64,000 nucleotides of DNA, taken from NCBI GenBank assembly GCA_045653035.1, contig JAZOLO010000006.1, positions 21,066 to 85,065 of the forward strand, given 5' to 3'. The notes below the pieces were generated by a model. It worked only from the letters and a program-made list of their open reading frames with translations. It ran no database searches and was not told where the DNA came from. Source of the stretch: Eubacteriales bacterium. Its GTDB lineage: Bacteria; Bacillota; Clostridia; Oscillospirales; SIG627. A program made the position numbers and the translations under genes. This document shows positions 1 to 64,000 of the stretch, one piece after another (the first letter of the stretch is position 1; each line of letters begins with the position of its first letter).

Positions 1-1
1 A

Positions 2-1741
2 GACCCTTCGGTAAACGGTACCAGAATCAATCTTAACGGTGCAAAAGCCTACACCTTTAACCCTGCAACAGAAGCAGGTCTCTGGGCTCTTTACACACCC
101 GAAAATGATACCTACGAAGAGTCCCAAAAGACACTCGTTTACGTTCGTGGTGAATATCTTGACCGCAAACAAATCGGTGAACAGTCAAGCGGCTATGCAT
201 ACGGTGAGGGTAACCTTAAAACTTCCTCCAATATGACGCTAGCAGAAGGGAGACTTCAGCGTACTTCTGCTTTCTGGGCAAGTGACAGCAATCTTTTGGA
301 GGAGGGTCAAAAGCACTTAACCGGTGTCTATTACAATTCCATTTCTTATATTGATGCAAACAAGTCTGATTTGGAAGATTTTCACGATGCAAAAGTGGCA
401 TACAACAACGGTATAGGCACTAAGGAAGCAGTAGATAAAGCGTTTGAAAAGATACTTTATAACGGTAACGGTATAGGTATTAAGGAGATATTTTACAGCT
501 ACGTTCTTACGCAAAAGGAGATTATTCCTATATCCGAGGTGTGCTCCTATAAATTCGCATTATACAGGAGCTTATCAAATTGCTTTGATTATCAAGATAA
601 CGAGGTTAAGTTTGTTGCATACGTTGCGGATAAAAACGGCAACATAACAGAATACGTACAGTACTGTTCTTATGACTTAAGCGAAAAACCGACAGATATC
701 GTTATTGACTTTACAGACGTTACTAAGTGGGAAACGGAGCTCCCCGATGAAGGCTACCTTGTAAGATTTGAAGTTTATCCTTATGAAGGAATAAAAGATT
801 ATACAAGGCTTGATGTTGGTACCGTAACAGGAAACTCACAGCTATATTACAGATTTTATTGTGACGACAGTGCTTACGTCATTTGTGAGCCCCCCGTTGT
901 AGACGTTGAGGGCATCAGTCTTGTGCTTGACGGTGCGATTGGTGCAAAAATTAACTTCAGCTACGACCCTGCTGAAGTAAAAGCGGCAACTCTTGTGCTG
1001 GATAAAGTAACAGGCATGAATCCTATTTGTGCAACTCTTGAAAACGGTAAGGGTGAGGTTATTGTTCCTTTCTATCCGAGGCTTGTAAATACTCTCAGCT
1101 ACACAGCAGACCTTGTTTGCACAAAGACTGACGATACACAATCTACTGTAAAAATCAAGAATATCTCAGTTAAGTCTTACATTGATGCAATGCAAGAAGA
1201 TGCTGAAAATCCAGTATACGAAAAATATATTGACCTTATAAATGCTCTTGAAGTGTACTGTGACTATGCAGAGAACTACTTCAGTGACGATGCATCACTT
1301 GGCGATTTGACACTCGAAACAGCAGAAGGAGCATTGGTATCCGAGAAATCCAATCGTTCGCAGACAGGAGGTCTTACGGGTGTAGAATTTTATTCTACCT
1401 CTCTTGTGCTTCTCGATACTATGAAAATCCGTCACTACTTCGTAATCGACGACACTTTAGCACTTAACAGTATTGTAGTAAGCGGAGCGAGCAGTCTTAT
1501 CGAGGCTGCTGCTGAAGCTGGTGACAAAAATCGTTATGCATACGTTGACGTAGAAAATATCTCGGCAGATAAACTCACTCAAGAGCAGACAGTGGTCTTA
1601 ACACTTGGTGAACAGATACTTACAATTAAGTTCTCTGTAATGGACTATGTACAGCTTACACAGACAGATACGGATAAGAAGCTTTCAAATCTTGCAAAGG
1701 CTATTGCAAAGTATGCATACACCGCAAGTAATATTAGCTAA
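2..1741 (+). CDS. C-terminal part of a large secreted or surface protein of unknown function (5' end outside the window)
   Basis: Frame 2 is open from nt 2 (DPSVNGTRINLNG...) and continuous with the listed 233..1741 ORF. A hairpin plus T-run follows. No family recognised. Confidence 0.6.
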   Translation, partial: DPSVNGTRINLNGAKAYTFNPATEAGLWALYTPENDTYEESQKTLVYVRGEYLDRKQIGEQSSGYAYGEGNLKTSSNMTLAEGRLQRTSAFWASDSNLLEEGQKHLTGVYYNSISYIDANKSDLEDFHDAKVAYNNGIGTKEAVDKAFEKILYNGNGIGIKEIFYSYVLTQKEIIPISEVCSYKFALYRSLSNCFDYQDNEVKFVAYVADKNGNITEYVQYCSYDLSEKPTDIVIDFTDVTKWETELPDEGYLVRFEVYPYEGIKDYTRLDVGTVTGNSQLYYRFYCDDSAYVICEPPVVDVEGISLVLDGAIGAKINFSYDPAEVKAATLVLDKVTGMNPICATLENGKGEVIVPFYPRLVNTLSYTADLVCTKTDDTQSTVKIKNISVKSYIDAMQEDAENPVYEKYIDLINALEVYCDYAENYFSDDASLGDLTLETAEGALVSEKSNRSQTGGLTGVEFYSTSLVLLDTMKIRHYFVIDDTLALNSIVVSGASSLIEAAAEAGDKNRYAYVDVENISADKLTQEQTVVLTLGEQILTIKFSVMDYVQLTQTDTDKKLSNLAKAIAKYAYTASNIS

Positions 1742-1775
1742 GCTAAACCCGAAATGAAGACAGTGTAACTAAAAA

Positions 1776-1810
1776 GCCGAAGTGCCCGTAAGGGACTCTT
1801 TGGCTTTTTT
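1776..1810 (+). terminator. Rho-independent terminator
   Basis: GCCGAAGTGCCC-GTAA-GGGACTCTTTGGC stem-loop followed by TTTTTT. Confidence 0.7.
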
Positions 1811-1976
1811 GTTTTAATTTTTTACAATTGTGAACTCCAAAGCACCATGTTAGAAGCTTTTTATAAATTAAAGAAAGAAAAACGTTAAAAAGGGATAAAA
1901 TAATATATAACGCTTGACGAAAGCCTCAATATATGGTAAAATTCTACGATTAAACCCTAAAAAGCGAGGAAAAATT

Positions 1977-3893
1977 ATGGAAGAAAAAAATAAGTTCAAG
2001 CCTTATATTCCCGCAAGTAAAGTAACGCCTGAGCTTACCGTAACATCGGTAATCATGGGTATTCTTCTTGCAGTAATATTCGGTGCGGCGAATGCATATC
2101 TCGGACTCCGTGTGGGCATGACTGTGTCTGCTTCTATTCCTGCCGCAGTCATAGCTATGGGTGTTATCCGAGTTGTTATGAAGAAAAATTCAATTCTCGA
2201 AAGTAATATCGTACAGACTGTAGGCTCCGCAGGTGAGTCTCTTGCGGCAGGTGCTATATTCACTCTCCCTGCCCTCTATCTTTGGGCAAGAGAGGGACTT
2301 ATGGAAAAGCCTGACCTTGTTGAGATTACCCTTATTGCACTTCTCGGAGGACTTCTCGGCGTATTCTTTATGGTTCCCCTCCGAAACGCTCTTATCGTAA
2401 AAGAGCACGGTGTGCTTCCTTATCCCGAAGGACAGGCGTGTGCCGAGGTGCTTCTTGCAGGTGAGGAGAGTGGCTCGTCTGCGAAGACAGTCTTTGCAGG
2501 TATGGGCTTTGCGGCACTTTTCAAGTTTATTATCGACGGGGTAAAAATCGTTCCCGGTGAGGTTTCCCTCGAGGGCAGTACTAAAACATACCCCGCATCC
2601 TTCGGTACACAGATTTACCCTGCCGTAATGTCGGTAGGCTATATTTGCGGACCGAGAATTTCTTCTTATATGCTTGCTGGCGGTATAGTGAGCTGGGTTG
2701 TTTTAATACCTCTTATCGTTATTTTCGGTGCTTCCATTACTATGTATCCCGTAACCGACAGCACTATCGGTGAGCTTTTCCAGACAGGCGGAGCAAGCTC
2801 TATATGGAGCAGCTTTGTCAGATATATCGGTGCAGGTGCTCTTGCGGCTGGCGGTATCATAAGCCTTCTGAAATCACTTCCCCTTATTATACGAACCTTT
2901 GCCGATGCTTTGAGGGGGCTCTCTTCGGGCGGTGCCGTTTCAAACGAGCGTACAACACAGGACATAAACATTAAAATAGTTCTTATTTTAATACTCATTT
3001 TAACACTTCTCGTATGGCTTGTTCCAGTGGTTCCCGTATCCCTTGTAGGAGCTATAATCGTAGTTATCTTCGGCTTCTTCTTTGCAACGGTTTCCTCCCG
3101 TATGGTAGGACTTGTAGGAAGCAGTAACAACCCTGTTTCGGGCATGTCTATTGCAACGCTTCTTATAGCAACCCTCATCCTGAAGCTTACAGGAGAAGCG
3201 GGTGCTTCTGGTATGCAGGCGGCTATAGCTATCGGTTCAATTATATGTATCGTTGCCGCAATCTCTGGCGATACCTCTCAAGACCTGAAAACAGGATATC
3301 TCCTCGGTGCTACACCGAAAAAACAGCAGATCGGTGAAATTATCGGTGTAGTCGCTGCGGCTTTTGCTATCGGTGCAACGCTTAACCTTCTTGACACTGC
3401 TTGGGGCTTTGGCTCGAACGAGCTTGCAGCACCTCAGGCGACTCTTATGAAGATGGTTATCGAGGGTATTATGGGCGGTGAGCTTCCCTGGTCTCTCATC
3501 TTCGTAGGCGTAGCTCTTGCAGTGGTGGCAGAGGTGCTTGGTATTCCCGTTTTACCCTTTGCTATCGGTGTTTATCTCCCTGTACAGCTGAATGCTTGTA
3601 TCATGGTGGGTGGTATCGTAAGATTTTTTATGGACAGAATTAAGAACGAAGAAAAGAGAAAGACTGCTACAAGCAACGGTATCCTCTTCTGCTCGGGTAT
3701 GATAGCAGGTGAGGGACTCGTAGGTATTCTTCTTGCGGTTATTGCAATATTCGGCGTTGATAAGATGCTTGATTTATCAGCCAAACTCGGTCTCTCTACA
3801 CTTTGGTCAAGCCTTGGCTCACTTGTTGTTTTTGCCGCAATAGTTCTTGTTCTTGTTAAATTCTGCCTTGGCAAGAAAGAGAAAAAACAATGA
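1977..3893 (+). CDS. OPT-family oligopeptide transporter
   Basis: About 640 aa polytopic membrane protein with OPT-type blocks (YPEGQACAEVL, GxxxG-rich TMs). Start chosen at ATG 1977 (MEEKNKFKPYIP), after GAGGAAAAATT. Confidence 0.8.
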   Translation: MEEKNKFKPYIPASKVTPELTVTSVIMGILLAVIFGAANAYLGLRVGMTVSASIPAAVIAMGVIRVVMKKNSILESNIVQTVGSAGESLAAGAIFTLPALYLWAREGLMEKPDLVEITLIALLGGLLGVFFMVPLRNALIVKEHGVLPYPEGQACAEVLLAGEESGSSAKTVFAGMGFAALFKFIIDGVKIVPGEVSLEGSTKTYPASFGTQIYPAVMSVGYICGPRISSYMLAGGIVSWVVLIPLIVIFGASITMYPVTDSTIGELFQTGGASSIWSSFVRYIGAGALAAGGIISLLKSLPLIIRTFADALRGLSSGGAVSNERTTQDINIKIVLILILILTLLVWLVPVVPVSLVGAIIVVIFGFFFATVSSRMVGLVGSSNNPVSGMSIATLLIATLILKLTGEAGASGMQAAIAIGSIICIVAAISGDTSQDLKTGYLLGATPKKQQIGEIIGVVAAAFAIGATLNLLDTAWGFGSNELAAPQATLMKMVIEGIMGGELPWSLIFVGVALAVVAEVLGIPVLPFAIGVYLPVQLNACIMVGGIVRFFMDRIKNEEKRKTATSNGILFCSGMIAGEGLVGILLAVIAIFGVDKMLDLSAKLGLSTLWSSLGSLVVFAAIVLVLVKFCLGKKEKKQ

Positions 3894-4243
3894 AGAAAAA
3901 GACAGTAATTCAAAAGAATTACCTTGAAAAGATACCCTGTCGCCCCTTTGAAATAAACTGGAAAAAGGACGAAGAGGGAATAGTAACTCTCGAAATAGAG
4001 AATTGCGGTTTTATGAACAGGGTAGCTCAAAAGCTTTTCCGCAAGCCCAAAATAAGCTTTATCCACCTTGACGAGCTGGGAAGCTTTTTGTGGGAGATTA
4101 TTGATGGTGAGAAATCAATTCTCGACCTTGGACTTCTTGTCAAAGAAAAATTTGGTGAAAAAGCCCAACCACTCTACGAAAGACTCGCAAAGTATTTTAT
4201 GATACTTGACTCCTACGGCTTTGTGAAATGGGCAAATAAATGA
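3890..4243 (+). CDS. PqqD-family (RiPP-recognition-element-like) small protein
   Basis: HLDELGSFLWEIIDGEKSILDL...FGE...RLAKYFMILDSYGFVKW matches the PqqD/RRE winged-helix pattern as I recall it. The start overlaps the OPT stop (ATGA). Confidence 0.6.
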   Translation: MKKKTVIQKNYLEKIPCRPFEINWKKDEEGIVTLEIENCGFMNRVAQKLFRKPKISFIHLDELGSFLWEIIDGEKSILDLGLLVKEKFGEKAQPLYERLAKYFMILDSYGFVKWANK

Positions 4244-4253
4244 CAAAAAAATC

Positions 4254-4282
4254 TTGACATTTTTACTTTATTGTGCTAAAAT
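4254..4282 (+). promoter_or_regulatory. Sigma-A type promoter of the T-box operon
   Basis: TTGACA (4254-4259), 17-nt spacer, TGc-TAAAAT extended -10 (4277-4282). Confidence 0.6.
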
Positions 4283-4289
4283 ACCACTA

Positions 4290-4563
4290 TCATCTAAATG
4301 CGTTGAGCAGAAACAAGTAGAAATTCAGTAGAGCCACAAGAGAGTTGTCGGTTGGTGCGAGACAACGGCAGTCTGATTTTTGAATACCTTCTGTTAGCAG
4401 TGCACCGAAAGGAAACGAGTAGGCTGCAACGGGAGTTCCCGTAACAGAACAAGGGTATAGCAAGTACCCGTAAAGGTCGGAGCTGTGAAACTTCGGCGAA
4501 CAGAGGTGGTACCACGGTTTTGAAGAAATCGTCCTCTTTGAAAAAAGAGGACGTTATTTTTTT
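4290..4563 (+). promoter_or_regulatory. T-box leader (tRNA-sensing transcription attenuator), probable UAC (Tyr) specifier
   Basis: K-turn-like GTTGA (4302-4306). S-turn AAGTA. AG bulge AGAGAG (4339-4344). Distal loop GGTGCGA (4354-4360). Specifier loop GAA-UAC-C (UAC at 4385-4387). T-box core AGGTGGTACCACGG (4504-4517). Terminator CGTCCTCTTT/AAAGAGGACG plus T-run (4530-4563), with alternative AGAGG:CCTCT antiterminator pairing. Confidence 0.85.
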
Positions 4564-4617
4564 CCATTGGATTACGTTCTCTTCCTTGCAAAATAAAAAA
4601 AGAAAGAAGGGACTTGA

Positions 4618-6189
4618 ATGGAAACACAAATTCTTACAAGTATTATGCTTGTAATATTCTTCGCAGTAATGATTGGTGTCGGACTTTTTTGCCGCCGCCA
4701 CTCCACAAACGTTGACGGATTCGTCCTCGGTGGCAGAAGCGTCGGTCCTTGGCTTACAGCCTTTGCATATGGCACAAGCTACTTTTCGGCGGTTATCTTT
4801 GTCGGCTATGCGGGACAGTTCGGCTGGGCTTTCGGTATGGCGTCCACATGGATAGGTCTCGGCAACGCATTTATCGGCTCACTTCTTGCATGGGTGATAC
4901 TCGGCAGAAGAACGAGAGTTATGACAAAGCATCTTGAAAGCAAGACTATGCCTGAATTTTTTGAAAAGAGATATGACTCAAAGGCACTTAAAATAGTTGC
5001 TTCATTCATCGTTTTCGTATTCCTTATTCCTTATACGGCATCTCTCTACAATGGACTTTCAAGCCTTTTTAATATGGCTTTCGGTATTCCTTACCCAGTT
5101 GTAATTGCAGTTATGGCAGTCCTTACGGGAATTTACGTAATATACGGCGGATATATGGCAACTGCCATAAACGATTTCATTCAGGGAATTATTATGCTTG
5201 TTGGTATCGTTGCTGTTATAACGGCGGTGATAGTATCAAAGGGTGGCTTTACCGAGGCTTACTCGGCACTTGCTGAAATTCCACACGAAACAATGTCGGG
5301 AGCGTATGCGTCATTTCTTGGACCTGAACCCGTATTCCTTTTCTTTGTAGTAATTCTTACATCTCTTGGCACTTGGGGACTTCCTCAGATGGTTGGTAAA
5401 TTCTACTCCATCAATAACGAGGAGGCAATAAACAAGGGTACTATTATTTCAACTATATTTGCTATTATCGTTGCAGGGGGCTGTTACTTCCTCGGAGGAT
5501 TTGGCAGACTTTTTGACAGTGAGGCTCTTTACGCCAATGGAAAACTCATGAATGACAAAATTATTCCTTCGATGCTTTCAGACCTTTCACCTATAATTGT
5601 TGCGATAGTTATAGTGCTTGTTCTTGCGGCATCAATGTCAACTCTCTCCTCACTTGTACTTACCTCTGCATCAACTCTTACTCTTGACGTTGTTGCCCCC
5701 GCATCAAAAAAAGAAATGACAGAAAAGGAAAAGCTTCTCACACTCCGTCTTTTCATAGTGTTCTTTATTGTTGTTTCGGCAGTAATTGCAATAGTCAAGG
5801 ATATGTTCCCGGGCTTTACCTTCATTGCACAGATGATGGGCGTATCATGGGGTGCTTTGGCAGGTGCATTCCTCCCTCCTTTCCTCTACGGACTCTACTC
5901 CAAAAAGGTTACAAAGGCGGCAGTTCTTTGTTCCTTTATATTCGGTACTGGTATTGAGGTAATTCAGCTTTTAAAGGACTTTGGACTTTTCACTATAGAT
6001 GGCGGTTTCCTCGGCTTCGTATTTACAAACTCTCTCTACTCAGGCGTATTTGCGATAGCGGGCGGACTTATCCTCGTTCCCGTTGTCAGCCTCTTTACTC
6101 CAAAGCTGAACAAAGAGGAAACGGATAAGATGTTCTCCTGCTACGAAAGAGAAGTTAAGGTTTACTCAAAACAGTCACTTGGAAAATAA
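4618..6189 (+). CDS. Sodium:solute symporter (SSS) family transporter
   Basis: 523 aa with about 13 TM segments and an SSS-like N-terminus (GGRSVGPWLTAFAYGTSYFSAVIFVGYAG). First gene after the T-box. Confidence 0.8.
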   Translation: METQILTSIMLVIFFAVMIGVGLFCRRHSTNVDGFVLGGRSVGPWLTAFAYGTSYFSAVIFVGYAGQFGWAFGMASTWIGLGNAFIGSLLAWVILGRRTRVMTKHLESKTMPEFFEKRYDSKALKIVASFIVFVFLIPYTASLYNGLSSLFNMAFGIPYPVVIAVMAVLTGIYVIYGGYMATAINDFIQGIIMLVGIVAVITAVIVSKGGFTEAYSALAEIPHETMSGAYASFLGPEPVFLFFVVILTSLGTWGLPQMVGKFYSINNEEAINKGTIISTIFAIIVAGGCYFLGGFGRLFDSEALYANGKLMNDKIIPSMLSDLSPIIVAIVIVLVLAASMSTLSSLVLTSASTLTLDVVAPASKKEMTEKEKLLTLRLFIVFFIVVSAVIAIVKDMFPGFTFIAQMMGVSWGALAGAFLPPFLYGLYSKKVTKAAVLCSFIFGTGIEVIQLLKDFGLFTIDGGFLGFVFTNSLYSGVFAIAGGLILVPVVSLFTPKLNKEETDKMFSCYEREVKVYSKQSLGK

Positions 6190-6210
6190 CTTGAAAAAGG
6201 ATATATAAAA

Positions 6211-7851
6211 ATGCCTATTACAGAAATCTTACAGAAAAATGCAGACATTTATCCCAACGACGTTGCCCTCGTTGAGATAAACCCCAAATTTGAAAGACAG
6301 CGTACCTCATGGCGTGAGTACTCCCTTATCGAGACAAACTCACGCGAGGTATACCGAAAGGAGATTACCTGGCAGGACTTCAACTGCAAGGCAAACCGAT
6401 TTGCAAACCTTCTCCTGTCAAGAGGTGTAAAACGCGGTGACAAGGTGGCAATTCTTCTCATGAACTGTCTTGAGTGGCTTCCTGTTTACTTCGGTGCACT
6501 CAAAGCAGGCACTATGGCAGTGCCTCTCAATTACCGTTATACAGGTGACGAAATCAAATACTGTCTTGACTTATCCGATGCCGACGTTCTTGTATTCGGA
6601 CCTGAATTTACAGGACGTGTAGAGGAAATATGCCACAAGGCAAAGAAGGTAAAGACGTGGCTTTACATAGGTGAGGACTGTCCTACCTTCGCGGAAAGCT
6701 ACGAGGAGCTTGTAGAATACTGCTCGTCAAAGGCTCCGAAAATAAAGCTTACCGATGACGATGATGCGGCAATCTACTTCTCCTCGGGAACAACAGGCTT
6801 CCCCAAGGCTATTATACATAAGCACAGAAGTCTCATGCACGCGGCAATGACCGAGCAAAATCATCACTCACAGACAAAGGATGACGTATTCCTTTGTATT
6901 CCTCCTCTCTACCATACGGGTGCGAAGAGGCACTGAGTCGGCTCAATCCTTGTGGGAGGACGTGCGGTGCTTCTCAACGGTATTAAGCCCGAGTGGATTT
7001 TGCAGGTTGCATCTGAGGAAAGATGCTCTATCGTATGGCTTCTCGTACCCTGGGCACAGGATTTGCTTGATGCAATAGAGAGAGGCGATATAAAGCTTGA
7101 GGACTACGATTTGTCGGCTTGGCGTCTTATGCATATAGGTGCTCAGCCCGTTCCTCCAAGTCTTGTTAAGCGTTGGAAGGGATACTTCCCTCACCATGCA
7201 TACGATACAAACTATGGTCTCTCTGAGTCGATAGGTCCAGGCTGTGTACACCTTGGCGTTGAAAACGAAGATAAGGTTGGTGCTATCGGAAAAGCAGGCT
7301 ACGGCTGGCAGACCAAGATAGTTGACGAAGAAAGAAACGAAGTGAAGAAGGGTGAGGTAGGTGAGCTTGCAGTAAAGGGTCCCGGTGTTATGACCGCTTA
7401 CTACAAGGACGAAAAGGCTACCTCCGAGGTGCTTTCCGACGGTTGGCTCTTTACGGGAGATATGGCAGAGGAGGACGAGGACGGCTTCATTTGGCTTGTT
7501 GACCGTAAGAAGGACGTTATTATATCTGGCGGTGAAAACCTTTACCCCGTACAGATTGAGGACTTCCTCCGCCGTCACGATAAGATAAACGACGTTGCGG
7601 TAATAGGACTTCCCGACCCAAGACTTGGTGAAATTGCCGCCGCTATTATTCAGGCAAAAGAAGGCGTTGAGCTTGACGAGAAGGAGATTCAGGACTTCTG
7701 TCTTGACCTTCCGAGATACAAGAGACCTCACAAGATAATATTTGCAGACGTACCTCGTAACCCGACGGGTAAAATAGAGAAGCCCAAGCTTCGCCGTATA
7801 TACTGCGGTGAAAGCCTTGTAGCAAAACAGAATGAAATCAAAAACGTGTAA
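6211..7851 (+). pseudogene. AMP-dependent acyl-CoA synthetase/ligase interrupted by one in-frame TGA (6934-6936). Pseudogene, sequencing error or recoding.
   Basis: Listed ORFs 6211..6936 and 6952..7851 are in the same frame. Translation reads ...PPLYHTGAKRH*VGSILVGGRAVLLNG.... AMP-binding motifs are present (SSGTTGFPK, GWLFTGD, GKIEKPKLR). Confidence 0.75.
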
Positions 7852-7868
7852 AATAAGGGAGACAAAAA

Positions 7869-9605
7869 ATGAAGAAATTACTGCTTGGAAATGCGGCAGT
7901 TGCAAGAGGTGCCTATGAGGCAGGCGTAAACGTTGTGTCATCATACCCAGGCACTCCTTCGACCGAGATAACCGAAGAAATTGTTAAGTTTGAAGAAATA
8001 TATGCAGAGTGGGCGCCTAACGAAAAGGTAGCCGCAGAGGTTGCAATCGGTGCATCCATCGGCGGTGCAAGAGCTATGAGCTGTATGAAGCACGTAGGTC
8101 TTAACGTTATGGCAGACCCTGTTTTCACAGTGAGCTATACAGGCGTGAACGGCGGACTTGTATTCTGTGTTGCAGACGACCCAGGAATGCACTCCTCACA
8201 GAATGAGCAGGACTCACGCCACTATGCCAAGGCTTCAAAGATTATGATGCTTGAGCCCTCCGATTCGGCAGAGTGCCGTGATATGACGAAGGCGGCTTTC
8301 GAGCTTTCTGAAAAGTTCGATACTCCCGTATTTATACGCCTTTCCACAAGAGTTTCTCACTCACAGAGCCTTGTTGAGCTTCACGATAGGGAAGAGGTAG
8401 GTATTAAGGACTACGAAAAAAATATTCCCAAATACGTTATGATGCCAGCAATGGCAATAAAGCGTCACGTTGTGGTTGAGGATAGAATAAAGGCACTCAC
8501 CGCTTTTGCTGAGGAGTCGGACATTAACAAAATTGAAAACAACGGCTCAAAGATTGGTGTTATCACTGCAGGTATCTCCTATATGTATTCAAAAGAGGCA
8601 CTTCAGGATAAAGCCGATTTCTTGAAGCTCGGTATGGTTTATCCCCTCCCCGAAAAGAAGATTCTCGACTTTGCAAAGAGCCACGATAAGCTTTTCGTTA
8701 TCGAAGAGCTTGACCCCGTAATCGAGGAGCATATCAAGGCACTTGGTATTGAGGTTATCGGAAAAGAAGCCTTCACCCTTCTGGGCGAGTACACTCCCGC
8801 AATGATAAAGAAGGCGGTACTTGGCGAGGACGCTCCCGAAAGCAAGGCTCTCACCGAAGCTATCCCCGTTCGTCCTCCCGTAATGTGTGCAGGCTGTCCT
8901 CACAGAGGTACCTTCTACGTACTCAAAAAGCTCGGTCTCGTGGTATCGGGCGACATCGGATGCTATACTCTCGGTGCAACACTTCCTCTCCAGTCGGTTG
9001 ACACCACCATTTGTATGGGTGCATCCGTTTCGGCGGCACACGGCATGGCAAAAGCAAGAGGAGCTGAATTCAACAAGAAGCTTGTATCCGTTATAGGTGA
9101 TTCCACCTTTATGCATTCGGGTATTACAGGACTTATTGACATAGTTTACAATAAGGGTAACAATACGGTTATCATTCTTGACAACTCTATTACGGGTATG
9201 ACGGGACATCAGGATAACCCCACTACAGGCTATACCATAAGAGGCGAGGAGACAAAGCAGGTAAATCTTGTAACTCTCTGTAAGTCAATAGGTATTGACA
9301 ATGTTGTGGTTGCCGACCCCTTTGACGTAAAGAGCTTTGAGAAGGTAGTCAAGGCAGAGGTAGAGAGGGAAGAGCCCTCTGTAATTATTGCACAGCGTCC
9401 CTGCGCACTTCTTAAGAGTGTAAAATATGAGGGCGTTTGCAAGATAACCGATAAATGCCGTAACTGTAAGATGTGCATGAAGCTTGGCTGTCCTGCAATT
9501 ACCGTAAGAGAGGGCAAGGTGGTAATTGATGCAACTCAGTGTAACGGATGCGGACTTTGTATAAACGTTTGTCCTTTCGGTGCTATCGAAAAGGAGGAAA
9601 GATAA
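7869..9605 (+). CDS. iorA: Indolepyruvate:ferredoxin oxidoreductase alpha subunit
   Basis: 578 aa. TPP-binding GDSTFMHSG. C-terminal 2x[4Fe-4S] motifs (CRNCKMCMKLGCP, CNGCGLCINVCP). Confidence 0.85.
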   Translation: MKKLLLGNAAVARGAYEAGVNVVSSYPGTPSTEITEEIVKFEEIYAEWAPNEKVAAEVAIGASIGGARAMSCMKHVGLNVMADPVFTVSYTGVNGGLVFCVADDPGMHSSQNEQDSRHYAKASKIMMLEPSDSAECRDMTKAAFELSEKFDTPVFIRLSTRVSHSQSLVELHDREEVGIKDYEKNIPKYVMMPAMAIKRHVVVEDRIKALTAFAEESDINKIENNGSKIGVITAGISYMYSKEALQDKADFLKLGMVYPLPEKKILDFAKSHDKLFVIEELDPVIEEHIKALGIEVIGKEAFTLLGEYTPAMIKKAVLGEDAPESKALTEAIPVRPPVMCAGCPHRGTFYVLKKLGLVVSGDIGCYTLGATLPLQSVDTTICMGASVSAAHGMAKARGAEFNKKLVSVIGDSTFMHSGITGLIDIVYNKGNNTVIILDNSITGMTGHQDNPTTGYTIRGEETKQVNLVTLCKSIGIDNVVVADPFDVKSFEKVVKAEVEREEPSVIIAQRPCALLKSVKYEGVCKITDKCRNCKMCMKLGCPAITVREGKVVIDATQCNGCGLCINVCPFGAIEKEER

Positions 9606-9606
9606 A

Positions 9607-10164
9607 ATGACGAAAAACGTAATGATTGTAGGTGTAGGCGGTCAGGGTACACTCCTTGCAAGCCGAATACTTGGTAATACAGTTATAAACGAGGGGTATG
9701 ACGTAAAGGTTTCGGAGGTTCACGGAATGAGCCAGAGAGGCGGAAGCGTTGTAACCTACGTAAAATACGGTGATAAGGTTTATTCTCCCATTGTTGACAA
9801 GGGTGAGGCGGATATTATTCTCGCTTTCGAGCTTCTCGAAGCATATCGTGCACTCCCTTATCTTAAGAAGGGCGGAAAGATTATTGTAAATAATCAGAAG
9901 ATAGACCCCATGCCCGTAATTTCGGGACTTGCTGAGTACCCTGAAAATATCGCGGAAAAGCTTGGTGACGCTACCGTTGTTGACGCACTCTCTCTTGCAA
10001 AAGAGGCAGGCAACACAAAGGCAGTAAACGTTGTGCTCATCGGCGTTATGGCAAAAAGCACCGATATCCCTTATGAAAAGTGGGTAGAAACTATCAAGGC
10101 TACAGTACCTCCAAAATTCCTTGAAGTTAATATCCGTGCTTTTGACCTGGGATACAATCTGTAA
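9607..10164 (+). CDS. iorB: Indolepyruvate:ferredoxin oxidoreductase beta subunit
   Basis: MTKNVMIVGVGGQGTLLASRILG is a gamma-type 2-oxoacid oxidoreductase fold. The ATG lies 1 nt after the iorA stop. Confidence 0.8.
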   Translation: MTKNVMIVGVGGQGTLLASRILGNTVINEGYDVKVSEVHGMSQRGGSVVTYVKYGDKVYSPIVDKGEADIILAFELLEAYRALPYLKKGGKIIVNNQKIDPMPVISGLAEYPENIAEKLGDATVVDALSLAKEAGNTKAVNVVLIGVMAKSTDIPYEKWVETIKATVPPKFLEVNIRAFDLGYNL

Positions 10165-10179
10165 AGGAGGGAGCTTTTT

Positions 10180-11484
10180 ATGTCAATGTGGCAACCCCAA
10201 ATTGAAGCTATGCCGAGAGAGGAGCTTGAAAAGCTTCAGAGTGAAAGACTCGTGGAACAGGTAAAGAGAATGTATGAAAAGGTAGAGCTTTTTAGAAAGA
10301 GAATGGACGAAAAGGGACTTACTCCCTCGGATATCCATGGAATAGAAGATTTACATAAGCTTCCCTTTTCCTATAAACAGGATTTAAGAGACTATTATCC
10401 TTATGGACTTTTTGCAACTCCTATGTCCGAGATAAGACGTGTACACGCCTCCTCGGGTACAACGGGTAAGCAGATTGTTGTAGGATATACCGATAACGAC
10501 CTCGATATGTGGGCTAACTGCTTTGCAAGAATGCTTGCGGCAACGGGTGCCGATGAAAATTCCTTCGTACACGTCGGCTACGGTCTCGGACTCTTTACGG
10601 GAGGCTTCGGTGCACATGACGGAGCTGTTAAAATAGGTGCAACCGTTATTCCCATTTCGGCAGGTAATACCCAGCGTCAGATACAGACAATGATTGACTT
10701 CGGCTCAACGGTTCTTTGCTGTACCCCCTCTTACGCTATGTATCTCGGCGAAGCTATCGAGGAAATGGGCGTAAAGGACAAGCTCAGCCTTAAGGCGGGT
10801 ATCTTCGGTGCAGAGCCCTGGACTGAAGAAATGAGATGTCAGATAGAAGAAAAGCTTAATATCAAGGCATACGATATCTACGGACTTTCCGAAATCATGG
10901 GGCCGGGTGTTTCCTACGAGTGTGAATACCAGTGCGGTATGCACGTTTGCGAGGACAACTTTATTCCTGAAATCATCGACCCGGATACAGGCGAGGTGCT
11001 TCCCAGAGGTGCACAGGGTGAGCTTGTATTCACCACTATTACCAAGGAAGGCTTCCCCCTTATCCGATATAGAACAAGAGATATATGTTCTCTTAACTAC
11101 GAGCCCTGTAAGTGTGGCAGAACTCACGTCAGAATGAAAAAGCCTCAGGGAAGAACCGACGATATGCTCATTATACGCGGTGTAAACGTATTCCCCTCAC
11201 AGATTGAGGAGGTACTCCTTAAGGTTGGCGGTGACGTTACACCTAACTACCAGATTGTGGTAGACAGAGTGAACAACAATGACACCTTTGAGGTTAAGGT
11301 GGAAATGAGCGAGGAGCTCTTCACCGACGGCGTTAAGGGAATTGAGAGAGTAGAAAAGACTATTTCTGAAAACCTTCGTTCAACTCTCGGAATAGGCCCC
11401 AAGGTTACTCTCGTTAATCCCAAGTCAATCGTCAGAAGCGAAGGCAAGGCAAAGAGAATAATAGATTTAAGAAAGCTCAGCTAA
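10180..11484 (+). CDS. paaK: Phenylacetate-CoA ligase family protein (AMP-forming)
   Basis: 434 aa. PaaK-type N-terminus ([16 protein letters not shown]...[16 protein letters not shown]), SSGTTGK, and a C-terminal [10 protein letters not shown]. Confidence 0.85.
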
Positions 11485-11497
11485 AGGAGGAAGAAAA

Positions 11498-11920
11498 ATG
11501 TTTATAAAACAGCTTTCCGTATTTGTAGAAAACAAAGTGGGCAGACTTGAAGCGATAATTGATACTCTTGGTAAAAACGGCATCAATATGAGAGCACTTT
11601 CCATTGCAGATACAACCGACTTTGGAATACTCAGAGTCATTGTAGACGATACTGACAAGGCAAAGAAAAGCCTTCAGGAAATAGGAGTTATCGCCAAAGC
11701 GACAGACGTTATTGCAGTATATATCGACGATAAGGCAGGAGGACTTGCCGAGGTGCTTTGTGACCTTACAGAGGAGAGCATCGGCGTTGAATATATGTAC
11801 GCTTTCCTTGCACGTGATACCTCAAAGGCACTGATGGTACTTAAAGCCGACGATGAAGAAAAGGCAGAAAAGGTACTTCGCACTAAGGGCGTTGAAATGC
11901 TCGACCCCAAGGATTTATAA
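11498..11920 (+). CDS. ACT-domain protein
   Basis: 140 aa with two ACT-like halves (MFIKQLSVFVENKVGRL...). This is the typical partner downstream of paaK/ior genes. Confidence 0.75.
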   Translation: MFIKQLSVFVENKVGRLEAIIDTLGKNGINMRALSIADTTDFGILRVIVDDTDKAKKSLQEIGVIAKATDVIAVYIDDKAGGLAEVLCDLTEESIGVEYMYAFLARDTSKALMVLKADDEEKAEKVLRTKGVEMLDPKDL

Positions 11921-12005
11921 AAAGATAAGAGAGATAAAGTGGCGTTCAGTTAGGGATGAATTGGTTTTAGAACGCTCTTTTCGGTTAATACTTCACAAAA
12001 AAAAT

Positions 12006-12037
12006 TCCGTAATACGTCAAGTATTACGGATTTTTTT
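12006..12037. terminator. Bidirectional rho-independent terminator ending the T-box operon
   Basis: TCCGTAATAC-GTCAA-GTATTACGGA stem, flanked by an A-run upstream and T7 downstream. Confidence 0.8.
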
Positions 12038-12077
12038 GTGTTTTGTCTTAACACAAAAATATCTGTTCTAAAACTGC

Positions 12078-12196
12078 TTTGCACCCAAAAATTCACAAGT
12101 TCGGATGGAGAACAAGGCGAAAATGCGAAGTAATCCTTTACGGATTACAAGCGTTTTTAACGCAGTTATACGCCGAAATCGTGAATTTTGGGCAAA
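12078..12196. repeat. Pseudo-palindromic intergenic element A
   Basis: Arms TTTGCACCCAAAAATTCACAAGTTCGG (12078-12104) and CCGAAATCGTGAATTTTGGGCAAA (12173-12196). Central hairpin module GAAGTAATCC-TTTA-CGGATTACAAGC (12127-12152). Confidence 0.7.
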
Positions 12197-12320
12197 TAAT
12201 CCCTATGTGAACGCCGCTAAAGAGCTCTCTTTATTTTTGTTAATTGAAAATAAAAAGTGGAAAATTAAGAAAAATTTCCTGTAAAAAATCATGACATCAT
12301 GACATTATGAGACCAAAATC

Positions 12321-12380
12321 ATAATAGTTTTCGTGGAAATAAAAAGGGGGAGTGCTTTTTACAAAAGCATTCCCCTTTGG
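12321..12380. repeat. About 58-nt palindrome-containing repeat, copy 1 (also terminates the minus-strand gene 12387..13664)
   Basis: ATAATAGTTTTCGTGG...AAGGGGGAGTGCTTTTTACAAAAGCATTCCCCTT closely resembles 52803-52860. On the minus strand the hairpin is followed by T5. Confidence 0.7.
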
Positions 12381-12386
12381 AATTTT

Positions 12387-13664
12387 TTAGTCATTGAAAA
12401 TAGGCGTGTCGGGATCGTCAACGATAACGTCAAGTGAGTATTTTCCGGTGAAGGGATCATCTCGTCTGAACCATCTGCCTCTTGTGAAGTCAGGAAATTC
12501 AACAGGCTGTGAGCCCTTGTTTATTGAAGCCTCTGAAAGAGGACCGATAGCAAGGAGCGTTGCAGTGTCGTAAGCATCAATGGGTGTTGTAGTTCCTGCC
12601 TTAACGCTTTCTACAAATGCTCTCACAACAAGCCAGTCCATACCGCCGTGACCGCCCTTTTCGCCTGCCTTTACGTACTCGCGGTGAAGGGGATGGTCGT
12701 ACTTTTCATACATTTCCTCCTTGTTGTCGAAGGTCTTGCCCTCGGGCATACCTTCAAGGAAGAAAGTAAATCTTCCTGCTCCGCTTTCTTCGCACATGCC
12801 CTTTGTTCCTCTTATGGTGAACTCACGGCTGTAGAAGGCACGGGGGAGAGTAGTGTCAAGGGTAATTCTTACAGTCTCACCGTTTGCACAGGTGATGATT
12901 GTGTCAACAATGTCACCCTGCTTAAAGTGCTCTCCCGCAAAGGGGTGAGTGTCGGGCACATGATCCTTCATGTAGGTCTCAATGCCTTTTGCTTTTGATG
13001 CAACAGAAACAAGTGATAGAAAGCGGTTTCCGCGGTTAATACCGAGACACTTTGAAATAGGGCCAAGCTCATGAGTAGGATAATTTTCAAGGCATCTGTT
13101 CTTATACTCTGCAAGACGGTAGTGGTCAGTAATGATTTTATCATCTCTTTTAACGAAAAATTCACATTCGTTGAGGTAGTGATGATAAGCGCCGTCTGCA
13201 TGAACGATTTCGCCAAAAAGCCCCTCCTTAACCATACGGAGAGCCATCATTTCGTTTCGTCCGTAGCAACAGTTTTCAAGCAACATAACGGGCACACGAG
13301 TGTTTTCGTATGCCTCTACAAGCTCGTAGCACTCGGAGATATCAAATGCACAGCCAACCTCGATGGCAGTATATTTTCCGGCATACATTGATTCAATAGC
13401 AAGCTTTATTCTTGAATTCCAGCCTGTCATAATAAAGACAGCATCAATTTCTTCTATCTTAAGAACTTCTTTGTAGTCGGTGGTACAAAAGGGCTCGGGG
13501 CGTCCCTTTGATATAAGCATATTCTTTGTCTTTTCTATTTTTGCAGGGTTAAGGTCGCATATTGCCACAACCTCAACGTCACTCATTTCGGATACGCAAG
13601 GCTCCATAACGTAATAACCACGTCTTCCAAGACCTATGTAACCAATTTTAATTTTTTCCTTCAT
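12387..13664 (-). CDS. Gfo/Idh/MocA-family NAD-dependent oxidoreductase (possibly GH109-like)
   Basis: N-terminal Rossmann motif KIGYIGLGRRG. 425 aa. The GH109-like length and architecture is only an impression. Confidence 0.7.
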   Translation of the reverse strand: MKEKIKIGYIGLGRRGYYVMEPCVSEMSDVEVVAICDLNPAKIEKTKNMLISKGRPEPFCTTDYKEVLKIEEIDAVFIMTGWNSRIKLAIESMYAGKYTAIEVGCAFDISECYELVEAYENTRVPVMLLENCCYGRNEMMALRMVKEGLFGEIVHADGAYHHYLNECEFFVKRDDKIITDHYRLAEYKNRCLENYPTHELGPISKCLGINRGNRFLSLVSVASKAKGIETYMKDHVPDTHPFAGEHFKQGDIVDTIITCANGETVRITLDTTLPRAFYSREFTIRGTKGMCEESGAGRFTFFLEGMPEGKTFDNKEEMYEKYDHPLHREYVKAGEKGGHGGMDWLVVRAFVESVKAGTTTPIDAYDTATLLAIGPLSEASINKGSQPVEFPDFTRGRWFRRDDPFTGKYSLDVIVDDPDTPIFND

Positions 13665-13685
13665 AAAGCTTCTCCTAATTTTCTA

Positions 13686-13714
13686 TTGACATATTTTAAT
13701 CTTGTATTTATAAT
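13686..13714 (+). promoter_or_regulatory. Sigma-A type promoter for the AraC-family gene
   Basis: TTGACA-17 nt-TATAAT. Confidence 0.55.
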
Positions 13715-13798
13715 TATAGCGAATACAAAACGTAAGTCAATGGGTTTTAAGGTATATTATTTACGATTTTGGGCATTTGTTGAATTTAGGGGTTTAAT

Positions 13799-14602
13799 AT
13801 GAGAAAAAAGATAAAAAGCTTCGAGGTGGTATTCCCTTTTAAAATAAAAAAAGTTAATACAGCATATGAATTCAAGTGGGACAGTAGCTTTGATTTTGCA
13901 GGAGAATCTCATAACAGCTGGGAGTTTGTTTACGTTATCGATGGTGAGGTTGAGGTAGTTGAGGAGCAGAAGGTATATCGTCTTTGTTCGGGCAACTTTA
14001 TTGCTCATGCACCTATGGAATTTCACAGAATAAAAAGCAGCGGCGGAACAAGCCCTCATTTGTTTGTCTTTTCTTTTGTTCATTCGGGAAGGATGCCCCA
14101 GCGCATCGGGGACGGTATGTTCTTCTTTTCTCCCGAAGAAACAGATGAATACACCGATATTATGAGAGGTATGATAAAAGCACTTTATGAATACGAAACG
14201 GATATCGGCTGTGAAAACGCACTTCTGCTTGAAGCTTTTATAATAAAGCTTTTACGCCGTCACTCACCTCACGACGTTTTTGCCGACTCAAAGTCGGCGA
14301 CGAATTACAGACGCATTATCGAGATAATGCAAAAGGGGCTTTATGAAAACCTTTCCCTTGAAGAAATATCGCAAAAGAGCGCCATGAGCATCAGTACCAT
14401 GAAATCTCTTTTCAGAACCTTTGCGGGTATCGGTCCTAAAACCTATTATTCCAACATGAGAGCCGCCGAGGCAATGAAGCTTTTGGAAAGCGGAAAAAGC
14501 GTTGAGGAAACCTCGGATATACTCAACTTTTCATCTGTGAGCTATTTTTCTTTCTTTTATAAAAAGCGTTTCGGCGAACCGCCGTCAGCCCATAAAAAAT
14601 AA
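13799..14602 (+). CDS. AraC-family transcriptional regulator (cupin sensor plus HTH)
   Basis: N-terminal cupin-like region and a C-terminal AraC HTH (LSLEEISQKSAMSISTMKSLFRTFAGIGPKTYYSNMR). Divergent from the oxidoreductase gene. Confidence 0.85.
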   Translation: MRKKIKSFEVVFPFKIKKVNTAYEFKWDSSFDFAGESHNSWEFVYVIDGEVEVVEEQKVYRLCSGNFIAHAPMEFHRIKSSGGTSPHLFVFSFVHSGRMPQRIGDGMFFFSPEETDEYTDIMRGMIKALYEYETDIGCENALLLEAFIIKLLRRHSPHDVFADSKSATNYRRIIEIMQKGLYENLSLEEISQKSAMSISTMKSLFRTFAGIGPKTYYSNMRAAEAMKLLESGKSVEETSDILNFSSVSYFSFFYKKRFGEPPSAHKK

Positions 14603-14630
14603 CGAGGAGCGATGCTTCTCGTTATTTTTT
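14601..14630. terminator. Bidirectional terminator
   Basis: AACGAGGA-GCGATGC-TTCTCGTT, with T-runs on both strands. Confidence 0.7.
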
Positions 14631-14734
14631 ATTTACTAGGAAATTGCATCGCAATTGCTTGTAACAAATAAAGTCTACCTATTAAATTCGTGAGCGTAGG
14701 CGAACTTTACAATCAGTTGCCGAAGGGACCTTTT

Positions 14735-15859
14735 TTATTTAAATGACTGACTCTGATTTAAGATAAGTGCACTGTAAAGGAATAATACGTCGGCATTCTC
14801 GAAGTCCTCGGGGGTAATGAAGGCACCGATAAAGTGAGAGAATATATAACGTATGTCGATAAGGATAATCTCGGAGTATTCCTCTATCATAAGGGGTGCA
14901 AGACTGCTGGTATAGGAGTCACGGAAAATAATAAGCGTATCCCCTGAGGTGTTCTCGGGATTTTTTATTCTCATAAGGTTAACAGCACCCGATAAGAACA
15001 TTTCGTAAGGGTCCTTTGAAGTGAGCTTTTCCATGTTATAAACAGGCTCAGGCTTTATATTTTCAAGAACACCGTCTGTGCCCTCATAGTTGTAGACAAG
15101 AGCGTTTTCTATTCTGTCGTTTGTAAGATAGGTTATCTTGTCGGGAGGGAGGGGGAGTGATGACTGACCGTAGTAAACTCCGTAAAAGGGAGTATCAAGT
15201 GTAATTTTTTCATATTCGGCAGTGCTTTCTTTGCCCATTGAGGTAAGAAGCTTGTCGGCAACGTCAAGAATTTTATCCTGAGTCCAATGTGTGTCGGTCT
15301 TGTAGTAATCGGTGTAGTCAAGAAGGGGGTAAATGTCGATATATTCCGCAAAATTCACCTTATCCTTTATTTTATCTGCAAGTGCATTGTAGTCGATAGA
15401 GGGATATGACCCTTTATCTGCAAGGGTGTGATTTTTGTCGGGGATAATCGAGAGGTAAACCTTGTCGGTCTTGTCTTTTACGTAGGTGTCAAAAAGATAC
15501 TGAAGCTTCTTTACGGCGTTTTCAAGAGAGACCTCGGAAATCTCATTTTCTATCTTGGAGGCGTAGCCATCGTGGATATAAATGTCATTGTTATCCTTTT
15601 GTGCAAAAACGTAGAATTTCGAGATGGCCTTGAGCGTACGGAAGGCATCACGCATAGGAAATTGGTCGGTAGCGTAGTCCTCAAAATCTTTTGTAAAGTT
15701 ACCCGACAGAATACTGTCAACTGTAACCTTGGGAAACTCCGCAAGCTTTCGCCTTTCGCTGTCCGACATTTCATCCGGCTCTTTAAGCCATGCCCATATA
15801 GACAAACCAAAGAGTGTAACAATGATGAGAAGGGAAGATAAAACGTATTTAATTTTCAT
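14735..15859 (-). CDS. DHHW/AlgX-AlgJ-like (SGNH-type) O-acyltransferase partner, membrane anchored
   Basis: N-terminal TM segment and a TDTHWT motif. Lies immediately downstream of the MBOAT gene. Confidence 0.7.
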   Translation of the reverse strand: MKIKYVLSSLLIIVTLFGLSIWAWLKEPDEMSDSERRKLAEFPKVTVDSILSGNFTKDFEDYATDQFPMRDAFRTLKAISKFYVFAQKDNNDIYIHDGYASKIENEISEVSLENAVKKLQYLFDTYVKDKTDKVYLSIIPDKNHTLADKGSYPSIDYNALADKIKDKVNFAEYIDIYPLLDYTDYYKTDTHWTQDKILDVADKLLTSMGKESTAEYEKITLDTPFYGVYYGQSSLPLPPDKITYLTNDRIENALVYNYEGTDGVLENIKPEPVYNMEKLTSKDPYEMFLSGAVNLMRIKNPENTSGDTLIIFRDSYTSSLAPLMIEEYSEIILIDIRYIFSHFIGAFITPEDFENADVLFLYSALILNQSQSFK

Positions 15860-15871
15860 ATTATTACCTCC

Positions 15872-17269
15872 TTAAAATCTGAAATACAGGAACGGGTTAT
15901 ATGAGCCGTCAACGAGATATGCTGTACAAACAAGAAGAAGTGCTACCACAAAAAGGGGCTCTATTACCGAAAGCACAGAACTAGCCTTTGACTCTGAAAG
16001 CTTTGTATAAAGCTTTTTCGGGAGGGGAGTGGAGCCAATGATACCGAGAGCAAATATAAGAGCGTTGGTGGAAAGCTGATAGAGGGCTGTGTCGTTTACA
16101 AAAGTGTGTCCGCCAAAGCCGAAAAGTCCGAGAATGTCCCTTCCTGCCGTTGCCATGTCGGGGGCATTGAATACCACGAAGCCGAGAATTACGAAAAGCA
16201 TGGTGTAAAGGTGAGCAAGGATTGCATTTTTTTCGATAATGCGTTTTACGAAGAACTTTTCTCCGATAAGGAGTGCTGCATAAATGAGCCCCCACACAAC
16301 GAAATTCCATGCCGCACCGTGCCAAAGACCCGTCAGCATCCACACAACGAGAGTATTTAAAAGCCAACGGCGAGTCTTTACTCTGTTACCGCCGAGAGGA
16401 ATATAAACATAGTCTCTGAACCAAGAGCCAAGTGACATGTGCCAACGTCTCCAAAACTCGCTGATGCTCTTTGAAATATAGGGATAGTTGAAGTTTTCAA
16501 TAAAGTTGAAGCCGAATATTTTGCCAAGACCTATTGCCATATCGCTGTATCCCGAAAAGTCGAAATAAACGTGTATCCCGAAGGCTATGGCGTATATCCA
16601 GAAAAAGAGAACCGATTTATCTGAAGTAGCACGGAAAAGGTCACACACCTCACCCATAATATTCGCCACAAGCACCTTCTTTGAAAGTCCCATAACGAAC
16701 CGTCTTGCACCGAGGTAGAAGTTTTTGAAGGAATGCTCACGATATTCAAGCTCACGGCACACGTCAACGTATCTCACAATAGGACCTGCAATAAGCTGAG
16801 GGAAAAGTGCTACGTAGGTTGCAAAGTTTATAATATTTTTCTGATAAGGAACGTTTCCGCGGTAAACGTCGATGGTATAGCTGAGTATCTGGAAGGTGTA
16901 GAAGCTGATACCGATGGGGAGTGCTATTTTAAGAAAAGGCACAGAAAGCCCCGTTACCGCATTGAAGTTATAAATAAAGAAGTCGGCATATTTGAAAAAG
17001 CCAAGGAGAATAATACTTGATATAACAGAGAGTGAAAGCCAGAGCCTTTTCATTTTTTTAGTTTTTGACTTGTCGATAGCCATACCTAGGAAAAAGCCTA
17101 GGAGAATTGATGCTATCATCAAGAATACGTATTTTGGCTCACCCCAGCCGTAGAATATAAGACTTGCCGCAAGAAGCACGGCATTTTTCAAAAGCTTTGG
17201 TGATAGAAAATATATTATTAAAACAATGGGTAAAAAATAAAAGAGAAAGGGAATACCTGAAAAAAGCAT
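15872..17269 (-). CDS. MBOAT-family membrane O-acyltransferase (AlgI/DltB-like)
   Basis: 465 aa polytopic protein. MBOAT blocks are present (FWRRWHMSLGSWFRDYVYIPLGGNR; catalytic-region H in WHGAAWNF). Confidence 0.85.
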   Translation of the reverse strand: MLFSGIPFLFYFLPIVLIIYFLSPKLLKNAVLLAASLIFYGWGEPKYVFLMIASILLGFFLGMAIDKSKTKKMKRLWLSLSVISSIILLGFFKYADFFIYNFNAVTGLSVPFLKIALPIGISFYTFQILSYTIDVYRGNVPYQKNIINFATYVALFPQLIAGPIVRYVDVCRELEYREHSFKNFYLGARRFVMGLSKKVLVANIMGEVCDLFRATSDKSVLFFWIYAIAFGIHVYFDFSGYSDMAIGLGKIFGFNFIENFNYPYISKSISEFWRRWHMSLGSWFRDYVYIPLGGNRVKTRRWLLNTLVVWMLTGLWHGAAWNFVVWGLIYAALLIGEKFFVKRIIEKNAILAHLYTMLFVILGFVVFNAPDMATAGRDILGLFGFGGHTFVNDTALYQLSTNALIFALGIIGSTPLPKKLYTKLSESKASSVLSVIEPLFVVALLLVCTAYLVDGSYNPFLYFRF

Positions 17270-17295
17270 TGAGTCACCGCCTTTTATGGATTAAA

Positions 17296-17345
17296 AAAGC
17301 AGAATGCTCATGCAGATTAACTGCAGGGGCATTCTGCATTAAAAA
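17296..17345 (-). terminator. Terminator of the sigma/anti-sigma/lipoprotein unit
   Basis: On the minus strand, GCAGAATGC...GCATTCTGC followed by TTTTTT. Confidence 0.65.
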
Positions 17346-17350
17346 ACTTT

Positions 17351-17938
17351 TTAGTTTTTCTTTGCTTCAAAAGTAACTTCGCCTACAACCTCTGCGAAAG
17401 CATCAACGAAGGGGTCGATGGCAATTTCCATTGAGGAGTCAATCATAACGAGCATAACTGTGTTACCTGATGCAACTGTTCTGATAAGGTCTGCTTCAAC
17501 GCACATCCACTTTCTCTGGTCGATGCCGTTCATCATGAGAGTAGCAACTGCATCGGGATCATTTCCTTCCGCAACGCTTACAAGAACGAGAGAATAAGCC
17601 TGAGAGCCCATCATAGACTCGGAAACAACAACGGAGCTTATGCCTTCATTATCTTCAAGACCTGTGTAGTACTGGTATGAGTCAGCGTTGATCATTTCTG
17701 CGGGAATGTTGCCTGTCATGAAAGGCATTGGGTGCTTTTCGTAGATAGCGTTAACTGCTGCTTCAAGCTCTTCTGTGGTGAGCACCTTAACGGACTCTTC
17801 TACGGGAGCATCTTCGCCGTTTTGGTTGTTTTCAACGTTTTCTTTGTTGTCTTCTGCTACGTCGTCCTTTGTGGTACAAGCGGTGAATACAAGGGTAAAT
17901 GCGAGTACGAGTGCGAGTGCGAGAATAAGCTTTTTCAT
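17351..17938 (-). CDS. Lipoprotein (DUF4358-like)
   Basis: Signal peptide with lipobox LVFTAC. The central region resembles the DUF4358 lipoproteins of Clostridia, from memory only. Confidence 0.6.
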   Translation of the reverse strand: MKKLILALALVLAFTLVFTACTTKDDVAEDNKENVENNQNGEDAPVEESVKVLTTEELEAAVNAIYEKHPMPFMTGNIPAEMINADSYQYYTGLEDNEGISSVVVSESMMGSQAYSLVLVSVAEGNDPDAVATLMMNGIDQRKWMCVEADLIRTVASGNTVMLVMIDSSMEIAIDPFVDAFAEVVGEVTFEAKKN

Positions 17939-17961
17939 TTTTCTTTTTTCCTTTCGGTTTT

Positions 17962-18492
17962 TTAATTTGCTTTTTTTATGAAGAAACCATTTGTTTCATC
18001 TTTGGAAATACAATATGTGATTTTTTCCTTTTTGCTTTTGATATTGAGGGTATATTCCTTGCTGTTTTCATTTGTTGACACCGACCAGAAGAAGTCGGTA
18101 TCGTTTTCTATTTCTGTCTTTTGTCCCATATCCTTGCCGTCAATCACGATAAATCCTTCCGAAACGCTAACCTCGGCTTTAGTATCGGTGGTAAGCGTCA
18201 GCGGAACGAGCACTTCGCTTGTAACAGTTCGGGCATACTGGCTCACCGCCATTTCAGCAACAGCAACGGAGTCGTTTTTTAGTGCATCGGAGTTATAGTA
18301 AAGTGCTATGCTTGACGTAGGATAGAAGGTAAAGACAAGAACAAACACCGCACATAGTGCGGCAACGCCGTAGCAGATACCCGCATTTATACGAAATTTC
18401 TTTTGTTCCTTTTCCCTTTCGTTTATAATACGTGCTTTCAGCGTGCTTGGTGCGGCAATTTTTCGGTATGCATCAATTTCCTTTTGATTCAC
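17962..18492 (-). CDS. Single-pass membrane protein, probable anti-sigma factor
   Basis: Short cytoplasmic N-terminus, one TM segment (ICYGVAALCAVFVLVFTFY), and a position directly downstream of the ECF sigma gene. Confidence 0.5.
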   Translation of the reverse strand: MNQKEIDAYRKIAAPSTLKARIINEREKEQKKFRINAGICYGVAALCAVFVLVFTFYPTSSIALYYNSDALKNDSVAVAEMAVSQYARTVTSEVLVPLTLTTDTKAEVSVSEGFIVIDGKDMGQKTEIENDTDFFWSVSTNENSKEYTLNIKSKKEKITYCISKDETNGFFIKKAN

Positions 18493-18509
18493 CGCAAAAC
18501 ACCTCTTTT

Positions 18510-18986
18510 CTATCCCTCGCTTGGGAAATCCATTTTTAATTTTTCTCTTGCGCGTGACAGTCTCATTTTAACGGCGGAAACCGAAATTCTCAGAATCCTT
18601 GCCGTTTCTTCAACGGAATATCCTTCATAGTAATGTAACAGTATCGGCGTTTTGTAAATATCCTCAAGCTCAAGCACCTGTCTTGTTATATCACCGCTTC
18701 CCGCCTCTTCAAAGACGGTGAGCGCTTCTTCAAGAGGGGCGTGGCTTCTTATTTTCCGCCGTCTTGCCATATCGTGGCAGAGATTTACGGTAACTCTTAT
18801 AAACCAAGCCTTTTCATGCTCCTCCGAGAAGAAATGAAAAACAGAGTTCATGTACTTTATAAATACATCGTGAACCGCATCCTCCGCATCCTCTTTGTTC
18901 AGAAGGTGGGAGAGGGCAATTCTGTATAGCATGTTGGAGTACTTACTGTAAACGGCTTCAAACTGTCCCAAATCGGAACGGCTCAT
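18510..18986 (-). CDS. ECF-type sigma-70 family RNA polymerase sigma factor
   Basis: 158 aa. Region 2 (DAEDAVHDVFIKY) and region 4 HTH (YEGYSVEETARILRISVSAVKMRLSRAR). Confidence 0.85.
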   Translation of the reverse strand: MSRSDLGQFEAVYSKYSNMLYRIALSHLLNKEDAEDAVHDVFIKYMNSVFHFFSEEHEKAWFIRVTVNLCHDMARRRKIRSHAPLEEALTVFEEAGSGDITRQVLELEDIYKTPILLHYYEGYSVEETARILRISVSAVKMRLSRAREKLKMDFPSEG

Positions 18987-19093
18987 TTGTACCTCCTAAC
19001 CTTAATACGAATGAGAATGCAAAAAGGTCACAAATTTTTCAAAAATATTTTACCATATTTTTCTTATTTTGGCAAGTACCATTATGGTTTGTC

Positions 19094-19122
19094 TTGAAAG
19101 TCTAAAAAAACTGTGATAAAAT
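19094..19122 (+). promoter_or_regulatory. Sigma-A type promoter of copA
   Basis: TTGAAA-17 nt-TAAAAT. Confidence 0.5.
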
Positions 19123-19156
19123 TAAAATATAAATAGATTTATTTAAAGGGTGTATA

Positions 19157-21355
19157 ATGCAAAAGAAATTTACAGTTGAAGGAATGAGCTGTTCTGCTTG
19201 TTCCGCATCGGTGGAGCGTGTTGTTTCACGCATTGACGGAGTGGACAGTGCATCGGTTGACCTCATTTCAAAAACACTTATCTGCTTGTATGACAGTGAA
19301 AAGGTAAGTGAAGAAAAAATTATAAACGCTGTATCCATGGCAGGCTTTTCAGCAACCGTAAAAAATGAAATAAAGGTGGCAAGAGAAGAAAAAGAGGAAC
19401 TTACTCCTGTGAGAACAAGACTTATTGTATCCACACTTTTCCTTATTATCCTAATGTATATTTCTATGGGACACATGATTTCTCTGCCCTTGCCAAACAT
19501 TTTCGACAATGCAGTTATCTTTGCAACCTTTCAGCTTATTTTAACGTTTCCCGTTGTATACGTGAACAGAAAGTTCTTTTTTATGGGCTTCCGTGCACTG
19601 AAAAACGGCTCGCCCAATATGGATACTCTCGTTGCGGTAGGCTCTCTTGCAGGTGTTATTTACGGAATTTTTGCAATATTCATGATAGTATTCGGGGATA
19701 CGGAAACGGTTCACCTTTATAGACATAATCTATATTTCGAGTCCTCGGCGATGATTTTGACCCTTGTGACACTGGGTAAGTTCTTCGAGTCACGCTCAAA
19801 GGACAGAACGGGTGAGGCACTACGTGGACTTGAATCACTCTCACCTGAAAGGTCATACGTTTTAATAGATGGCAAAGAGGTGGAAATTCTCACCGCTGAT
19901 ATAAAGGCAGGGGATACGGTGGTACTCCGCCCCGGCTCAAGAGTGCCTGTCGATGGAATTATCACAGAGGGAAGTGCATCCTTTGACGTGTCAGCGCTTA
20001 CGGGCGAGAGTATGCCTGTTGACAAAGAGGAGGGGGACGAGGCGGTCTGTGCTTCTCTTGTGCTTGACGGCAGAGTGCTGATAAAGGCAACAAGAGTAGG
20101 AGAGGAAACAACTCTTTCAAGGATAATCGACCTTGTTGAAACGGCAGGTGCTTCAAAGGCAAGAGTTTCAAGGCTGGCAGACAAGATAAGCAGAATATTC
20201 GTGCCCTCGGTTATGGCGATATCTGCCTTAACGCTCATCATTTGGCTTATTCTCGGAAAGAGCTTTGACTTTTCTCTTTCCCGTGCCTTGTCGGTGCTCG
20301 TTATATCCTGTCCCTGTGCCTTGGGACTTGCCACTCCCGTTGCTATAACGGTATCGGTGGGAAGGCTTGCAGGTGAGGGAATACTTGTAAAATCGGGAAA
20401 CTGGGCAGAAGACCTGACAAACGTCAAAACTGCAATCTTTGACAAGACGGGCACTGTTACAACGGGTGAAATGTCGGTTTCGGATATTCTTTTTGACGGC
20501 GATAAAGATGAAATTTACGGCATTGTAAAGGGTCTTGAAGAAAAAAGCGAGCATCCTCTTGCAAAAGCTATAACAGAGTATATGAAAGAAGTAACGCCAC
20601 GGGAGATTGGTGACTTCAAGGCGGTATCGGGAAGAGGCGTTGAGGGGGTATATCAGGAGAAAAAAGTATATTGCGGAAATATATCCTTCATGAAAGAAAA
20701 GGGGGTAGAGCTCGGCTCTTTTGAAAACATCTCTGAAAGCCTTTCAAAAGAGGGCAAAACCGCAATGCTCTTTGCTATTGAAAATAGAGCTGTCGGAGTT
20801 ATCGCTATAAAGGATACGGTGAAGCCCGATGCCAGGGAAACTGTATCGGCACTTAAAAAGCTTGGCATAAAGACAGTACTTCTCACAGGCGACAACAGAT
20901 ACACCGCTGAGGCGGTGGCAAAAGAGGTTGGCTTTGACGAGTGGGTGTCCGAGGTCATGCCCGAGGATAAAGAAAAAACAGTCAGAGAATATAAGAAAAA
21001 CGGTGCCGTTCTTATGGTGGGTGACGGTATAAACGACTCACCCGCACTTGCGGCGGCGGATGCTTCTATTGCAATCGGTACGGGTACTGATATTGCCATT
21101 GATGCGTCAAGTATTATTCTCATGTCAAAAGAACTAAAGGGCGTTGTAAGAGTTGTGACCTATGCAGGAGAAACCTTTAAAAACATAAAAGAGAATTTAT
21201 TCTGGGCATTCTTCTACAATACTCTCGGAATTCCTCTTGCGGCAGGGGTATTTTACTTTGCGGGAATACTGCTCTCTCCCATGATAGGGGCTGCGGCAAT
21301 GAGCTTTTCTTCGGTTTTTGTTGTAACAAACGCACTAAGGCTATATAGGAAATGA
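19157..21355 (+). CDS. copA: Copper-translocating P1B-type ATPase
   Basis: N-terminal HMA domain (GMSCSACSASVERV), CPC (SCPCALGLATP), DKTGT, and GDGINDSPAL. Confidence 0.95.
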   Translation: MQKKFTVEGMSCSACSASVERVVSRIDGVDSASVDLISKTLICLYDSEKVSEEKIINAVSMAGFSATVKNEIKVAREEKEELTPVRTRLIVSTLFLIILMYISMGHMISLPLPNIFDNAVIFATFQLILTFPVVYVNRKFFFMGFRALKNGSPNMDTLVAVGSLAGVIYGIFAIFMIVFGDTETVHLYRHNLYFESSAMILTLVTLGKFFESRSKDRTGEALRGLESLSPERSYVLIDGKEVEILTADIKAGDTVVLRPGSRVPVDGIITEGSASFDVSALTGESMPVDKEEGDEAVCASLVLDGRVLIKATRVGEETTLSRIIDLVETAGASKARVSRLADKISRIFVPSVMAISALTLIIWLILGKSFDFSLSRALSVLVISCPCALGLATPVAITVSVGRLAGEGILVKSGNWAEDLTNVKTAIFDKTGTVTTGEMSVSDILFDGDKDEIYGIVKGLEEKSEHPLAKAITEYMKEVTPREIGDFKAVSGRGVEGVYQEKKVYCGNISFMKEKGVELGSFENISESLSKEGKTAMLFAIENRAVGVIAIKDTVKPDARETVSALKKLGIKTVLLTGDNRYTAEAVAKEVGFDEWVSEVMPEDKEKTVREYKKNGAVLMVGDGINDSPALAAADASIAIGTGTDIAIDASSIILMSKELKGVVRVVTYAGETFKNIKENLFWAFFYNTLGIPLAAGVFYFAGILLSPMIGAAAMSFSSVFVVTNALRLYRK

Positions 21356-21530
21356 ATTGGCTATGGCGTGAATTGAGCTAAAGCTCATGAATTGACGGCT
21401 CTGCCGTCATGAATTGAAGGCGTTGCCTTCGTTTAGAAAATTTCCTAAATGGAGCGAAGCGAGAAATCATGTACCGAAGGTGCAAATCATGCGATGAAGC
21501 AAATCATGACACGAAGTGTCAAATCATTAA
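21352..21530 (+). repeat. Periodic hairpin array in the copA-copZ spacer
   Basis: Four (A/G)TGAATTG motifs (21352, 21368, 21387, 21409) are each followed by a different 4-5 bp hairpin. A central TTTAG-AAAATTTC-CTAAA hairpin comes next. Then four AAATCAT(G/T) motifs (21464, 21484, 21501, 21521) alternate with small hairpins, the two clearest having GAA loops. Confidence 0.75.
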
Positions 21531-21547
21531 ATTAAAAGGAGAATATT

Positions 21548-21739
21548 ATGGAAAAAATTATCAAAGTAGAGGGAATGCACTGTGAGCATTGCTCAGCAAG
21601 AGTTAAAAAGGGGGTTGAAGCCCTTGGTATAGAATGTGATATCGACCTTTCAAAGGGTGAGGTCAAGGTCATAGGTGAAAGCCTTGACGATAAGGTGTTG
21701 AAGGATACGATAGAGGCTCTGGGGTTTATAGTTAAATAA
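21548..21739 (+). CDS. copZ: Copper chaperone (HMA domain)
   Basis: 63 aa with a GMHCEHCSARVKK metal-binding motif. Confidence 0.9.
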   Translation: MEKIIKVEGMHCEHCSARVKKGVEALGIECDIDLSKGEVKVIGESLDDKVLKDTIEALGFIVK

Positions 21740-21748
21740 TAAAAAAAC

Positions 21749-21786
21749 AACCTGAACGTTTTTTCAACGTTCAGGTTTATTTTTTT
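21749..21786. terminator. Bidirectional terminator
   Basis: AACCTGAACGTT-TTTTC-AACGTTCAGGTT, with A-runs and T-runs on either side. Confidence 0.8.
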
Positions 21787-22456
21787 AGAATGACCAGCGA
21801 AGCATTGAGAATACAGTTGTTATGTACCAGTCACCGTCGATTTTAACGATAACCATGTCCTGCTCCATTGTATCTTCGTCTTCCTTGCCCTTAAGAGTAG
21901 CTTCAATCTCTACTTCAAGCGCTTTCTGTACACTCTTTTTCTTAATACCGTAGGATTCTTTAAGAGTGTCCTTAAGGTCATCAAGGTCGTCCTCGTCCAT
22001 TACTTCCTTGTCAAGCACCTTGTACTTAACCTTGATGTTTCTGCCGTAGTCGTCTTCAAGCTCCTCAAGCTCATTCTCAAACTGTTCTTCAAGCTGGTCC
22101 TTAATGTCCTTGAGCTTTATATCTCTGTCTTCTTCAAGCTTTTCCCAAAAATCTTCGGGAGCAAGCTTTTCAAGCTTGTTTATCTTGCCTTCAACTGTGA
22201 AGTCGAAGAAGTTGTCAATAGCCTTCTTGTAGCCGTTTCCTGCAATAGCAGAAATAATGAAGATTACAACTATAAGTGCAACAACTGCACCTGCAAGAAT
22301 TGCAAGATTCTTCTTGTTAAGGCTTCTAGCCTTGTTTACGATTTTCTCAACGTTGGGGTTTACTGTTGCGGGAGCCGCAGGGTTCTTTGTTCCGCAAAAA
22401 GCACAATTAGAAGCGTTTTCTTCAAAGGGCTTTCCGCATTTAGGACAAAATGCCAT
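21785..22456 (-). CDS. Zinc-ribbon membrane protein, unknown function
   Basis: N-terminal CPKCG...CAFCG zinc ribbon, one TM segment, and a charged extracytoplasmic domain. Confidence 0.65.
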   Translation of the reverse strand: MAFCPKCGKPFEENASNCAFCGTKNPAAPATVNPNVEKIVNKARSLNKKNLAILAGAVVALIVVIFIISAIAGNGYKKAIDNFFDFTVEGKINKLEKLAPEDFWEKLEEDRDIKLKDIKDQLEEQFENELEELEDDYGRNIKVKYKVLDKEVMDEDDLDDLKDTLKESYGIKKKSVQKALEVEIEATLKGKEDEDTMEQDMVIVKIDGDWYITTVFSMLRWSF

Positions 22457-22521
22457 AATTATATCCTCCTGAAAATATTAAATTTCTGTAACTTAATTGT
22501 ATCATATTATTCTCACTTTTG

Positions 22522-23553
22522 TCAACATCTTTTTAGCTTTTCCGACAAAAATGCAAGTAATGTCATGAGAGCAGAATACACTACTGCAAAAAGGAATACT
22601 GATGAGTCGGAAAAGGAGTACAGGTAATAATATGTGGGGAAAATCAGCTGTATGATAGAAAAGGATGAAGCGTTAAGAAAAATGGGTGATATAAAAAGTG
22701 ACGATACAGTGATAAGTGGCAAAATAACAGTAAAGGCAGAAAGCCTTGATATAGTGGTGAGAAGAAGCGTAAAGGAAAGAGAGGTAATAATAAGCACAAG
22801 AGCTCCTGATAGCTCACGTGTTACCCCTTCCCATATTCCCGTAAAGTAAAGGGAAATAATGAAAAAGAGGGAGGATGGGATAAGGGCTGACAGTATAGAC
22901 CAGATGGTAAGAAGCACTCTTTTTCCACCGTGAAAGAGTGAGAAGAGTCCTCTTTTTCTATCCTTTAAGGTGTAAAGGGCGGCGGCAAGAGCAGATAGCA
23001 TCACTATTACACAAAGAAGTCCTCTGACAGGGGACATAACGATATCGCTACGGCTTTCTCTCTTGTTTCCGTCAGCGTCAATTGTCACGATATCAACAAT
23101 GTGAGTATCCACGTTTTTATATGAGTAGTAGGAGTCAAGTGCCTCCCTTGAAAGAGTGTCACCTCCTTCAATATTCTTTTTCATGTATTCCTCGAAAAGT
23201 GTCTTTGAAAGGTCGGGAAATATAAGGCAGAAAAGCTTTTCACGGGTAAGCTTTGTGATTTCCGTTTCTTCAAGGTTGATAATACGCACCCTTTCGCCAA
23301 AGCACCAGAGGGTATCAATCTCTTTGTTCAAAAGTGCCGTTTTTCCCTCATCTTCACTTTCAAACTCCCAGAATTTTATAATCTCACTGTCCTTTAAAGA
23401 GGGGATTTCGCCAACATATCCAACGCTTACAACAGAAGAATCTCTTTTTGAAAACTCGTTTAAGGTAATACAGAAAAAAGGTATACAAAAAAGTATCAGG
23501 ATAAACGAAAGGTGCTTGAAGTTACGCTTTAGAAAGAGAAAAAACCACATCAT
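22522..23553 (-). CDS. ABC-2-type transporter permease-like membrane protein
   Basis: TM1, a large loop, then a cluster of 5 TM segments. The start overlaps the upstream gene's stop (23550-23553). Confidence 0.6.
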   Translation of the reverse strand: MMWFFLFLKRNFKHLSFILILFCIPFFCITLNEFSKRDSSVVSVGYVGEIPSLKDSEIIKFWEFESEDEGKTALLNKEIDTLWCFGERVRIINLEETEITKLTREKLFCLIFPDLSKTLFEEYMKKNIEGGDTLSREALDSYYSYKNVDTHIVDIVTIDADGNKRESRSDIVMSPVRGLLCVIVMLSALAAALYTLKDRKRGLFSLFHGGKRVLLTIWSILSALIPSSLFFIISLYFTGIWEGVTRELSGALVLIITSLSFTLLLTTISRLSAFTVILPLITVSSLFISPIFLNASSFSIIQLIFPTYYYLYSFSDSSVFLFAVVYSALMTLLAFLSEKLKRC

Positions 23554-24704
23554 AAAGCACCTCTTTTCGTACGCACTTTTCTTACAGTTACACTAAGTAA
23601 AAGGAAAAAAGCTATATATAAAAAGCATATTAAAAAAACACTTAAAATTTCACCCTTTTTAATAATACTTTCCGAAAGGGCAAAGGCTTTTCCCGTTGGA
23701 AGCACCGACGCTATTTTCCTTACTCCTTCTGGGAAGAAATAAGAGGGATAGAAATAGCCCGAAATATAGGCAAAGAGGAAGGAGGAGAAAAACTGTGTGA
23801 GAGTTCCTGCCACCACCGAGCCTGAAATTTCATAGATAAAAAACTGAAACGACGATAAAAGGGCAAGGGGCAAAACGAGGAACAGGGTGTTATTTACACC
23901 CAGTACAAGTCCCGCTATTACAGAAATAAAAAACGAAAAGGAACCTGTTATTATAAAAAATGCAGTCCATTCATAAATTATCTGACGGGTAACAGATACT
24001 CCTCTTGAAGAAAGGAGTATTGAAAGAGATAGATTTTCTTTTATCATATATCCCGACAGCGACATTCCGAGAATAAGGTGGAATACAAGCACCGCCGATA
24101 TAAAATAGTATTCAAAAAAAGTAGGGCTTTCTCTTTCAGATAGATTTTCCGTTTCAAAGAAATCTTCACGGGCAAGAATTTTTGATATGATGCTAAAGGA
24201 CATTTTTTCGGTTTCAGCAGTAAGCTTTTCCCGTTTACCGCTGTCCTTCAGAAATTGTCTCATGCCGTAGACAGCCCTTTGACTTTCGGTGAGGAGCACC
24301 GAAACGCTCTCAACTATCTCTCCTGTGAGAAGGTGAGAGAGGGAGGAGGGCTTCTTTAAAAGAACGTAAGAAAAAGGAACGTTCTTTCCTTTCATTGCCG
24401 ACTCAATGAAATTCTCGGGCACTACCGCATAGCCCTGTATCTCACCCGAAATAAGTCTTTTCTTCGCCTCGTCTTCGGAGAGCTGTACCGTTTCAAAATG
24501 CTCTGTTTCGCTAAGTATAGCTGAAGCCATATCAACGTAAAAATCGTCGGTATATGAAACAACACCGATTTTTTTAAGCTCCTTCCTGTCAGAAAAGGAG
24601 AGGAGCGAAAGAATTATGAGAATAAGGGTCAGTGAAATAAAAAGAATAGAGAAAAGAGAGGGGAGAAGTCTTTTTATGGATAGTGTAAAGTAGGTTTTTT
24701 TCAT
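23550..24704 (-). CDS. ABC-2-type transporter permease-like membrane protein
   Basis: Same topology as its neighbour. The start overlaps the ATPase gene's stop (24701-24704). Confidence 0.6.
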   Translation of the reverse strand: MKKTYFTLSIKRLLPSLFSILFISLTLILIILSLLSFSDRKELKKIGVVSYTDDFYVDMASAILSETEHFETVQLSEDEAKKRLISGEIQGYAVVPENFIESAMKGKNVPFSYVLLKKPSSLSHLLTGEIVESVSVLLTESQRAVYGMRQFLKDSGKREKLTAETEKMSFSIISKILAREDFFETENLSERESPTFFEYYFISAVLVFHLILGMSLSGYMIKENLSLSILLSSRGVSVTRQIIYEWTAFFIITGSFSFFISVIAGLVLGVNNTLFLVLPLALLSSFQFFIYEISGSVVAGTLTQFFSSFLFAYISGYFYPSYFFPEGVRKIASVLPTGKAFALSESIIKKGEILSVFLICFLYIAFFLLLSVTVRKVRTKRGAL

Positions 24705-25369
24705 AAGCTATCCACAAGCCTCTTTATATTTCCGTTAAACTCAAAAGGGGAAAGCTTTCCTTCTTTTAAAATAAAAATCTTATCACAAAGCTCAAATTCA
24801 CTTGTCTCGTGAGTTACAAGAATGGCAGTACCGCCCCTCCTTGTAAAGCTTTTAAGATAGTCCGCGATTTTCTCACGGCAGATAAGGTCAAGAGATGCCG
24901 ACGGCTCGTCGAGAAGCAGTATTTCAGGATTGTGTGCTACGGCACAGCCGATAGACAGCCTTTTCTTCATACCGCCCGACATTTTGTTAACTGGAGTTTT
25001 AATAAACTCATCAATACCAAGGCTTTTGAGGACTCCTTCTTCAAGCTCTTTTTCCATATCTTTTTTAGAATACCACAGCCTCAAATTATCAAAAGCCGAA
25101 AGCTCCTCCAAAAGAGGTGTAGACTGAGGCACGAAGCCCAGTACCTTTTCCCTTGCCTTTTTATTTTCAAAAAGATTTTTTCCTCCGTATAGAAAAGCAC
25201 CGCCGTCACCTTTAACTATTCCAGCGAGAATAGTGAGAAGTGTTGACTTTCCGCTTCCGTTACCTCCTATAATTCCGATGATTTCACCGGAGTCAGCCGA
25301 AAGGGATACTCCGTCAAGTACCGCCTTTTTGCCGTAGTTCTTTTTTATGTTAGTAATTTCTGTTTTCAT
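24701..25369 (-). CDS. ABC transporter ATP-binding protein
   Basis: Walker A GGNGSGKST, signature MSGGMKKR, Walker B LLLDEPSA. Start chosen at MKTEITN (ATG 25369). Confidence 0.9.
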   Translation of the reverse strand: MKTEITNIKKNYGKKAVLDGVSLSADSGEIIGIIGGNGSGKSTLLTILAGIVKGDGGAFLYGGKNLFENKKAREKVLGFVPQSTPLLEELSAFDNLRLWYSKKDMEKELEEGVLKSLGIDEFIKTPVNKMSGGMKKRLSIGCAVAHNPEILLLDEPSASLDLICREKIADYLKSFTRRGGTAILVTHETSEFELCDKIFILKEGKLSPFEFNGNIKRLVDSL

Positions 25370-25384
25370 AACTTTTCCCATATT

Positions 25385-25416
25385 CAAATAAAAGGGTGCG
25401 GAAAGCACCCTTTTAT
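25385..25416 (-). terminator. Terminator or attenuator hairpin between the 713-aa gene and the ABC genes
   Basis: On the minus strand, AAAAGGGTGC-TTTCC-GCACCCTTTT followed by ATTTG. Confidence 0.55.
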
Positions 25417-25417
25417 A

Positions 25418-27559
25418 TTAGTATCCGTAGTAAGCGTCGGCGTTGCCGTAATAGTAGTCATCGGCATTGCCGTAGAAATAGTCGTCAGCGTTACCGTAGA
25501 AGTAATCGTCGGCATCACCGTAGTAGTAATCGTCAAACGCACCGCTGTCCGTAGAAGTGCTAAAGTCATCGTTGAAGCCGTAATCGTAGACGTAATCAGT
25601 ATCTATGCCAATATCGAACATTGAATCAGCACTGCCGTCATATTCGGTCTCGTATCCGTAGTCATAGTCATATCCGTCATCATAGTAATAATCATCTTCG
25701 TAGTAGTAATCGTCCTCATAAGAGCCGAACGCTCCTGACTCGGCTATGAAGGTCACGATATCTATTACTTCTTGGGGAAGTGACTCTGTAAATTTTTCCA
25801 GGTCAAGATTTCCTGCCCAGCTCATGAGTGCCGTTGTGTCATCAGCTTCAACTGTCTTTTCGGGAACCTTTATTTTTCCTGCATCAGAGATACCGCACTT
25901 TGTTTCAAGCCCTATAATTGAATTTTTGTCCGATTTGAAATCAATAGAGAAAGCACCTTTGTCCTCGGTTTTTTCCATTGATACTTCAAGTGAAAGCTTT
26001 GTAAGGTCTATGTCAAGCTCTTCGAGAATACTGTCAGCAAAATACTCTGAAGCCAGTGACTGAACAGCCTTTGAGGGCTTTATAACAATTGTTCCGTTAA
26101 AGGGATTTTCTGTATCAAAATCAACGAGTTCAATTTTCGCAACGTCAAAGGACATAGCCTCAAGAGTAGCCTCGCCGTTGAAGATACCCTTCTTAAGCGT
26201 TCCCTCGCCGAGAATAGTTACGTTGGAGCCTTCAGCCTCAACGTCAAGCTCGAAGGCTGCTTTCTTGCCCTTTGTTATGTAGAAAAGAGAGATGGTGCTG
26301 TCCTGATACTCTATCTCACGTCCGAGAATCTCACCCTTTGCATTAACGTACGTCTTTATAACGATTTCACCAAAGCCCTCGAACGAGCCTTTTATTACGT
26401 CCTTTGCATTGTCGAAAAGGGGAACGTCCTTAAGATATTTCTTAAAATCACCCTTTTCAGCTTCACCTGTGGCTACCATAAGAGCGTCAACAATATCGTG
26501 AAGCTCCTTGTCGTCCTCAAACTCGCGTATAACGGCAAGAGTGATGCTTTCAAGGGTCTTTTCATCAATTTCCGCTTTGAGACAGGTAGCGTTTACTTCA
26601 ATTTCACCAACCGATATTTTATCGCTGTATTTATCAACGCTGTCGATTTCTGCAAGTATTGCCTCGGCGTATCTTGCAATTATTTTCTCTGCAGTTTCGC
26701 CATCGGGGAGAGCGTCGATAAGCTTAAGACTCTGATTTAATGCTTCTTCATATTCGGGAGAGGAATAAATGTCCTTCATTGTGTCAAAGCCGAGAAGCTT
26801 CGGGATATCCATCTTTATTGCAGTATCCGAAAGCTCGGGAAGCTCTGCATAAACTTCCGCATCTTCTGTTGCCGTGATAAGTGCGGAGATAATCTTATTA
26901 TCCGAAAGACTGATGTCTGCACCAAGAGAAGCAAGTCCGTCTTTTTCTGCCATATCAATATTGATGCCCACTTTACCCAATATGTCAAGGTCCATATTTG
27001 ACGCAGAGTTCAAAAGCTCTATTACGGGATTTCCTAAAGTGAGAGAAAGACCCAACGAAACCTTCTTGCCGTCAAGCTCACTCTTTACAGCCTTGCCCTC
27101 ATTGATGGCATCAAGGTTATCTTCAGCAGTCTTTCCGCTCTTCTTTATCTCGTCGAAAAGTCCTGCAACAGCAGAGCCCATTTCGGTAATGCTTCTTTCC
27201 TCAACGTTCTGATAATACTTTTCGGGTGACGAGAAGGTCTTTTCTACAAAGTTTTTAACGTAAGGGAAGGAGGCAAAAACGGTCGCACCGAGAACAGCTA
27301 CTATTGCCACAGCGGCGATAACAATCTTCCCGAGCTTCTTCTTTTTCTTAGGAGCTTCTGCAACAGGCTCAGGCACTTCCTCTACTGGCATCTCTTCTGC
27401 CTGTTCTTCTACGGCTTCGGGGATAAGCTCCGCCGTTTCTTTTGCTTCTTCTGTAACCGCTTCTTTGGTTACTTCTGTATTTTCTTCGAGTTTTGCACCG
27501 CAAGTGTCACAGAATTTTGTGCCCTCGGGAAATTGTTTTTCACAGTTTTTACAAAACAT
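25418..27559 (-). CDS. Zinc-ribbon/TM protein with a large extracytoplasmic domain and a Tyr/Asp-rich C-terminal repeat tail
   Basis: N-terminal CKNC...CDTC zinc ribbon, acidic linker, one TM segment (IVIAAVAIVAVLGATVFASF), about 500 aa of unrecognised domain, and a 105-aa tail. Confidence 0.7.
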   Translation of the reverse strand: MFCKNCEKQFPEGTKFCDTCGAKLEENTEVTKEAVTEEAKETAELIPEAVEEQAEEMPVEEVPEPVAEAPKKKKKLGKIVIAAVAIVAVLGATVFASFPYVKNFVEKTFSSPEKYYQNVEERSITEMGSAVAGLFDEIKKSGKTAEDNLDAINEGKAVKSELDGKKVSLGLSLTLGNPVIELLNSASNMDLDILGKVGINIDMAEKDGLASLGADISLSDNKIISALITATEDAEVYAELPELSDTAIKMDIPKLLGFDTMKDIYSSPEYEEALNQSLKLIDALPDGETAEKIIARYAEAILAEIDSVDKYSDKISVGEIEVNATCLKAEIDEKTLESITLAVIREFEDDKELHDIVDALMVATGEAEKGDFKKYLKDVPLFDNAKDVIKGSFEGFGEIVIKTYVNAKGEILGREIEYQDSTISLFYITKGKKAAFELDVEAEGSNVTILGEGTLKKGIFNGEATLEAMSFDVAKIELVDFDTENPFNGTIVIKPSKAVQSLASEYFADSILEELDIDLTKLSLEVSMEKTEDKGAFSIDFKSDKNSIIGLETKCGISDAGKIKVPEKTVEADDTTALMSWAGNLDLEKFTESLPQEVIDIVTFIAESGAFGSYEDDYYYEDDYYYDDGYDYDYGYETEYDGSADSMFDIGIDTDYVYDYGFNDDFSTSTDSGAFDDYYYGDADDYFYGNADDYFYGNADDYYYGNADAYYGY
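25421..25545 (-). repeat. Tandem 24-nt coding repeats (DDY[FY]YG[ND]A units)
   Basis: Protein tail ...DDYYYGDADDYFYGNADDYFYGNADDYYYGNADAYYGY. The DNA shows the corresponding near-identical 24-nt units. Confidence 0.8.
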
Positions 27560-27700
27560 GATAAATCCTCCTTGAAGTATTAGTACAAAATAATTCTATC
27601 ACAAAATAATTCAAATGTCTATAAAAAACAAAAAAATATTGAAAAGGCAAAAATATTGTTGTATACTCTATTTATTAAGAAACAAAAAGGAAAAAGAAAT

Positions 27701-28450
27701 ATGAAAAATATAAATCACGAAATAGAAAAAAGATGTGAATATATACGCCGTCTTGTAGAAGAAGCCCATGCAAAGGGAGTAATCTTCGGCAACAGCGGAG
27801 GAAAAGACAGTGCCCTTGTGGGAATACTCGCAAGGAAAGCTCTCGGTGACGATTTTCGTGTGCTTGGTCTCATAATGCCCTGCGAGTCGAAGATAAACTT
27901 TACTACCGATAAGGATGATGCGGATGCCCTTGCCGAAAAATTCGGTATAGAAAAAAGAGTAATTGACTTAACCGACGCTAAAAAAGAGATAGTTAAGAGA
28001 ACTGAAAAAGAGTCAGCTCTCAACTCTGTAGCTCTCAACAATATTGCCCCCAGACTGCGAATGACAACACTTTATACGGTAGGCACTGCGGAAAATCTTC
28101 TGGTTGCAGGAACTGGCAACAGATGCGAAAGGTATATGGGATATTTTACAAAATGGGGAGACGGGGCCTTTGATTTCAATCCTATAGCCGACCTGTTTGT
28201 CAGCGAGGTTTACGAAATGCTTGAAGCACTTGGCTGTCCAGAGCACATAATAAAGAAAGCACCCTCCGCAGGACTTTTCGAGGGACAGACCGACGAAAAG
28301 GAAATGGGAGTCACCTACTCCGAGGTGGAGAGCTTTATAAAGGGCGAAAAAATATCCGAAAAATCAGAGAAAATAATAAAAGCCTATCACAGCCGTTCGA
28401 TGCATAAAAGACGTGGTTTTGAGCTTTATGAAAATAAAGAAAAAGACTGA
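27701..28450 (+). CDS. nadE: NAD+ synthetase (ammonia-dependent type)
   Basis: PP-loop SGGKDSALV. About 250 aa. Start at ATG 27701 (MKNINHEIEKR). Confidence 0.85.
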   Translation: MKNINHEIEKRCEYIRRLVEEAHAKGVIFGNSGGKDSALVGILARKALGDDFRVLGLIMPCESKINFTTDKDDADALAEKFGIEKRVIDLTDAKKEIVKRTEKESALNSVALNNIAPRLRMTTLYTVGTAENLLVAGTGNRCERYMGYFTKWGDGAFDFNPIADLFVSEVYEMLEALGCPEHIIKKAPSAGLFEGQTDEKEMGVTYSEVESFIKGEKISEKSEKIIKAYHSRSMHKRRGFELYENKEKD

Positions 28451-28566
28451 CTTACACTCTTTTTTGGAGCTTTTGCTGATATTTTCTCACGTTTTTAAAG
28501 ATACTTTAAAAAACTCTTGTTTGTCACTTTAACGTCACCCGTTTTTTCAGAATAAACTGAAACGAG

Positions 28567-29238
28567 GTGAAAAAGGTGATAAATTGGAGAAGAAAAACGG
28601 TGATATTTTTTATAACCATTTTTCTTGTGTCGACCGTTTTCTTGTGGTGGATAGCAAGAATTGAGCCTGCGGTGCTTTCCTTTGCCGAGGAGAATTTTAA
28701 AAACCGCACGGCAAAGGCGGTGTCCTTGTCGGTGTCGGAGGTAATGACTGAGGAAAATATTGACTACTCGGCACTTGTCTCTCTTGATACGGATACAGAG
28801 GGCAACGTTACGAGACTTTCTGCAAACACCCCTGAAATAAATATTTTAAAAAGCAAGGTATCGCTCAGAATTCTCGAAAAGCTTAACAGCGATGTGAAAA
28901 GAGAGAGTGTACCCCTTGGAAATCTTACGGGAATACTGCTCTTTTCGGGCAAAGGTCCTTCCTTTGACGTAAGGCTTGTGGGTGTCGAAAGCCTTCTTGT
29001 TGAAACAGACAGCACTTTTTTATCACAAGGAATAAACCAGACAAGGCACACGATAACGTTAAAGCTTAAGCTTAGGATGAGTATTGCGCTTTTTACAAAG
29101 CCGAAAAAGCTTGAAATAGAGGACAGTGTAGTTGTTGCGGACACAGTAATAGTCGGAAAGGTTCCCGACGGCTATACTGCTATAAATAAAGCTGACGGAG
29201 AGCTGATAGGTGACATTGTAGATTTTCGTGCGGAGTAA
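28567..29238 (+). CDS. yunB: Sporulation protein YunB
   Basis: N-terminal TM segment and a YunB-like core (AEENFKNRTAKAVSLSVSEVM...LSANTPEINILKSKV...). GTG start. Confidence 0.7.
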   Translation: MKKVINWRRKTVIFFITIFLVSTVFLWWIARIEPAVLSFAEENFKNRTAKAVSLSVSEVMTEENIDYSALVSLDTDTEGNVTRLSANTPEINILKSKVSLRILEKLNSDVKRESVPLGNLTGILLFSGKGPSFDVRLVGVESLLVETDSTFLSQGINQTRHTITLKLKLRMSIALFTKPKKLEIEDSVVVADTVIVGKVPDGYTAINKADGELIGDIVDFRAE

Positions 29239-29316
29239 TTTTTTTAAAAAAGACTTTTCAAAACCAATTATTTATGTTATGATTATATTAGCTTTAAAAA
29301 GAGAGGAAGTTAAACC

Positions 29317-30891
29317 ATGAAAAGCAGAATTATTTGTCTTTGTCTTTGCGTAGTTGCGGTAGCAGCTACTGTGCTCATGACAGTAAATCTTATAAACTCC
29401 GAATATCGCACACCCCCCGTTATCTCTCACAATAAAGGTGAAGAAGCGAATAAGGATAAGACCGATGGCGTAAGCGCTAATATTGAAATGAACAGCAATT
29501 CAATTTCCTCTTTTGCAGACAAGGTAGAAAAGTTTGTTGACCGCCTTGCTTACGGAACGGATAAAGAATATGCCGAAGAGCTTTCATATATTATAGAAAA
29601 CCTTGATGCCGTATCCCAATACCTTGCAGACGGAGACAGTGCAGGGGCTAAGTATCTTTCGGAATTATCTCTTGCCTTCAAGAGTGCAAGGGAAGGCTTC
29701 GTAAGCGATATTGATTTTTCAAGCAGAGTATCACGACACCTTTCAGCACTTGACACGGCAAAGGAAAAGCTTACAAAGAATGAAAGCTTCTATCCTGTAA
29801 TTGATACCGAGGCAGGCGGTGCTATGACACTTGCACTCCTTTCAATGTATGAGAAAACACTCTCCGCCGATGCCGAAACCTTCACTGTAACAGTTGGCGG
29901 TGGCGCTATGATGGGAGACAGACTCGGTACTTCCGCCGAGCTTAAATTCTCCGAACAGCTTTCAAAGTATAATTATCTCTATCCCTTCCATAAGATATCA
30001 CCATTCACAATGAATGACGATTTAACCTTTATAAGTCTTGAAGCACCCCTTACCACAGCAACCGAGTCCGAATCCTTTAACCCGGCAAAGGGCTCACCCG
30101 ACTATGCAAAGAGACTTGCGGGTATAGATGCCGTATCCCTTGCTTCCTCTGCAATTATGGACTACGGCGAAGCAGGCTTTAACGATACGGTTAAAGCACT
30201 TCACGACAACGGAATCTCCTATTCAGTTCAGGAGGGGGCACAGTCGATTTCGAGCGACTTTGGAAAAGTTGTTTATATTACCTTTGACCTCACCGAAACA
30301 CCCGTTACTGACGAGCAGGCTTTGAGAAACAAGGAGATTATAAAGAAAGCTGTTGAAACCGAGCGTTCAAACGGTGCAAGTCTCATAGTTGTACTCCTTC
30401 ATTGGAATACAAGACAAAGAAAGTCAGATGCACTTTCCGCTGATTATCTTGGAACGGCGGTGAGCGTTTACGAGCCTCACTTCGATGCATACAACAAGGA
30501 AATAGCAAGAGCCGCTATCGGCAACGGCACAAACGGCGCCGACCTTGTAGTGGGATACGGCTCAAGAGTAGCACAGGGTATTGAGTCCTACAATAATAAA
30601 TTCATCGTCTACGAAACAGGAGACCTTACATACAGCGGAAGCCTTGACAGCGAAAAGAAAAATACGCAGTATTCCTTCCTTTTCCGTCAGACCTTTGCAA
30701 AGACGGAAAACGGCGTAAAATCTCTTTCATACCGCATAATTCCTATTGTAAATACATCTGAGGACGAGCTTTATTTGCCTACTCCCGTATTTGATGAAAG
30801 AGCTGATACTGTGATAAAAAATCTCGTTTATGAATCACGCTACTTCGGTAACGCTATAACAAGCTTCAACTACATCAAAATTACAAAGTAA
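29317..30891 (+). CDS. CapA-family (PGA_cap metallophosphatase-like) protein with an N-terminal anchor
   Basis: TVGGGAMMGDRLG, VVLLHWNT and GADLVVGYGSRVAQGIE...YETGDL resemble CapA blocks. Confidence 0.7.
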   Translation: MKSRIICLCLCVVAVAATVLMTVNLINSEYRTPPVISHNKGEEANKDKTDGVSANIEMNSNSISSFADKVEKFVDRLAYGTDKEYAEELSYIIENLDAVSQYLADGDSAGAKYLSELSLAFKSAREGFVSDIDFSSRVSRHLSALDTAKEKLTKNESFYPVIDTEAGGAMTLALLSMYEKTLSADAETFTVTVGGGAMMGDRLGTSAELKFSEQLSKYNYLYPFHKISPFTMNDDLTFISLEAPLTTATESESFNPAKGSPDYAKRLAGIDAVSLASSAIMDYGEAGFNDTVKALHDNGISYSVQEGAQSISSDFGKVVYITFDLTETPVTDEQALRNKEIIKKAVETERSNGASLIVVLLHWNTRQRKSDALSADYLGTAVSVYEPHFDAYNKEIARAAIGNGTNGADLVVGYGSRVAQGIESYNNKFIVYETGDLTYSGSLDSEKKNTQYSFLFRQTFAKTENGVKSLSYRIIPIVNTSEDELYLPTPVFDERADTVIKNLVYESRYFGNAITSFNYIKITK

Positions 30892-30898
30892 AAGAAAA

Positions 30899-30924
30899 AA
30901 GAGTTCGGATTTCTCCGAACTCTT
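30899..30924. terminator. Bidirectional terminator
   Basis: AAGAGTTCGGA-TTTC-TCCGAACTCTT with flanking A-runs and T-runs. A second perfect hairpin, TAATGGAGGG-CAT-CCCTCCATTA, lies at 30937-30959. Confidence 0.7.
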
Positions 30925-30961
30925 TTCAGTCTGTCGTAATGGAGGGCATCCCTCCATTAAA

Positions 30962-31210
30962 TTATTTCATCATATTACGAACGTCGTCGGCGGCATTGCC
31001 GATTGCGTTTTTAACGTTGTTTTTTGCCTTGTCGTAGGAGTTCATTATTCTGTCGCGGGTTTCTTTTGTAACGTTTCTGTCGTTGTTACGGTCATCGGCG
31101 TTGCCGTTATAATAACCGTAAGTGCCGTTGTCAGCGTTATAACTGCGGCAAGACACAAGGGACATCGACAAGGTGGAAAGAATTGCAAGTCCTATGAGTA
31201 TCTTTTTCAT
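30962..31210 (-). CDS. Small lipoprotein, unknown function
   Basis: Start at ATG 31210 after GGAGAAAAAC. Lipobox SLVSC. Contains YGYYNGNADD. Confidence 0.65.
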   Translation of the reverse strand: MKKILIGLAILSTLSMSLVSCRSYNADNGTYGYYNGNADDRNNDRNVTKETRDRIMNSYDKAKNNVKNAIGNAADDVRNMMK

Positions 31211-31343
31211 GTTTTTCTCCAAAAATATTTTTACGAGAGAAACAAATCTCTCGAAAACAGTATCCCCAAACAATAAAAAAATAAAATGACAAATTTTTAT
31301 TAAATAGCATTTTTTTGTCAATAATACTCCGAAAGGAGTATTT

Positions 31344-31916
31344 ATGAAATACGTTTTGATAGTTTTTCTCACTCTTACCCTCTTAATTTTTGCATTTACA
31401 AATGAAGATACGATACCCGATGTTGCACGAATTCACGTTGTTGCAAACTCCGATAGTGCACGAGATATCGAAATAAAAATGGAGGTTGTAAAAGAGATAT
31501 CAAGGCTTATTGGAGAGGAAAGCTTTGACAGTACTGAAAAGATAGGGGAGGGACTTAAAAAAAGGCTTCCCGAAATAGAAAAAACTGCAATGCAAGTCCT
31601 TGAAAAATCATCGGCAGACTATGGTGCCGTGGCAGAGGTTGGAGTGCGATACTTTGACAAAAAATCACTGGGAAACTCATCTTTTCCCAAGGGCGAGTAT
31701 ACCGCACTTATAATTACTCTGGGAAAAGGTGAAGGTCATAACTGGTGGAGTGTCATTTTCCCTGACCTTTCTTTCAAAGCCTCACTTGCTTCAGGAGAGG
31801 AGGGCGGAAAAGGTAAAACCGTGGTTATCGGCGGTGACACTGTGGTGAAGCTCCGATGCTTCTTACTTGAGCTATTGACAAAAGGTAAAAAAAAGAGTAC
31901 AATTACCCGTGTATGA
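31344..31916 (+). CDS. spoIIR: Stage II sporulation protein R
   Basis: RIHVVANSDSARDIEIKMEVV and HNWWSVIFP motifs. Confidence 0.85.
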   Translation: MKYVLIVFLTLTLLIFAFTNEDTIPDVARIHVVANSDSARDIEIKMEVVKEISRLIGEESFDSTEKIGEGLKKRLPEIEKTAMQVLEKSSADYGAVAEVGVRYFDKKSLGNSSFPKGEYTALIITLGKGEGHNWWSVIFPDLSFKASLASGEEGGKGKTVVIGGDTVVKLRCFLLELLTKGKKKSTITRV

Positions 31917-31941
31917 ATTCACGTCACGTTAAGGTAATTTT

Positions 31942-33963
31942 ATGAAAAACAAAATTTTCAATATTGAAAACTTCAAAAAAGTCGGTGCTTTCTTTGTTAA
32001 GCATCCCGTTATATATTGTTTTTTACTCTCACTTCTTGTAAACCTTGCAGTAGAGATGCTCAGCCGTCAGTCATTGATACGCGGACTTTTGCACCCCTTT
32101 CAGTCACCGTCCGTATTTTTCTATAACTCATTTCTTATCTTTGCTGTGTCCCTTGTATCGCTTTTCTTCAAGAGACGTGCCTTTGCACTTACCCTTACAG
32201 TATTCCCATTCCTTGCTCTCGGTATTATAAACTGTGCGGTACTTGCATACAGAGTAAACCCTGTTTCCGCAACCGACTTCGTTAAAATTAAATCTATTTT
32301 CGGGATATTCAACCTTTACCTTGAAGGCTGGGTATTCGTGATGGTTGTTATAGCCGTGCTTCTCATAATCGCAGGATTGGTACTTATTTTCTTTAACTGT
32401 AAAAAACGTCAAAGACTTGTAAAGACGGGCTTTGTGGCAATGTCCTCGGCAGTTGTAGCAGTAGCTCTTTTCCTCAATATTTTTATAGCAAACGGTGCAC
32501 TTTCAAAGAAATTTACAAACCTCAACGATGCATACGAGGATTACGGCTTCGTTTATTGCTTCGCATGCTCGGTTTTTGAAACGGGTATTGCAAAGCCCTC
32601 GGGCTATTCCAGTGAAAAGGTAGTCACTATCCTTGATGAGATAAAGGCAAAGGAAACACTCTCCCCCGACGAAAAGCCAAATATTATCTTTTTACAGCTT
32701 GAATCCTTCTTTGACGTAAATTATATAAATTCTCTTGAATACTCGTCCGACCCCATACCCTTTTTCACCTATCTTAAAGAGAATTACCCTCACGCCTTCC
32801 TTGAAGTGCCCTATATCGGCTCGGGAACGGCAAACGTTGAATTTGAAATTATGACGGGAATGTCCCTTGACTTCTTTGGACCCGGTGAATACCCTTACAA
32901 GACCGTACTCCAGAATACCGCCTGTGAAAGTATTGCCTTCAATCTCCGTGAGCTTGGCTATACGGCACACGCTATCCACAACCACAAGGGCTCGTTCTAC
33001 GACAGAGCACACGTATTTTCAAGTCTCGGCTATGACACCTTCACCTGCCTTGAATTTATGCAGGACGTGGAATATAACGTTATCGGCTGGGCAAAGGACT
33101 CGGTGCTCACAAAAGAAATAATGACGGCGCTTGACTCAACTGATACAGAGGATTTTATCTACGCCATTTCCGTACAGTCCCACGGCGTTTATTCAGAGGA
33201 AAAGCTTGACGGGGTAGACTATAACTTTACTGTAAGCACCCTGAATGAGGAAACTAAGGTAAACGAAACGGCATTTGAATACTATCTGACACAGCTGAAC
33301 GACGTTGACAGCTTCCTTGAAGGTTTGATAGGAGAGCTTGAAAATCGCGGTGAAAAAACGGTAGTGGTTATCTACGGAGACCATCTTCCTTATTTCGGAC
33401 TTGAAAATACCGAGCTTGACAACGGTGACGTTTACGATACAGAATACGTAATATGGTCAAATTACGAGACCACTGCCGAAGCAAAGGACCTTTATTCCTA
33501 TCAGCTCTCATCGCATATACTTGGTGAGCTTGGAATAAACAACGGACTTATAACAAAGCTTCACCAGAACGGTGCCGATAACCCCGACTATTATAAATAC
33601 CTTGAAATGCTCCAGTACGACATGCTCTACGGCGATAAGGAATGCTTTGGCTATGAGATAGGATACCTGCCCTCTGAGCTTTCAATGGGAATTATACCTC
33701 TTACCGTAACGTCTGTTTCAAATACTGAACTTGGCTTTGAGGTGAAGGGTACAGGCTTCACCGAATTCACGAGGGTAACCCTCAACGGAGAAAAGAAGGA
33801 TACGGTATTTATTGATAATACTACTCTTTTCGTGCCCGAGCTTGAGGTTATCTACGGTGATATCGTAACAGTAAAGCAGACCAACGGAAAGAGAACTACC
33901 TTTGCCGAAAGTGAGCCTGTAATTGCAGGGGAGGATATAGAAAAGGACATCTTTGAAGAATAG
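31942..33963 (+). CDS. LTA synthase/sulfatase-family membrane protein
   Basis: 5 N-terminal TM segments plus an extracytoplasmic sulfatase domain (FLQLESFFD, GTANVEFEIMTG, YGDHLP). Confidence 0.8.
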   Translation: MKNKIFNIENFKKVGAFFVKHPVIYCFLLSLLVNLAVEMLSRQSLIRGLLHPFQSPSVFFYNSFLIFAVSLVSLFFKRRAFALTLTVFPFLALGIINCAVLAYRVNPVSATDFVKIKSIFGIFNLYLEGWVFVMVVIAVLLIIAGLVLIFFNCKKRQRLVKTGFVAMSSAVVAVALFLNIFIANGALSKKFTNLNDAYEDYGFVYCFACSVFETGIAKPSGYSSEKVVTILDEIKAKETLSPDEKPNIIFLQLESFFDVNYINSLEYSSDPIPFFTYLKENYPHAFLEVPYIGSGTANVEFEIMTGMSLDFFGPGEYPYKTVLQNTACESIAFNLRELGYTAHAIHNHKGSFYDRAHVFSSLGYDTFTCLEFMQDVEYNVIGWAKDSVLTKEIMTALDSTDTEDFIYAISVQSHGVYSEEKLDGVDYNFTVSTLNEETKVNETAFEYYLTQLNDVDSFLEGLIGELENRGEKTVVVIYGDHLPYFGLENTELDNGDVYDTEYVIWSNYETTAEAKDLYSYQLSSHILGELGINNGLITKLHQNGADNPDYYKYLEMLQYDMLYGDKECFGYEIGYLPSELSMGIIPLTVTSVSNTELGFEVKGTGFTEFTRVTLNGEKKDTVFIDNTTLFVPELEVIYGDIVTVKQTNGKRTTFAESEPVIAGEDIEKDIFEE

Positions 33964-33990
33964 ATACAAAAAAGTTTTCTCAAAAAACTG

Positions 33991-34019
33991 TTGACAAAAG
34001 ATGAAACCTGTGATATACT
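33991..34019 (+). promoter_or_regulatory. Sigma-A promoter of the infC operon
   Basis: TTGACA-17 nt-TATACT. Confidence 0.6.
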
Positions 34020-34024
34020 TCTTG

Positions 34025-34150
34025 AGTACAAAGAAGAAGAACGCTCCGTTCTCACCCTGTCGCAAGATGGCGTACAGCGGTTAATACAGATGACAAGAGG
34101 GTAATACCCCCAAGGTTTGTGTGCGGAGAGTTTTTCTCCGCACATTTTTT
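34025..34150 (+). promoter_or_regulatory. L20 leader (ribosomal-protein autoregulatory attenuator) with terminator
   Basis: A structured leader lies between the promoter and infC, as in Firmicute infC-rpmI-rplT operons. Terminator TGTGCGGAGA-GTTTT-TCTCCGCACA plus T6 (34119-34150). Confidence 0.6.
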
Positions 34151-34164
34151 CGGAGGTGTTTTAG

Positions 34165-34689
34165 ATTAGCACAAAAGAACTTCTTATCAACGAAGAGATA
34201 AGAGCAGAAAAGGTAAGAGTTATAGGAGCAGACGGAAGTCAGCTTGGAATACTAAGCCTTAAGGATGCACTTTCTTCCGCCCGTGATGCAGGACTTGATT
34301 TGGTGGAGATGTCCCCCAACGCAGAGCCTCCTGTATGTAAGATTATGGACTACGGAAAATTCCTTTACGAAAAGACCAAAAAGGAAAAGGAGTCCAAGAA
34401 AAAGCGTACAACGGTAGAGCTTAAGGAAATAAAGTTCTCCTGTCGCATTGACAAGCACGATTTTGACACGAAGCTTAACCATGCAAAGAGATTTCTTGGT
34501 GACGGCAATAAGGTTAAGATTACAATCGTATTCTCAGGTAGAGAAATGAATCACACCGACAGAGGATACGACCTCATGGCAAATATCAAAGAGGAGCTTG
34601 CAGGCATAGGTGGAGCAGATAAGGCACCGTCACTTGACGGACGTTACATGACGCTGGTTATTTCACCGAGAAAAGACGAAACAAAATAA
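34165..34689 (+). CDS. infC: Translation initiation factor IF-3 (ATT start codon)
   Basis: The frame continues upstream of the listed ATG: ISTKELLINEEIRAEKVRVIGADGSQLGI.... ATT at 34165 lies directly after an in-frame TAG and 6 nt after GGAGGTG. Confidence 0.85.
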   Translation: MSTKELLINEEIRAEKVRVIGADGSQLGILSLKDALSSARDAGLDLVEMSPNAEPPVCKIMDYGKFLYEKTKKEKESKKKRTTVELKEIKFSCRIDKHDFDTKLNHAKRFLGDGNKVKITIVFSGREMNHTDRGYDLMANIKEELAGIGGADKAPSLDGRYMTLVISPRKDETK

Positions 34690-34707
34690 ATTTAAGGAGA
34701 TATAATT

Positions 34708-34905
34708 ATGGGAAAAATCAAGAGCCATAAGGCATCAGCAAAGAGATTCACTCTCACAAAGAGTGGTAAGATGAAGATGAACCACATGGGACGCAGACAT
34801 AATACAGGTAACAAGCCCTCAAAGCGTCTCAGAAGCCTTCGCAAGGCAGGATACATGAGCGAGTCAACTGCTCGTAACATCAAGACTATCCTTCCATACG
34901 CATAA
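34708..34905 (+). CDS. rpmI: 50S ribosomal protein L35
   Basis: MGKIKSHKASAKRF... Confidence 0.95.
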   Translation: MGKIKSHKASAKRFTLTKSGKMKMNHMGRRHNTGNKPSKRLRSLRKAGYMSESTARNIKTILPYA

Positions 34906-34939
34906 GCATTAAAAAAGGATTATTTAGGAGGAAATTGAA

Positions 34940-35293
34940 ATGGCAAGAGTTAAACGCGCGATGATGACTCGCAAGAGAAGAAATAAAGTACTGAAACTCG
35001 CTAAGGGTTACTGGGGTGCTAAGAGCAAGCACTTCAAAATGGCGAAGCAGCAGGTAATGAAGAGCGGCAATTATGCATTTGCCGGCAGAAAGAACAAGAA
35101 GAGAGATTTCCGTGCTCTTTGGATTACCCGTATCTCTGCACAGTGCAAGGTATGCGGAATCAACTACTCGAGATTTATGAACGGTCTTAAGAAGGCTGGC
35201 ATCGACCTTAACAGAAAGATGCTTGCTGAGATTGCAGTTAGCGACAAGGAAGCATTTGCGGCACTTGTTGAAAAGGCAAAGGCAGCTCTCTAA
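34940..35293 (+). CDS. rplT: 50S ribosomal protein L20
   Basis: [26 protein letters not shown]... Confidence 0.95.
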
Positions 35294-35309
35294 TATTTCA
35301 CATACGATA

Positions 35310-35340
35310 CAGCCGTGACAGAACCGTCACGGCTGTTTTT
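35310..35340 (+). terminator. Rho-independent terminator
   Basis: CAGCCGTGAC-AGAAC-CGTCACGGCTG plus T5. Confidence 0.8.
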
Positions 35341-35355
35341 GAAAAAGGAGAAACT

Positions 35356-35940
35356 ATGAAAAAGATAACCTTTTTACTCGGACTTCTTGCGGCGTTTTTT
35401 GTACTTCTTATATCCTGTGCCGATGAAAATACTGACACACCTGTTGTTCCCGAAAACGTTCCTGAAGAAGCCGTAGCCGTTGGAGAAGATGCTGTAGCTA
35501 CCTACTATTCTCTCAAGACCCAAGGCTTTGGTAAATACCTTGAAGCTTTCCCCAGCGAATGGCGTGCAGGATTTCAGAGAACTCTTGAATACACCGACGA
35601 ACAGTTTGCAGAGGCGGTAGCAAATGCAAATGAAACGATACATTCTCAGCTTTACGATGAATATGGGGAAGCGGCTTTTTATATCGAATACGAATTCATC
35701 GGCGAAAGAGAGATTTCTGAGGAAGAGTATAAAATTCTCACAGACGAGCTTTCACGATATCTCTATGTGTCAGCAGATACTATCTTGGATATAAAGGCAC
35801 AGACCTATTCGGTAGTTACCTACGGCATTGACATCGACGGATACGTTGTAAACGAGCAGTTTTCCGAGGAAGAGCTCTACATGCTGAATATCACAGGTGA
35901 GGGGTGGAAGGTTTCCCCCCACGAATACAACCTACCCTAA
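35356..35940 (+). CDS. Lipoprotein, unknown function
   Basis: Signal peptide with lipobox LLISC. Confidence 0.65.
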   Translation: MKKITFLLGLLAAFFVLLISCADENTDTPVVPENVPEEAVAVGEDAVATYYSLKTQGFGKYLEAFPSEWRAGFQRTLEYTDEQFAEAVANANETIHSQLYDEYGEAAFYIEYEFIGEREISEEEYKILTDELSRYLYVSADTILDIKAQTYSVVTYGIDIDGYVVNEQFSEEELYMLNITGEGWKVSPHEYNLP

Positions 35941-35945
35941 ATTTC

Positions 35946-36093
35946 TTAGAAATTTTGTGTAATACGTCGTCAACTTCAAACAGGGCATCGTCGCCTTACG
36001 TTTTGGTAAGGCTTCCTTGCCTTGTTTTTGTTTCCTTGTCTTACGCAAAATTTCGTGGAAATTTGTGTTAGAAATTTTGGTTAAAACCGAAAA
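35946..36093. repeat. Pseudo-palindromic intergenic element C
   Basis: Arms GAAATTTTGTGTAA (35949-35962) and TTACGCAAAATTTC (36041-36054). Central hairpin GCCTTAC-GTTTTG-GTAAGGC (35993-36012). Direct repeat TTAGAAATTTT (35946, 36068). 19-nt TTTTGGTTAAAACCGAAAA at 36075-36093. Confidence 0.65.
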
Positions 36094-36151
36094 TGAAAAA
36101 TTTCAGGTTTTATTTCAAAGTTCTTTTGTAAAAAGCATTCTTCCTTGAATA

Positions 36152-36180
36152 TTGACAGTATTAAAATGTTGTGATAAAAT
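36152..36180 (+). promoter_or_regulatory. Sigma-A promoter
   Basis: TTGACA-17 nt-TAAAAT. Confidence 0.55.
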
Positions 36181-36213
36181 AGAAAGAACATGAATTGAAA
36201 GGATTGATTTCTA

Positions 36214-37479
36214 ATGGCTTTTAAGCGTTCCGATATACTCCTTCCGAAATTTGCACGGGACTGTGAGAAGATGCAGAAATGGAGTGTCGTTGCCTGTGAC
36301 CAATACACCTCCGAGCCCGAATATTGGAACGGGGTAGAGAAGATTACAGAGGGTGCGGAGTCTACACTTTTTATAACCGTACCCGAAATATATCTTGGTG
36401 ACAGCAACATTGACGATAGAATAAAGAAAACCAATCTCACAATGGATAAATATATAGAAAAAGAGATTTTCGACGAATATAAAGATGCTTATATTTTCGT
36501 TGAAAGAACTCTAAAAAACGGCGTTAAGAGATATGGTATCGTTGGAATGGTAGACCTTGAGGAGTACGACTTTTCAAAGGGCTCGAAGTCCAAGATAAGA
36601 GCTACCGAGGGCACCGTTATGTCGAGAATCCCTCCAAGGCTCAAGGTCAGAAAGGACGCACCCATTGAGCTTCCTCATATTATGATGCTCATTGACAACG
36701 AAAGCCGTGATATCGTAGAATCTAACGCTTTGATAAAGGACTCCTTTCGTAAGCTTTACGATTTTGACCTTATGCAGGATTCGGGTCATATTACAGGCTA
36801 TCTTATGTCGGATGAGGCGGCTAATGCACTTGATAGTAAGCTTGAAGCACTCTCCGACCTTGATACGTTTAATAAGAAGTACGGTGTAAACGAATCCTCG
36901 CCCCTCGTTTTTGCTATGGGTGACGGAAACCACTCTCTTGCAACCGCAAAGACAAACTACGAAAATTTGAAGAAGGAAATAGGAGACGCTGCAAAGAATA
37001 CTCCTGCAAGGTACGCTCTTTGTGAGCTTGTAAACCTCCACGATGAGTCTCTTGTTTTCGAGGCGATACACCGAGTAATATTCGATGCCGATGCCGATGG
37101 TTTTGTTAAGGCTCTTGAAAAGGAATATACCTTAAGCCTTGATGAAAACGCTAAGGGACAGTCCTTTATACTTGTAAGAGAGGGCAAGGAAACAAAGGTT
37201 ACTGTTACAAATCCCACAGAATATCTTACTGTTGCCACAGTACAAAAGGCGCTTGATGCCTATGTCTTGGAAAACGGTGGTGAAATAGACTATATTCACG
37301 GTAAGGACGTAGTTATAAATCTCAGCCGAGGAAAGAATTTTGGAATTGTTTTCGACGCTATGGATAAGTCCGACCTTTATAAATCCGTTATTCTTGACGG
37401 TGCATTACCCCGAAAGACATTTTCTATGGGTGATGCTTGTGATAAGAGGTTTTATACCGAAGCAAGAAAAATTAAGTGA
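36214..37479 (+). CDS. DUF1015-family protein
   Basis: 421 aa. N-terminus ...ILLPK...WSVVACDQYTSEPEYW is typical of DUF1015. Confidence 0.75.
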   Translation: MAFKRSDILLPKFARDCEKMQKWSVVACDQYTSEPEYWNGVEKITEGAESTLFITVPEIYLGDSNIDDRIKKTNLTMDKYIEKEIFDEYKDAYIFVERTLKNGVKRYGIVGMVDLEEYDFSKGSKSKIRATEGTVMSRIPPRLKVRKDAPIELPHIMMLIDNESRDIVESNALIKDSFRKLYDFDLMQDSGHITGYLMSDEAANALDSKLEALSDLDTFNKKYGVNESSPLVFAMGDGNHSLATAKTNYENLKKEIGDAAKNTPARYALCELVNLHDESLVFEAIHRVIFDADADGFVKALEKEYTLSLDENAKGQSFILVREGKETKVTVTNPTEYLTVATVQKALDAYVLENGGEIDYIHGKDVVINLSRGKNFGIVFDAMDKSDLYKSVILDGALPRKTFSMGDACDKRFYTEARKIK

Positions 37480-37601
37480 AGATAGACATTTTGATTAAAA
37501 ACTGAATTGCAAAATAATAATTTATGGCAAATTTGTTATACACAAATATATTTTATATGATATACTAAAAAATAAAAAATCTACCGCAAAAGGAGGGTAT
37601 T

Positions 37602-38822
37602 ATGAAAACCTGTGTAATTATCGGTGCAGGAGGAAGGGGAAAGGATTCTTATGCTCCTTGCATTGAAAAAAGCAAATTAATGAAAATTATAGGTGTTGTT
37701 GAACCTGACGAATATAAGAGAGAGCAATTTAAAAATAGATATAATGTATCCGACAGTATGTGTTTTGAGGATTATCACGAGTTTTTTGAAAAGGGAAGAC
37801 TTGCTGATGCCGTTATTATATGCACTCAAGACAGAATGCATACCGAACCCACACTTTTAGCAAAAAAATGCGGTTATCATATACTTCTTGAAAAGCCCAT
37901 AGCTCCTACATTGCGGGAGGTAAAAAAGCTTGAACGTGAATTTGAGGGCTACGATAAAATTTTTATGACGGGATTTGTTTTAAGGTATACTCCTTTTATA
38001 AAAAAAGTGAAGGAGATAATTGAGCGTGGTGAGATAGGCGACATTGTTACGATGCAGCTTAATGAAAATGAAGGTTTCTGGCATCATGCCCACAGCTATG
38101 TCAGAGGCCCATGGAACAGCACTAAAAGGTCATCGCCTCTTATAGTCGCAAAATCAAGCCACGATATCGACCTCATGATATATCTTGTTGGTTCAAGCTG
38201 TAAGTACATATCCTCTTATGGAAACAATACTTATTTCAAGGCAGAAAACGCTCCGGGCGAGGTTCCTGAAAGATGCACTGACGGATGTCCTTTTCAGGAT
38301 AAGTGCATATATAATGCAGTTGAGCAGTACACTCGAGGCAAAGCGAGATACTTTGTACATAAATTTGAGTGTGGAGAAAAGGATGAGGACATTATAGAAG
38401 CCCTTAAAAACAATCCTTATGGAAGATGTGTTTACCGTTGCGACAACGATGTTTGCGACCATCAGGTGGTTTCCATGGAATTTGAAAATGGTGTTACCGC
38501 TATGTTTACCGTAAGTGCTTTTTCTCTTGAAAACAACCGAACTATCAAGCTTATGGGTACAAAGGGTGAGATAGGAGGTTGTCTTGATACAGGAGAAATT
38601 GTGCTGAAAAAATTCAGCGACATGTCTGAAAAAAGAATAAAAATAGACCACGGCGGTTCAAAGCATGCAGGCGGAGATGAGGGGCTTATTGAGTATTTTG
38701 CAAAAACAGTTGATAGAGCAGAGCTTGTTGAAGAAAAAATTGACCCTTGGATGTTTGAGGCACATAAGGTAGCTTTTCGGGCTGAAAAATCAAGAGTCAA
38801 GAATACCAGAATAAAGATGTAG
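37602..38822 (+). CDS. Gfo/Idh/MocA-family oxidoreductase with a Cys-rich insert
   Basis: Rossmann motif VIIGAGGRGK and EKP motif (LLEKPIA). 7 Cys between residues 225 and 285. Confidence 0.8.
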   Translation: MKTCVIIGAGGRGKDSYAPCIEKSKLMKIIGVVEPDEYKREQFKNRYNVSDSMCFEDYHEFFEKGRLADAVIICTQDRMHTEPTLLAKKCGYHILLEKPIAPTLREVKKLEREFEGYDKIFMTGFVLRYTPFIKKVKEIIERGEIGDIVTMQLNENEGFWHHAHSYVRGPWNSTKRSSPLIVAKSSHDIDLMIYLVGSSCKYISSYGNNTYFKAENAPGEVPERCTDGCPFQDKCIYNAVEQYTRGKARYFVHKFECGEKDEDIIEALKNNPYGRCVYRCDNDVCDHQVVSMEFENGVTAMFTVSAFSLENNRTIKLMGTKGEIGGCLDTGEIVLKKFSDMSEKRIKIDHGGSKHAGGDEGLIEYFAKTVDRAELVEEKIDPWMFEAHKVAFRAEKSRVKNTRIKM

Positions 38823-38887
38823 AGAAGAGTGTCTTAGGACACTCTTCTCTCTTTATATATCTTTATATATAAAATTATACAAATTTC

Positions 38888-38916
38888 TTGAAATATTCAC
38901 AGCTTTGTGGTAAAAT
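38888..38916 (+). promoter_or_regulatory. Sigma-A promoter (extended -10)
   Basis: TTGAAA-17 nt-TGg-TAAAAT. Confidence 0.55.
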
Positions 38917-38954
38917 ATACACTGTATAGTTATCGTTTGGAAAGGATATTGAAA

Positions 38955-39632
38955 ATGGAAGAAAAAACGAAAAAAATAACCCTTTGGAAGATTACCAAAT
39001 GGACACTTATGCTTATAAGTATTTTGGTTTATGCACTTGCATTTACGAGAATATTCGTTTCCTGCGATGCTAGTATTTCCGACGATATAATACTCACGGC
39101 AGAGGAGAAAAAGGATTTCGATAATCTCGATATAGATTATCCCTTATACAACTATCAGCCTCTTTCATGGACAAGCGAGGACGGAACTGTACAGATAAAG
39201 AACATTCACTATCTTGACCCCTTAGACGAGCTACAGTTGACACTCCGCTATAGAATTTCCACCTACGAAAAGGAAAAAGGAGCGATACCCTTCTACTGTA
39301 GGGTTAGAGCAACTGAAGGGGAGAACGAGACGGTTTTTGAAAACCTTGAGACACATTTTGAATCAAGATATAATTACGGATATATCCGCATTTGCATTGA
39401 CGACATTGTGATAGACGACGGAGAAAAGGTTACAAGCAGAGCACAAAGAGTTGATGACGAGGGCAACGTTACCTACGAAACGGTTACCGAAATAGTCGGC
39501 GGTAATAAGGTTTCCCTCGATATATACGACAGCGAGACAGACGAGCTTCTTTTCACCTTTGCTATTGCGGGAAAGCCCCTAGAGGGAATAAGAATGAGAA
39601 GAAATAAGGTTGATACAAGAATTATTGAATGA
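38955..39632 (+). CDS. Membrane-anchored protein, unknown function
   Basis: Start at ATG 38955 (MEEKTKKITLWK) after AAAGGA. One TM segment. Confidence 0.6.
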   Translation: MEEKTKKITLWKITKWTLMLISILVYALAFTRIFVSCDASISDDIILTAEEKKDFDNLDIDYPLYNYQPLSWTSEDGTVQIKNIHYLDPLDELQLTLRYRISTYEKEKGAIPFYCRVRATEGENETVFENLETHFESRYNYGYIRICIDDIVIDDGEKVTSRAQRVDDEGNVTYETVTEIVGGNKVSLDIYDSETDELLFTFAIAGKPLEGIRMRRNKVDTRIIE

Positions 39633-39648
39633 AAGGGGAGGTGGTCAG

Positions 39649-42045
39649 ATGTTTAAGGCAGAGGTAAGGCTTTTATCTGCACTGCCCGAATTTGACCGCC
39701 CATACAGCTACTTTTCGGATATACCGATTCGTGTCGGCGATATTGCGGCACTTCCCTTCGGAAGCTCCGACAGGCATCAATACGGAGTAGTAACCTTTGT
39801 GGAGCCTTGCGGAGAAAACGATAACTTAAAGAAAATTCTTTTCCTCTTACCCGATATCTATTCACTGAACTTAATTCAGCTTGGCTGTGCGGAATTTATC
39901 TCCGAGCAGTTTTTCTGCACCTTCGGCGACGCGCTTCGCCTCATGCTGCCAACAGGACTTGACATTGATACGGCAGAGTATCTTATAAAAGGCGAGAACT
40001 TTGCAGAGCTTGACCGTGGTGAGATAAAAGAAGCGATAGAGCGAGACGGAAGATTTTATTTAAATTCTACCGTCACAAAAAAGAGCGTTCAAGGATATCT
40101 CAAAAAAGACGTGCTCCGTCATCAAACCGAGGCGGTTTGCCACGTAAACGAAAAAAAAGAACGCTTTGTGAAGGCAGTCTCCGAAACATTCGACGAGGAA
40201 AAGCTTCGTGGACTTAAAAACCGTGAGCTTTATAAAAGAGCTCTTGAACACCTTTCGGAAAGCGGAGAAATATCCGTCAAAGCACTACACGAGATATACT
40301 CGGTGGGGTCCGCGGGACTGAACACTCTTCAAAAAAGAGGACTTGTAGAGATAATCTCAAAAAGCGTTGAAAGAACGCCCTATAATATACCGAAAAACTC
40401 AAAGCCCGTGAAAATCACCCTTTCAGATGAGCAGGAGAGAGCATATACTACACTTGAAAAGCTTCTTTTGTCAAAGGAGCCTTCCGCTGCCCTTCTTTAC
40501 GGCATTACGGGAAGCGGAAAGACCTCGGTAGTGCTAAGCCTTATAGATAAGGCGGTGAGCGAGGGACGTGGCGTTATAATGCTTGTTCCCGAAATAGCGC
40601 TTACCTCACAAAGTGCAGAGGTGCTATTTTCAAGATACGGTGACGAGGTTGCAATAATTCACTCGGGAATGTCAAAGGGTGAAAGGTACGATAGCTGGCA
40701 GGCGATAAAGTCGGGTAAAAAGAAGATAGTTCTCGGTACTCGCTCTGCTATATTCGCGCCTGTCGAAAACCTCGGACTTATCGTTATAGATGAGGAGCAG
40801 GACGACAGCTTCAAGTCGGATATGAGCCCACGCTACCGCACAAAGGACGTGGCACGATATATTTGTGCAAAATCCTCCTCTATGATGCTTCTTTCATCTG
40901 CAACTCCCGACGTTGAAAGCTTTTATAATGCAAAAGAGGGCAAGTATACCCTCGTAACCCTCGATAAGCGTTACGGAAAGGCAACACTCCCCGATATCGT
41001 TATTTCAGACCTTTTAACCGACAGAGTTGCTTCTCCCGAAAGACTTATAGGAGAACAGCTTGAAGATGCCCTTCGGGAGACCCTTGAAAAGGGTGAACAG
41101 GCAGTGCTCTTTGTGAACAGGCGGGGACTTCGTAAGCTTCTTACCTGCCGTGACTGCAGAACGGCGGTGACCTGTCCCAATTGCAGTGTTCCAATGACAC
41201 TTCACCAAAAGGACGGCGGCTACAAGCTTGTTTGCCATTATTGCGGATACCAGATGACCCCTCCCACGGTTTGTCCTACCTGTAATTCCCCCCACATGCA
41301 GTACAGAGGCTACGGCACACAAAAGCTTGAAGAAGAACTGAAAAAGCTTTTCCCAGACAAAAAGGTACTTCGCCTTGATGCAGACAGTACACGGAAAAAG
41401 CTGTCACATGAGGATATAATAAACGACTTTTCCTGTCACCGCGCCGATATTCTTATTGGCACACAGATGGTGGCAAAGGGACACAACTTCGAGGACGTTA
41501 CCCTTGTGGGGGTAATCATGGCAGACCTTTCACTCTTTTCCTCCGATTACCGTGCAAACGAGCACACCTTCTCTCTTATGACACAGGTTGTGGGCAGAGC
41601 GGGCAGAGGAAATAAAAAGGGACGTGCGGTGCTTCAGACCATGAACCCCTATAACGAAATAATAGAGCTTTGCACTACTCAGAATTACGAGGAGTTTTAC
41701 AAGGGTGAGATAGCACTCAGACGTGCTCTCGTTTATCCTCCCTTCTGCTCGGTTGCAGCCTTTTATCTTTCAAGCGACAGTGAAAAGAACCTTGAAGCAG
41801 GCTCGGAGAAGATGGAGAGGACAATAGCCGAAAAGCTTTCGGGTGAGTTTTCCAACGTGAAGATAATCGCCTACGGACCCTTTGAGGCAATTCCGTATAA
41901 GCTTAAAAATACATACAGGCGTAAGCTTGTGGTAAAATTCAAAAACAATAAGCGTACTCGTGAGCTTTTCCGCAGTATACTTTCGGAGTTTAATAAAAAG
42001 GACAAGGTAAGGTGCTTTATAGATATATCGCCTACCGTGTTATGA
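39649..42045 (+). CDS. priA: Primosomal protein N' (replication restart helicase)
   Basis: Walker A GITGSGKTS, DEEQD, and a Cys4-Cys4 zinc module (CRDC..CPNC...CHYC..CPTC). Confidence 0.9.
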   Translation: MFKAEVRLLSALPEFDRPYSYFSDIPIRVGDIAALPFGSSDRHQYGVVTFVEPCGENDNLKKILFLLPDIYSLNLIQLGCAEFISEQFFCTFGDALRLMLPTGLDIDTAEYLIKGENFAELDRGEIKEAIERDGRFYLNSTVTKKSVQGYLKKDVLRHQTEAVCHVNEKKERFVKAVSETFDEEKLRGLKNRELYKRALEHLSESGEISVKALHEIYSVGSAGLNTLQKRGLVEIISKSVERTPYNIPKNSKPVKITLSDEQERAYTTLEKLLLSKEPSAALLYGITGSGKTSVVLSLIDKAVSEGRGVIMLVPEIALTSQSAEVLFSRYGDEVAIIHSGMSKGERYDSWQAIKSGKKKIVLGTRSAIFAPVENLGLIVIDEEQDDSFKSDMSPRYRTKDVARYICAKSSSMMLLSSATPDVESFYNAKEGKYTLVTLDKRYGKATLPDIVISDLLTDRVASPERLIGEQLEDALRETLEKGEQAVLFVNRRGLRKLLTCRDCRTAVTCPNCSVPMTLHQKDGGYKLVCHYCGYQMTPPTVCPTCNSPHMQYRGYGTQKLEEELKKLFPDKKVLRLDADSTRKKLSHEDIINDFSCHRADILIGTQMVAKGHNFEDVTLVGVIMADLSLFSSDYRANEHTFSLMTQVVGRAGRGNKKGRAVLQTMNPYNEIIELCTTQNYEEFYKGEIALRRALVYPPFCSVAAFYLSSDSEKNLEAGSEKMERTIAEKLSGEFSNVKIIAYGPFEAIPYKLKNTYRRKLVVKFKNNKRTRELFRSILSEFNKKDKVRCFIDISPTVL

Positions 42046-42056
42046 AAGGAATAAAA

Positions 42057-42524
42057 ATGGCTATACTTAATATTGTGAAAACAGGAGACGATATTTTAAA
42101 AAAGAGGTGTCGTCCCGTAGAAAAGATTGACGAGCGTACCCTCACCCTCCTTGATGACATGAAGGAAACCTTAAAGGTAGCAAACGGTGCAGGACTCGCC
42201 GCCGTTCAGGTGGGTATTCTTAAAAGAGTCGTTATAATCGACGACGGAAGCGGACCCGTTGAGCTCATAAATCCCGAAATCGTAAAGACCGAGGGAGAAG
42301 CGGAGGTTTACGAGGGCTGTCTTTCATTCCCCGACGTGTGGGTGGTTAAAAAGCGTCCTGCCAAGGTTTGGGGCAAGGCTCTGGACAGAAACGGAAAAGA
42401 GATAACCTTTGACGGAGTTGAAGGACTTTTCGCACAGGCTTTCTGCCATGAGACAGACCACCTTAACGGAAAGCTTCTCACAGACGACATTGTAAGATAC
42501 GTTGAAAAGGATGAGATTGAATGA
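42057..42524 (+). CDS. def: Peptide deformylase
   Basis: GAGLAAVQVG, EGCLSFP and HETDHLNG motifs. Confidence 0.95.
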   Translation: MAILNIVKTGDDILKKRCRPVEKIDERTLTLLDDMKETLKVANGAGLAAVQVGILKRVVIIDDGSGPVELINPEIVKTEGEAEVYEGCLSFPDVWVVKKRPAKVWGKALDRNGKEITFDGVEGLFAQAFCHETDHLNGKLLTDDIVRYVEKDEIE

Positions 42525-43456
42525 AGATAATGTATATGGGCACGCCTCTTTTTGCAGCACGTGTCCTTGAAATAATAAGAGAAGAATTTGAGAATTGTGA
42601 AATTGACGTTGTGACAAAGGTTGATACCCCACAGGGCAGAAGCTATAAGCTGACCCCCTCTGAAACAAAGGTTATGGCAGAGAACCTCGGACTTCCCGTT
42701 TTCCAGCCCGAAAACTTAAAAGAAGAAAACTTCAAAGCTACCCTTGAAGCATCTGCCCCCGACGTTATAATCGTTGCCGCCTACGGAAAGATACTTCCCG
42801 AATACGTTTTGAACTTCCCGAAATACGGATGTATCAACGTGCACGGCTCACTTCTTCCCGAATACAGAGGTGCCGCCCCCGTCAACCGTGCCATCATGGA
42901 CGGCAAGACAAAAACGGGTGTCACCATCATGTATATGGAAAAGGGACTCGATACAGGCGATATGCTTTCAAAGGCAGAGGTCGATATAACAGACGATATC
43001 ACCGCAACAGAGCTTTTTGCCACTCTTGCAGAGGTTGGAGGAAGACTTATGTGCGATACTCTCCGCTCCATTATAAAGGGTGAGGTTACCCCCGAAAAGC
43101 AGGACTCGGAAAAATCCACTTATGCCGAAAAGCTTACCTCCGATGACAGAATCATCGACTGGTCCAAGTCTGCTCGTGAGATTGTCCGCAAAATACACGG
43201 ACTTTCCGACGAGCCCTCGGCAACCACCCATACCCCCGACGGAAAGCTTTTAAAGATTTTCCGTGCATCTGTCTCAGACGACTCACCCGATGGGGATTTC
43301 GGTGAAGTTGTTTCTATCAAGAAAAAGCTTCAGGTCAAGGCAGGAGAGGGAAGTGTGCTTCTTCTTGAGGTGCAGGGAGAGGGTGCGAAAAGAATGAAAT
43401 TTGCAGATTTTTTGAACGGAAGGCGAATAGCCCTCGGTGATAAGTTAGGAGAATAA
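42521..43456 (+). CDS. fmt: Methionyl-tRNA formyltransferase
   Basis: MKIMYMGTPLFA..., NVHGSLLPEYRGAAPV. Confidence 0.95.
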   Translation: MKIMYMGTPLFAARVLEIIREEFENCEIDVVTKVDTPQGRSYKLTPSETKVMAENLGLPVFQPENLKEENFKATLEASAPDVIIVAAYGKILPEYVLNFPKYGCINVHGSLLPEYRGAAPVNRAIMDGKTKTGVTIMYMEKGLDTGDMLSKAEVDITDDITATELFATLAEVGGRLMCDTLRSIIKGEVTPEKQDSEKSTYAEKLTSDDRIIDWSKSAREIVRKIHGLSDEPSATTHTPDGKLLKIFRASVSDDSPDGDFGEVVSIKKKLQVKAGEGSVLLLEVQGEGAKRMKFADFLNGRRIALGDKLGE

Positions 43457-43457
43457 A

Positions 43458-44153
43458 ATGCCGTTTTTTTACTACTACGATATATGGATTATACCTGTAA
43501 TACTCGCCGCTATCTGGTCTATGATTGCAGGGGCGAGAGTCAATTCAACCTTTAAGAAGTTTTCCACCGTTAAAAGCATGAGAGGACTTACGGGTGCCGA
43601 CTGTGCTATGGCGGTGCTGAGAGCAGGCGGTGTGAATGACGTGAGAGTCGAAAGGGTCAGCGGAAACTTAACCGACCACTTTGACCCCAAAGCGAAGGTA
43701 ATAAGACTTTCTGACTCGGTTTACTCGTCAAGCTCTATTGCAGCCCTCGGCGTTGCGGCACATGAGGCAGGACATGCTGTGCAGCATAATGTAGGCTATT
43801 TTCCCATAAGAGTGAGAGGTGCTATAATTCCCGTAACACAGCTTGGCTCAAACCTCGCTTTACCTCTCGTTATAATAGGACTAATACTCTCAGCACCAAC
43901 ACTTGCATATCTGGGCGTTGCTTTCTTCGGGTTTTCGGCACTCTTTCAGCTTGTGACACTCCCCGTTGAATTTAACGCTTCCCGCCGTGCCATGGAGGCG
44001 TTAAGGGACGGCAGTATCCTCTCAGACAGTGAGCTTTCAGGTGCAAAGAAGGTGCTTTCGGCGGCTGCTATGACCTACGTTGCAGCCCTTGCAGTTTCTC
44101 TTGCAAACCTGCTCCGTCTTTTCATGATGGTAAACAGAAACCAAAGGAGATAA
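43458..44153 (+). CDS. Membrane zinc metallopeptidase (YugP-like, Zn_peptidase_2)
   Basis: HEAGHAVQH motif and flanking TM segments. Confidence 0.8.
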   Translation: MPFFYYYDIWIIPVILAAIWSMIAGARVNSTFKKFSTVKSMRGLTGADCAMAVLRAGGVNDVRVERVSGNLTDHFDPKAKVIRLSDSVYSSSSIAALGVAAHEAGHAVQHNVGYFPIRVRGAIIPVTQLGSNLALPLVIIGLILSAPTLAYLGVAFFGFSALFQLVTLPVEFNASRRAMEALRDGSILSDSELSGAKKVLSAAAMTYVAALAVSLANLLRLFMMVNRNQRR

Positions 44154-44160
44154 ATTCCCC

Positions 44161-45441
44161 GTGAAAAATCCAAGGAAGCTTGCATTTGACAGTCTCAAGA
44201 GATGCGAAAAGGACGGCAAATACTCAAACCTTGAGGTTGCTTCCCGCATTTCGTCAAACGAACTGGATTCACGTGACAAGAGCCTTTATACCGCCCTTGT
44301 CTACGGAGTAATTGAAAAAAGAATATCTCTTGATGCACTCATTTCAAAATTTTCTAAAAAGCCTGTTTCTGATATTGACCGTGAGGCACTCGTTGCTCTA
44401 AGGCTCGGACTCTATCAGATAGCCTTTATGGACAGAATACCCACCCACTCCGCTTGTGACGAGTCGGTGGAGCTTGTAAAGAGCTCGGGGAAAAAGGCGG
44501 CAGTGCCCTTTGTCAACGCAGTTTTACGCTCGGCTGTAAAGGAGCGTGAGTCTTTTGAGAGAATTTTAAGGGAGGCAGGGGAGAGTGCTCTCTACTCTAT
44601 GCCACAATTTATCATTTCTCTCTGGCGTGAGGGCTACGGCGAGGAGATGACGGCGAAGCTTCTTTTGGCATTTCAGAAAAAGCCCCCCGTCACCCTTCGG
44701 GTAAATACTCTTAAAATATCGACAGAAGGTCTTTTTGAAAAGCTTATAGAGAGCGGTGCAAAGGTAGAAAGGCATCCATTTGCTAGGGATATTATAATTC
44801 TTTTATCAGGAAGCGTTGAGGGGCTTTACGGCTATAGTGAGGGCTATTTCTTCGTTCAGGGTACAGGCTCTTACATGGCGGTAAAGGCACTTTCTCCAAA
44901 GGCGGGTGAGCGTATTATCGACACCTGTGCCTGTCCCGGAGGAAAGAGCTTTTCCGCATCGGTTGAGATGAAAAACAAGGGAGAGGTATTCTCCTTTGAC
45001 CTACATAAAAATAAGCTCTCTCTAATTGAAAAGGGTGCAAAAAGACTTGGGATTGATATAATTCAAGCAGAGGAAAACAATGCCAACAATCCACCTGCAC
45101 ACCTTATCGGTACTGCCGACGGCGTAATATGCGACGTGCCCTGCTCGGGACTTGGTATTATTGCCAAAAAGCCCGACATAAAATATAAGGATGCGGAGGA
45201 TATAAAAAGACTTCCCGAGGTTCAATGTTCAATCCTTCAAAATTCTTCTAAGTACCTGAAAAAAGGCGGTAGGCTGGTTTATTCCACCTGCACCCTCAAC
45301 CCCGAGGAAAACGAGAGGGTAACCGAAGAATTTTTGCAGGAACACACCGATTTTCACAGAGCAGAGGGGTATCCTGTTACGGTATTTCCCTTTGACGGAT
45401 ACGAGGACGGCTTTTTCTACGACCTCTTAATTAAGGACTAG
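44161..45441 (+). CDS. rsmB: 16S rRNA (cytosine967-C5)-methyltransferase
   Basis: NusB-like N-terminus, DTCACPGGKS, and YSTCTLNPEENE. GTG start. Confidence 0.85.
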   Translation: MKNPRKLAFDSLKRCEKDGKYSNLEVASRISSNELDSRDKSLYTALVYGVIEKRISLDALISKFSKKPVSDIDREALVALRLGLYQIAFMDRIPTHSACDESVELVKSSGKKAAVPFVNAVLRSAVKERESFERILREAGESALYSMPQFIISLWREGYGEEMTAKLLLAFQKKPPVTLRVNTLKISTEGLFEKLIESGAKVERHPFARDIIILLSGSVEGLYGYSEGYFFVQGTGSYMAVKALSPKAGERIIDTCACPGGKSFSASVEMKNKGEVFSFDLHKNKLSLIEKGAKRLGIDIIQAEENNANNPPAHLIGTADGVICDVPCSGLGIIAKKPDIKYKDAEDIKRLPEVQCSILQNSSKYLKKGGRLVYSTCTLNPEENERVTEEFLQEHTDFHRAEGYPVTVFPFDGYEDGFFYDLLIKD

Positions 45442-45443
45442 AT

Positions 45444-46505
45444 ATGGAAAAAATAGATATAAAAAGTATGACAATAGAAGAAATCCGAGAGGATATTTCG
45501 GCCCTCGGACTTCCGAAATTCCGTGCCGACCAGATTTATAAATGGCTGTATCACTCTCTTGTCACCGACTTCCACGAGATGACCAATATCCCTAAAGCCT
45601 TACAGGATACTTTGGCGGAAAGGTACGAGATAACCGCACCAAAAATTGTGTCAAAGCTTGTGTCAAGGCTTGACGGCACCGAAAAGTATCTACTCGCTCT
45701 TTCCGACGGTAACATAATCGAAACCGTACTTATGAGATACGAGCATGGAAACAGCGTGTGCGTTTCAACTCAGGTCGGTTGCAGAATGGGCTGTGCCTTT
45801 TGTGCTTCTACAAAAAACGGATTTGTCAGAGGGCTTAGACCCTCGGAAATTCTTTCCGAAATTGAAACGGTCACCCGTGAGCATAAGGGGGACAGCGAGC
45901 CCTTCCGTGTTTCAAATATCGTTCTAATGGGAATAGGTGAGCCTCTTGACAACTATGACAACGTAATAAAGTTTTTACACCTTGTAAACGATGAAAAGGG
46001 TCTCGGCATAGGATACAGACACATTTCTCTTTCCACCTGCGGTCTTGTGGACGGGATTTTGAGACTTGCAAAAGAGGAGCTTCCCATAACTCTCTCCATA
46101 TCCCTTCACGCACCAAACGATGAAATAAGAAGCAAGACCATGCCCATAAATCGCCGTTACAATATAGAAACGCTTCTCGGGGCGTGTCGTGAATACCAGA
46201 AGATTTGCGGAAGAAGAATAAGCTTTGAATACGCTCTTATTTCGGGAGTGAACGACTCTCCCGCACATGCAAAAGAGCTTGCTTCAAGGCTTCGTGGCAT
46301 AATGTGCCACGTCAATCTCATTCCGGTAAACGCAATTCGTGAAAAAAATTTCAAAAAATCCACAAAAAACGACATAATTCTCTTTACAAATACCTTGAAA
46401 AATTGTAAAATAAATGCGACGGTTCGCAGAAAGCTCGGCTCGGATATAGATGCCGCCTGCGGACAGCTCAGAAACGACCATATAAAAGATACGGCAAAAA
46501 TTTAA
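45444..46505 (+). CDS. rlmN: 23S rRNA/tRNA (adenine-C2)-methyltransferase, radical SAM
   Basis: CRMGCAFCAS cluster motif and RlmN-type length. Confidence 0.9.
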   Translation: MEKIDIKSMTIEEIREDISALGLPKFRADQIYKWLYHSLVTDFHEMTNIPKALQDTLAERYEITAPKIVSKLVSRLDGTEKYLLALSDGNIIETVLMRYEHGNSVCVSTQVGCRMGCAFCASTKNGFVRGLRPSEILSEIETVTREHKGDSEPFRVSNIVLMGIGEPLDNYDNVIKFLHLVNDEKGLGIGYRHISLSTCGLVDGILRLAKEELPITLSISLHAPNDEIRSKTMPINRRYNIETLLGACREYQKICGRRISFEYALISGVNDSPAHAKELASRLRGIMCHVNLIPVNAIREKNFKKSTKNDIILFTNTLKNCKINATVRRKLGSDIDAACGQLRNDHIKDTAKI

Positions 46506-46514
46506 GAAAGGAGG

Positions 46515-47276
46515 ATGGGTATGCAGATTTTCGGTACCAGTGACGTAGGAAAGATAAGAAGTCTCAACGAGGATAATTTCAGTGTCGAGACAGATAACGG
46601 AATAGTGGTGGCACTCGTTTGTGACGGGATGGGCGGTGCACAGGCAGGCGAGGTAGCAAGCAGAATAGCCTGCAAAAGGTTTTCCGAGAGCATAATGCCC
46701 ATACTCCGTAAGATAAAAGAAAGCGTTTCGGACAGAGCGGAGTTCATAATATCCGTTGACAGAGCAATTTACGAGGCGACAGACCTTTCAAACACCGAGG
46801 TCTTCAAAAAATCCTCTGCCGATAAAAAGCTTTCGGGAATGGGTACGACTCTTTCGGGCTGCGTTATAGTGGGTGATATTCTCTGGACCTTCAATATAGG
46901 AGACAGCAGAGTATATCACATAACCGAGGATAAATCCGAACAGCTTACCGTTGACCATTCCTTTGTACAGGCACTTCTCGATGCAGGTAAGATAACCGAG
47001 GAGGAGGCGCAAAGCCACCCCAACCGCAACGTTATAATGAGAGCACTTGGAATATCCCGTGACGTTGTTTGCGACGTTTGCCACATGGACCTTGAATCGG
47101 GATATTACCTTATATGCAGTGACGGACTTTCCAACTATTATGACGAGGATTATTTTATAAAAACCGTCACCTCGGGAAAACCTATTTCCGAGAAGGTTGA
47201 AAGACTTGTTTCCCATGCCAACAGTAAAGGCGGCTCGGATAACATAACGGCGGTGCTTATAGATACCGAGAAGTGA
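46515..47276 (+). CDS. stp: PP2C-family Ser/Thr phosphatase
   Basis: RSLNEDNF, DGMGG and GGSDNITAV motifs. Confidence 0.9.
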   Translation: MGMQIFGTSDVGKIRSLNEDNFSVETDNGIVVALVCDGMGGAQAGEVASRIACKRFSESIMPILRKIKESVSDRAEFIISVDRAIYEATDLSNTEVFKKSSADKKLSGMGTTLSGCVIVGDILWTFNIGDSRVYHITEDKSEQLTVDHSFVQALLDAGKITEEEAQSHPNRNVIMRALGISRDVVCDVCHMDLESGYYLICSDGLSNYYDEDYFIKTVTSGKPISEKVERLVSHANSKGGSDNITAVLIDTEK

Positions 47277-47292
47277 AAAGGTGGAGGAAAAA

Positions 47293-49344
47293 ATGAGTAC
47301 AAACGATAAATTCGATGCCCTCATCGGACAAGTTATAGACGACAGATACAAGATACTTTCCGTTGTAGGTATCGGCGGAATGTCGGTAGTCTTTAAGGCA
47401 GAGGACACAAAGGAAAAAAGAGTCGTTGCCATAAAGGTACTGAATGAGGTTACCGACGGAGACAGTCAGGCTGTAAAAAGATTTGTTAACGAATCACGTG
47501 CCATTTCAATGCTCTCCCACGAAAACATAGTAAAGGTTTACGATATGTCCCTCAAGGACGACCTTAAATATATCGTAATGGAGCTTGTTGACGGAAAGAC
47601 ACTCAAGGAGTATATGGCAGAGAGAAACAACCGCCTTCCCTTTGAGGAGACCGTAAATTTTATAGAGCAAATTCTACTCGCCCTTGAACACGCACATGAA
47701 AAGGGAGTAATACACAGAGATATAAAGCCTCACAATATGATAGTGCTTCCCGACGGAAAGCTTAAGGTTACCGACTTCGGTATTGCTAAAGCACCCGGCG
47801 GTGATACCATTTCAATGACGGATAAGGCACTTGGCACCGTTTACTATATCAGCCCCGAGCAGGCAAGCGGTAAGCCCACAGGCACATATTCCGATATATA
47901 TTCAGTGGGAATAATGCTTTACGAGATGGCAACGGGTAAGCTTCCCTTTGATGCAGATACACCTGTATCGGTAGCCATGAAGCAGATAAGCGACGAGCCA
48001 CAGAAGCCCCGTGAGATAGAGCCCTCACTTCCCGAGGGAATAGAGCAGATAATTCTTAAGGCGATATCTAAAAGTCCAGAAAACAGATTTAAATCTGCAC
48101 GTTCAATGCTTCGTGCCGTGCGTATACTCAAGGAAAATCCTATGGTAGTCTTTGAGGTAAAGGAGCAGAACGCACCGAAAGGCGGAAATACAGTGGCACA
48201 GAATAAAAAGAAACCCTATCGCAAGCCCATAAGTAAGGGTACGGGCAAGCCTGCGAAGGTTACCTTCTTCCCTATAATACTCGGTATAGTTATGGCGTTT
48301 TTTTCAGTACTCGTCATATCTGCTATCGTTGTCTTGATGGGACTATTTAAGGCAGGTACGAGCAGCGGAGACGACGTAATATACGCCGAAGTGCCCGACC
48401 TTGTAGGAGCAGTTTATGAGGAAGAAATGAAGGAGAAATATCTTGAAGACCACTTCAAGATTGAGGTAGTATGGGCTGACAGACTCAACGACTCCTACGG
48501 CTACGGTGAGATTTACAACACAAAGCCCTCGGCAGGTGAGGTAAAGAAGATTAAGAACTCAACTGGTACGACTGACCTTATTCTTTACGTTAACCCTCTT
48601 GAGGGAAGCGCCCTCTTTGCAGATTACACTATAATGACAGAGGCGGAGGCGAAAATTGCACTCAGACGTCACGGATTTAACAACGTCGTGGTGGTTAAAT
48701 CACCTCACGATACAGTCCTCTCGGGCTACGTTTACGATACCTACCCGAGAGAAGGACAGATGGTGTCACAGGATGACGAAATAACCCTTTACGTCAGCAC
48801 AGGAAAGAAGCTTCAGAACGTAATTGCAATGCCCGACCTTGTAGGTAAGACCAAGGGACAGGCAATGATAGATTTAAAGGACTTTGAGGTGGAATTTATA
48901 ACAGTTTCAAACTCCTCGTCGGTAGGTACTGTAGTAAGACAAAGCGTTACTCCCTTTACCGTAATTTCTCCCGAGTTCTGCGACAAGATTACTCTTTTTG
49001 TCAGCGACGGAAACGGCAAGACGGGACTTGATACCGACAGCCTTTATCTCTATATGCCAAACCTTGAGGGCAAGGAGCTCTCCGCCGCATCGGTTGAGCT
49101 TGAAAAGTTCATTTCAAACGGAATAAAGGTAGTTTATAAGCCTTCTGAGGAGTCAGCGGAAATAGGTATTATCGTATCTCAAAGCCTTGAAGCAGGCAGT
49201 AAGATAATGGTAAACTATTCGGGTGAAATCGTTATCTACTACGGCACGGGAATAAAAGAGCCCGACGAACCTGTAATATCTGATGAACCAAAAACACCTG
49301 ACGAGCCTGAAGAGTCACAGGGCGGACCAATAGTAATAGTATAA
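47293..49344 (+). CDS. prkC: Ser/Thr protein kinase with extracellular PASTA repeats
   Basis: HRDIKPHN and DFGIA motifs, a TM segment, and three or more PASTA-like repeats. Start at ATG 47293 after GGAGGAAAAA. Confidence 0.9.
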   Translation: MSTNDKFDALIGQVIDDRYKILSVVGIGGMSVVFKAEDTKEKRVVAIKVLNEVTDGDSQAVKRFVNESRAISMLSHENIVKVYDMSLKDDLKYIVMELVDGKTLKEYMAERNNRLPFEETVNFIEQILLALEHAHEKGVIHRDIKPHNMIVLPDGKLKVTDFGIAKAPGGDTISMTDKALGTVYYISPEQASGKPTGTYSDIYSVGIMLYEMATGKLPFDADTPVSVAMKQISDEPQKPREIEPSLPEGIEQIILKAISKSPENRFKSARSMLRAVRILKENPMVVFEVKEQNAPKGGNTVAQNKKKPYRKPISKGTGKPAKVTFFPIILGIVMAFFSVLVISAIVVLMGLFKAGTSSGDDVIYAEVPDLVGAVYEEEMKEKYLEDHFKIEVVWADRLNDSYGYGEIYNTKPSAGEVKKIKNSTGTTDLILYVNPLEGSALFADYTIMTEAEAKIALRRHGFNNVVVVKSPHDTVLSGYVYDTYPREGQMVSQDDEITLYVSTGKKLQNVIAMPDLVGKTKGQAMIDLKDFEVEFITVSNSSSVGTVVRQSVTPFTVISPEFCDKITLFVSDGNGKTGLDTDSLYLYMPNLEGKELSAASVELEKFISNGIKVVYKPSEESAEIGIIVSQSLEAGSKIMVNYSGEIVIYYGTGIKEPDEPVISDEPKTPDEPEESQGGPIVIV

Positions 49345-49388
49345 TTTTTAAAGAGGGGAGCTTCCCCTCTTTAATGATAGAGAGGATT

Positions 49389-50288
49389 ATGAATAACGGA
49401 AAAATTTTAAGCTGTGTCGGAGGAATATATACCGTAAAGTGCGGTGATACCCTTTATGAATGCTATGCAAAGGGGTCTTTCCGCCATGACGGACTCACCC
49501 CCATGGCAGGGGACGAGGTAGCCTTTGAAACCGATGAGGGGGGGAAGGGCTTTATAACTAAAGTGCTTGAGCGTAAAAACTTTCTCATCCGTCCCGAGGT
49601 TGCGAATATCGGCGTTATGTTTATGGTGTTCGCCCTCCATTCTCCCGACCCGAATTTTCTTGCCATAGATAAGCTCACCGCTCTTGCCGAGCACGCTGAA
49701 ATCGAGTCGGTTATAGTATTCAACAAAAGCGATATTGCGGACGAGAAGAATAAAAAAGAAATTACGGACGTGTACGAGAGGGCAGGATACCCCGTAATAG
49801 TCCTTTCCGCCGCCGATAATCCCACAGAGGTCAGAGATAAGCTTTACCCCTTTGCCAAGGGTAAGGTGGCAGTTTTCACAGGCCCTTCGGGAGTTGGAAA
49901 AAGCACTATTATAAACGCCCTTTATCCCACCCTTTCCCTTGAAACGGGAAAGATAAGCGAAAAGAACAGACGAGGAAAGAATACTACACGTACCACTACC
50001 CTCTATCCTGTGGACGGGGAAGGTACATACCTTGTGGATACACCAGGCTTTACACTACTTGATTTTGACCGCTTCCGCTTTATGAAAAAGGAGGAGCTTG
50101 TTTTTGCCTTCCGTGAATACGCACCCCTTGCCCTTGAATGCAGATATACGAAATGCACTCACACCAAGGAGGAGGGCTGTAAAATTCTTGAGAAGATAAA
50201 TGACGGAACACTGCCCGTCTCCCGTCACGAAAGCTTTCTTTCTCTTTGGGAAATACTTAAAAACCACAAGGATTGGGAAAAGAATTAA
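49389..50288 (+). CDS. rsgA: Ribosome small-subunit-dependent GTPase A
   Basis: VFNKSD, GPSGVGKST and a zinc knuckle (CRYTKCTHTKEEGC). Start chosen at ATG 49389 after GAGAGG. Confidence 0.9.
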   Translation: MNNGKILSCVGGIYTVKCGDTLYECYAKGSFRHDGLTPMAGDEVAFETDEGGKGFITKVLERKNFLIRPEVANIGVMFMVFALHSPDPNFLAIDKLTALAEHAEIESVIVFNKSDIADEKNKKEITDVYERAGYPVIVLSAADNPTEVRDKLYPFAKGKVAVFTGPSGVGKSTIINALYPTLSLETGKISEKNRRGKNTTRTTTLYPVDGEGTYLVDTPGFTLLDFDRFRFMKKEELVFAFREYAPLALECRYTKCTHTKEEGCKILEKINDGTLPVSRHESFLSLWEILKNHKDWEKN

Positions 50289-50296
50289 AAAAAGTC

Positions 50297-50325
50297 TTGA
50301 CAAAAGAAGAGTTATAGTGTAAAAT
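50297..50325 (+). promoter_or_regulatory. Sigma-A promoter of ylxM-ffh
   Basis: TTGACA-17 nt-TAAAAT. Confidence 0.6.
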
Positions 50326-50357
50326 ATGCAAGGTGTAAAGAAAAAATATTTACACCT

Positions 50358-50669
50358 ATGGAGAGAACAGTGAAAGAAAAAGATTTTTCGGTTTGCCTGT
50401 TATACGATATATATGCACCGCTGATAAGCGAAAAGAAGAGGACTGTGTTCGAGCTTTCCTTCTGGGAGGATATGTCACTGTCCGAGATTGCGGAGCATAC
50501 GGGTACGACGCGTCAGGGTGTCAGAGAGCTTATAAAGAGAACTATTGACGAGCTTGAAAGCCTTGAAAGCCTCATGAACTTAAAGGAGATAAAGGATAAA
50601 CTTCTCCATGTGGCAGAGGTAACAAAGGACAAGGATACCGCCGAAAAGATAAGAAGCCTTTTAGCGTAA
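50358..50669 (+). CDS. ylxM: UPF0122/YlxM putative DNA-binding protein
   Basis: Sigma-70 region-4-like HTH (MSLSEIAEHTGTTRQGVRELIKR) immediately upstream of ffh. The start may instead be GTG 50370. Confidence 0.8.
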   Translation: MERTVKEKDFSVCLLYDIYAPLISEKKRTVFELSFWEDMSLSEIAEHTGTTRQGVRELIKRTIDELESLESLMNLKEIKDKLLHVAEVTKDKDTAEKIRSLLA

Positions 50670-50681
50670 AGGAGGGGGTTT

Positions 50682-52010
50682 ATGTTTCAGAGTCTTACGG
50701 ATAAAATATCCGATGCCTTCAAAAAATTCAGAAACAAGGGAAAGCTCACCGAATCCGACGTTAAAGAGGGAATGCGTGAAATAAAGCTTGCGCTTCTTGA
50801 AGCAGACGTAAACTTCAAGGTGGTAAAGGCGTTTATAAATAAGGTTTCTGAAAGAGCGGTAGGCAGTGAGGTGCTTGAAAGCCTTATGCCTGCTCAACAG
50901 ATAGTTAAGATAGTTAACGAGGAGCTTTGTGCTATAATGGGTGAAAAGCACGAAAAGCTCGTTACCTCCCCCAAGCCTCCCACGGTAGTTATGATGTGCG
51001 GCTTGCAGGGTGCAGGTAAAACCACCCACGCCGCAAAGCTTGCGCTTCTTATGAAGAAGCAGGGAAGAACTCCTCTTCTCGTTGCCTGTGACGTATACCG
51101 CCCTGCCGCTATAAAACAGCTCCACGTTGTAGGAGAGCAGGTAGGTGCTAAGGTCTACTCGGAGGAAAACGAAAAGGACCCCGTTAAGATAGCAAAGAAC
51201 GGCGTTAGACTTGCAGAACGCGAGGGCTACGACCTTGTGTTTATAGATACCGCAGGACGTCTCCACATTGATGAGGTGCTGATGCATGAGCTTGAGGAGA
51301 TAAAAGCGGCGGTAAACCCCACAGAGATACTTCTCGTTATTGACGCGATGCTCGGTCAGGACGCGGTGAACGTTGCGGAGCACTTTAACTCGCTTCTCGA
51401 TATCACGGGCGTAATACTCACAAAGCTTGACGGTGACACCCGAGGCGGTGCGGCACTTTCGGTAAGACACGTAACGGGCAAGCCCATAAAGTACGTGGGT
51501 ACAGGAGAAAAGCTTGACAACATCGAGCCCTTCCATCCTGAGCGAATGGCATCGAGAATACTCGGAATGGGCGACGTACTTTCTCTTATCGAAAAGGCAC
51601 AGGAAAGCTTTGACGAGAAGAAGGCGCTGGAGCTTGAAAAGAAGCTTCGTCAACAGACCTTCACTCTATCCGATTACCTCGACCAGTTCGCACAGCTGAA
51701 GAACATGGGAAACCTTGACCAGCTTGTGGGAATGCTTCCGGGAATGAAGCCGGGTGCAATGAAGGACGTAAAGGTAGACGAAAAACAGCTTGCAAGACAA
51801 GAGGCGATAATCCTTTCGATGACCGAAAAGGAAAGGGAAAACCCCGACCTTCTGAACTCGTCGAGAAAAAAGAGAATAGCCGCAGGAAGTGGAACGTCGG
51901 TTGAAGAAATAAACAGACTTCTCAAGCAGTTTAACCAGATAAAGGAGCTTATGAAGCAGTTTACGAGGCCTGGCAAGAGGTTCGGCAGAAAATTACCCTT
52001 CGGTTTTTAA
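50682..52010 (+). CDS. ffh: Signal recognition particle protein
   Basis: [20 protein letters not shown] and a Met-rich M domain. Confidence 0.95.
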
Positions 52011-52067
52011 TATTCGGAAACGAATTCATAAATAAAAACATAAAAATAAGCCATGGAGGTGAAAATA

Positions 52068-52313
52068 ATGGCAGTTAAAATCAGACTTAGAAGAATGGGT
52101 GCAAAGAAGGCTCCCTTTTACCGTGTAGTTGTTGCGGATTCAAGATATCCCAGAGACGGAAGATTTATCGAGGAGATTGGTTATTACAATCCTATGGCAA
52201 ATCCCGCTGAGATAAAGATTGACGTTGATGCAGCAAAGAAGTGGATTGCTAACGGTGCTCAGCCCACCGAAACTGCAAAGAGTCTTCTTAAGAAGACAGG
52301 TGCAATCGACTAA
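52068..52313 (+). CDS. rpsP: 30S ribosomal protein S16
   Basis: [26 protein letters not shown], after GGAGGTG. Confidence 0.95.
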
Positions 52314-52331
52314 TATTTCGGAGGAACAGTT

Positions 52332-52571
52332 TTGAAGAAACTTTTAATCGACCTCGCATCGGCGATAGTCGATGTACCCGAAGAAGTAGTAGTTAACGAG
52401 CGTATGGAGGGAGATACTCTCCACCTTGAGCTCTCCGTTGCAAAAAACGACATGGGCAAGGTAATCGGCAAAGGCGGTAGAATTGCCAAAGCGATACGCA
52501 CTGTTATGAAGGCTTCTTCCACAAAGAATGATCAGCACGTGGTTGTTGATATAGTAGAAAAAGAGAGGTAA
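52332..52571 (+). CDS. KH-domain RNA-binding protein (YlqC-like)
   Basis: GKVIGKGGRIAKAIRTV is a GXXG KH motif. TTG start. Confidence 0.8.
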   Translation: MKKLLIDLASAIVDVPEEVVVNERMEGDTLHLELSVAKNDMGKVIGKGGRIAKAIRTVMKASSTKNDQHVVVDIVEKER

Positions 52572-52586
52572 AACCTCTCTTTTTTC
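52561..52586 (+). terminator. Rho-independent terminator (stop codon in the loop)
   Basis: AGAGAGG-TAAAA-CCTCTCT plus T6. Confidence 0.8.
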
Positions 52587-52602
52587 TGTTAAGCTAGATA
52601 TA

Positions 52603-52780
52603 TTTTGGTTAAAACCGAAAACTTTGTAAATTAGAAATGTTAAATGAGAAATGAGAAATTGTGGATATTTTCCTTTCAGGAAAATTACAATTGATTATAA
52701 TTTTGCTTTCAGCAAAATTTTCCGAAATTTCTAACTTCTAATTTCTAATTTCTAATTTCTAATTTCTCAATTTCTCGTCG
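52603..52780. repeat. Inverted arrays of 7-nt repeats flanking twin TTC-loop hairpins
   Basis: The 19-nt TTTTGGTTAAAACCGAAAA is at 52603-52621. A left array (ATTAGAA ATGTTAA ATGAGAA ATGAGAA) spans 52630-52660. Hairpins are ATTTTCCT-TTC-AGGAAAAT (52667-52685) and AATTTTGCT-TTC-AGCAAAATT (52699-52719). A right array of about 6-7 TTCTAAT-type units spans 52727-52776. Confidence 0.8.
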
Positions 52781-52802
52781 CTTTTTTGTAATGTTAATAA
52801 TT

Positions 52803-52860
52803 ATTATAGTTTTCGTGGGGGTGTAAGGGGGAGTGCTTTTGTAAAAAGCACTCCCCCTTA
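52803..52860. repeat. About 58-nt palindrome-containing repeat, copy 2
   Basis: ATTATAGTTTTCGTGGGGGTGTAAGGGGGAGTGCTTTTGTAAAAAGCACTCCCCCTTA. It has a perfect 14-bp stem and resembles 12321-12380. Confidence 0.7.
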
Positions 52861-52871
52861 AAATAAAACCT

Positions 52872-53789
52872 TCAATACTGCCAGTCGGCAACGTTTCCTT
52901 CGGTAATAAAGTAATTGTTTTTGATAAAATGCTTGTCGGCGGCATAAGAGTCTACGATAACAAGCTTTACTTTCATTTTGGAGGGTATAATATTCTTTAT
53001 GTAGACCGAGGCTACGTCTCCTACCTGTACACCGCCTTTCCACTCCGCAAGACCTGCAAGGTTTGGAGCAAGCTCCACGAAAATTCCGTAGCTTTCAATG
53101 CTCCTTACAATTCCTGCCACCGTCTGACCTATTTCAAAGCAGTCGGCATTTTCCTCCCACGTTCCAAGAAGCTCCTTATGAGAAAGGGCAATTCTGCCCA
53201 GTGAAATGTTGTTGGGCACCTCAATGGGCTCTTCTCTTGACTTTACCACAGCCCTGATTGACTGACCGATAGAAAATCTGTCGTCGGGGTGAGAGATGCG
53301 TGACACCGAAATGGAGTCAATGGAAAGAAGTGAAATAATACCGCAACCGATATCGCAGAAAGCACCGAAGGGTTCAAAGTGTGTAACCCTTGCATCAATA
53401 ACGTCACCTATTTCAAGGGTGTTGAGATAGTTTTTAACGCAAAGCTCCTGAGCACGTCGGCGTGAGAGGTATGCGACAGGCTCACCGCCCTCAGGGTATT
53501 CTATTCTGTCTATTACAAAAGAAACTGCCTTGCCGACTCTCGTTATAACCGCAATATCACGGGGTGCTTTTCCGTCCTCACTCCAAGCCACCTCGTCACG
53601 GGGAATGATGCCTCGGCATACACCAAGGTCAACGGATAATTCAAAACGAGAGGAACAGAGCATAACTCTTGCCTCAAGAATTTTCGAGCTTGCCCTTGCT
53701 TCTTCAAGAGAAGCCATACTGGACATAGCCTCTTTGTTTCGTGCGGTCTTTATGATAAGTCCCTCGGGAAAGTAATTTTTATCGTTCAT
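52872..53789 (-). CDS. S1 RNA-binding-domain protein
   Basis: 305 aa with repeated S1/OB-like segments (GDVIDARVTHFEPFGAFCDIG; GQTVAGIVRSIESYGIFVELAP). Confidence 0.75.
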   Translation of the reverse strand: MNDKNYFPEGLIIKTARNKEAMSSMASLEEARASSKILEARVMLCSSRFELSVDLGVCRGIIPRDEVAWSEDGKAPRDIAVITRVGKAVSFVIDRIEYPEGGEPVAYLSRRRAQELCVKNYLNTLEIGDVIDARVTHFEPFGAFCDIGCGIISLLSIDSISVSRISHPDDRFSIGQSIRAVVKSREEPIEVPNNISLGRIALSHKELLGTWEENADCFEIGQTVAGIVRSIESYGIFVELAPNLAGLAEWKGGVQVGDVASVYIKNIIPSKMKVKLVIVDSYAADKHFIKNNYFITEGNVADWQY

Positions 53790-53900
53790 ATTACGCCTCC
53801 AATGTTTTTACTTCATTTTATTCATACGTCAAATTCTTTATGCCTATTTTAATATTTCACCCATATCAAATTTTGTCATATTAAGGGAGTAAAAAAACTA

Positions 53901-53929
53901 TTCAAAAAAATTAAAAAGTATGCTACAAT
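53901..53929 (+). promoter_or_regulatory. Putative promoter of mtaB (weak -35, extended -10)
   Basis: TTCAAA-17 nt-TGc-TACAAT. Confidence 0.45.
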
Positions 53930-54208
53930 ATAGCCGAAGAGAGCCGAACTATTATCGCCGAGCAACTCCCTTTTTGGTCTAAATTTTCCTTTGTCGCTTG
54001 GAATACGTAAAGTATTCCTGCACTTCGCATAAAAATTTATCCTCAAAAATCATCTTTCCTCGGTTCGAGGGAAGTTTCAAGTGGTAATTTTAGTTCATAT
54101 CGAGGCGCATTTTTTGAAGTAATACTTTAGTATTACAAGGGAAATCAACGAAGATATGGGCTAAAATCACCCTTGAAACCGAAAAGAGTTCGACTCTCTT
54201 CGGCTATA
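53929..54208. repeat. Pseudo-palindromic element E (occupies the mtaB 5' leader)
   Basis: 22-nt terminal inverted repeats TATAGCCGAAGAGAGCCGAACT and AGTTCGACTCTCTTCGGCTATA (1 mismatch). Two inverted copies of the GTAATNC-TTTA hairpin module (53996-54021, 54116-54140). Central hairpin CCTCG-GTT-CGAGG. Confidence 0.75.
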
Positions 54209-54235
54209 ATAAAGAAATCAAAGGAATGCACAAAA

Positions 54236-55507
54236 ATGAAAAAAGTGGGAATATTAACTCTAGGCTGTAGAGTAAATCAGTATGAAAGCGATGCAATCTC
54301 CGAGCTGCTCTGTAAGAAGGGCTTTGAGGTGTGCGATTTTGACGATGACTGTGATATCTACCTTATAAATACTTGCAGTGTTACCGCCGAGTCCGACTCC
54401 AAAAGCAGAAAGGCTATAAGACGGGCACTAAGACAGAGAGAGACAACGGGCTCTCGGGTTGCGGTAATCGGCTGTTTCGTTCAAGGGGCAACAAAAGAAT
54501 ATCCCGAGCTTCTTGAAGCAGACTATCTTGCAGGAAACCGCAACAAGGGAGCCGTTGCCGAGAATATCGAGAGACTCCTTTCGGGTGAAAGACTTGACGT
54601 GCGAGAAAGCCTTGAGGGAGCACCTTACGAAAACCTGACCATTGCTTCAAGACGGTACGTTAAGGCTTACGTGAAGATTGAAGACGGGTGTAATAACTTT
54701 TGCTCCTATTGCTACGTGCCGTATGTTCGAGGCAGAGTACGGTCGAGAGAAAAAGCGGATATAATCTCCGAGGTGTCCCGTCTTGTGGACGGGGGATACC
54801 GTGAAATAATACTCACAGGCATCGAGACCTCCTCTTACGGCGAGGACAGAAATGAAAAAGAGCCTCTTTTGTCACTGGTCAGTGAGCTTCAGAACAAATG
54901 CCACGTGGAACGGCTTCGCTTCGGTTCACTCCATCCCTCGTTTTTTACCGAGGAAAGAGTAAAAAGACTCTCATGTATCGAGGGCATAATGCCCCACTTC
55001 CACCTGTCGGTACAGAGCGGAGCAACAAGTGTACTTGAAAAAATGGGAAGACGTTACGACAGAGAAACGCTCTACGGGGCGGTAGAGAATATACGCCGAT
55101 ATTTCGAGGGCGTGAACCTTTCCTGCGATATGATATGCGGATTTCCAGAGGAGACAGACCGTGACTTTGAGGACAGTCTTCGCTTTATAGAGGATGCCGA
55201 AATTCTTCATACACACGTCTTTCCATATTCTCAAAGAGAAGGAACGAGAGCTTCGGGAATGCGTGAAGTAAAAAACTTCATAAAGCACGAAAGAGCAAGA
55301 CTCATGGCAAAAAAGGCAGAGGAAGTGCACCACAGAATTTTTGAAAAGAGCGTGGGCAAGGAATATAACGTGATGGTGGAATTTTTCAAGAATGGAAAGG
55401 CGCTTGGCTACACCGAGAACTTTTTAAATCTTGCAATCCCTATCCCCGAAAACTGTGAAAAGGGCGATATAGTTAAAGTCAAGATAACCCCTGATATGGA
55501 AAGATAG
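54236..55507 (+). CDS. mtaB: tRNA t6A37 methylthiotransferase (MiaB-like radical SAM)
   Basis: UPF0004 N-terminus (GCRVNQYES), CNNFCSYCYVP, and a TRAM-like C-terminus. Start at ATG 54236 rather than the listed 54173. Confidence 0.85.
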   Translation: MKKVGILTLGCRVNQYESDAISELLCKKGFEVCDFDDDCDIYLINTCSVTAESDSKSRKAIRRALRQRETTGSRVAVIGCFVQGATKEYPELLEADYLAGNRNKGAVAENIERLLSGERLDVRESLEGAPYENLTIASRRYVKAYVKIEDGCNNFCSYCYVPYVRGRVRSREKADIISEVSRLVDGGYREIILTGIETSSYGEDRNEKEPLLSLVSELQNKCHVERLRFGSLHPSFFTEERVKRLSCIEGIMPHFHLSVQSGATSVLEKMGRRYDRETLYGAVENIRRYFEGVNLSCDMICGFPEETDRDFEDSLRFIEDAEILHTHVFPYSQREGTRASGMREVKNFIKHERARLMAKKAEEVHHRIFEKSVGKEYNVMVEFFKNGKALGYTENFLNLAIPIPENCEKGDIVKVKITPDMER

Positions 55508-55529
55508 AAAAAAAGTTTACAAATTCTTA

Positions 55530-55558
55530 TTGCAAAGCATGGAAAAATCTGCTAGAAT
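55530..55558 (+). promoter_or_regulatory. Sigma-A promoter of the two-component operon
   Basis: TTGCAA-17 nt-TGc-TAGAAT. Confidence 0.55.
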
Positions 55559-55661
55559 ATGAGTGTAAGTAAACTTTGTTCATGTTTTAAATGTGAACAA
55601 AGTTTAGAGCGTAACATAAAAAAGCCTTTATATAAGGGAATTTGAAAGGAAATAATAAATT

Positions 55662-56348
55662 ATGTCTACAAAAATTCTTGTAATTGACGACGATGCTAAT
55701 ATCTGTGAGCTGCTCAGAATATTCCTTGAAAACGAGGGCTATAAGGTAAAGAGTGCCTCCGACGGTGCAGAGGGCATTGCCGCTTTTAAGGCATACGAGC
55801 CCGACCTTGTTCTCCTTGATATCATGCTCCCAAAAAAGGACGGTTGGCAGGTTTGCCGTGAGATAAGAGAAATGTCTCAGAAGCCCATTATCATGATTAC
55901 CGCTAAGGGCGAGGTGTTTGACAAGGTACTCGGCCTCGAGCTTGGTGCTGACGACTTTATAGTAAAGCCCTTTGATACAAAGGAAATCTCAGCCCGTGTC
56001 AAGGCGGTGCTTCGCCGTTATACCGCTCACGACAGAGCGGAGGATGACGAAACGGTGAAGTTCGATAACATCGAAATAAGCCTTCGTAAATATGAGCTGA
56101 AGCTTCGCGGTAAGACTATAGATATACCTCCCAAGGAGCTTGAGCTTCTCTACTTCCTTGCATCTAACTATAATAGAGTTTTCACACGTGACCAGCTTCT
56201 TGACAAGGTGTGGGGCTTCGACTATCTCGGCGACTCCAGAACAGTTGACGTTCACGTTAAAAGACTTCGTGAAAAGCTTGAGGGAGTAAGTGACAGATGG
56301 AACCTTAAAACCGTATGGGGTGTCGGCTATAAGTTCGAGCTTTTATAA
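55662..56348 (+). CDS. OmpR-family response regulator
   Basis: Receiver domain (ILVIDDD...DLVLLDIMLP) plus a winged-helix domain (RTVDVHVKRLREKL...VWGVGYKF). Confidence 0.9.
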   Translation: MSTKILVIDDDANICELLRIFLENEGYKVKSASDGAEGIAAFKAYEPDLVLLDIMLPKKDGWQVCREIREMSQKPIIMITAKGEVFDKVLGLELGADDFIVKPFDTKEISARVKAVLRRYTAHDRAEDDETVKFDNIEISLRKYELKLRGKTIDIPPKELELLYFLASNYNRVFTRDQLLDKVWGFDYLGDSRTVDVHVKRLREKLEGVSDRWNLKTVWGVGYKFELL

Positions 56349-56353
56349 AAGCT

Positions 56354-57805
56354 ATGTATAAAAACATATTTAGTAAATACATTCTCACCTTTATGATAAT
56401 AGTCCTTTTAAGCTTTACAATACTCACTGTTGTTGTAACCTCGCTTATAAACGACTACGTGCTTGACTTAAAGCGTGATTCAATGGAAAAGACCGCCGAC
56501 AGTATCTATTCAACAGTCAATGGAATAATGTCGGTATCACGTCTTCCCCTTTATAATATCATATCGGTGGATAACGGCTATCTTATAGACGTTCTTAACA
56601 AGAACGCCGAAAATAACGATGCTGTAATCTTTATTACAGACAGTAAAGGACACGTCCTTGTGGCAAGCGACAACGCATCGGGACGTATTCCCCAAAACGT
56701 AGCAAGTCACCTTGTAGAGAGCTACATTTCAGAGGACTATCTTTACTCCGACCTTGGAGGAATATTCGACAGTGAGCACGTGAATATAATACGTCCTGTT
56801 AACGTTATTCCGGCAGGACATCTCGACCAGAATGCCGAAAGCAACGCAGGTGCTATATTTATCTGTTCCGAGAAGACTAACCCCATTTTTGAAAGACTGG
56901 GCGGAAGCTTCCTCATGACTCTCATGTGGATTTTTCTCCTTTCACTCCTTGCTATCTATTTCGTAAGTGAACGCATATCCCGCCCCCTGAAGGAGATGAG
57001 CTATGCGGCAAAGAGCTTTGCCAAGGGTAAATTCAACGTCCGTGTACCCGTGAGGGGAAACGACGAGGTGGCAGAGCTTGCAACAGCCTTCAACAATATG
57101 GCGGGAAGCCTTGAAAAGCTGGAGGAGAACAGAAGTGCCTTTCTGTCTAACGTTTCCCACGACCTCAGAACTCCTATGACTACCATTTCAGGCTTTATTG
57201 ACGGAATTCTCACAGGTGCTATTCCCGAGGACAAAACAAAGCACTACCTTGAAATCGTGAGAGACGAGGTAGGTCGCCTTGCAAGACTTGTAAATTCGCT
57301 TCTCAGCATTACCCGTATTGAGTCGGGTGAGAGAAAATTCAGCATGGCAGACTTCGACGTATGTGAGCTTGCCCGACAGGTGCTTATTTCGTGTGAAGCG
57401 AGAATTGATGCTAAAGGGCTTGACGTTCTCTTTGAATGTGATAACGATAACATGACGGTCTCTGCCGACAGAGATGCCATACATCAGGTTATATACAACC
57501 TTGTTGACAACGGCGTGAAGTTCTCGGACGAAAAGGGAAGTCTTACCGTCAGCATTCATTCCACCGATAAAAAAACGGTTGTGTCGGTGAAAAATACTGG
57601 CAAGGGCATTTCTGCAGAAGACCTGCCTCACGTGTTCGATAGGTTTTATAAGTCCGACCGTTCAAGAGGGCTGGACAAATCGGGACTCGGTCTTGGTCTT
57701 TATATCTGTAAAACCATCATCGACCAGCACGGCGAAGAAATGTGGGTAAAATCCGAGGAAAATGCATGGTGCGAGTTTGCATTTACACTTAATAAAAAGA
57801 AGTAA
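56354..57805 (+). CDS. Sensor histidine kinase (2 TM, HAMP, HisKA, HATPase)
   Basis: H-box FLSNVSHDLRTP, N-box and G-box (DNGVKF, GLGLGLYICK). Confidence 0.9.
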   Translation: MYKNIFSKYILTFMIIVLLSFTILTVVVTSLINDYVLDLKRDSMEKTADSIYSTVNGIMSVSRLPLYNIISVDNGYLIDVLNKNAENNDAVIFITDSKGHVLVASDNASGRIPQNVASHLVESYISEDYLYSDLGGIFDSEHVNIIRPVNVIPAGHLDQNAESNAGAIFICSEKTNPIFERLGGSFLMTLMWIFLLSLLAIYFVSERISRPLKEMSYAAKSFAKGKFNVRVPVRGNDEVAELATAFNNMAGSLEKLEENRSAFLSNVSHDLRTPMTTISGFIDGILTGAIPEDKTKHYLEIVRDEVGRLARLVNSLLSITRIESGERKFSMADFDVCELARQVLISCEARIDAKGLDVLFECDNDNMTVSADRDAIHQVIYNLVDNGVKFSDEKGSLTVSIHSTDKKTVVSVKNTGKGISAEDLPHVFDRFYKSDRSRGLDKSGLGLGLYICKTIIDQHGEEMWVKSEENAWCEFAFTLNKKK

Positions 57806-57835
57806 GAGGATGCAATGCATCCTCTTATCTTTTTA
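57804..57835. terminator. Bidirectional terminator shared by convergent genes
   Basis: Perfect palindrome AAGAGGATGCA-A-TGCATCCTCTT followed by a T-run. Confidence 0.75.
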
Positions 57836-58697
57836 CTGTTAATGTGTATTTTTTTAATTTTTCAATAGGGTGATATGATTCCTTTGAACGACGTAGCCCA
57901 AGAAGCCCCATATCCTCCTCACGGTTGATGAGCCTTGCGGGATTGTGCCTTGCAAATTCTTTTACTATCATCTGGTAAGCACCTGCCTTGTCACGCCTTG
58001 CCTTTTCAACGTGCACGAAAAGCATATCGCCTATAACCTCACCGAATGCAAAGGAAACGATTTCACCGTCGGCACGGATAAGCCCGCCTGAAAGGGGAAG
58101 GTCTTTATATCCTTTATCCATGTAGGATATGAGCTTTTCTCTTTCATAGAGTGCCGTTTCGTCAAAGCCCTCGGTGTCCTTTGAAAGCTCACGGTAGAAG
58201 TCCAGTACTTCTGCTATATTACGGGAGTCGATTTCCTCGTATTGCCATTCAGTAACACCTGCGAGAAACTTATTTATATGATTTCTTTCTCCCGAATACC
58301 TTTTTCCCCGAAATTCCGACAAATCTTCGTGAAGATAGATATAATCCCACCAGCCCTCGTCGGTTCGGACGTCCTCTACTGTAAAAGCTTTTTTTAGCCT
58401 TTCAAGGTCGTTTTCGCAAATAAGAGAAAGGGTAAGTGTGTCCTTTTCTTCTTTTTCAAAAAGCTCCTCTACTGCCGTGACTATATCGGGGGCGAGAGGT
58501 GAAAAGCATTCACCGCAGGTCACTGTATGACGTAAAACGAGAGAGTTTTCAAGAAAAGCATATTTAGTTTTATAAAAATCACGCCAGGTAAATATTACAA
58601 AGGGCGTAAAATCACATAAAGGAGAGGGGGACTCCCCGATAGCACGAGCTATACGGGAAAACCCCTCCGTACTGACGTCTTCAAAAGTGTCAATCAT
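57825..58697 (-). CDS. DUF2156-type protein (MprF C-terminal, aminoacyl-phosphatidylglycerol-synthase-like GNAT fold)
   Basis: 290 aa. A block such as GKRYSGERNHINKF recalls DUF2156/LPG_synthase_C. This rests on memory only. Confidence 0.55.
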   Translation of the reverse strand: MIDTFEDVSTEGFSRIARAIGESPSPLCDFTPFVIFTWRDFYKTKYAFLENSLVLRHTVTCGECFSPLAPDIVTAVEELFEKEEKDTLTLSLICENDLERLKKAFTVEDVRTDEGWWDYIYLHEDLSEFRGKRYSGERNHINKFLAGVTEWQYEEIDSRNIAEVLDFYRELSKDTEGFDETALYEREKLISYMDKGYKDLPLSGGLIRADGEIVSFAFGEVIGDMLFVHVEKARRDKAGAYQMIVKEFARHNPARLINREEDMGLLGLRRSKESYHPIEKLKKYTLTVKR

Positions 58698-59263
58698 TTT
58701 TTTGCAAGTAACTCCTTAATATCGGAAAGAAGAGCCGCAGTTTCCTGCTGTGCCTTTCTTGTAGCCTCGATGTCTGCCTTTTCTGCCGCTGCCGCTTCTG
58801 CTGCTTTAGCCTCAGCCTCTTCCTTAGCTGCCGCTTCCTCTGCCGCCTTCTTCTCTTCTGCTTCATATTTTTCTGAGTCAAGCTTATGCATGATTGCTTC
58901 CGAACGGTTCTTGAGAGAGGTGATAACCTTTATTACAACGAAGATGGTAAGTGCAATGATAAGGAAGTCGATAATCTTCTGAATAAAGATACCGTACTGA
59001 AGCTCTACGGGTAAAACTTCTTCTACAAGAACAGTTCCGTCTTCGGCAAGCTGTGCAGGAACGCCCTCCTTGAGTGTCCATACAAGCTCTGAGAAGCTTG
59101 ACTTTCCTGTGAGAAGTGAGATAGCAGGGGTAATGACGTTTGCAACGAGAGAGTTTACAATATCCTTGAAAGCTCCGCCGATTACAACACCTATTGCCAT
59201 ATCAATAACGTTGCCACGGGTTATGAATTCCTTAAATTCTGTCAAAAATGATTTTTTTGCCAT
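58694..59263 (-). CDS. mscL: Large-conductance mechanosensitive channel with a long A/E/K-rich C-terminal extension
   Basis: MAKKSFLTEFKEFITRGNVIDMAIGVVIGGAF... after AAGGAG. About 55 extra C-terminal residues. Confidence 0.85.
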   Translation of the reverse strand: MAKKSFLTEFKEFITRGNVIDMAIGVVIGGAFKDIVNSLVANVITPAISLLTGKSSFSELVWTLKEGVPAQLAEDGTVLVEEVLPVELQYGIFIQKIIDFLIIALTIFVVIKVITSLKNRSEAIMHKLDSEKYEAEEKKAAEEAAAKEEAEAKAAEAAAAEKADIEATRKAQQETAALLSDIKELLAKK

Positions 59264-59282
59264 TTTAGTATACTCCTTTGTT

Positions 59283-60536
59283 TTATTTTTTATTCGCCTT
59301 ACCGCGAATTGATTTCCTGTATTCCTCTGCCGCCTTTTCGGTCTTGTTGTCACCGAAGCGGTAATATACCCTGTCCTTTAAGTCATCGGGCAGATATTGT
59401 TGCGCTACCCAGTGATTTGGATAATCATGGGGGTAGAGATAAGCGTCTTTTTTGTCGCCCTCTCCAAAATAGTGGTTGTTCTTAAGTCGGGATGGCATAT
59501 CCTGACCAAGTCCCTTTTCAACGTCCGCCATTGCCTCGGCTATCGCCATATATGCACTGTTGGATTTAGGGGCGGTTGCAAGAAGTATCGCCGCTTCTGC
59601 AAGAGGGATTCTTGCCTCGGGCAGTCCAAGCTGAAGGGCTGAGTCCACAAGCGACTTTACAATAACTGCAGCCATTGGATATGCAAGACCTATATCCTCA
59701 CTTGCGATAACGAGAAGTCTTCTGCAAGGGGAGATGAGGTCGCCCCCGTCAAGAAGCTTGGCAAGGTAAAAGAGTGCTCCATTCTCATCAGAGCCTCGAA
59801 TGGACTTTTGCAGTGCCGACAGAAGCTCATAGTGGCAGTCGCCGTCGCGGTCAAAGGACATATAGCTCCTCCCGAGCACTGCCTTTGCCGTATCCTCTAA
59901 AATCACGTCGCCCGACATGTGAAATGCAAGCTCAAGTGCATTTATAGACGACCTTAGGTCACCGCCTCCAGAAACAGAAAGTGCCGTTGCCGCCTCATCG
60001 GAGAGCACCTTCGAGGTAGCGTTTTCTTCGTTGAGCACCCTCAGTGCACGGTCAAGCGCTATTTTTACCGCCGTGTGTGAAAGAGGCTTGAACTCAAAAA
60101 CGGTAGAACGGGAAAGTATCGCCTTGTATATGTAAAAGTAGGGATTTTCGGTAGTTGAAGCAATCAGCGTTATACGCCCGTCCTCGATAAACTCAAGAAG
60201 CGTTTGCTGTTGACGCTTGTTGAGATACTGTATCTCGTCGATAAAGAGAAGTATTCCATCTGCTCCGAAAAGAGTACCCGTTTCTTGAAGTACTTCTTTT
60301 ATGTCCTTTGTTCCCGCAACTGTGGCGTTAAGCTTCTTTATGGTAAGCCCTGCCTTTTTTGCGATAATGTTTGCAACAGTTGTCTTTCCCGTACCCGAGG
60401 GTCCGTAGAAAATCATGTTGGGAATAACAGGGGAGTCCACGATACGCTTGAGTGCACCCTTCTCCGAAAGTATATGCTCCTGTCCTACAACCTCGTCGAG
60501 GGTGGTGGGACGGAGTCTTTCTGCAAGTGGTGTCAT
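59283..60536 (-). CDS. rarA: Replication-associated recombination protein A (AAA+ ATPase)
   Basis: FYGPSGTGKTT, LFIDEIQ, and a MgsA-type C-terminal domain. Confidence 0.9.
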   Translation of the reverse strand: MTPLAERLRPTTLDEVVGQEHILSEKGALKRIVDSPVIPNMIFYGPSGTGKTTVANIIAKKAGLTIKKLNATVAGTKDIKEVLQETGTLFGADGILLFIDEIQYLNKRQQQTLLEFIEDGRITLIASTTENPYFYIYKAILSRSTVFEFKPLSHTAVKIALDRALRVLNEENATSKVLSDEAATALSVSGGGDLRSSINALELAFHMSGDVILEDTAKAVLGRSYMSFDRDGDCHYELLSALQKSIRGSDENGALFYLAKLLDGGDLISPCRRLLVIASEDIGLAYPMAAVIVKSLVDSALQLGLPEARIPLAEAAILLATAPKSNSAYMAIAEAMADVEKGLGQDMPSRLKNNHYFGEGDKKDAYLYPHDYPNHWVAQQYLPDDLKDRVYYRFGDNKTEKAAEEYRKSIRGKANKK

Positions 60537-60539
60537 GGT

Positions 60540-61778
60540 TTAGTAAAGAGGATGCTCGTTGCAGAGCTTTTCAACTCTTGCACGTATATCGTCAGCCTTT
60601 TCAAACTCGCGAACAGTCATGTAGATAAGCTCGGCAACTTCCTTCATATCCTCGTTTGTAAAGCCACGGGAGGTTACTGCTGCAGTACCGAGTCTTACAC
60701 CGCTTGTAACGAAGGGACTTTCAGGGTCACCGGGGATAGCGTTCTTGTTGGCGGTGATATAAACCTCGTCCAGTCTCTTTTCAAGCTCCTTACCTGTAAT
60801 GCCCATGTTACGAAGGTCAACAAGCATAAGGTGGTTGTCTGTACCGCCTGATACAAGGTTGAAGCCCTTTTCCATCATGGCCTTTGCGAAAACTGCACAG
60901 TTGGAAACGATGTTTTTCTGGTATTCCTTGAAGGACTCAGAAAGTGCCTCCTTGAAGCAAACTGCCTTTGCCGCAATAACGTGTTCAAGAGGACCGCCCT
61001 GCATACCGGGGAATATAGCCTTGTCTATCTGCTTCTTGTATTCCTCACGGCAGAGGATAAGACCGCCTCTCGGTCCGCGGAGTGTCTTGTGAGTCGTAGT
61101 TGTAACAACGTCGGCGTAGGGCACGGGATTTTCATGGAGTCCTGCCGCAACAAGACCTGCAATATGTGCCATGTCTACCATGAGATAAGCACCGTTAGAA
61201 TGGGCAATTTCACCGAAACGCTTGAAATCTATCTTTCTGGGGTAAGCAGATGCACCTGCAACGATAAGCTTGGGCTTGTGTTCTTTCACAAGAGCCTCTA
61301 CCTTGTCGTAGTCTATCATGCCTGTATCCTCTTCAACACCGTAAGACACGAAGCTGTAGTTGATACCCGAGAAGTTTACGGGGCTTCCGTGGGTAAGGTG
61401 ACCGCCCTGGTCAAGTGCCATACCCATAACAGTATCTCCGTGCTGAAGGAAAGCCTGATATACGGCTGTATTAGCCTGTGCACCCGTGTGAGGCTGAACG
61501 TTTGCATGCTCTGCACCGATAAGCTCCTTTGCTCTTTCTATTGCAAGGCTTTCGGAAATATCAACGCACTCACATCCGCCGTAGTAACGCTTTCCAGGGT
61601 AGCCCTCTGCATACTTGTTGGTAAGGTGGCTTCCCATAGCCGCCATTACTGCCTCGGATACTATATTCTCACTTGCAATAAGCTCAATGTTTCTTCTCTG
61701 ACGAAGAAGCTCCTTCTCCATAGCGTCTGCTATTTCGGGGTCTGTTTTTCTGATAATATCAAGATTTTCTTTAAGCAT
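60540..61778 (-). CDS. glyA: Serine hydroxymethyltransferase
   Basis: ELIASEN, HLTHGS, and [14 protein letters not shown] (PLP lysine). Start chosen at ATG 61778. Confidence 0.95.
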
Positions 61779-61859
61779 CTTTTTCTTTTCTCCTGTCAAC
61801 AATAATAATCATATATAATTATATATCAAAGCATTTAATTTTTCAATAGTTTTTTGCCA

Positions 61860-61888
61860 TTGACAGAAAGAGATATATTTAGTATAAT
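61860..61888 (+). promoter_or_regulatory. Sigma-A promoter
   Basis: TTGACA-17 nt-TATAAT. Confidence 0.6.
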
Positions 61889-61923
61889 GAAAAAAATACC
61901 AAAGATTTGAGAAAAGGTGAATT

Positions 61924-62751
61924 ATGAGCTATATCGTAGGAATAGACGTTGGAGGAAGCACTACTAAAATCGTTGCTTTCGACCACGATAAAAATATAAT
62001 ACATCCCATCTTTGTTACCGCCGAGGACCAGATGACCTCTATCTACGGTGCCTTCGGTAAATTTACAAGTGAAAACGGGATAAAGCTTTCAGACGTTGAA
62101 AGAATTATGATAACAGGAGTAGGCTCTACCTTTATCGGAGGTGAGCTTTACAATATTCCCTGTGAGCACGTGAGTGAATTTGAGGCGGTGGGAATAGGCG
62201 GACAGTATTTGTCGGGACTTGACAGGACTCTTGTTGTAAGCATGGGTACGGGTACTGCCTGCGTATACGCCAACGGCAAAGAGCGTACTTATATAGGAGG
62301 TACGGGAGCAGGCGGCGGTACTATTATGGGACTTTCCAAGATAATGCTGGGAGTCAGCGATATAAATACACTCTGCAATCTTGCCGAGGAGGGCGACCTT
62401 AGTAAAATAGACCTCTTTATAGGAGATATTACGAACAAGAGCATCAGCCCAACTCTTGCTGACACCACCACAGCCGCAAACTTCGGAAACTTAAGTGAGC
62501 TTGCAACTCATTCGGATATGGCTCTCGGTATCCTTAACCTTATTTTTGAAACTGTAGGTATGGTTGCGGTATTCGCATCCCGTAGCTGTGATATCAAGGA
62601 TATCGTACTGACGGGTACTCTTACCAGAATCCCTCAGGCAAAGACCATATATGAAAAGATGAGTGCAATGTTCGGCGTGAACTTTATTATTCCCGATTAC
62701 AGCCGTTACGGAACTGTTATCGGAGCAGCACTCAGCTATTTTAAGGAATGA
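61924..62751 (+). CDS. coaW: Type II pantothenate kinase
   Basis: ASKHA fold: GIDVGGSTTKIV, VSMGTGTA, GGTGAGGGTIMGL. About 275 aa. Confidence 0.7.
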   Translation: MSYIVGIDVGGSTTKIVAFDHDKNIIHPIFVTAEDQMTSIYGAFGKFTSENGIKLSDVERIMITGVGSTFIGGELYNIPCEHVSEFEAVGIGGQYLSGLDRTLVVSMGTGTACVYANGKERTYIGGTGAGGGTIMGLSKIMLGVSDINTLCNLAEEGDLSKIDLFIGDITNKSISPTLADTTTAANFGNLSELATHSDMALGILNLIFETVGMVAVFASRSCDIKDIVLTGTLTRIPQAKTIYEKMSAMFGVNFIIPDYSRYGTVIGAALSYFKE

Positions 62752-62768
62752 GAAATTAGAAATTAAGG
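62748..62768 (+). repeat. Short array of the ATGAGAA/ATTAGAA 7-mer
   Basis: ATGAGAA ATTAGAA ATTAAGG, overlapping the coaW stop and preceding the cca GTG start. Confidence 0.6.
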
Positions 62769-62776
62769 AAATTGCA

Positions 62777-63955
62777 GTGAAAAAATTTCAGATTTCAAAA
62801 GGTGCAGAATTTGCAACAGCCCGTCTCTCTAAGGCGGGCTTTTCGGCTTTTCTCGTAGGCGGTGCCGTAAGGGATATGGTTATGGGGAAAGCACCCCACG
62901 ACTTCGATATTGCTACCTCCGCTACACCCGATGAGATGCTTGAAATCTTTAAGGGCGTTACCACCTTTGAAACAGGGGTAACTCACGGTACTGTGGGTGT
63001 ATTTTTTGAGGGTGAAACGGTGGAGATTACAACCTTCCGTGCCGATGGCGATTACTCCGACCACAGACACCCCGAAAAAGTGAGCTTTTCAAGAGAACTC
63101 CGCGACGACCTCTCCCGCCGTGACTTTACCGTAAACGCTATGGCGTATTCAAAGGATACGGGACTGGTTGACCTTTTCGGAGGCAGGGAGGATATTGAAA
63201 AAAAGCTTATAAGATGCGTGGGAAATCCTGAAAAACGCTTTGACGAGGATGCACTCAGAATTCTCCGTGCCCTCCGCTTTGCTTCGGTTCTGGGCTTTGA
63301 AATAGAGGAAGAAACGAAAAAAGCGATACACATGAAAAAAGAGCTTCTGTCATTCGTTTCAAAGGAGAGAATAACCGAGGAAATAAAGAAAGCTGTTGAC
63401 GGCGATGCTTTTCTCACTGTTGCACGTGAGTTTTACGACGTTTTTGAGCTTATTTTCGGAAATCTCGAAAAGGACTTCGGCAAGTCTTTAGTAAGTGCTG
63501 AAAAGGGGACACCACGCCTTGCGGTATTGCTCTCATCTGTTCCTGACTTTGAAAAGGGCATGAGGAGTCTTACCCTTACGAGAAAGGAAAAGGACGTAAT
63601 AACCGCATCTCTTAAAATAGCAAAAGAGTTCTCTTGTGAGAACGAAACGGAGCTAAAAAAGCTCATGTCAAAAAACGGCAAGGACAGAGTTTTACTCGCT
63701 CTCAAAGTACTCGTTTCAAAAAGGGGAGAGGAGAGTATTTTGGGGCTTCTCGCTCTTGCCGAAACGCTTGACGCTATAAATCCCGACACCCTCATGATAA
63801 AGGGACGTGACGTTATTCACGAGGGAGTCCCTCCATCTGCCGAGGTAGGCAAAATGATAGACTCACTCATCGACGACGTTATCGAGGGAAAAGTAGAAAA
63901 CGAAAGAGAAGCACTTCTCTCAGCCCTTCGTGAAAAAATTTCAAAAAAATATTGA
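62777..63955 (+). CDS. cca: CCA-adding tRNA nucleotidyltransferase
   Basis: GGAVRD and DFDIAT motifs of the class II nucleotidyltransferase head. GTG start. Confidence 0.85.
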   Translation: MKKFQISKGAEFATARLSKAGFSAFLVGGAVRDMVMGKAPHDFDIATSATPDEMLEIFKGVTTFETGVTHGTVGVFFEGETVEITTFRADGDYSDHRHPEKVSFSRELRDDLSRRDFTVNAMAYSKDTGLVDLFGGREDIEKKLIRCVGNPEKRFDEDALRILRALRFASVLGFEIEEETKKAIHMKKELLSFVSKERITEEIKKAVDGDAFLTVAREFYDVFELIFGNLEKDFGKSLVSAEKGTPRLAVLLSSVPDFEKGMRSLTLTRKEKDVITASLKIAKEFSCENETELKKLMSKNGKDRVLLALKVLVSKRGEESILGLLALAETLDAINPDTLMIKGRDVIHEGVPPSAEVGKMIDSLIDDVIEGKVENEREALLSALREKISKKY

Positions 63956-63980
63956 CAAATTATATCTTGTATGATATTAT
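63952..63980 (+). promoter_or_regulatory. Sigma-A promoter for a gene beyond the window end
   Basis: TTGACA-17 nt-TATTAT. Confidence 0.5.
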
Positions 63981-64000
63981 AATAAGGCTGTCAAGAACAG

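Follow-up and report, generated by a model that had tools for sequence, protein, structure and literature searches.

The analysed stretch of DNA (64,000 nucleotides from a ruminant-gut Clostridia bacterium, hereafter the window) carries six closely spaced genes on the plus strand, which encode a sodium:solute symporter (SSS), an acyl-CoA ligase (LIG), both subunits of indolepyruvate:ferredoxin oxidoreductase (IOR), a PaaK-type ligase, and an ACT-domain protein:

4618..6189, + strand: sodium:solute symporter of the SSS family, 523 aa, PutP/PanF-like, under all equivalog cutoffs
6211..7851, + strand: LIG, FadD-like AMP-forming acyl-CoA ligase, 546 codons, interrupted in frame by TGA at 6934-6936
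7869..9605, + strand: IorA, indolepyruvate:ferredoxin oxidoreductase alpha subunit, 578 aa (TIGR03336, 749 bits, cutoff 651; TPP and 2x[4Fe-4S] domains)
9607..10164, + strand: IorB, beta subunit, 185 aa (NF005325, 288.5 bits, cutoff 230)
10180..11484, + strand: PaaK-type phenylacetate (arylacetate)-CoA ligase, AMP-forming, 434 aa (TIGR02155, 535 bits, under the cutoff of 646)
11498..11920, + strand: tandem-ACT-domain protein, 140 aa (PF19571 ACT_8, 105.7 bits; structure match 2F06)
12006..12037, both strands: bidirectional intrinsic terminator at the operon end, 10-bp stem, T-runs on both strands

The gaps between these genes measure 21, 17, 1, 15 and 13 nt, the same values as in the initial annotation, and in agreement with it no strong plus-strand terminator was found within the operon before 12006-12030. 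A single operon sss-lig-iorA-iorB-paaK-act under T-box control is strongly supported, as is the claim that a Tyr-type T-box governs all of it; the finding generalises, with 73 related leaders directly upstream of the same genes in several arrangements. PaaK matches the structures 2Y27 (424 bits) and 4R1L (384 bits). The ACT protein is invariably paired with PaaK, and such pairs are also found under Phe T-boxes; it may be an amino-acid-binding regulatory subunit. No specific family could be assigned to LIG. The nearest PDB relatives are FadD13, FadD5, and feruloyl- and 4-coumarate-CoA ligases at ∼200-240 bits, and we tentatively regard it as a 4-hydroxyphenylacetate-CoA ligase.

Upstream of the symporter gene, we identified a promoter and a leader RNA with the following elements:

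4254..4282, + strand: near-consensus sigma-70-type promoter with extended -10 (-35 TTGACA 4254-4259, 17-nt spacer, -10 TAAAAT 4277-4282, TG 4274-4275 in TGcTAAAAT 4274-4282)
4294..4539, + strand: full-length T-box leader RNA
4300..4398, + strand: Stem I with K-turn region, specifier loop, AG bulge and distal loop
4308-4312 and 4389-4393, + strand: lower Stem I helix, CAGAA paired with UUCUG
4313-4319, + strand: specifier loop, 5′ side, ACAAGUA
4339-4344, + strand: AG bulge, AGAGAG
4350-4361, + strand: distal loop, GGUUGGUGCGAG
4382-4388, + strand: specifier loop, 3′ side, GAA-UAC-C
4385..4387, + strand: predicted specifier codon UAC (Tyr), between the S-turn GAA (4382-4384) and C4388
4504..4516, + strand: T-box core, AGGUGGUACCACG, with the UGGU bulge at 4507-4510
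4530..4563, + strand: leader intrinsic terminator, 10-bp stem CGUCCUCUUU/AAAGAGGACG (4530-4553), GAAA loop, T-run

The promoter matches the consensus at 11/12 positions and contains the TG, in line with its initial description as canonical, and equivalent TTGAC...TGnTAAAAT/TAAACT promoters align upstream of the leaders of relatives. An Rfam search of the 64-kb window returned the T-box at 4294-4539 as its sole match. It spans model positions 1-219 of 219 of RF00230 at 114.7 bits (E = 1.3e-24; Rfam gathering score 93), which bears out the presence of a complete leader. Stem I was delimited by the Rfam alignment and by an RNAalifold consensus of 39 leaders, which recovers it with compensatory changes at 20/20 predicted pairs. 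The AG bulge, distal loop, core, and terminator/antiterminator pair are all present as annotated; the K-turn departs from the annotation in that its 3′ half reads UA instead of GA, in the window as in one subclade of relatives. The antiterminator 3′ strand CCUCU (4533-4537) overlaps the 5′ arm of the terminator, and upon folding of the leader (MFE -22.6 kcal/mol) the terminator hairpin is the centroid structure.

For the window alone, the covariance-model alignment leaves a one-base ambiguity in the specifier register. When set against the alignments of three related leaders (L018, L001 and L004; GAA-UUCA, GAA-UACA), the ungapped Rfam alignment (GAAUACCU) nominally has ACC at the codon position, at a reduced posterior probability. 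If this other register (ACC Thr or CCU Pro) applied, the leader would sense a non-aromatic tRNA and control a Pro- or Thr-related symporter, for which PutP as the symporter's top model and the C after UAC, where a purine is usual, could be taken as signs. We therefore compared 73 distinct related leaders from other species. UAC occupies the specifier position in 67 of them and UUC in the remaining 6, an exchange that fits Tyr and Phe. In every leader, the covarying 5-bp lower Stem I helix begins directly after the codon and one further base. This base completes a canonical UAC-A in 54 of the 67 Tyr leaders and is C, as in the window, in 10. By contrast, a +1 frame would yield ACA, ACC, ACG or UCA, each time followed by U, and the +2 frame is not conserved, with CAU in most leaders. 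The UGGU bulge, common to all 73 leaders, is predicted to pair with the tRNA 3′ end ACCA and hence requires an A73 acceptor. In related genomes, including one with a Tyr T-box operon of its own (L204), tRNA-Tyr(GUA) carries A73 as the bulge predicts, whereas tRNA-Thr carries U73 (8/8) and tRNA-Ser G73. Because the related leaders, the covarying helix and the match between UGGU and discriminator agree, we consider the UAC register of the initial annotation settled: by these sequence criteria, the element is a Tyr-specific T-box, and a shifted register is extremely improbable. Thr, Pro and Ser specificities were rejected on helix covariation and discriminator mismatch with UGGU.

The linkage of such T-boxes to these genes recurs in more than 70 related species, with the specifier and the downstream genes combined as follows:

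UAC, SSS-LIG-IorAB-PaaK-ACT: 31 leaders
UAC, LIG-IorAB-PaaK-ACT without SSS: 10 leaders
UAC, LIG-SSS: 5 leaders
UAC, SSS alone: 9 leaders
UUC, PaaK-ACT: 5 leaders
UUC, LIG-SSS: 1 leader

Thus, the targets of the T-box are enzymes as well as the transporter, and the 10 Tyr and 5 Phe leaders that precede enzyme genes without SSS speak against control of the symporter only. We found no earlier description of T-box control of the SSS-LIG-iorAB-paaK-ACT module in the literature and report it here as new.

T-boxes induce their genes in response to uncharged cognate tRNA. Based on the observations above, we propose, as a likely though by no means certain reading, that a tRNA-Tyr-specific, transcription-attenuating T-box riboswitch controls an operon for arylacetate salvage to aromatic amino acids. 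With charged tRNA-Tyr, the leader terminator would form and transcription would stop; with uncharged tRNA-Tyr, the anticodon would pair with UAC in Stem I, and pairing of the free ACCA end with UGGU would stabilize the antiterminator, so that RNA polymerase enters the six genes. The Na+ symporter would then take in an arylacetate, most likely 4-hydroxyphenylacetate, and LIG and PaaK would turn arylacetates into CoA thioesters, a step paid for by cleavage of ATP to AMP. Working in the reverse direction on reduced ferredoxin and CO2, IorAB would carboxylate the aryl-CoA to arylpyruvates, from which a housekeeping aminotransferase would make Tyr (and Phe or Trp), with amino-acid feedback on PaaK probably exerted via the ACT protein. 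The T-box linkage is evidence, at the level of regulation, for such a conversion of arylacetates from the gut back to aromatic amino acids under starvation.

An anabolic role, as initially put forward, is the most coherent explanation of the module and agrees with independent literature. Our sequence comparisons establish a Tyr-specific T-box, the layout of the operon and a T-box/gene linkage that is conserved across species; we infer which way the flux runs, what SSS and LIG act on, and how the ACT protein functions. A Bacteroides IOR-linked ligase was assayed as an arylacetate-CoA ligase and a biosynthetic role proposed (PMC13285125). Aryl acids were shown to enter the synthesis of aromatic amino acids in M. 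maripaludis, an organism that encodes IOR subunits (Porat 2004, as cited in PMC4162585), and rumen bacteria make Phe from phenylacetate, to go by the title of Allison 1965 in the reference list of PMC7356843. An anabolic IOR with an AMP-forming ligase has already been proposed (Porat 2004; Jiang 2026). IOR is reversible, though: its role is catabolic in Pyrococcus, and in B. thetaiotaomicron it has a part in forming phenylacetate (both as summarised in PMC13285125), and fermentation is the usual assumption of database annotation. The T-box link could then be incidental or have a different function, for instance removal of competing aromatic 2-oxoacids. We hold this to be very unlikely. Induction by uncharged tRNA makes sense only for amino-acid supply, and a degradative role would need the opposite response to uncharged tRNA-Tyr or tRNA-Phe. 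Both ligases of the operon are AMP-forming, which favors thioester synthesis, and none of the six genes encodes a phosphotransacylase, a kinase or an ADP-forming ligase, the energy-conserving enzymes carried by catabolic arylpyruvate oxidoreductase clusters (PMC13285125); the catabolic-type cluster CD2382-iorAB-butK of C. difficile, for example, includes a kinase. An incidental link is also at odds with its conservation across 73 leaders and several gene orders.

The substrate of the symporter is less clear-cut, and it may import 4-hydroxyphenylacetate or another arylacetate, or else tyrosine. The initial annotation points to the monocarboxylate (acetate/phenylacetate) permeases of the SSS family, but the protein lies outside the ActP/phenylacetate-permease branch. 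It scores 204 bits with PutP, an amino-acid carrier, and 165 with PanF, as against 57 with MctC and 41 with ActP, so a carboxylate substrate is not implied by family. It does resemble proline and pantothenate symporters, yet it is not the sole regulated gene. With the same T-box and anabolic module, SSS could import tyrosine (or arylpyruvate or aryl-lactate), arylacetates entering by diffusion or another carrier, and the operon would provide Tyr both by direct uptake and through salvage synthesis. SSS stands under a Tyr T-box in ∼50 species, and the cases of SSS alone in 9 species, mostly monocistronic, fit this equally well; the NhaC and NSS transporters with Tyr T-boxes are predicted tyrosine importers (PMC2494555). 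Against this, the PutP score remains far below the model cutoff of 515.5 bits. SSS is linked to LIG/IOR in many genomes and adjoins LIG in ∼45% of 80 SSS loci, in varied orders (SSS-LIG, LIG-SSS spaced 23-46 nt apart, divergent pairs), and LIG-SSS pairs occur as minimal T-box units, as is typical of uptake and activation of one acid. We consider tyrosine import unlikely, though worth keeping in view, and favor an arylacetate as the substrate.

The in-frame TGA in LIG, on which the initial annotation is silent, takes the place of an invariant Trp that is TGG in related strains. The surrounding invariant motif KMHWFGS also shows M-to-R and F-to-V exchanges, three substitutions within 9 nt, where related strains have the canonical sequence. 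The LIG copy of the present assembly may therefore be inactive, and the operon might be decaying in this strain, with LIG a pseudogene and the window a relic. This is possible but doubtful: LIG contains no further stops or frameshifts, its dN/dS versus relatives (0.045-0.051) is the same as for IorA (0.049-0.056), and everything else, from promoter and T-box to the other genes and the terminators, is intact. Three mismatches packed this closely in a metagenome contig of low coverage are also a typical sign of assembly or consensus error; same-strain reads over the TGA site were not found. In some Firmicutes, tRNA-Trp is known to read through UGA at a low level, which would restore the Trp.

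Two further points bear on the proposal. In its favor, the gut of bovines, sheep, goats and deer is the source of the window's closest relatives. Against it, T-boxes are missing from many orthologous clusters; orthologues of this kind bear a CTTTAAAG operator instead.

The initial annotation had described a T-box leader, with its own promoter and a terminator/antiterminator pair, in front of six closely packed genes. A search with RF00230 bears this out: a T-box is present at 4294-4539 (+) over the full model (1-219 of 219), with 114.7 bits against a gathering score of 93 (E = 1.3e-24), and is the sole Rfam match across the whole window. When 14 related leaders from other genomes were submitted to Rfam, 13 scored above threshold and one (locus L202) below it. 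A near-consensus promoter lies 12 nt 5′ of the leader start. The elements of the leader and the six ORFs behind it, including both subunits of an indolepyruvate:ferredoxin oxidoreductase (IOR), are listed here.

Leader elements and genes of the operon
4254-4282 (+): promoter TTGACA-17-TAAAAT with extended -10 TG; 11/12 consensus matches, the best in a 9-kb scan
4313-4319 (+): S-turn loop ACAAGUA, 5′ specifier-loop strand of Stem I
4339-4344 (+): AG bulge AGAGAG of Stem I
4350-4361 (+): distal loop GGUUGGUGCGAG of Stem I, the tRNA elbow contact element of the T-box family
4382-4388 (+): 3′ specifier loop GAA-UAC-C of Stem I
4504-4516 (+): T-box core AGGUGGUACCACG, with the UGGU bulge at 4507-4510
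4530-4563 (+): leader terminator, a 10-bp hairpin (4530-4553) plus T-run, sharing CCUCU (4533-4537) with the antiterminator
4618-6189 (+): SSS, sodium:solute symporter, below every equivalog cutoff
6211-7851 (+): LIG, FadD-like AMP-forming acyl-CoA ligase, no specific family match
7869-9605 (+): IorA, IOR alpha subunit, TIGR03336 749.2 bits (cutoff 650.9)
9607-10164 (+): IorB, IOR beta subunit, NF005325 288.5 bits (cutoff 230)
10180-11484 (+): PaaK-family ligase, TIGR02155 535.2 bits (below the cutoff of 646.3)
11498-11920 (+): ACT, tandem-ACT protein, PF19571, nearest structure 2F06

Because the 5′ arm of the terminator and the antiterminator helix overlap in CCUCU, the two structures are mutually exclusive. 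The K-turn claimed for the leader is present in its 5′ strand, where UGA occurs within GUUGAG (4302-4307), but the 3′ strand (4394-4398) reads UUAGC instead of the canonical GAGC. UAGC or UAGU is found at this place in about 8 of 39 relatives (columns 101-106 of the alignment of related leaders), among them L001, L083, L013, L118, L129, L164 and L009, and judged by this recurrence the non-canonical change of GA to UA is probably tolerated. The gaps between the six ORFs measure 21, 17, 1, 15 and 13 nt, as initially annotated, and no strong plus-strand terminator occurs 5′ of a bidirectional one at 12006-12030. No RNA-seq runs containing the operon region were found. The flanking genes are unrelated to the operon (OPT transporter and PqqD-like upstream, GH109-like and AraC downstream). 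The OPT-family oligopeptide transporter and the small PqqD-like gene, which overlap by 4 nt, occupy 1914-4243 (+) and abut the T-box promoter; two further loci likewise have a homologue of the PqqD-like gene 5′ of the operon.

The specifier required closer inspection. Rfam aligned the specifier region of the window, GAAUACCU, without gaps and with reduced posterior probability, leaving ACC in the nominal codon columns, a placement that the initial annotation had named as contrary to its tyrosine codon. This applies nominally to the window alone and is overruled by three independent lines of evidence. The first is the register of a helix. In every related leader, the five bases 3′ of UAC or UUC plus one further base pair with the five bases 5′ of the 7-nt NNNAGUA loop, and this helix covaries (CAGAA/UUCUG, CGGGA/UCCCG, CGAAA/UUUCG, GAAAA/UUUUU). 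The RNAalifold consensus of 39 diverse leaders contains the same helix with compensatory changes in 20 of 20 pairs and leaves GAA-UAC-N unpaired.

The related leaders themselves are the second line. Rfam aligns them as GAA-UACA or GAA-UUCA, and codons read from an HMM-anchored alignment of 73 distinct leaders are UAC in 67 and UUC in six. The codon is followed by A in 60, C in 10 and G in three leaders; three leaders carry one extra base between GAA and UAC, with UAC-A still anchored on the helix.

The third line is the tRNA discriminator base, which pairs with the last base of the UGGN bulge. All related leaders have UGGU, and an A73 discriminator is therefore required. In the fetched loci, both tRNA-Tyr(GUA) genes carry A73, matching UGGU as anticipated, while all eight tRNA-Thr genes carry U73 and all complete tRNA-Ser genes G73. 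L204 combines an operon with a Tyr-type T-box, a tRNA-Thr (U73) and a tRNA-Tyr (A73) on a single contig. A register shifted by +1 (Thr or Ser) is excluded because these discriminators do not suit UGGU, and a shift by +2, giving CCU in the window, was rejected with CAU in most relatives. Together, helix register, related leaders and discriminator base resolve the predicted specifier as UAC (Tyr), the codon first assigned by glyQS geometry.

On these features the window leader is an ordinary Tyr-specific T-box with two minor deviations, the C after the codon and the UA in the K-turn. The tyrS leader of Bacillus subtilis is reportedly, from the work of Grundy and Henkin, a Tyr-specific class I T-box. 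It shares with the window the full Stem I (S-turn specifier loop, AG bulge and distal loop, as in RF00230), Stem II/IIA-B, Stem III, a 14-nt T-box with UGGU, exclusive terminator and antiterminator structures, the UAC codon, an A73 partner and regulation by transcriptional attenuation, which is predicted for the window. In tyrS, the codon is followed by a purine instead of C (found in 10 of the 67 Tyr relatives) and the K-turn has GA instead of UA. The targets differ as well: an aminoacyl-tRNA synthetase in tyrS, a transporter/CoA-ligase/IOR operon in the window.

The linkage of the T-box to these genes was surveyed in 240 loci fetched via SSS, PaaK and LIG from species-representative genomes. 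Most are metagenome-assembled genomes (MAGs) of Oscillospiraceae, Acutalibacteraceae, Lachnospiraceae, Ruminococcus and Congzhengia, with goat, sheep, cattle, deer, buffalo, horse and human gut among the hosts. The symporter and the five enzyme and ACT genes are linked in many different orders, and the association with a T-box recurs in the following arrangements.

Genes behind T-box leaders in the fetched loci
UAC leader, SSS-LIG-IorA-IorB-PaaK-ACT: 31 distinct leaders, plus truncated versions
UAC leader, LIG-IorA-IorB-PaaK-ACT without symporter: 10 distinct leaders
UAC leader, LIG-SSS: 5 distinct leaders, plus one running on into iorAB-paaK-act
UAC leader, SSS alone: 9 distinct leaders
UAC leader, LIG alone: 3 distinct leaders, on short contigs
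UUC leader, PaaK-ACT: 5 distinct leaders
UUC leader, LIG-SSS: 1 distinct leader
Positions of the Phe (UUC) T-boxes: L009 4503-4817 (-); L034 4463-4777 (-); L149 290-590; L150 6676-6974; L155 1409-1706; L018 2990-3275

Among clusters with the full six-gene order and a visible 5′ end, 26 have a T-box and 16 have none. The specifier tracks the ligase downstream: Tyr goes with LIG and SSS, Phe with PaaK-ACT, one UUC leader preceding LIG-SSS. Two of the Phe leaders, those of L009 and L034, stand within the cluster and separate iorB from paaK. Since T-boxes also precede LIG-IorAB-PaaK-ACT and PaaK-ACT in the absence of a symporter gene, the ligases and IOR are targeted and not the transporter only, which argues against the symporter as the sole regulated gene.

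Several fetched loci hold other features. Homologues closely related to Clostridia-type SSS or LIG genes occur in non-Firmicutes MAGs labeled Spirochaetia (L051), Lentisphaerae/Victivallales (L170, L206, L207, L228) and Treponema (L021), and the gene in L051 carries a Tyr T-box; these cases could reflect horizontal transfer or mis-binning. A lysine riboswitch is found in L013 (5702-5869, -). In L150 (1929-2003, -) and L155 (70-144, -), the Phe-T-box paaK-ACT unit is preceded by a Gut-1 RNA (RF01706) adjacent to a tRNA gene. L059, L073 and L079 lack a T-box and have, besides paaK-ACT, a second, divergent PaaK paralogue (49-52% identity) in front of iorAB; this paralogue may activate another arylacetate, e.g., indoleacetate.

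In orthologous clusters lacking the T-box, the promoter is overlaid by one to three copies, often two or three, of a palindromic box, CTTTAAAG (variants CACTTTAAAGTG and GCTTTAAAGC). Examples are L014 (~8790-9000), L066 (~8820-9000), L176 (~4560-4650), L186, L208, L088 and L104. Of 154 upstream regions without a T-box, 50 contain the box, compared with one of 69 promoters that have a T-box; the background is 0.046 per kb, and intergenic matches to a stricter 12-mer of it fall almost only upstream of SSS (20) and LIG (13). Because it is enriched in T-box-less promoters and nearly absent from those with a T-box, a DNA-binding regulator appears to replace the riboswitch in these lineages, placing the same genes under an alternative DNA operator. 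No regulator gene was found near the boxes. On the contig of L219, L070 (4318-6039, -) encodes an NhaC-family transporter (PF03553) divergent from a Tyr-T-box LIG-SSS unit and preceded by a CTTTAAAG box. NhaC-family proteins under Tyr T-boxes have been predicted to import tyrosine (Wels 2008, PMC2494555). This single case is one hint to the identity of the regulator.

Characterized IORs act on indole-, phenyl- and 4-hydroxyphenylpyruvate and are reversible. By their model scores and domains (Pfam: POR_N, TPP_enzyme_C and Fer4), with TPP and 2x[4Fe-4S] domains fused in the alpha subunit, IorA and IorB are ordinary members of this family. The PaaK protein has a short AMP-binding core (PF00501, 45.6 bits) followed by a C-terminal AMP-binding_C_2 domain (PF14535, 108.9 bits) and matches the solved structures of PaaK1/2 (2Y27, 424 bits) and a Bacteroides protein (4R1L, 384 bits). 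As it stays below the TIGR02155 cutoff, we assign it to the PaaK family and not to the equivalog of the aerobic paa pathway. LIG contains AMP-binding and AMP-binding_C domains across both halves; its structure matches are generic FadD and 4CL-type ligases, giving no substrate call.

The symporter passes the Pfam SSF model (PF00474) with 186 bits against 22.8 and stays below the PutP (TIGR02121, 204.1 bits, cutoff 515.5), PanF (TIGR02119, 165.1 bits, cutoff 328), ActP (33-41 bits, cutoffs 750-1099) and MctC (56.8 bits, cutoff 670) models. These comparisons place it in a distinct, widespread Clostridia subfamily. Phenylacetate permeases do belong to the SSS family, as the initial annotation stated, but this does not extend to the branch found here, which scores far higher with PutP and PanF than with ActP and MctC. 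Its structure matches are distant (SGLT, vSGLT and SiaT only) and give no substrate call, and its neighbors in genomes with neither a T-box nor an adjacent ligase vary and hold no clue to the substrate.

In T-box regulation, an uncharged tRNA pairs with the specifier and the UGGN bulge and stabilizes the antiterminator, which leads to read-through. Genes induced in this way supply the cognate amino acid, so the logic of the T-box points to an anabolic role. Based on the regulatory and protein evidence, we regard starvation-induced, anabolic salvage of arylacetates to tyrosine as the best explanation of this operon, and a fairly probable one. Uncharged tRNA-Tyr would pair with UAC and UGGU, stabilize the antiterminator and allow transcription to read through; the Tyr-starved cell would then import an arylacetate and activate it to the CoA thioester, IOR would carboxylate this reductively with reduced ferredoxin, and transamination would yield the amino acid. 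The anabolic role, initially argued from regulatory logic, gains support from the linkage of T-boxes to the ligases and IOR and from the ligases themselves: both are AMP-forming, and the operon contains no phosphotransacylase, kinase or ADP-forming ligase. We infer the direction of flux itself, as well as the substrates of SSS and LIG and a feedback role of ACT.

Precedents exist for both directions. Catabolic arylpyruvate oxidoreductase clusters encode either Pta together with a kinase or else an ADP-forming ligase (Jiang et al. 2026, PMC13285125); HpdDEFG-HpdJ-HpdK of C. scatologenes is such an arylpyruvate:ferredoxin oxidoreductase cluster (PMC13285125), and iorAB of C. difficile (CD2382-iorAB-butK) is associated with an aminotransferase and butyrate kinase and is under SigL (PMC7438776). 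Such clusters share with the window the ThDP/[4Fe-4S] oxidoreductase chemistry on aryl-pyruvates and an aryl-acetyl-CoA intermediate. They differ in their phosphotransacylase and kinase or ADP-forming ligase, often with an aminotransferase, where the window has AMP-forming ligases only, and in their control, through SigL or induction by substrate, where the T-box predicts induction by amino-acid starvation.

Closer to the window are the IOR clusters of Bacteroides and methanogens, in which iorA-iorB likewise stand beside a PaaK-type AMP-forming ligase and for which the same route, from aryl acid via aryl-CoA and arylpyruvate to aromatic amino acid, has been proposed or shown. The AMP-forming ligase beside the Bacteroides IOR was assayed as an arylacetate-CoA ligase, and a biosynthetic role like that in methanogens is suggested for this IOR (Jiang et al. 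2026, PMC13285125). In M. maripaludis, the synthesis of aromatic amino acids draws on aryl acids, with IOR subunit genes named alongside (Porat 2004, as cited in PMC4162585), and a title listed in PMC7356843 (Allison 1965) reports phenylalanine formation from phenylacetate in rumen bacteria. The window operon differs in its additional SSS symporter, its second, FadD-like ligase and its tRNA-Tyr riboswitch, with a separate tRNA-Phe riboswitch on paaK-act in relatives; no such regulation is mentioned for the Bacteroides and methanogen clusters in the cited papers.

The main variant of this explanation is that the symporter imports tyrosine itself. Its likeness to PutP and the Tyr T-box units consisting of SSS only, mostly monocistronic, support such a role. 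Of the seven T-box-regulated transporter families described by Wels 2008 (PMC2494555), those with Tyr specifiers are NhaC and NSS, and SSS (TC 2.A.21) is absent. As in the NhaC and NSS cases, a Tyr-specifier T-box lies directly 5′ of a secondary transporter gene, which in nine related species is the sole gene behind it. Unlike these cases, the window SSS is genomically coupled to a CoA ligase, and the T-boxes on ligase and IOR genes without a symporter reach beyond transport. With the ActP/PhaJ-type monocarboxylate (acetate, phenylacetate) permeases the symporter shares the superfamily (PF00474) and, as postulated in the salvage reading, an arylacetate substrate, but it belongs to a different subfamily.

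More tentatively, all specifiers can be read jointly as annotating a pathway that has been without genes. LIG and SSS might be the 4-hydroxyphenylacetate-CoA ligase and the 4-hydroxyphenylacetate importer in a route of tyrosine salvage (Tyr T-boxes, ~60 species), PaaK-ACT the Phe branch (Phe T-boxes) and IorAB the shared reductive carboxylase, with the T-box replaced elsewhere by a separate CTTTAAAG-binding regulator. We consider this composite possible and somewhat doubtful as a whole. If true, LIG, SSS, PaaK-ACT and IorAB would define the genes of the classical rumen pathway from arylacetates to aromatic amino acids, and starvation for Tyr or Phe would turn many gut Oscillospiraceae, Acutalibacteraceae and Lachnospiraceae into consumers of phenylacetate and 4-hydroxyphenylacetate, from which host phenylacetylglutamine and p-cresol derive.

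The usual annotation of IOR/PaaK clusters in gut anaerobes is fermentation of aromatic amino acids, and such clusters serve to predict the output of phenylacetate, 4-hydroxyphenylacetate and indoleacetate. A starvation-sensing T-box kept in more than 70 species is independent evidence for the direction of synthesis, and hence arylacetate use, in these Clostridia. It also suggests candidate genes, a transporter and a 4-hydroxyphenylacetate-specific ligase, for the decades-old reductive-carboxylation pathway of the rumen, and it extends the range of T-box targets to the SSS family and a ferredoxin oxidoreductase. Full-text literature searches yielded no description of T-box control of ior, paaK, a LIG-type ligase or an SSS transporter; an earlier database listing is possible. 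The RegPrecise-based T-box regulon tables (PMC3766115 supplements) contain no ior or paaK target, and Wels 2008 (PMC2494555) no ior, paaK or SSS target. What is new is thus the regulon target, whereas T-box, IOR and PaaK themselves are ordinary family members; given the precedent for the anabolic idea, we regard this as an informative addition to the regulon and not as a new mechanism.

In the window, the LIG frame is broken by an in-frame TGA at 6934-6936, which replaces a Trp invariant in 32 of 32 homologues. It falls within three substitutions in 9 nt (6929-6937) that convert KMHWFGS to KRH*VGS. Related-strain contigs from three gut metagenomes have T, G and T at 6929, 6936 and 6937, i.e., the canonical motif. 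Judging from dN/dS values against relatives of 0.045-0.051, next to 0.049-0.056 for IorA, the gene is otherwise under purifying selection. The DNA runs hold relatives at ~90-95% identity; one 100%-identical X2 contig ends at 6832, and same-strain reads over the TGA site were not found among these runs. Either the assembly is in error here or the TGA is a very recent lesion that inactivates the gene. Selenocysteine was rejected, as the homologues have Trp and not Cys at this position, and so was an alternative genetic code, because all other window ORFs are intact and TGA serves as the stop of the gene upstream. On the strand opposite LIG, a 333-aa ORF (6943-7944, -) is spurious, since it has no Pfam match and is not conserved, its aligned frame carrying stops in most relatives.
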